Origin: an uncultured virus (IMG/VR IMGVR_UViG_3300038805_000372)
Taxonomy: Duplodnaviria > Heunggongvirae > Uroviricota > Caudoviricetes
Length of the DNA: 20,000 nucleotides
Reading direction: 5' to 3' (one strand)
Virus record (IMG/VR): IMGVR_UViG_3300038805_000372
Shown here: in pieces, positions 1 to 20,000 of the stretch
Position numbering within the stretch: the stretch's first letter is position 1
How the letters are laid out: the number at the start of each line of letters is the position of its first letter
Made by a program: the position numbers and the translations under genes
Notes under the pieces: generated by a model
The model's database searches: none
Told to the model about the DNA's origin: nothing
Seen by the model: the letters and a program-made list of their open reading frames with translations, nothing else

Positions 1-2
1 GA

Positions 3-2507
3 AGATACGGAAAAATAGTTGATAACATTGGTTTGCTTAATGATTTATCAGAAATACTTCATCAGCCAGAAAATTCATTCGCTATTGAATATAATAAAAA
101 AATTATGTCATTTTTTGAGGCGATGTATCCTTATGTAAATGCTACATTCAAAGACATTAATGGTTTAGAACTTCCAAATGACGCTGTTGTTATTAAAAAG
201 GCGTTTGATTCTATTAGCGCAGAGGAAAAATCAGAGTTATTAAAAGGTTTTCCAACGGTTGAAGATTTTTCGCAAATTTATATCCCTTATAGAAATGCTC
301 GTGGTTCTTATAGTGGGAAAAATACTTTCGATGTAAATAATATTCTTGATTTAGGTGTTTTTGATGGTCTTGCACAAGCATTAACAAATAGTTCTTCTGA
401 ACTTGTAATTGATAGTATTAACAATCTTATGCCAGAATATTCAAAAGAAGTCGCTAATTACTACGGTCTATATCGTATCGCGAGAGACTTAAATGAAATG
501 TTTGGAACGCAAGAACAAGTTCCTGGCACAATTCAAGAAACAAATCTTGCTCAAAAAATGGTCTTATTAAGTCCAAATATTGTAAAATATTATGAGGAAT
601 TATTAAAGGATATAGCCGGATATTCTACGCAAAAAGATACGACATCACAAAAATTTGATAAATTTATGGCTAAATTACGCAAAAATTATTTTAGAGCGTC
701 ATTAGCGATTAACGCAAAAGTCATAGCAACTCAATTTGCATCAATGATTACTTGTGGAACAATATTTGGAAAAGGTAGTAACCCTTTAACTAACGCTGGT
801 TTTATGGCTCGGTTTATGAAAAATCTTTTTACCGCTGGCTCAAAAACAAGAGCAAAATATCTTGTTGAAAATAGTGAAATATATAAAAATAGAGCAAGAT
901 TATCAACATACGAAGTAAGCGAAGCAACAGAAAAAATTTGGACTAAAAATCCAGTAGAAAATGCTGTCGAGTTTTTGATGCGTGGTATTACGCTAACAGA
1001 CAATATGATTAACCGCGCTTTGTTTGTTACTCTCGTAGAAGATGGATATAGCGAACAAGAAGCAATGGAGAAAGTAGAACTCGCAATTTCTCGGTATCAA
1101 TCATCGGGGAACGCTATTGACCGCGCCGAATTGTTGAGGACAGAAAATCAAATTCTGCGACTCTTTACAAAGTTCTTGGGCGAACCTATGAAAATGCTTA
1201 CGAATTTTTATGGAATATCAAAAAAATTAAATATAATCAATAAATACGAAAAAAATAAAAATGAAATAATTAAACATTTTGATAATAAAAAAATTGAGGA
1301 AGATAAAAAATTAATTGTTAAAAAAGAAGAAATGCGTTTACGCTATGAATATGAAGCGTCACCAGCGTTCCAAGAGTTATCAGAAAAAGATAAACGAAAA
1401 TATACTGCCGAAACGCAAAAGAAGCAAAGTGCTTATAACGCTTTAGAATACGAAGTTGATAGAGCAAAACGGATGTATGACATCGTTAAATCAAATGTTC
1501 AAGAGGTTATAAATAGCAAGGCGGAAACAAAAGAAAAATTAGGGCGTTTAGTTAGCGCGTTTGCTGGCTCTCTATTGTGGCAAGTGTTTTTAGGTGTTGC
1601 GTTTAAGATGCTTCGTGGTGGCGCAAAAGATAAACCAGAAGATGAAGAAATGTGGGCATATTTAGGTAAGATGTTTGGTTTCCAATTAGCCACTGAACTT
1701 GTCGGTTATTTGCCATTTGTGCGTGATGTATATACAGTTGTCATCAATGGATACTCTGGACACGAAATTGACGAACTGCAACCGTTTAATGACTTATTTT
1801 TACAAATGAATTATCTAATTAGCGATATAGTGAATGGCGGAGATTTTAACGCAGGACGACACATAAGACAATTCTCTATTTCTCTTGGCTCTATTCTTGG
1901 GATACCGGTGCGTAATATAGAAAGATTATTTACGACTCCAATGTCGTGGTTTAGTCAATCATCTTCATTTACATATAAATCGGCAACAGGTCAAAGAGTG
2001 GATGTGAATCAAGAATTAACAAACGCTATTGCTAATCAAGATGAAAAACTAATTGAAGCGGTTATTGCGCAAAAACTAAATAGCAGAAACATAATGTTAG
2101 GTCAAGATGTCATAGATGAAATAGAACGACTGGCGAGTGTTAATGGCGAAATGATTACCATATCTGGTGACTATGGAAAGTTTACAGTTGATGGCAAAGA
2201 ATATGTATTAACGCGCGAACAGCAAGAAAAGTTTACAGAAATATATAGCCGAGCCGATTATATTGCTTCTAAAATTATTAAATCAGCAGAATACAAGCAA
2301 TTAAGTGATGAATATAAAGCAAAATTTTTAACTTCCATATTTAATTATTTTTATAAAATGGCAAAACAAGAAATTAGCGGTATTGAACAAATTGCGAAAA
2401 AAAATTATTTTACAAATCTCGCTGATGCTTACGACTATTTTATTACTGCTGTCGCTAAAAGACTTTATAATACGATGATTAACGAACAAGAAAAAAAAGA
2501 AGCATAA
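3..2507 (+). CDS. C-terminal part of a very large helical phage protein, probably virion/internal (ejection-type); 5' truncated by the window
   Basis: Frame is open from position 3 (aga tac gga aaa...), so the start lies upstream. >830 aa, helical, with a coiled-coil stretch and hydrophobic segments. Function inferred only from size and phage context. Confidence 0.55.
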   Translation, partial: RYGKIVDNIGLLNDLSEILHQPENSFAIEYNKKIMSFFEAMYPYVNATFKDINGLELPNDAVVIKKAFDSISAEEKSELLKGFPTVEDFSQIYIPYRNARGSYSGKNTFDVNNILDLGVFDGLAQALTNSSSELVIDSINNLMPEYSKEVANYYGLYRIARDLNEMFGTQEQVPGTIQETNLAQKMVLLSPNIVKYYEELLKDIAGYSTQKDTTSQKFDKFMAKLRKNYFRASLAINAKVIATQFASMITCGTIFGKGSNPLTNAGFMARFMKNLFTAGSKTRAKYLVENSEIYKNRARLSTYEVSEATEKIWTKNPVENAVEFLMRGITLTDNMINRALFVTLVEDGYSEQEAMEKVELAISRYQSSGNAIDRAELLRTENQILRLFTKFLGEPMKMLTNFYGISKKLNIINKYEKNKNEIIKHFDNKKIEEDKKLIVKKEEMRLRYEYEASPAFQELSEKDKRKYTAETQKKQSAYNALEYEVDRAKRMYDIVKSNVQEVINSKAETKEKLGRLVSAFAGSLLWQVFLGVAFKMLRGGAKDKPEDEEMWAYLGKMFGFQLATELVGYLPFVRDVYTVVINGYSGHEIDELQPFNDLFLQMNYLISDIVNGGDFNAGRHIRQFSISLGSILGIPVRNIERLFTTPMSWFSQSSSFTYKSATGQRVDVNQELTNAIANQDEKLIEAVIAQKLNSRNIMLGQDVIDEIERLASVNGEMITISGDYGKFTVDGKEYVLTREQQEKFTEIYSRADYIASKIIKSAEYKQLSDEYKAKFLTSIFNYFYKMAKQEISGIEQIAKKNYFTNLADAYDYFITAVAKRLYNTMINEQEKKEA

Positions 2508-2654
2508 TTACTCCTTTTTAATTATCACTTCTAATTTTTGGCACTCTTCATAGAGTTCCTTTTGGTATCGAATCAAATCGGTTTTGCTTGGATTATCGCC
2601 CAACTTTTCAGCAATGTAGCGAATATTGAACAACGCTATTTCTAATTTATTCAT
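2508..2654 (-). CDS. small hypothetical protein (48 aa, MNKLEIALFNIRYIAEKLGDNPSK...)
   Basis: Translated manually. ATGA overlap with the upstream ORF; its stop abuts the stop of the + strand gene. Confidence 0.6.
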   Translation of the reverse strand: MNKLEIALFNIRYIAEKLGDNPSKTDLIRYQKELYEECQKLEVIIKKE

Positions 2655-2752
2655 ATACTAAATGCTATACAAAGTGATATCGCAATCGAGATTACAAGGA
2701 TAGCGACAAGAATACCGCATAAAGCATATATCAATTTATCGGTTAGTTTCAT
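2651..2752 (-). CDS. small single-TM membrane protein (33 aa, MKLTDKLIYALCGILVAILVISIAISLCIAFSI)
   Basis: Translated manually. ATGA overlaps at both ends, GAGG SD upstream, one hydrophobic helix. Confidence 0.6.
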   Translation of the reverse strand: MKLTDKLIYALCGILVAILVISIAISLCIAFSI

Positions 2753-2964
2753 TTACTTTTCCTCTCTTTAAGTAATTTATATTTTGCTAATCTTTTTCTG
2801 GTTCTTTCAGTATAGGAAGTGAAATAATATTGAGCAGTTAAGTTGTTATTGGCTATATGTTGTAAAAACTCATCAAAGTTTTTATACCATCCTATTACAC
2901 ACCGATTCCACACTCTCCATCTTCTACAATGAGGTAACCACTCAACAATCAATGTTCTTTTCAT
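2749..2964 (-). CDS. hypothetical protein (71 aa)
   Basis: ORF track; AAGGA SD; tightly packed in the operon. Confidence 0.65.
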   Translation of the reverse strand: MKRTLIVEWLPHCRRWRVWNRCVIGWYKNFDEFLQHIANNNLTAQYYFTSYTERTRKRLAKYKLLKERKSK

Positions 2965-3099
2965 TTACTTGTCCTTGCTTTCTAATTGGGATAAAACTTT
3001 TTTGTAAGATTCAATGGATAAGTCAATAAATCGCCGTTTGTTTTCCAAATCAGCAATTATGGCTTTTGTTTCGGCAATCTTCTTTTCTTTGGCGTTCAT
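2965..3099 (-). CDS. small coiled-coil hypothetical protein (44 aa, MNAKEKKIAETKAIIADLENKRRF...)
   Basis: Translated manually. ATGA overlap with 3096..3425; fills the gap exactly. Confidence 0.6.
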   Translation of the reverse strand: MNAKEKKIAETKAIIADLENKRRFIDLSIESYKKVLSQLESKDK

Positions 3100-3425
3100 A
3101 TCAGTTCTAACTCTCCTCTCTCATTCAGTTTGGCGACATAGATTAGACCTTTATCAGTCCAAATCGCACCGAAGATTATATAATCGAGATTGATATTTTT
3201 ACCATAATTTAATTGGTCTCTCATTTCTCTTTTCAAATCGCCAAATGAATAGCGAACATATTGTCTCGCTGTGCTATATGGGTATTCCTTTTTATTCCAA
3301 ATCCATATCAACTCATCACACAATTCTTCAACAGTATCAGCCACTTTGTTTGTAGTTAACTTTGCCATTAGACTATTGTCATCTGCAACTAATATTCTTC
3401 CATCTTTAGTTCTAATGTATTTCAT
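3096..3425 (-). CDS. hypothetical phage protein (109 aa)
   Basis: ORF track; AAGGAG SD; ATGA overlaps. Confidence 0.75.
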   Translation of the reverse strand: MKYIRTKDGRILVADDNSLMAKLTTNKVADTVEELCDELIWIWNKKEYPYSTARQYVRYSFGDLKREMRDQLNYGKNINLDYIIFGAIWTDKGLIYVAKLNERGELELI

Positions 3426-3640
3426 ACTTTGCTCCTTTTCAGTTTATTGAATGTTCTAATTGCCATTCTTAATTTGTCTTTGATGATGGTAATACTATTA
3501 TCTGCATTGATGATTTTGATGATGGCGTAGTATGGTTTACTATCGTATGGCACAACCTTCCAAAGTTTAATGTTTGGTGCTTCTTTGAGGATATAAAACT
3601 TTGTTCCTTTTGCGTTGTGTAGGGCTTCAAGGTTAATCAT
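3422..3640 (-). CDS. hypothetical protein (72 aa)
   Basis: ORF track; GGAG SD; ATGA overlaps. Confidence 0.7.
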   Translation of the reverse strand: MINLEALHNAKGTKFYILKEAPNIKLWKVVPYDSKPYYAIIKIINADNSITIIKDKLRMAIRTFNKLKRSKV

Positions 3641-4131
3641 TGTTCATCGCTCCAAACTAATTTAATGAGATGCGATAATGGTATTCTATCTAAACATTGA
3701 TAATGTCCTTCAGCAGTTCTTTTGAACCAATTATGAGATTGCTTATTCATTTCAACCGCATAAATAGTCTTCCCATATTTTAAGGCGATTTCTAAATCAT
3801 CAGTAAAGAATGTTCCACGAACTAAAAAGTCATCTAACATTTCAGAATTTGTGCCATGAAATAAATATACTTTTGTTTGTGTTCCTTCTATCACCTTAAC
3901 ATAATTACTTTTTGGCTGAATTTCATTTTCATAAACAACCTGTTTACACCACTTAAAAATCATTCCGTTTTCACAATATGCTTGAAACGCAAGATAAGAT
4001 AGCGAGTATAAATTAAACTTAACATTAGGCGTTAAATCGGGCGTTGTCCATTCAACTTCAACACCACACGCTCCATTATCAAGCATCTTAAATTTGGCAC
4101 TTCTAATTTCAATATCTTCTGGTTTAATCAT
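3637..4131 (-). CDS. hypothetical protein with a C-terminal ADP-ribosyltransferase-like motif set
   Basis: LFHGT...GTFFTDDLEIALKYG...IYAV resembles the H-G-T / F-T...A..Y pattern of H-Y-E class ART folds. The ORF is solid; the function is tentative. Confidence 0.5.
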   Translation of the reverse strand: MIKPEDIEIRSAKFKMLDNGACGVEVEWTTPDLTPNVKFNLYSLSYLAFQAYCENGMIFKWCKQVVYENEIQPKSNYVKVIEGTQTKVYLFHGTNSEMLDDFLVRGTFFTDDLEIALKYGKTIYAVEMNKQSHNWFKRTAEGHYQCLDRIPLSHLIKLVWSDEQ

Positions 4132-4400
4132 TTTTCATCGCTCCAATCTTTATCAAATTTTGTCCCACATTCACAGCAGTATTTATCACCGGTATAGGTT
4201 TCCATACGGCATACGGGGCATAGCCCACGCTCAACTATACCGTTATAGTGTCTTACGCCAATAGGCGTCACGGGTTCATTGCGTTTGAGTGCATTTTTTA
4301 TAATATCTTGACTCTCGAAAATTTTTCCACGATGGTTTTCTCTGTTTCCAGCAACTGCAAGACTGACTAAATAATTTAACGCTTCTAATTCTTTGTTCAT
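4128..4400 (-). CDS. zinc-ribbon protein (90 aa)
   Basis: CPVC...YCCECG motif near the C terminus, common in small phage proteins. Confidence 0.7.
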   Translation of the reverse strand: MNKELEALNYLVSLAVAGNRENHRGKIFESQDIIKNALKRNEPVTPIGVRHYNGIVERGLCPVCRMETYTGDKYCCECGTKFDKDWSDEK

Positions 4401-4416
4401 AAGAATAGTTCCTTTA

Positions 4417-4653
4417 CTATTTTTTACTTAAAATTTCATCTAATTCGGCAGATGATTTAATGTGGTGCTTGGCTAATACATCTTCCAACTCACCCAGCGT
4501 GTCAATAGCCATAGTTAAGTTTCCGTCGGCGTATATTTCAATGTTCCTATATTCGCCTCTTTGAAGTTCATACATTTCTTTGTATGTAGGATTCTTTAAT
4601 TCATATTTGCAAAAATAGTTGGTATCTACTTTTATTTTTCTTGTGTGCCTCAT
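4417..4653 (-). CDS. hypothetical protein (78 aa)
   Basis: ORF track; AAGGA SD. Confidence 0.7.
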   Translation of the reverse strand: MRHTRKIKVDTNYFCKYELKNPTYKEMYELQRGEYRNIEIYADGNLTMAIDTLGELEDVLAKHHIKSSAELDEILSKK

Positions 4654-4683
4654 AATGTTTTCCTTCTTTCTTTTATTTTTCCG

Positions 4684-4749
4684 AGCGTCGCATTACTGCT
4701 TTTGTCGGTTTTGTCGGTTTTCATAAGCATTACGAAGACACCGGACGCT
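4684..4749 (-). other. intergenic stem-loop element with internal direct repeats (candidate structured RNA)
   Basis: Outer stem AGCGTC/GACGCT, inner stem TGCTT/AAGCA, tandem CCGACAAAA x2, GTAATGC x2. Confidence 0.4.
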
Positions 4750-4755
4750 ATAATT

Positions 4756-4959
4756 TTAATATCCACCACTCATCGAAACTAATAACACAATGATACCTGT
4801 AACCGTATATATGATAAAATAAGTTAAAAGTCCATATCCAGCACCGCGCCTAATGTTTCTACCACCGATGGCAAAGGCGATGATTAAACCGATAAGCCCT
4901 AATAAGAAACCTAACGCAAAGCCACCACCGAAACTGCTATTGTCAATATCGTTATTCAT
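4756..4959 (-). CDS. small 2-TM membrane protein (67 aa from ATG 4959)
   Basis: GGAGGT SD before ATG 4959; Gly-rich hydrophobic helix (GFALGFLLGLIGLIIAFAIGG). Confidence 0.7.
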   Translation of the reverse strand: MNNDIDNSSFGGGFALGFLLGLIGLIIAFAIGGRNIRRGAGYGLLTYFIIYTVTGIIVLLVSMSGGY

Positions 4960-4960
4960 A

Positions 4961-5206
4961 TTACTTACCTCCTTTCTTTTCACTTTTTATATAACTTGTA
5001 ATTATCGCTGATGATGTAATTAGAAACGCAATGGTGCTTATAACAACCCAATTCAGCATACAAACCTCGATGTCTAATTCAATACCGTCAATAAGATAAG
5101 TTAGTGCAAAAGTTAGTGCGATAACCATAAAGAAGAATGTATATGTTGTTAAAAACGATATGACCGTTAGACATATACAATTAAATATTTTTTCTAATGT
5201 TTTCAT
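4961..5206 (-). CDS. small 2-TM membrane protein (MKTLEKIFNC...)
   Basis: Probable start ATG 5206 with AAGGA SD, overlapping the stop of the DedA-like gene; two hydrophobic segments. Confidence 0.65.
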   Translation of the reverse strand: MKTLEKIFNCICLTVISFLTTYTFFFMVIALTFALTYLIDGIELDIEVCMLNWVVISTIAFLITSSAIITSYIKSEKKGGK

Positions 5207-5940
5207 AATTTTCCTTTCTTTTCTATTCTCTTGCTGACTTTTGAGCCAACAATGAAAATCACAATTAACCAAAACGCACACGAAGTTATGAACACAAACC
5301 AATCTAATAATGTGAATGTAGCATAATCGAAAATGTTTGTGCCTAATACACAAATTGTCAATATGCCTAAACCCCTAAAAATAACTACATAGATTAAATG
5401 TCGCCAAAAGTTCATTTTTTGTAATCCAGCGACAAAGCACAATGCGTCATCGGGAAAAGCGGTTAATAGATACATAATAGGCAAGAACACTTTGGCTTTG
5501 CTATCAAGCAGTTTTTGGGCTTTTTCAATATCTTCTTTGCCTACTAACTTGATTGCGATTGCTTGACCACCATATCGACCGATTAAAAACATCATTTGAC
5601 TTGAAATAGTAGTGCCAATTAGCAAGATGATAAATGTGGTTAATAGACCGCCAATCGTGCCATCGTTAAATAAAATGTTGCCTAATATCGCAAAGGTCAT
5701 AGCGGTTGCTGGAACGAAACATAATAGCGTTGTGATAACGATTTGAAACAATAGAAATATTGCCCAAGACCACACGCCAAACGAGCCAATAACATTTTGT
5801 AATTCAGCAATATCGGTAAACCCCAACGCTTCCATAGCGAAAAATAGTCCAATCGTTATTAAAGCGATGATTGCTATTGCGATAACAATGCCCAATACCG
5901 CCCTTTTATGCTCTTTAATGTAAGTTAATAGTTTGTTCAC
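5203..5940 (-). CDS. TVP38/TMEM64 (DedA superfamily, VTT/SNARE-associated domain) membrane protein
   Basis: Motifs LCFVPA...LGNILF, FLIGRYGG, FPDDALCFVAGLQKMNFWR...FRGLG are typical of TVP38/YdjX-type proteins. GTG start with AAGGAG SD. Confidence 0.8.
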   Translation of the reverse strand: MNKLLTYIKEHKRAVLGIVIAIAIIALITIGLFFAMEALGFTDIAELQNVIGSFGVWSWAIFLLFQIVITTLLCFVPATAMTFAILGNILFNDGTIGGLLTTFIILLIGTTISSQMMFLIGRYGGQAIAIKLVGKEDIEKAQKLLDSKAKVFLPIMYLLTAFPDDALCFVAGLQKMNFWRHLIYVVIFRGLGILTICVLGTNIFDYATFTLLDWFVFITSCAFWLIVIFIVGSKVSKRIEKKGKL

Positions 5941-6061
5941 TTTATTTGCTCCTTTATTTTATCTACATACTCATTGATAACTTGTGCATGGTCTTTAATG
6001 TGAATCGCCAATTAGTGAATGGCTTTAAGTATTTCCACAACCACGATATAAAGCGTTTCAC
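5937..6061 (-). pseudogene. probable internally deleted/frameshifted gene remnant
   Basis: GTG 6061 with AGGAG SD gives MKRFISWLWKYLKPFTNWRF... and stops at 5963. A shifted frame reads IKDHAQVINEYVDKIKEQIK-TGA and ends in a GTGA overlap with the next gene. Confidence 0.4.
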
Positions 6062-6357
6062 TTAATTGCTCCTGATTTAATCGCTAAATCATATAATCTT
6101 TTAATCGCTGATAAGTCTTTAATATTGACCGCATTAACGCCTACGGAAGCGATGTTCCCACTTTTATATAATCCGCATATTAGTTTGTCGGTTTCGTAAT
6201 TAGTAATACCGTAACTACCGCCAAAAAAACCACGATGTAAATACCATTTTTTATTAGTATCAATAGCAAGGTATCCTGTTAAAGTGAAAACATCACGATA
6301 GTCAGTTCTTTCAATGTTTCTAAAAATTGGCTCAATTTTAATTTCTTTGTATTTCAT
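6058..6357 (-). CDS. hypothetical protein (99 aa)
   Basis: ORF track; GGGAG SD; ATGA overlap with the methyltransferase. Confidence 0.7.
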   Translation of the reverse strand: MKYKEIKIEPIFRNIERTDYRDVFTLTGYLAIDTNKKWYLHRGFFGGSYGITNYETDKLICGLYKSGNIASVGVNAVNIKDLSAIKRLYDLAIKSGAIK

Positions 6358-7769
6358 CTAATCATCTCCCTTAATATTGCTTCAAATACATTTACAACGA
6401 TCCCATTACCGGCTTGTCTATAAAGTTGGGAATTACTAACACCTGCATTTTTGGCTTTATAGAAGTCCTCATCGCTGATACCCATTAAACGCCAACATTC
6501 AAGGGGGGTTGATTTGCGAATGCGATACCATTTATTTAGTGCTCTATAATATGCTTTACCATCAATTTCGATAACCTTGTAATCATTATTGGTTTCGTCT
6601 TGCGATATATGATCGAATAAAACCACTCCTATATCATTTCCACTTGTCTTAATGGTTTGCGTCATGCCTTTTTGAACAACACCCCGTTTTTGATGTGGAC
6701 GATTGATATAAATGCCATCGCCATCGGTTGCTTCGGCATAACCTTTTGTAGTTGCTTCTTTAATTAAAACGGTTGCTTCTTCTTTAATTAGAACAGATGC
6801 GGTTGAACCCGTTGCACCGCATTGACTTGTAATTGTTGGTGAAACATCTTTGATTTCGGTTTTATTATACGGATTAAAAAAATCTGGTATATACCCGTTT
6901 TCTTCATAAAACTCTCTATATTTTTTGGCGATGAATGAATCTTCTTTGACTTCTTCCGCCCAATAAGGGTCTAATGGTGATGTCCGTTGACCAGCGGGTA
7001 AAGCTCCGACAACGCCGCTTTCCATAGTTTTTTTAATGTTAAATCTAAATGCTTCTGCTCTTTCATATTTCCCAGTGCTTTTAGCAGTTAATGTTTTAAG
7101 ATTTTGCTCACTCAAATAGTATTTCTCATCAACTTCATCTTCAAGAACATCTTTTAAGCGTATTTTTAATGGTCGTTTGATAGGGAAATCACAAGCATAA
7201 TGTTCATTTTTTTTATCGCCGAGTATCGATACCATAAACACCCTATCTCGGTTTTGTGGTATCTCGAAATCTTTGGCATTGAGCACTTCGTTATAATTGG
7301 TATAACCGAGTTCTTCGAGTTCTCGCTGTATCTCATTAAATGCTTTGACAAACTTGACTTGCACTAAGTCAACAACATTTTCCATAATCAATACTTTTGG
7401 TTTAATAGTGGTAGCGTGCAATAACCGCAACACTTCATATACTAAACCGCTACGAGTGCCGCCGCTTAAACCCTTTTGTTTTCCGGCCTTTGATAAGTCA
7501 GTGCAAGGGAATGACCAAGTAAATATATCGCATTCAGGTATCGTTGCCATTTTGGTAATATCGCCATAGTTTTTAACTTCGCCATGAATTGCTTGATATG
7601 ATTTAATAGCATGAACATCGATTTCACTAAAACCTATTAACTCATATTTGTCAGTAATTCTCTTTAATGCCATCGCTTGACAACCGACACCAGAAAATGC
7701 CTCGAATAATCTAATCGGTTTTGACTTATCGAAATAAAATCTTGGGTATAGCATTTCAAATATATTCAT
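6354..7769 (-). CDS. dcm: DNA (cytosine-5)-methyltransferase
   Basis: Motifs I (FSGVG), IV (SFPC), VI (ENV), VIII (QNRDRVF), IX (RKSTPLECWRLMG) and X (QAGNGI), with a long variable region. Confidence 0.95.
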   Translation of the reverse strand: MNIFEMLYPRFYFDKSKPIRLFEAFSGVGCQAMALKRITDKYELIGFSEIDVHAIKSYQAIHGEVKNYGDITKMATIPECDIFTWSFPCTDLSKAGKQKGLSGGTRSGLVYEVLRLLHATTIKPKVLIMENVVDLVQVKFVKAFNEIQRELEELGYTNYNEVLNAKDFEIPQNRDRVFMVSILGDKKNEHYACDFPIKRPLKIRLKDVLEDEVDEKYYLSEQNLKTLTAKSTGKYERAEAFRFNIKKTMESGVVGALPAGQRTSPLDPYWAEEVKEDSFIAKKYREFYEENGYIPDFFNPYNKTEIKDVSPTITSQCGATGSTASVLIKEEATVLIKEATTKGYAEATDGDGIYINRPHQKRGVVQKGMTQTIKTSGNDIGVVLFDHISQDETNNDYKVIEIDGKAYYRALNKWYRIRKSTPLECWRLMGISDEDFYKAKNAGVSNSQLYRQAGNGIVVNVFEAILREMIR

Positions 7770-7929
7770 TTTTCCAACCTCTAAATCTTTCGTAGTTGTG
7801 CATTTCTTTGTAAAGTTTCCGTAGATATTTTTTATAATCGTTTTTCAAGTGATTGCTTTTCGATGTAGCAATAGCGACATTCACTCTCTCGATTTCATCT
7901 AATAATTCAAGGTAAGTAAATGTTTTCAT
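7756..7929 (-). CDS. small hypothetical protein (57 aa, MKTFTYLELLDEIERVNVAIATSKSNHLKNDYKKYLRKL...)
   Basis: Translated manually; overlaps the methyltransferase start. SD is weak. Confidence 0.6.
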   Translation of the reverse strand: MKTFTYLELLDEIERVNVAIATSKSNHLKNDYKKYLRKLYKEMHNYERFRGWKNEYI

Positions 7930-7993
7930 TGTGTTTCTTTCATAAACGCCCTAATTTCAAGCGTGATTTAGTTTTTAGTATAATTTATCAATT

Positions 7994-8041
7994 TAGTGCG
8001 TTTCGCTTAACCTTGCTTTGTCTTTGTAGCGAATGGCACTA
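7994..8041. other. imperfect hairpin TAGTGC-NN-TTCGCT...AGCGAA-NN-GCACTA
   Basis: Two 6-bp stems separated by a 2x2 internal loop; 20-nt loop. Confidence 0.5.
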
Positions 8042-8057
8042 TTTTACGCAATTAAGG

Positions 8058-8118
8058 GAGGTCGGTCAGCGTGGAGGAGTGTTTTGCTATGTGTGGATAT
8101 GTTCCGCCAATCGACCTC
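8058..8118 (-). ncRNA. candidate small RNA / structured 5' leader with a C-rich (anti-SD) loop
   Basis: GAGGTCGATTGGCG pairs with CGCTGACCGACCTC (14 positions: 1 mismatch, 2 G-U on the - strand). Loop contains ACACTCCTCCA. The 5' end lies 7 nt below the -10 of the promoter motif at 8125-8155. Confidence 0.5.
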
Positions 8119-8124
8119 ATAAGT

Positions 8125-8155
8125 AATATATCACAATCTTTTTCTATTATTAGTT
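8125..8155 (-). promoter_or_regulatory. phage-specific promoter motif copy 1 (AACTAATAATAG-N13-TATATT)
   Basis: Same box and spacing as three other copies; TG extended -10. Confidence 0.7.
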
Positions 8156-8347
8156 TATCGGTGTGATTTTGGAATAAATGATGCGTTGTTCTTCTGGTTG
8201 CAAGCTCGCTTTACGCCACTTCAACACCTTTTCGGCTTTGGTAATGCTCTCGTGTTCACCGATCTCGGTTGTGGTTGTGATGACATTGCTGTCGCCCTTT
8301 AATAACGCAACGATGACTAACCGACACTTTTGTTTAATTCCTCGCAT
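8150..8347 (-). CDS. hypothetical protein (65 aa)
   Basis: ORF track; AAGGAG SD. Confidence 0.65.
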   Translation of the reverse strand: MRGIKQKCRLVIVALLKGDSNVITTTTEIGEHESITKAEKVLKWRKASLQPEEQRIIYSKITPIN

Positions 8348-8348
8348 T

Positions 8349-8513
8349 TTAATTCATCTCCTTTTTATTTATGGATTCTTCATCTTCAAATATCAATCGT
8401 AATTCTTCGGCGGTAAACTCGATGTGATCGTTGGCATCAATGTTGCCCTTTTTGTATTCGGCAATAAAAGCTTCGACCGCCTCAACTAAGTATTGTTTAG
8501 TTTTTTTACTCAT
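8349..8513 (-). CDS. small acidic hypothetical protein (54 aa, MSKKTKQYLVEAVEAFIAEYKKG...)
   Basis: Translated manually; ATGA overlap with the replication initiator. Confidence 0.6.
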   Translation of the reverse strand: MSKKTKQYLVEAVEAFIAEYKKGNIDANDHIEFTAEELRLIFEDEESINKKEMN

Positions 8514-9583
8514 ATCTTTTTAATTCCTTTCATTGCCGAGAAGTCGATGGCTGATAGCGGTATGTCCATATCGACGGGATTATACTCGGTTAATTTTCGC
8601 TCGGCTTCTTCTTCGGTGATTTTACCTTGTGCGACTTGTATTTTTAATTCGAGCGAGTATGCGTATTCGCTATTGGGTGTCGCTTCCGCCAATCTCGCTT
8701 TTAATAGAGCAATATGTTCTTTATTATTTATTTCTGCCATTTTGGCTTCCTTTCTTTCCTGCGCTTCGATTTGCTGTTCAGTTGGTTTCGCGGTTAAGTC
8801 AATTTCGGTTTCATCATCCCAGCGCCCTTGATTTAACCAGGTGTATGGATGTGGTATGTATTGTCCATTATCGCGTTGCCATTGTTCACTTTGCTTTTGC
8901 TCGTTAATAGCATTTAGCATTTTATCGAGTAGTGGTTTATCAACCTTATGCACCCGAAACCAATTAGCGCATTTTTGTTTGCCAATTTTTCGTGGATAAT
9001 TATTCCAAAAATCATCGAATAAACTAATGCGATTTTGCATTGCTTTTTTTGGCACATCATTTTTCGTATCATTTTGGAGTTCATTGACCGTATCATCAAC
9101 GAGCGGTAGCGATGTGGTAGTTTTTGGATGATCAATAGTCTTTATATTACATTCCATTACATTACATTTATTTACATATTGGGGTGTCATTTGGTTGCCA
9201 AGTGGTTGCCAAGTGGTTGCCGAAGCGTCATTTTTTCGGCTTTTTAATCGGTATATTTTATCCTTTTCAAGTGTTAATTTACTCATGATTTCGCTATACT
9301 TTGAAGCCCTATATCTATCGCTTCTTTTCGGGTTATGAATCCACCAATGTTTAATCACACAAACACCACTTTCGCCAAAGTGAATAATGAATTTCTTGGC
9401 AATCAATTCAGCGAGCGCGTTTTCGTTAGTGCCAATCAATCTGGCGGTAATAATTGCATTGTTTACGACACCATCATCATCAGCAAAGAATAGCAAGGCA
9501 ATGTATAATGCCCTCGCTTCAAACGAGAGCAACACATAAGCATCGCTCAATATAATTTCTTCCGCTATACATTTCCTTTTCAT
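8510..9583 (-). CDS. phage replication initiator / replisome organizer
   Basis: N-terminal SDAYVLLSFEARALY..L...ADDDG.V...IKHWWIHN motif; C-terminal FDDFWNNYPRKIGK...YIPHPYTWLNQGRWDDE domain; repeat-containing linker. Probable start ATG 9583. Confidence 0.85.
   Translation of the reverse strand: MKRKCIAEEIILSDAYVLLSFEARALYIALLFFADDDGVVNNAIITARLIGTNENALAELIAKKFIIHFGESGVCVIKHWWIHNPKRSDRYRASKYSEIMSKLTLEKDKIYRLKSRKNDASATTWQPLGNQMTPQYVNKCNVMECNIKTIDHPKTTTSLPLVDDTVNELQNDTKNDVPKKAMQNRISLFDDFWNNYPRKIGKQKCANWFRVHKVDKPLLDKMLNAINEQKQSEQWQRDNGQYIPHPYTWLNQGRWDDETEIDLTAKPTEQQIEAQERKEAKMAEINNKEHIALLKARLAEATPNSEYAYSLELKIQVAQGKITEEEAERKLTEYNPVDMDIPLSAIDFSAMKGIKKI
9145..9221. repeat. putative origin of replication: 11-bp tandem iterons (TGGTTGCCAAG x2 + TGGTTGCC, 9192-9221) next to AT-rich ATTAC-like pentamer repeats
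   Basis: Seen directly, in the linker of the initiator gene, as in lambdoid and Bacillota phage origins. Confidence 0.65.
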
Positions 9584-9584
9584 A

Positions 9585-10388
9585 CTATTTAATTCCGCCT
9601 TTCTTCCCACACACATATGTTGGTATTTTGAACACTTTTTCAATTTCCATCTTCATCACATATTCGTTCGCAATATCATCGGATAGGTGCATTAGGAATA
9701 TGCCTTTTAGTTGCGTTTTGTTTAATTCTCTGACGACCTTTTTTGTTCCCGCCAGCGATAAATGGTAATGGGCTTGGCGCGTGAACTTATATATTTTACT
9801 TCGCGCGATTGGGTCATCTTCATTACCTTGCGCGTGTTCCATCACTGCTTTTAATATCGCTTCAAGTTGTTTGCGAATATGGTTGCACTCGATGAATAGA
9901 TAGTCAATTGGCACTTTGTTTATTTGTGATGTATCGAATGTCTTGGTATCGTTGATAAACATTATCGTTTTTTTGCTAACCTTATCGTGAATCATAAATC
10001 CAAGTGCTGATGTATCGTGCTGCACATCGAATGGTTTAATAAAGAGGTCTGGCAGTATTTCATAAACATTGCCACTTTCGATAATGTGCGCCCGCTTGTG
10101 GTCAATTCCGCTCAATGTCGCACTATTTGCCCACACATCAATGTTCCGCTCTAATAATTCGCTTTTAGATAAAGAGTGGTCATTATGGTTGTGCGTTATC
10201 AAACAACTTTTTATGTTAGTTATTTGCATATTATTGCTGATCATTTTAGACAATAAGTCGTGGTACGATAGTCCGCACTCGACTAAAATATGGCGATTGT
10301 TGGGGAAAGCCATAACATAAGCGTTCCCCGAACTCGAACTCGCCAAGCAAACAAACGATACCGAATTGTCGTTAGAACGGTAATTCAT
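9585..10388 (-). CDS. MBL-fold metallo-hydrolase (YycJ-like exonuclease)
   Basis: LASSSSGNAY, ILVECG, LITHNHNDHS (HxHxDH), HD, FINDT, IECNH, HLS, LMHLS motifs. Probable start ATG 10388. Confidence 0.9.
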   Translation of the reverse strand: MNYRSNDNSVSFVCLASSSSGNAYVMAFPNNRHILVECGLSYHDLLSKMISNNMQITNIKSCLITHNHNDHSLSKSELLERNIDVWANSATLSGIDHKRAHIIESGNVYEILPDLFIKPFDVQHDTSALGFMIHDKVSKKTIMFINDTKTFDTSQINKVPIDYLFIECNHIRKQLEAILKAVMEHAQGNEDDPIARSKIYKFTRQAHYHLSLAGTKKVVRELNKTQLKGIFLMHLSDDIANEYVMKMEIEKVFKIPTYVCGKKGGIK

Positions 10389-11514
10389 CTTCTTTCTCTT
10401 TTTCTTCTCTTTCACCCTTTGCACCATCTTTGATTTTTTGGGCTTTCCATTCATCGAAAGTTAAGCCACTTGTGTTTTTGGGCGTTTCGGTTTGTTCCGC
10501 CTCGTCAACGGGCGCTTGTGTGGCTTCTGGTGCGGCAATGGTAATCTCATCATCGCCATCTTGCTCTTTTAATGTTTCGATAACTTGTTCGGCTGATGTC
10601 AATCTTGGTTTTTCACGATATTGTTCATAATCTTCAAAGGTGTTTTCAAATGCCTCGCGGACGAATGTATTAGAGAAGTTTTTAGGATATTTCTTGGTGG
10701 CATTGTTCATCATCTTTCGCTCAATCATCGCTTCCCTGCTTTGTGGCATTATCCACGATGGCGATATTAGCGTTTTCTCTTTGCCATATTTATCCTTATA
10801 GATTCTTAACGATTTGTCTTTTAACATTTCATCAAGTGTCATATCTTCGATTTTATCGATAATGCTTTGTTTGGTTTCTTCATCGGCGTTGCGAGCATTA
10901 TTGAGAATGTGGGCTTTAAGATTAGTTGCGACTTCTTCTCTATCACTTATTAACCATTCATCGCGACCATCGGTTTTGATAACGCGATAGACAACACGCT
11001 CGATTGGTTGTGAATATGATTTAGGTTGCCATGTTGGCGGAACTTGTCCATCAACATTAAATTGTGGGAATGTAAAGCCATCGCCTTTTCTAACTTTCCA
11101 TGCATTGTCAAGCGACTTAACGCCCTCGCCATATTTGCGGAGCAGTTTATCATTGCCAACGCCCTCAACAAAGAACTCAAACTCTTTGCGGATGATAACG
11201 CCATTTTGATAAACTTTGCGGATTTGAAATCCACATTCACGCGGTATCGCGTTAGTGTTCAATCTTAACAAAGCAACTTGGCTTAACACCTTTGTAATGT
11301 TGCTCTGGTCAAAGTCGCTCATCTTCAAGCCATCGGCAGTTGCGATTTCGTTTAATTTGCTGATTGCTGAATAAACGCACGCCCTTTGCTCGTCATCGAA
11401 CTTGATATTATTGCTCGTTAACGATTGGGCTACGCTTTGCAAATAAACACTTTGCGCCTTTTGTAGTGCGGTTTGGAATCCGCCTTGTGTTGCAGTAATT
11501 TCTCTCTTGTCCAT
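10372..11514 (-). CDS. RecT/Redbeta-like single-strand annealing protein with an acidic C-terminal tail
   Basis: VALLRLN..AIPREC.FQIR, EG.GND.LLRKYG, MIERKMMNNATKKYPK resemble Bacillota phage RecT-like recombinases. Located between the ATPase and the MBL nuclease. Confidence 0.7.
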   Translation of the reverse strand: MDKREITATQGGFQTALQKAQSVYLQSVAQSLTSNNIKFDDEQRACVYSAISKLNEIATADGLKMSDFDQSNITKVLSQVALLRLNTNAIPRECGFQIRKVYQNGVIIRKEFEFFVEGVGNDKLLRKYGEGVKSLDNAWKVRKGDGFTFPQFNVDGQVPPTWQPKSYSQPIERVVYRVIKTDGRDEWLISDREEVATNLKAHILNNARNADEETKQSIIDKIEDMTLDEMLKDKSLRIYKDKYGKEKTLISPSWIMPQSREAMIERKMMNNATKKYPKNFSNTFVREAFENTFEDYEQYREKPRLTSAEQVIETLKEQDGDDEITIAAPEATQAPVDEAEQTETPKNTSGLTFDEWKAQKIKDGAKGEREEKEKEDELPF

Positions 11515-11523
11515 ATTTTCTCC

Positions 11524-12027
11524 TTATAAGATGGGATTGCCCCATAAATCATATTGTCGGGTTTTGCTTTCCGGCTCTTTAATCGGCTCGCTCGGTGCGA
11601 AGCTTTCCCAGAACTGATTGGCGAGTGATTTTTCATCTATCACATCGCCACGCCCACTAATTAATCGACCTTGACCATCACGCCTAATCTTGCGTTTGAT
11701 AATGCTGTATTCAATTAAAGGTGTCATTGCCCTTTGATATAATCGCTCGGCATATTCTTCGGCTTCGGCATCGTCTTTGGCGAACTTAATATCGCCTTGT
11801 GGATTTCTAATCAGCACTTTGCCAATTAACGACCACGCGTCTTGTAATGCTTTGCTATCGTTATAAATGTCAATGCACTTATCGTGTTTGTGTGGGTTAG
11901 TGTTGTAGGTGTAGTGTTCGGGCAACATTTCACATATCTCTTTTTTCGAGTAATAACGATCGTGATTGCCATCGCTCAATAAATCATGTAATCGCCATTG
12001 TCTTGGCGTTAATGTAATGTCGCTCAT
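11524..12027 (-). CDS. hypothetical protein, possible N-terminal winged-HTH
   Basis: LTPRQWRLHDLL...YSKKEICEML pattern; GAAAGG SD. Confidence 0.6.
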   Translation of the reverse strand: MSDITLTPRQWRLHDLLSDGNHDRYYSKKEICEMLPEHYTYNTNPHKHDKCIDIYNDSKALQDAWSLIGKVLIRNPQGDIKFAKDDAEAEEYAERLYQRAMTPLIEYSIIKRKIRRDGQGRLISGRGDVIDEKSLANQFWESFAPSEPIKEPESKTRQYDLWGNPIL

Positions 12028-12051
12028 TTTTTCCCTTTCTTATTTATCATT

Positions 12052-12082
12052 ATTTTACCATCTTAAATCGCTATTATTAGTT
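12052..12082 (-). promoter_or_regulatory. phage-specific promoter motif copy 2 (AACTAATAATAG-N13-TAAAAT)
   Basis: Same box and 13-nt spacer; TG extended -10; upstream of 11524..12027 and the RecT-like gene. Confidence 0.7.
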
Positions 12083-13252
12083 TTCGCGCAATGTTCCCAC
12101 CTCAATCTCGTGGAACAAATCGCTAACCTTTGCGGTGATAACTTGGGCGTTGGTTTTAATCTTGGTGGCGATGCTTTCGCTATCGAGCGCTTCGCCTTCG
12201 TCAAAGATGATCGGTAAGTCTGGCAAATTGCCTTTTCTTTTCAATGCCTCAATGATGGCAATACCAGTAATAACCTTTTCACTCGTGCTTCCCTTTTCAA
12301 ATTTGGTTTGTTTACCAATAATATATGGATAGCACACTTCTTTGAAGCTTCCCTCTTTGATATTGCTCTCGATTAGATTGAACTTTACTTTGCCGAATGT
12401 TTGCGCGATATTTTCATTTAACTTTTGATATTTCAGAGCAATGAACTGCTCTAATGCAACTTGCTTAATTTCCAATTCGCTAACTGTCTTTATAAATATG
12501 TCTTGCTGATTGACTAACTCGTTAACCAACCTTTCTTTAATCTCGGACGCTATGATTTGCGCGCTCGTTATGTAGTTCATAATGAGTTTAGTGTTAGATA
12601 TATCGTTTTTAGCGGTTTTTAGGCGCGTTGCGAGGTTTTTGACTAATAAAGGTATATTGTTCCCAACTTTCTCTAATTCGCGTTGTAGGTGGGCTTGTAG
12701 TGTCGGCTCATTCGCTAACAATTCCAAGTTGTCAATGTCGCCTGCTAATTTAATAACAATTTCACGCACCACTTTATAATCATTGATTTCAGTCCATAGT
12801 GGATTGATGATCATCGCATAGTCGCCATTATAACCAAAGTATTCATTCAGCAATATCTCGGCATCTTTCTTTAATGGTATGTCAACGCCATTAATGATGT
12901 ATTTTGTCGTATGACCCTTTAATGTGCGCGTTTCAACATTACCGCGCGACACTTCCCAAACTTCTTGATATTGCTTTTCATAAATCAGCCCATCGTGATC
13001 GCCACGAGTAAAATATGCTTTGACCGATACGCACGTGTTTGGTTTATTGTGCGGTTTATTGGCTTGCTCGTCTGAACTGCCCGATAGTGATTTGCCTGTC
13101 ATTAACCAACTTATCGCTTCAAGCACATTTGTTTTGCCGATGGCATTTTTTCCCATAATCGCGCATCTACCACTTCCAAAGCTAATTTTCAAGTGTTCGA
13201 TATTGCGAAAGTTGCTGATTTCTAATGTTTGCAGTTTAATGTTATTTTCCAT
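12077..13252 (-). CDS. SMC/Rad50-like ABC ATPase (AAA_23 type) with a short coiled coil
   Basis: LEISNFRN, Walker A GKNAIGKT, signature-like GSTSEK, Walker B PIIFDEGE. Start probably ATG 13252 (alternative 13261). Confidence 0.85.
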   Translation of the reverse strand: MENNIKLQTLEISNFRNIEHLKISFGSGRCAIMGKNAIGKTNVLEAISWLMTGKSLSGSSDEQANKPHNKPNTCVSVKAYFTRGDHDGLIYEKQYQEVWEVSRGNVETRTLKGHTTKYIINGVDIPLKKDAEILLNEYFGYNGDYAMIINPLWTEINDYKVVREIVIKLAGDIDNLELLANEPTLQAHLQRELEKVGNNIPLLVKNLATRLKTAKNDISNTKLIMNYITSAQIIASEIKERLVNELVNQQDIFIKTVSELEIKQVALEQFIALKYQKLNENIAQTFGKVKFNLIESNIKEGSFKEVCYPYIIGKQTKFEKGSTSEKVITGIAIIEALKRKGNLPDLPIIFDEGEALDSESIATKIKTNAQVITAKVSDLFHEIEVGTLREN

Positions 13253-13583
13253 AAAAACCATCCTTATGTATGCGATTGACTGCGATTTGAAGTTGCTTAA
13301 TTAAATTGTTCAAATTGCTTTTATCGAGTGTGGTATGGACTTCGATTTCGATTGAATTGAGTATCGGCTTAATGACACTATTGACTTCTTCGTGATAACC
13401 GCCATTATGCCATTCGACTTCTTTCCGCTCGACTTCTTCCATCGCCTCATAAAACGCTGGTGTATCATACGGGTCGGCATTGTTATATTCGCCACCTGTT
13501 AAATTAGCGATATATTCCTCTAACTCATCGTAATTGACAAACTCTTGCCCATCATATTCATAAATCGTTTTTTTGGTTTTCAT
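13242..13583 (-). CDS. acidic hypothetical protein (113 aa)
   Basis: ORF track; AAGGAG SD. Confidence 0.7.
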   Translation of the reverse strand: MKTKKTIYEYDGQEFVNYDELEEYIANLTGGEYNNADPYDTPAFYEAMEEVERKEVEWHNGGYHEEVNSVIKPILNSIEIEVHTTLDKSNLNNLIKQLQIAVNRIHKDGFYGK

Positions 13584-13594
13584 AATTCACTCCT

Positions 13595-13768
13595 TTATAC
13601 GATGTTCGCGTATTTCTCGCCAATGATACAATGAACGATATTATACTTTTGGCTAATACAATTTTCCTTTGTGAAGTTATCTAATGCTTCGTGCGTTTCG
13701 AACTCTTGCGTGGTTATTTCCCAAGTTTCAACATCTTGCAATACCAATTTACAATAGTAATTTCCCAC
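13595..13768 (-). CDS. small hypothetical protein (57 aa, GTG start, MGNYYCKLVLQDVETWEITTQEFETHEALDNF...)
   Basis: Translated manually; AAGGG SD; fills the intergenic gap. Confidence 0.6.
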   Translation of the reverse strand: MGNYYCKLVLQDVETWEITTQEFETHEALDNFTKENCISQKYNIVHCIIGEKYANIV

Positions 13769-13895
13769 TTTTAATTTCCCTTTCTATTTTGCGGTTTAGT
13801 GTTTGATTGACAACTATCATACCAAACGCGATTAACAAACCTATAAACGCGGTAATGCTTATTAGCATAAAGCACGCCATTATCAAGTTGATCAT
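13749..13895 (-). CDS. small single-TM protein (48 aa, MINLIMACFMLISITAFIGLLIAFGMIVV...)
   Basis: Translated manually; ATGA overlap with the HTH gene. Confidence 0.55.
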   Translation of the reverse strand: MINLIMACFMLISITAFIGLLIAFGMIVVNQTLNRKIEREIKSGKLLL

Positions 13896-14113
13896 TGTTC
13901 ATCATCCCATAGCATTTTATAGAGTTCAGATAGTGTCATATTAAAGTAATTAGCAATCTTCTTCATTGATTTGATGCTTGGTGCGTGTTTGCTTGTTTCG
14001 ATGTTCATGAGTGTTTGGTTGGTTAAGCCCAATTCTTTCGCTAACTCAATTTGCGATAAACCCTTCGCCATTCGGGCGTGTTTTAACCAACCACCTAATT
14101 TTGATTTTCTCAT
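13892..14113 (-). CDS. XRE/Cro-family HTH transcriptional regulator
   Basis: LKHARMAKGLSQIELAKELGLTNQTLMNIETSKHAPS is a classic HTH_3 pattern. Probable start ATG 14113. Confidence 0.9.
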   Translation of the reverse strand: MRKSKLGGWLKHARMAKGLSQIELAKELGLTNQTLMNIETSKHAPSIKSMKKIANYFNMTLSELYKMLWDDEQ

Positions 14114-14143
14114 ATTGTTTTTGTTTCCTTTCTGCACATAGTT

Positions 14144-14174
14144 ATTATACTATGCAATTTCCTTATTATTAGTT
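14144..14174 (-). promoter_or_regulatory. phage-specific promoter motif copy 3 (AACTAATAATAA-N13-TATAAT)
   Basis: Same box and spacing; perfect -10; embedded in the 3' end of ORF 14150..14398. Confidence 0.7.
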
Positions 14175-14398
14175 TCAGGCGCGTCTTTGATAAAGTAAAC
14201 TTCATGACATTTGTTTTTGTAAATGATCCGCTTTTGTTTTCCCTTGAATAATTGCGATAGAATCACACTTGCGATCTTTCGTTTAATGCCAAAGTAATCG
14301 GCGAATTGTGGTGCGTTATCAAGCACTACGGTTAAGTCCTCATCATCTTCATAGACTGCGATGCAATATGCACCTTTGTAAAGTTTAGCTGTTTTCAT
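14150..14398 (-). CDS. small putative DNA-binding protein (NUMOD1-like HTH)
   Basis: IAVY...VVLDNAPQFADYFGIKRKIASVILS resembles the NUMOD1 beta-HTH pattern; tentative. Confidence 0.55.
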   Translation of the reverse strand: MKTAKLYKGAYCIAVYEDDEDLTVVLDNAPQFADYFGIKRKIASVILSQLFKGKQKRIIYKNKCHEVYFIKDAPETNNKEIA

Positions 14399-14429
14399 TT
14401 TGTTCCCTTTCTTGGTATTTTAATCAATT

Positions 14430-14585
14430 TTACGATTGAAGCCACAATGTGCCATCGCATATTTGGTCGCAACCATATCTTTTAATGAGTTTATTGACTA
14501 CTTCTTGAGTGGGGTTTTTCCACACGTATTTTCGACCGTTTTCCCCCCATCTCACAATGGTTTTAATAACTGCTTTGCTTTTCAT
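14430..14585 (-). CDS. small early hypothetical protein (51 aa, MKSKAVIKTIVRWGENGRKYVW...)
   Basis: AAGGAG SD 6 nt before ATG 14585. The longer track start runs through the ribozyme and is unlikely. Confidence 0.7.
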   Translation of the reverse strand: MKSKAVIKTIVRWGENGRKYVWKNPTQEVVNKLIKRYGCDQICDGTLWLQS

Positions 14586-14593
14586 AATCTGCT

Positions 14594-14650
14594 CCTTCTC
14601 GCTCTGCCTTACTTGCGGACTTGCGACCGCCATTGGTGGCATTAAGAAAG
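14594..14650 (-). ncRNA. twister ribozyme, type P1 (copy A)
   Basis: CUUUC-U-U^AA-UGCC-AC-caaug-GCGG-UCGC-AA-GU-CCGC-aaguaa-GGCA-GA-GCGA-GAAGG. P1, P2, P4 and both pseudoknots (AC/GU, UCGC/GCGA) fit the twister consensus. Predicted cut between 14644 and 14643. Confidence 0.88.
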
Positions 14651-14663
14651 GACTTTTTAGTCC

Positions 14664-14924
14664 TTATTGCTCCTTCTTGATGCTTTCCATCATTGCTTTA
14701 ATGCTTATACCAAGTTTGGCACGCTCGTTTATTGAGCGACTTTTTAGCACGCTTCTGGTGACATAATTTTTGGCTTCTTGTTGTGTGGTAAAATCGTCAA
14801 TGTAGTTGCCAAGTAAGTCGCTGACGACATAAATGTCGCTTGAAGATTTAACGAAATCGCCACTTTCGTCATAAGTGAAATTAACCTCTGGCACTCTAAT
14901 AATCAAATGGTTTTTATATTTCAT
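14664..14924 (-). CDS. early hypothetical protein (86 aa, MKYKNHLIIRVPEVNFTYDESG...)
   Basis: AAGGAG SD 5 nt before ATG 14924; first gene after the early promoter. Confidence 0.75.
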   Translation of the reverse strand: MKYKNHLIIRVPEVNFTYDESGDFVKSSSDIYVVSDLLGNYIDDFTTQQEAKNYVTRSVLKSRSINERAKLGISIKAMMESIKKEQ

Positions 14925-14931
14925 AACCACT

Positions 14932-14986
14932 CCTTCTCGCTCTGTGTTATACGGGGTTGCGACCGTCTTCGCCCACATTACGAAGG
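14932..14986 (-). ncRNA. twister ribozyme, type P1 (copy B)
   Basis: CCUUC-G-U^AA-UGUG-GG-cgaag-ACGG-UCGC-AA-CC-CCGU-auaa-CACA-GA-GCGA-GAAGG. Compensatory changes relative to copy A in P2, P4 and the 2-bp pseudoknot. Predicted cut between 14980 and 14979. Confidence 0.88.
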
Positions 14987-15018
14987 GCTTTCTCCTTGCG
15001 ATTTCTTTTCGCACCTTT

Positions 15019-15046
15019 ATCTTACCACATAAAAAACGAATAGCAA
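15019..15046 (-). promoter_or_regulatory. sigma70/sigmaA-like early promoter (TTGCTA-N16-TAAGAT, TG extended -10, A-rich upstream tract)
   Basis: Just downstream of a terminator and just upstream of twister B. Confidence 0.6.
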
Positions 15047-15089
15047 ACACTTTTTTAATTTTTTTTTATTCGGTTGCTATTTATATAAT

Positions 15090-15112
15090 AAAAAAGACCT
15101 AACAAGTAGGTC
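15090..15112 (-). terminator. rho-independent terminator
   Basis: GACCTA-cttgt-TAGGTC hairpin followed by TTTTTT on the - strand, just after the stop of 15132..16070. Confidence 0.75.
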
Positions 15113-15131
15113 AATTTATTCGATGTGGTGC

Positions 15132-16070
15132 TTATAATTCGGTGATTTCTGGTTTCGGTGCATCTTCGTTTAATGGTTTCGGTAATGGTGCTTCGTCGAT
15201 CACAATATTATTAGCGATTTCGATTTCGGTAATTATCTCTTTACCTAACGACATAAGGTTTAGTATTGTCGGGTATTTATCTTCATCGACTACGCGTTTA
15301 CCTGTTTGTATTCCTTGATAACATCCCCACGCAAACATAAGTAACTTAATCACAAATATTAAGATTGATGCAGTATTCACGCCATATTCGCCAAACACCA
15401 TTACCGCGTTAGCGAAAGCGATAATTATGGTCATTATGAATGGCATTGCAGAAAACTTTAATCCCGTTGTGTATGGGTGCGATATATATTTACTCCCAAC
15501 TTTCCGATTGCCCGTTCCAAATGCGAACATATTATCAAAGGTAGTGTAGTCATATTTAATGCGTAATGTGGCTAAATTAAGCGTTCCCTTGTATTCTGGC
15601 ACTTTACCATTAAGGAAGTCAATATATGCCAACACATCGTTTTTTTGTGCTTCAATTTTAAGGACTTCGCTATCGGTAATCTTCTTTGATAGTAATTGGT
15701 TATCTAATATGTCCAAATAAGCTTCGCACTTTGATAATTGATTATGGACTTTTAAGCGTTCTCTGAACTCTTTATTGACGCGTTTTTTAATGATTAAGTT
15801 GCGATATTTTTTGAGTGTATTAGCGATTAACATATAATCGGGATTCGCCATTCCCACATCCAAACCCATTGGGAAATAAATACCGCGACCAGCGACAAAG
15901 TTCATTATGCTGAATGTAAATTCAAACCAATTAAACTGCGTGATGTCAAACCTTACTTGCAATAACAAAGTAAAGACCATCAACGCGACCATCAAGAATG
16001 TTAAAAGCGAGGTAATAACAACCCTCGCGCGCCCGACTTTTATGGGCTTCAAATTCAACCTTTTATTCAT
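15132..16070 (-). CDS. membrane protein (2 TM + soluble domain + 2 TM), 312 aa
   Basis: Hydrophobic pairs near both termini; AAGGGG SD; preceded by its own promoter-motif copy. Confidence 0.75.
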   Translation of the reverse strand: MNKRLNLKPIKVGRARVVITSLLTFLMVALMVFTLLLQVRFDITQFNWFEFTFSIMNFVAGRGIYFPMGLDVGMANPDYMLIANTLKKYRNLIIKKRVNKEFRERLKVHNQLSKCEAYLDILDNQLLSKKITDSEVLKIEAQKNDVLAYIDFLNGKVPEYKGTLNLATLRIKYDYTTFDNMFAFGTGNRKVGSKYISHPYTTGLKFSAMPFIMTIIIAFANAVMVFGEYGVNTASILIFVIKLLMFAWGCYQGIQTGKRVVDEDKYPTILNLMSLGKEIITEIEIANNIVIDEAPLPKPLNEDAPKPEITEL

Positions 16071-16093
16071 AAAACAATTTTCCCCTTTATTTT

Positions 16094-16124
16094 ACTATAC
16101 AACACAATATCTTTATTATTAGTT
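16094..16124 (-). promoter_or_regulatory. phage-specific promoter motif copy 4 (AACTAATAATAA-N13-TATAGT)
   Basis: Same box and 13-nt spacer as the other copies. Confidence 0.7.
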
Positions 16125-16578
16125 ATTTCTTGCCTTTTGGCTTTTTAGCGAACGCTACGCGCATTGCTTGTTCGATTTGCGTTTGTTCGCGCTCGGCAAC
16201 CCAAGCTGGTAATGGATTAACCACGATGCCGATGGCGACGCTTGGAATCACGATATATAGTATGCGTTGTATTTTCATTACATTTTCAGCAATTACGCTT
16301 GTCATAAATAGAATTAAGACCAATGGCACGATGACATACATTATGCCAACGATAATTTGCTTTACTAACCCTTGTTCTAATGCCTTAACAATGCGCGACA
16401 AGGCATAAAAAATTGGTATGGACACGATAGCGATTAAAATTAACGACCAACCGCCCATCATAAACCGTCCCTCGACATTAAATAAATCATAGTAATAATT
16501 TATAGCAAGAAAAGGCACTATGCAGGTAAAAAACATAAATGCGATTAACTTAACCCAAAACTTTGTTCTATCGCTCAT
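16123..16578 (-). CDS. 4-TM membrane protein with a basic C terminus (holin-like candidate)
   Basis: Four hydrophobic helices and a KKPKGKK tail; located after the tail genes. Confidence 0.6.
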   Translation of the reverse strand: MSDRTKFWVKLIAFMFFTCIVPFLAINYYYDLFNVEGRFMMGGWSLILIAIVSIPIFYALSRIVKALEQGLVKQIIVGIMYVIVPLVLILFMTSVIAENVMKIQRILYIVIPSVAIGIVVNPLPAWVAEREQTQIEQAMRVAFAKKPKGKK

Positions 16579-16589
16579 GATAAATTACC

Positions 16590-17090
16590 TTAAAGCGTTT
16601 CAGTATAATCTACTGCGTTTTCAATTTCGGCGATGGCTTGTTCTTTGCGTTCTTCTTTTGCCGCTTGTTCGGCGACAAACTCTTTAACTTCTTCTTTTAC
16701 CTTTTCAATTACAACGGTTTTAATGCCTTTGACCTTTGATACATTTTCAATCAAAGCAAGTTTAGATTGTGGATCAGTGCTATTTGATAACACTAAACTT
16801 TCGACCTGAACTTTGGCAATAGCTTCAATGTTCTTCAAATATTCAAGGATAGGCGATAATGCCTTATCGACCGCAATAGTAATAACTTCATCAATCTTGC
16901 TTTCCACAAGCGGTGTTAATTCGCTCATAATGTCATCTTTAATTTCGGTTGGTGTCAGTGCTTTATATTTGCGGTATTTCGACCATATGATTCCAGCCCA
17001 AGTTAAAATGCCACTTGAAGCTAACCAAGTCATCAAGACGGTAAACTTCTCAAAATCGAATGTTGCAAACCAATTCATAATTTCATCCAT
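16590..17090 (-). CDS. N-terminal TM + coiled-coil protein (166 aa)
   Basis: One TM followed by a helical charged domain; AGGAG SD. Confidence 0.7.
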   Translation of the reverse strand: MDEIMNWFATFDFEKFTVLMTWLASSGILTWAGIIWSKYRKYKALTPTEIKDDIMSELTPLVESKIDEVITIAVDKALSPILEYLKNIEAIAKVQVESLVLSNSTDPQSKLALIENVSKVKGIKTVVIEKVKEEVKEFVAEQAAKEERKEQAIAEIENAVDYTETL

Positions 17091-17094
17091 ACTA

Positions 17095-17292
17095 TTAAAT
17101 CTCCTTTAATGCTTTCGCAATTTGTAATCTCAAAGTGTTTAATTCACTTTTCAATTCTTCGCATTTCGCCAATCGCTTATCACGATCAACTAACAACTCA
17201 TCAAGCGATGCAATTTCAAACTTGCCATCGCCGGTGCAAACGAGCAAATCGCCCTTTTTCGCTTTCTTTAATTCCCTAATGCTTATTTCCAT
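17095..17292 (-). CDS. small hypothetical protein (65 aa from ATG 17292)
   Basis: GAAAGGA SD before ATG 17292; C-terminal coiled coil. Confidence 0.65.
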   Translation of the reverse strand: MEISIRELKKAKKGDLLVCTGDGKFEIASLDELLVDRDKRLAKCEELKSELNTLRLQIAKALKEI

Positions 17293-17306
17293 ATTATTCC
17301 TTTCTA

Positions 17307-20000
17307 TTAATCTAATATCCAACTAAATGTATTGACACCATCTAATACCGTTAATTTCAAAGTGTATGTGCCATTTCCGGTTGGAAGTGCTGGTAATGTT
17401 TCGACAACACCACTATTGCCATTACCTAATAATGAGCGTGTGATAATTTCCGCAACAAGGTCATTTCCAATCGCCGAGAAGTGTGTGTCATTAAGCATAT
17501 TTGTATCGAAGAATGATACACCGCCTGTAATTTTGGCTTTGCTATTTGGGAAGTTATTGTAAAGGTCAATCGTTGGAATGCCATATTCCCTTGCGACATC
17601 TATTTGTGCTTTACGATAAGCATAATAATCGCCACCACCATAATTGACACTTTCATCGTATCTTTTTTGCGGTAAGACTAACCATATCTTTTTGGCTGGG
17701 TATTTTGTTGCAAGTCTATCATAGGTTAAACGCATCGCACCATAGAAAGTAGTTGCGGACTTATTCGTAGTTGCCGAACTGCCAAGTGGTGTTGCCAACT
17801 TGAAGTCATTCATTGAACTAATGATAATGACATCGGCACTCGCACTTGTATCTTCGGTTAAAACACGATTAACAATAGCAGAAGCAGCGTCTTGCTGAAC
17901 AGTATTTTCCGCCCAAGCACCCCCGCTCAAACCAAAGTTTAGAACAGTTGCACCAAGTTTTTTAGCAAGTAAGGCGGGATATGATGTATCTTTTTGGTCG
18001 CCCACACCACTCGGATCGCTTGTTGGATTGTTGCTTTCTCGACTATCGCCCCATATCGCTATGACTTTATCTCTAAATGGATTGTCAAGGGCGGTCATTC
18101 GGGCTTCGAGAACGCTAATTTTACGATTTGGTGATTGAATACCAGCATTATATTCAAGGACACTATTATCGGTATCAGTAATCGTATCGCCAAACACAAT
18201 ATTTAATTTGTCGGTCTTTGGTATAAACTCTAATACACCAAAATCAATGGCACTAAACTCGAAACTATCGGTTTCATTTGCTTTGGCGGTTAAACTACCA
18301 ACCAATGTGCGATTATATGCGATATAACCAATATCGGTGGACTTATCGTGTATCATCAAACGGAAGCGGTAATTATCGAACACATCATCATCTTTGAATT
18401 GTAATCTCAATGTGAGTGTGCCATCACTTTGTATCGTTCCCGTATTAAAACTGACATCGGGTGTCGGTGTTTCGCCCTCTGGCGCAGTCATTTTATAAAT
18501 GCTATTAGCCAATACGACACTTGTGCCATCAAATAATTCAATAGTCGGTAAAGTGCTGACCGCAGTAATATCGCCACTTTGGAATAACCGCTTAATTGAC
18601 ACTCTATCGCCACTAACGACATCTAATATACTTGCTTTTAAGGTAATCGTGTTATTGGCAGTTGCTGTGCCGCTAATGACAAACTCTTGGGCTAATGCGT
18701 TATAACCGATTGTAATGCCACTAACTGCGGTATAGGCAATATCGCTTGTTCCCATATCGAGTATGTTAGCGGTGCGATTATAGACATCGACATCGGTATT
18801 ATTGGTTGCTTCGGGCATTGCAAACGGAAGGAGTTTAGTCCCTTCATATAAAGCAACCTTAAACTTAAAATCAGTAAAGACCATACCCGCTTTATAAACT
18901 TGGAATACAAGCGTTTGACCGCTTGATCCATCGATATTCGGGTTAGCACCATCGGGCTTTAAGTCGCCAACACCATTGATATATGGGTCATATAAACTTT
19001 CACTGTTTTCATTGATACGATTACTAACACTTGTTCCACTAATTAAATAACCGCAATAAGAACCATTAAGGTCAATCGTCCCACTATCGAAGTATCGCAT
19101 AAGTTGTGTAGTCGTGCCAACGGGCAAACCAAAGTTCATACCCGTTTTAAGTATAATATTACCAGCACTTGTAGTTGTGCCATTGACCGTAAACATACCT
19201 GTCGTGTCATCATAGGTAATTGTTAAACCAAAACCCGTAATATTTGAAGCAATCGTATTGACTAAAAGGTTAGCCACCGACTGTCCACGACCTTCGACTT
19301 TTAATATGTTGCCAGACTTAATGCCCTCTAATTGATAATACTCAAACTTTTCGCTTGTAATACCGACAAAACTATCATAAACATCATTATCGACATCAAT
19401 GCCTAACTTTTTAATTAACTGCTTTTGATTTAATCGTAAGGTATCAAGGCGTTCTCTTGCTTCTTTTAAGTATTCACTATGTGTGGAAACTTGTGCCGAT
19501 GTGTTTTGAGCATATTTAACCTTGAAATCGGCTGGAACACCACTATCGTAAATGGCTTCAATTTGCCCATAATTCCAAGCACTAAATACTTTACCTAATG
19601 GACTTGCTTCGGCATTACCATTGGCTTTAACGATATAACCATCTTGCCAATACTCGCCACTTCTTAAAGTAATATCAAGTGGTAATTCGTCAATGACTTG
19701 CGGGTAATAAATAGCATCGCCATCATTATATTTAAGTGATATGGCAGTATCAGCACCATCGGGGTATAGAGCATTGATAACACTATCGGGAAAACCATTT
19801 TGCACCCATATATCCATTTGTGCTTTAATCTCGTCATTTGTTAAACGAGAGAATAATGTGCCATTATCATCGGCAACACCCTTTTTGATAAAATCGGTAA
19901 TGTTATAAACATTGATATTATCAACAAAGTAGAAGGAATTAATAGCACCATTTGTAAAGACACTAATACCTAAATTAGTGGTAGTGATATTAGAGGAAAA
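17307..20000 (-). CDS. tail fibre / receptor-binding protein with a C-terminal SGNH/GDSL hydrolase domain; 5' truncated by the window
   Basis: Frame is open to position 20000 (FSSNITTTNLG...). Beta-rich repeated modules; SGNH blocks IAIWGDS, NFGLSGG, SSMND and DTHF. Confidence 0.8.
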   Translation of the reverse strand, partial: FSSNITTTNLGISVFTNGAINSFYFVDNINVYNITDFIKKGVADDNGTLFSRLTNDEIKAQMDIWVQNGFPDSVINALYPDGADTAISLKYNDGDAIYYPQVIDELPLDITLRSGEYWQDGYIVKANGNAEASPLGKVFSAWNYGQIEAIYDSGVPADFKVKYAQNTSAQVSTHSEYLKEARERLDTLRLNQKQLIKKLGIDVDNDVYDSFVGITSEKFEYYQLEGIKSGNILKVEGRGQSVANLLVNTIASNITGFGLTITYDDTTGMFTVNGTTTSAGNIILKTGMNFGLPVGTTTQLMRYFDSGTIDLNGSYCGYLISGTSVSNRINENSESLYDPYINGVGDLKPDGANPNIDGSSGQTLVFQVYKAGMVFTDFKFKVALYEGTKLLPFAMPEATNNTDVDVYNRTANILDMGTSDIAYTAVSGITIGYNALAQEFVISGTATANNTITLKASILDVVSGDRVSIKRLFQSGDITAVSTLPTIELFDGTSVVLANSIYKMTAPEGETPTPDVSFNTGTIQSDGTLTLRLQFKDDDVFDNYRFRLMIHDKSTDIGYIAYNRTLVGSLTAKANETDSFEFSAIDFGVLEFIPKTDKLNIVFGDTITDTDNSVLEYNAGIQSPNRKISVLEARMTALDNPFRDKVIAIWGDSRESNNPTSDPSGVGDQKDTSYPALLAKKLGATVLNFGLSGGAWAENTVQQDAASAIVNRVLTEDTSASADVIIISSMNDFKLATPLGSSATTNKSATTFYGAMRLTYDRLATKYPAKKIWLVLPQKRYDESVNYGGGDYYAYRKAQIDVAREYGIPTIDLYNNFPNSKAKITGGVSFFDTNMLNDTHFSAIGNDLVAEIITRSLLGNGNSGVVETLPALPTGNGTYTLKLTVLDGVNTFSWILD

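What the first reader, a model, noticed from the sequence alone, without database searches (positions are those of the whole stretch)
14585..14986. Tandem twister ribozymes fused to the ribosome-binding sites of the first two early genes
Seen: two ~56-nt minus-strand elements fit the P1-type twister consensus and covary with each other (P2 UGCC/GGCA vs UGUG/CACA; P4 GCGG/CCGC vs ACGG/CCGU; pseudoknot AC/GU vs GG/CC). This implies selection on structure, not just recent duplication. In both, the 3' strand of P1 (GAAGG) overlaps the SD AAGGAG, 5-6 nt before the ATG. Known: twisters cleave at U^A, leaving a 5'-OH product, and do occur in phages. Inference: cleavage releases the anti-SD P1 5' strand and cuts the early transcript into separate mRNAs with structured 5'-OH ends. 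This would be a self-cleavage-coupled translation/stability switch for the earliest phage genes.
Basis: partly seen in the sequence, partly recalled or inferred. Interest (0 to 1): 0.9.

Follow-up and report, generated by a model that had tools for sequence, protein, structure and literature searches.

The report
Twister ribozyme leaders on phage genes
Two self-cutting RNA elements (twister ribozymes) in an uncultured phage each end in the ribosome-binding site of a small gene, and the same elements sit in front of many different genes in related phages, which gives a testable job to a ribozyme class whose natural role is still unknown.

Summary
Two minus-strand elements (14986-14932 and 14650-14594) are the only Rfam matches in the window. 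Both hit twister-P1 over the full model but below the gathering score (41.2 and 35.3 bits against 67.2), because the optional stem P3 is missing. A P3-less model built from 20 unrelated phage twisters scores them at 60.2 and 57.0 bits. Ten of the 13 substitutions between the copies fall in five base pairs as compensatory double changes, including pseudoknot T2. In both copies the 3' strand of P1 overlaps the AAGGAG Shine-Dalgarno by 4 nt, 5-6 nt before the ATG.

New findings: a phage 95-97% identical on both sides lacks both twisters and the 86-aa ORF between them, so they are accessory. Near-identical twisters (96-98%) precede at least eight different ORFs in ten metagenome contigs, and the flanks diverge sharply at the twister edges.

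Best reading: these are portable hairpin-twister-SD leaders that cut each accessory gene's mRNA free of its context. The cleavage-gated "switch" is unproven and probably weak. No cleavage or RNA-end data exist.

Ribozymes flanking single phage genes are known for hammerheads, and an SD inside P1 has been engineered. This scan noted similar layouts before on other DNA.

The parts
15096..15112 (-). Terminator-like hairpin with a U run, closing the upstream (tail-fibre side) gene block
   Evidence: 6 pairs, loop 5, T run; conserved in relative L229
15019..15114 (-). Promoter-like region. TTGACC-18-TATTAT lies at 15114-15085 (tool call). A second candidate, TTGCTA-16-TGgTAAGAT, lies at 15046-15019 (read by eye, 8 of 12, below the tool's cut-off)
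   Evidence: same sequence in L229. Consensus matches only
14992..15013 (-). Leader hairpin (15013-14997) followed by an AAGGAG copy (14997-14992). In the twister-less relative this AAGGAG is the SD of the first gene. Homology to that relative ends at 14989
14932..14986 (-). Twister B (type P1, no P3). P1 5' strand 14986-14982; predicted cut 14980/14979; GAGCG 14942-14938; P1 3' strand 14937-14932. Only the 3' half (GCCC, 14988-14985) of the usual upstream hairpin is left
   Evidence: 35.3 bits; 57.0 bits, E 9.4e-14
14930..14935 (-). SD AAGGAG of the 86-aa ORF; 4 of its 6 bases are in the P1 3' strand of twister B
14664..14924 (-). 86-aa ORF with no family match. Its 3' end holds a second GAAGGAGCA (14676-14668)
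   Evidence: no PHROG or Pfam match; 4 relatives at 85-100% identity among 5.8 billion proteins; none in viral contigs
14649..14664 (-). Hairpin AGGACU-AAAA-AGUCCU directly 5' of P1 of twister A (probably optional stem P0); it shares C14650 and U14649 with the P1 5' strand
   Evidence: in the MFE structure; kept, with changed stems, in other contexts
14594..14650 (-). Twister A (type P1, no P3). P1 5' strand 14650-14645; predicted cut 14644/14643; GAGCG 14604-14600; P1 3' strand 14599-14594
   Evidence: 41.2 bits; 60.2 bits, E 1.2e-14
14592..14597 (-). SD AAGGAG of the 51-aa ORF; 4 of its 6 bases are in the P1 3' strand of twister A
14430..14585 (-). 51-aa ORF, homologous to the 63-aa first gene of the twister-less relative (L229 2395-2586)

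Best explanation
Both elements are genuine minimal (P3-less) type-P1 twister self-cleaving ribozymes. Each belongs to a portable leader module with this order: GC hairpin (probably stem P0), pyrimidine-rich P1 5' strand, U^AA cut site, ribozyme core, P1 3' strand that is also the front of the Shine-Dalgarno, a 5-7 nt spacer, then ATG. The modules sit in a hypervariable block of small accessory genes just behind a promoter-like site of an uncultured phage from anaerobic-digester-type habitats, and they are exchanged among related phages together with different ORFs.

Inferred mechanism: as soon as the core is transcribed, the RNA cuts itself at 14980/14979 and 14644/14643. The upstream piece ends in a hairpin with a 2',3'-cyclic phosphate. 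The short P1 (5-6 pairs, duplex -5.0 to -7.5 kcal/mol) falls apart. Each small gene then has a fixed leader of its own: a 5'-OH end folded into the ribozyme, then a free SD. Translation initiation therefore no longer depends on what lies upstream. This is a natural counterpart of engineered ribozyme insulators and of the engineered SD-in-P1 twister.

Shown: the fold, the covariation, the SD overlap, the presence/absence difference and the portability. Inferred: the cleavage itself, P1 release, and any effect on translation or stability.
For: Fold:
- The two twisters are the only Rfam hits in the window.
- Model R1, built from 20 phage twisters outside this family, scores them 60.2 and 57.0 bits and finds nothing in the homologous 9.2 kb of the relative.
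- On 30 P3-less twisters, 91.9% of pair cells are paired against 69.6% in shuffles. Covariation is 0.575 against 0.159, reached by 0 of 500 shuffles. Slid registers pair at most 46.4%.
- T2 is paired in 84 of 87 distinct twisters, with three pair types.
- The flipped central pair of T1 (GUCGC with GAGCG) is real. The mixed form matched 4 times, 0 of them twister-like. The matched form matched 44 times, 28 of them twister-like. A third type, GUCAC/GAGUG, occurs in G005 and G006.
- The window copies carry all 18 columns that are invariant in A1.

Accessory and portable:
- Relative L229/G004 is 97.4% and 94.6% identical on the two sides but lacks the segment, and RF03160 finds 0 hits in its whole 38.4-kb record.
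- Twelve further A- or B-type copies in 10 metagenome contigs are 96-98% identical to the window's. Their flanks are only 24-69% (upstream) and 52-60% (downstream) identical. They precede at least 8 different ORFs, each with an ATG 7-9 nt after AGAAGG or AGAAAG.
- Contigs of other runs break at the twister edges.
- Small P1 changes keep pairing with the SD strand: U.G to C-G in L238, C/A to U-A in L246, U.G to U-A in L248a.
- The same layout occurs in G001, a phage with unrelated genes that carries three twisters in series.

Literature:
- An engineered 'type P1 SD' twister gave 5-fold more reporter when active (PMC5052635, section 5 read).
- P1 is conserved yet dispensable for cleavage (PMC5408937, passages).
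Against:
- Both copies are below Rfam's gathering score.
- SD masking is partial (4 of 6 nt), and the folding model, which ignores pseudoknots, predicts a modest effect in A and none for the 3' half of the SD in B.
- Twisters are fast and P1 is not needed for cutting, so any masking may last only moments.
- A near-identical phage does without the modules. The MKIKLE-type ORF occurs both with a twister leader (L237, L241, L246) and without one (L229).
- SD-in-P1 is a minority layout. An SD-like 4-mer lies in the 8 nt after the core in 11 of 67 clusters, against 5 of 67 on the 5' side. The SD overlaps P1 by 3 nt or more in 12 of 87 (the automated calls contain some errors).
- In L248a the SD is weakened to GAAAGAG, and in L248b P1 is nearly lost.
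- Recalled, not checked here: in Bacillus the 5'-OH product of the glmS ribozyme is degraded by RNase J1, so a 5'-OH end need not stabilise.
Confidence: 0.55

Rival explanations
1. Cleavage-gated translation switch. P1 hides the SD until the ribozyme cuts, so the rate or regulation of cleavage sets when and how much the two first genes are translated.
For: The P1 3' strand covers AAGG of the SD in both copies. P1 variants keep pairing to it. The engineered SD-in-P1 twister gave a 5-fold effect (PMC5052635). Predicted P(unpaired) of GAA in copy A rises from 0.43-0.65 to 0.97 after cutting.
Against: No ligand-sensing or other regulatory domain is present: these are minimal twisters without P3 or P5. 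P1 is dispensable for cutting (PMC5408937). Masking is partial. In copy B a downstream hairpin is predicted to hold the last three bases of the SD stretch regardless of cutting. The modules are absent from a 95-97% identical phage.
Confidence: 0.2
2. By-product reading. The ribozymes act only as processing sites, or are selfish or hitch-hiking repeats that serve as about 57-nt homology joints for gene shuffling. The SD overlap then comes from tight packing or from recombination at SD microhomology, with no effect on translation.
For: Breakpoints between variants lie at the twister edges. Twisters are 96-98% identical where the flanks are unrelated. Each window twister lies between two SD copies: 14997-14992 and 14935-14930 for B, 14676-14668 and 14598-14590 for A. 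The left junction cuts the upstream hairpin of B. The phage encodes a RecT-like protein. SD-in-P1 occurs in only 11 of 67 clusters.
Against: The compensatory changes show selection on the RNA fold, not only on the DNA. P1 variants keep pairing with the SD strand. The 3' strand of P1 is purine-rich (0.71 against 0.38 for the 5' strand) across 67 clusters.
Confidence: 0.17
3. Circular RNA. The 336-nt RNA between the two cuts (5'-OH and 2',3'-cyclic phosphate ends) is joined by a host RtcB-type ligase into a circular mRNA for the 86-aa ORF. This would rebuild a chimeric twister, because the P1 5' strand of A pairs with the P1 3' strand of B.
For: Both P1 3' strands are AGAAGG, and the 5' strand of A pairs with it over 6 pairs. 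Circular products of tandem phage ribozymes were considered for hammerheads (PMC3088659, passage).
Against: No back-join was seen (contigs only). Perreault et al. looked for such products with hammerheads and found none. Other contexts have single twisters or the A-then-B order.
Confidence: 0.03
4. Inactive look-alikes. The elements resemble twisters but do not cut, as decayed relics or as a different structured RNA.
For: Scores are below Rfam's gathering threshold. The conserved GC of T2 and one conserved C/G pair of T1 differ from the consensus.
Against: Every departure from the consensus is compensated on the partner strand. The copies carry all 18 invariant columns of A1 and are 96-98% conserved across contexts. 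About 20% of known twisters lack P3 (PMC5408937).
Confidence: 0.05

Closest known systems
Type-P1 twister self-cleaving ribozyme (Rfam RF03160; class reviewed in PMC5408937, passages read; the original paper, Roth et al. 2014, is not held and was not read)
   Same: P1, P2 and P4 stems, both pseudoknots T1 and T2, the U-A cut-site context, conserved L1 and L4 bases, and a short junction in place of P3, as in about 20% of known members.
   Different: The central pair of T1 is flipped (G-C for C-G). The conserved GC of T2 is replaced by AC/GU or GG/CC. The 3' strand of P1 doubles as the SD of the next gene. Scores are below Rfam's gathering threshold.
Engineered 'type P1 SD' twister construct in E. 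coli (Felletti et al. 2016, PMC5052635; section 5 and Figure 1 legend read)
   Same: SD and anti-SD are placed in stem P1 of a twister in a 5' leader; cutting frees the SD.
   Different: That construct is artificial and built on the env-9 type-P3 twister. It gave 5-fold activation but low absolute expression, which the authors ascribed to the folded RNA left before the SD. Here the layout is natural, minimal, only partly masks the SD, and its effect is untested.
Clustered hammerhead ribozymes flanking single genes in prophages (Perreault et al. 2011, PMC3088659; passages read)
   Same: Several self-cleaving ribozymes in series on one strand flank single small genes whose identity is not constant. 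Processing of long phage transcripts into single-gene mRNAs was proposed.
   Different: A different ribozyme class. That paper holds no occurrence of 'Shine-Dalgarno' or 'ribosome binding'. It does not report presence/absence between near-identical phages or identical ribozymes before unrelated ORFs.
RiboJ-type ribozyme insulators of synthetic biology (PMC6206723 and PMC8383906; search listing and abstract starts only)
   Same: A self-cleaving ribozyme in the leader removes the upstream RNA, so that a gene's expression is buffered from its genetic context.
   Different: RiboJ is an engineered hammerhead-derived part followed by a separate RBS. Here the element is a natural twister with the RBS built into its closing stem.

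Membership tests
Twister ribozyme, type P1 (RF03160) | Score at or above Rfam's gathering threshold (67.2 bits) | tested here: not met
   41.2 and 35.3 bits. The alignment shows the whole P3 hairpin of the model deleted. A P3-less model built from 20 independent phage twisters gives 60.2 and 57.0 bits.
Twister ribozyme, type P1 (RF03160) | [quoted passage not shown] | tested here: met
   A: P1 6 pairs, P2 4, P4 3. B: P1 5 pairs plus one G/A mismatch, P2 4, P4 3. Across 30 sequences P2 is 98.3% paired, P4 100% and P1 76.1% (P2 pairing was a filter of mine, so it is not an independent test).
Twister ribozyme, type P1 (RF03160) | Pseudoknot T1 (three Watson-Crick pairs between L4 and L1) | tested here: met
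   GUCGC pairs with GAGCG, with the central pair flipped relative to the consensus. The mixed form gave 0 twister-like among 4 matches; the matched form gave 28 among 44. A third, A-U, type occurs in G005 and G006.
Twister ribozyme, type P1 (RF03160) | Pseudoknot T2 (L2 dinucleotide with two bulged L4 bases) | tested here: met
   AC/GU in A and GG/CC in B. 84 of 87 distinct twisters are paired: GC/GC 74, GG/CC 5, AC/GU 5. 100% paired in A1.
Twister ribozyme, type P1 (RF03160) | Conserved core bases, including the cut-site adenine and the active-site guanine | tested here: met
   The window copies carry all 18 invariant columns of A1: U-A-A, CGGUC, CAA, CCG, and G, A, G and the final G of GAGNG. 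That the active-site guanine is the first G of GAGNG is recalled, not checked.
Twister ribozyme, type P1 (RF03160) | Site-specific self-cleavage giving 2',3'-cyclic phosphate and 5'-OH ends | not testable with these tools
   Only assembled contigs of RNA libraries could be laid, and they cannot show RNA ends.
Ribozyme-flanked single-gene units of phages (Perreault et al. 2011 type) | Two or more self-cleaving ribozymes on one strand bracketing single small genes of varying identity | tested here: met
   Window: B, 86-aa ORF, A, 51-aa ORF. L241: A, 77-aa ORF, B, 80-aa ORF. L248: A, ORF, B. G001: three in series.
SD-masking ribozyme switch (engineered type, PMC5052635) | SD fully sequestered in a ribozyme stem and released by cutting, with a measured change in expression | tested here: inconclusive
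   4 of 6 SD bases lie in P1. Folding predicts partial masking in A and no release of the 3' half in B. No expression data exist.

The most novel reading that the evidence does not exclude
Twisters are the conserved joints of a shufflable accessory-gene cassette system in phages. At the RNA level, each hairpin-twister-SD module makes the gene behind it a self-contained, context-proof translation unit. This would explain why stem P1 is conserved in evolution although catalysis does not need it. At the DNA level, the same roughly 57-nt element, 96-98% identical between cassettes, supplies the homology, long enough for RecT-type annealing, by which related phages swap the genes between them.
Probability: 0.25. 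Interest if true: 0.8.

Novelty: new variant of a known kind. Interest (0 to 1): 0.6.

Why it matters
The natural role of bacterial and phage twisters is an open question: reviews call it elusive or speculative (PMC6765202, PMC5408937; passages read). It is also unexplained why stem P1 is conserved when it is dispensable for cleavage.

This locus offers a concrete and cheap test system:
- two minimal twisters whose P1 is the ribosome-binding site;
- a natural twister-less control phage, 95-97% identical on both sides;
- the same ORF family found both with and without the leader;
- a set of natural P1 variants.

If the leaders insulate or boost translation, they would be the natural counterparts of engineered ribozyme insulators and SD-masking aptazymes, and compact (about 57 nt) parts for synthetic operons. 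If instead they are only recombination joints, that would point to a role for ribozyme sequences in phage mosaicism.

Tried and rejected
- Rfam at gathering threshold: no hit.
- Phage GenBank collection: no match to the 801-nt region (distant mode) or to the whole window (near mode).
- No whole genome is held for the window.
- Host: the twister+SD pattern in genome contigs gave 3 loci, all in GC 0.63-0.67 genomes and none with UAA plus P2, so they are chance matches and name no host. Likewise 3 of the 15 metagenome loci (L239, L247, L250) are chance matches. A low-GC Gram-positive host is only a guess, from window GC 0.367, the strong AAGGAG sites and a DnaD-like loader.
- The 86-aa ORF: no PHROG or Pfam match, no relative in viral contigs, and only 4 near-identical proteins in the large protein database. 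Its function stays unknown.
- RNA evidence: the two RNA-labelled runs laid (X17, X15) are assembled contigs and cover the twisters only in part. Stretches without cover say nothing, and nothing shows transcription or RNA ends. One X17 contig joins 14400 to 14990 and skips the cassette, but it is a single contig with a 30-nt side at 85% likeness, so it is weak.
- G001 as a relative: only 1 of 31 window ORFs hit its 19-kb region, so it is an independent case of the layout, not a homologous locus.
- G007, a distant relative by the ATPase, has no twister.
- Four weak Rfam hits in the 801-nt scan (CRISPR-DR18, snoZ162, bxd_6, ylbH; E 5.9-9) are noise.
- Literature: five full-text searches found no paper describing a natural twister whose P1 holds an SD. 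Roth et al. 2014 is not held and Felletti et al. 2017 was not found as a held paper; Weinberg et al. 2015 was not looked up. None of the three was read, and they or their supplements may bear on this.
Full report
**What is there**

The window is phage-like. On the minus strand it carries the following, in order:
- a tail-fibre gene with a GDSL domain (17307-19817);
- three unknown ORFs;
- a terminator-like hairpin (15112-15096) and promoter-like hexamers;
- a run of small ORFs;
- an HTH regulator, an SMC/AAA ATPase, a RecT-like protein, a hydrolase, a DnaD-like loader and a DNA methyltransferase.

No whole genome is held. The GenBank phage collection has no match. Window GC is 0.367.

**The two elements are twisters**

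Rfam at gathering threshold finds nothing. With E-value reporting, the only two matches in the whole window at E<=0.5 are twister-P1:
- 14596-14648(-), 41.2 bits, E 3.8e-6;
- 14934-14984(-), 35.3 bits, E 2e-4.

Both align to model positions 1-68 with the P3 hairpin deleted. P3 is optional and is replaced by a short junction in about 20% of known twisters (PMC5408937, passages).

I built a model (R1) from 20 P3-less twisters of viral contigs that do not belong to the window's own family. It scores the window copies 60.2 bits (E 1.2e-14) and 57.0 bits (E 9.4e-14).

**Covariation**

Between the two copies there are 13 substitutions and one 2-nt indel:
- 10 substitutions fall in five base pairs as double changes (two pairs in P2, the outer pair of P4, both pairs of T2);
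- 2 lie in the P1 5' strand;
- 2 lie in the unpaired linker.

On an alignment of 30 P3-less twisters, the structure with both pseudoknots compares with its controls as follows:

| Measure | Observed | Control |
|---|---|---|
| Pair cells paired | 91.9% | 69.6% in shuffles |
| Covariation score | 0.575 | 0.159 in shuffles |
| Shuffles reaching the observed value | 0 of 500 | - |
| Paired with 3' partners slid 1-3 columns | - | at most 46.4% |

Two caveats apply. My filter required P2 pairing. My two search patterns fixed the T1 combinations.

I therefore tested T1 separately. The mixed form (GUCGC with GAGGG) matched 4 times in viral contigs, and none was twister-like. The matched form gave 28 twister-like among 44 matches. 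Two relatives, G005 and G006, use a third pair type, GUCAC/GAGUG.

T2 was not fixed on its 5' side. It is paired in 84 of 87 distinct twisters, with three pair types.

**The SD overlap**

In both copies the P1 3' strand is AGAAGG and the SD is AAGGAG, so 4 of the 6 SD bases lie in P1.

**New: the twisters are accessory**

The ATPase gene led to L229/G004, a complete 38.4-kb viral record. Its relation to the window is as follows:
- It matches the window at 97.4% over 14989-17366 and at 94.6% over 8104-14413.
- It has no twister anywhere: RF03160 finds 0 hits at E<=1 in the whole record, and R1 finds none in the 9.2-kb locus.
- It has the same promoter-like region and leader hairpin, followed by AAGGAGG, 8 nt and the ATG of a 63-aa ORF homologous to the window's 51-aa ORF.

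In the window, that same AAGGAG (14997-14992) is followed from 14988 by twister B, the 86-aa ORF, a hairpin and twister A. Other B copies are preceded by a complete GGGC...GCCC hairpin (L237, L241, L244). The window keeps only the GCCC half. This suggests that the module was joined here by recombination inside the hairpin (inference).

**New: the twisters are portable**

A metagenome scan for the core plus AGAAGG gave 15 loci:
- 3 are chance matches in high-GC DNA;
- 1 is the window's own sequence (L245);
- 1 is the G001 type (L236);
- 10 hold 12 further A- or B-type copies.

These 12 copies are 96-98% identical to the window's copy of the same type. The 80 nt upstream are 24-69% identical and the 80 nt downstream 52-60%.

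They precede at least eight different ORFs of 55-136 aa, told apart by N-terminus and length. In all 14 copies of that table (window included) the ATG lies 7-9 nt after AGAAGG or AGAAAG. The order of types varies: B then A in the window, A then B in L241 and L248.

Contigs of four public runs laid on the region break at the twister edges: about 14989, 14930, 14655-14666 and 14582-14592 (tables 7 and 8). Single contigs show three informative variants:
- only twister A, with foreign flanks on both sides (X15);
- the 86-aa ORF followed directly by the next ORF through an ATGA overlap, using the GAAGGAG at its 3' end as the SD, with no twister A (X5, record 21);
- a B-type 3' end joined to a 63-aa-type ORF (X5).

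These are single contigs of metagenomes and show variants, not frequencies.

**Wider survey of phage twisters**

They gave 85 distinct twisters plus the window's two, or 67 clusters by flank identity.

- An SD plus start codon lies within 120 nt in 70 of 87. The median distance from the core is 19.5 nt, quartiles 12-29. The automated calls contain errors, such as starts called at 6-7 nt.
- The SD overlaps the P1 3' strand by 3 nt or more in 12 of 87.
- An SD-like 4-mer lies in the 8 nt after the core in 11 of 67 clusters, against 5 of 67 in the 8 nt before the cut site.
- Anti-SD-like 4-mers lie in the 5' strand in 15 of 67, against 3 of 67 in the 3' strand.
- The purine fraction is 0.71 in the 3' strand against 0.38 in the 5' strand.

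So twisters in phages usually sit just before a gene start, and the SD-in-P1 fusion is a recurrent minority. It appears with different P1 sequences in unrelated contigs (L127, L134, L225, L051, L015). It also appears in G001, a complete 43.8-kb phage with unrelated genes (1 of 31 ORFs hit), whose three twisters in series each precede a gene.

A GC-rich hairpin abuts P1 on the 5' side in 58 of 67 clusters. The median MFE of the upstream 40 nt is -13.4, against -6.9 for shuffles. This is probably the optional stem P0 named in PMC5408937; its position is recalled, not confirmed.

**Mechanism**

Shown: the fold, the covariation, the SD overlap, and the modular and accessory nature of the elements.

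Inferred steps are these:
- The RNA cuts itself during transcription.
- The 5' product ends in a hairpin (MFE -12.4 for A).
- P1 then falls apart, since its duplex energy is only -5.0 (A) or -7.5 (B) kcal/mol.
- This leaves an mRNA that begins with the folded ribozyme and a free SD.

Folding without pseudoknots predicts that the first three bases of GAAGGAG in A go from 0.43-0.65 unpaired to 0.97. In B the last three bases of that stretch stay paired (0.01-0.10) in a hairpin with codons 5-8, both before and after cutting.

Several facts argue that a timed switch is unlikely. P1 is dispensable for cleavage. These twisters carry no sensor domain. The engineered SD-in-P1 construct gave only 5-fold.

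A constitutive, context-insulating leader fits the portability best. Small natural P1 variants that keep pairing with the SD strand (L238, L246, L248a) suggest that P1 does form. L248b has almost no P1.

**Comparison with what is known**

- Membership in the twister class is supported on every structural criterion. It is not met for Rfam's gathering score, and it is untestable for catalysis.
- Ribozymes flanking single, varying genes in prophages, with processing into single-gene mRNAs proposed, were described for hammerheads (PMC3088659, passages).
- The 2019 review states that roles of bacterial and phage twisters are only suggested (PMC6765202, passages).
- SD masking in P1 was engineered (PMC5052635).
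- Five full-text searches found no description of a natural twister with the SD in P1. Roth 2014 (not held) and Felletti 2017 (not found as a held paper) could not be read, and Weinberg 2015 was not looked up.
- Earlier notes of this scan describe similar layouts in other phages. They are unchecked leads, not support.

**Verdict**

The layout is a new natural variant of a known kind. The switch reading is only partly supported. The added value is a natural test system: twister-less twin phage, identical leaders on different genes and natural P1 variants.

Noticed in passing
viral-contig loci L110-L228 (for example L110, L127, L179): In 17 of 67 clusters of phage type-P1 twisters the UAA at the cut site itself closes a long open frame, so it may be the stop codon of the upstream gene. 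Cutting between U and A would leave that mRNA without a stop codon.
   Followed up: partly
L109 9716-9777, 11162-11230, 12403-12470 (minus strand; record G001): A complete 43.8-kb phage with unrelated genes carries three twisters in series within 2.8 kb. Each follows a GC hairpin and lies directly before a gene start. Two have the SD at or in the P1 3' strand.
   Followed up: partly
L233 79-136; L234 1498-1558: Twisters of two distant relatives (G005, G006) use a third type of central T1 pair (GUCAC with GAGUG) and precede the same gene. In G005 the element lies at the terminal repeat and appears at both contig ends.
   Followed up: partly
window 14668-14676 and 14590-14598 (minus strand): The 9-nt GAAGGAGCA occurs at the 3' end of the 86-aa ORF and again at the end of twister A, so twister A sits between two SD copies. 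AAGGAG likewise brackets twister B (14997-14992 and 14935-14930). This suggests joining at SD microhomology.
   Followed up: partly
window 14890-14931 (minus strand): Folding predicts a hairpin pairing the last bases of the SD stretch and the start region of the 86-aa ORF with its codons 5-8, before and after ribozyme cutting. It is a possible separate brake on translation.
   Followed up: no
window 17307-19817 (minus strand): The tail-fibre-like protein (836 aa) ends in a GDSL lipase/acylhydrolase domain (Pfam PF13472, E 2.2e-11), perhaps a receptor-modifying esterase.
   Followed up: no
L229 2633-2839: The twister-less relative carries an extra 68-aa ORF (MKIKLE type) that the window lacks at this place. 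The same ORF family is preceded by A- or B-type twisters in L237, L241 and L246, so it occurs naturally with and without the leader.
   Followed up: partly
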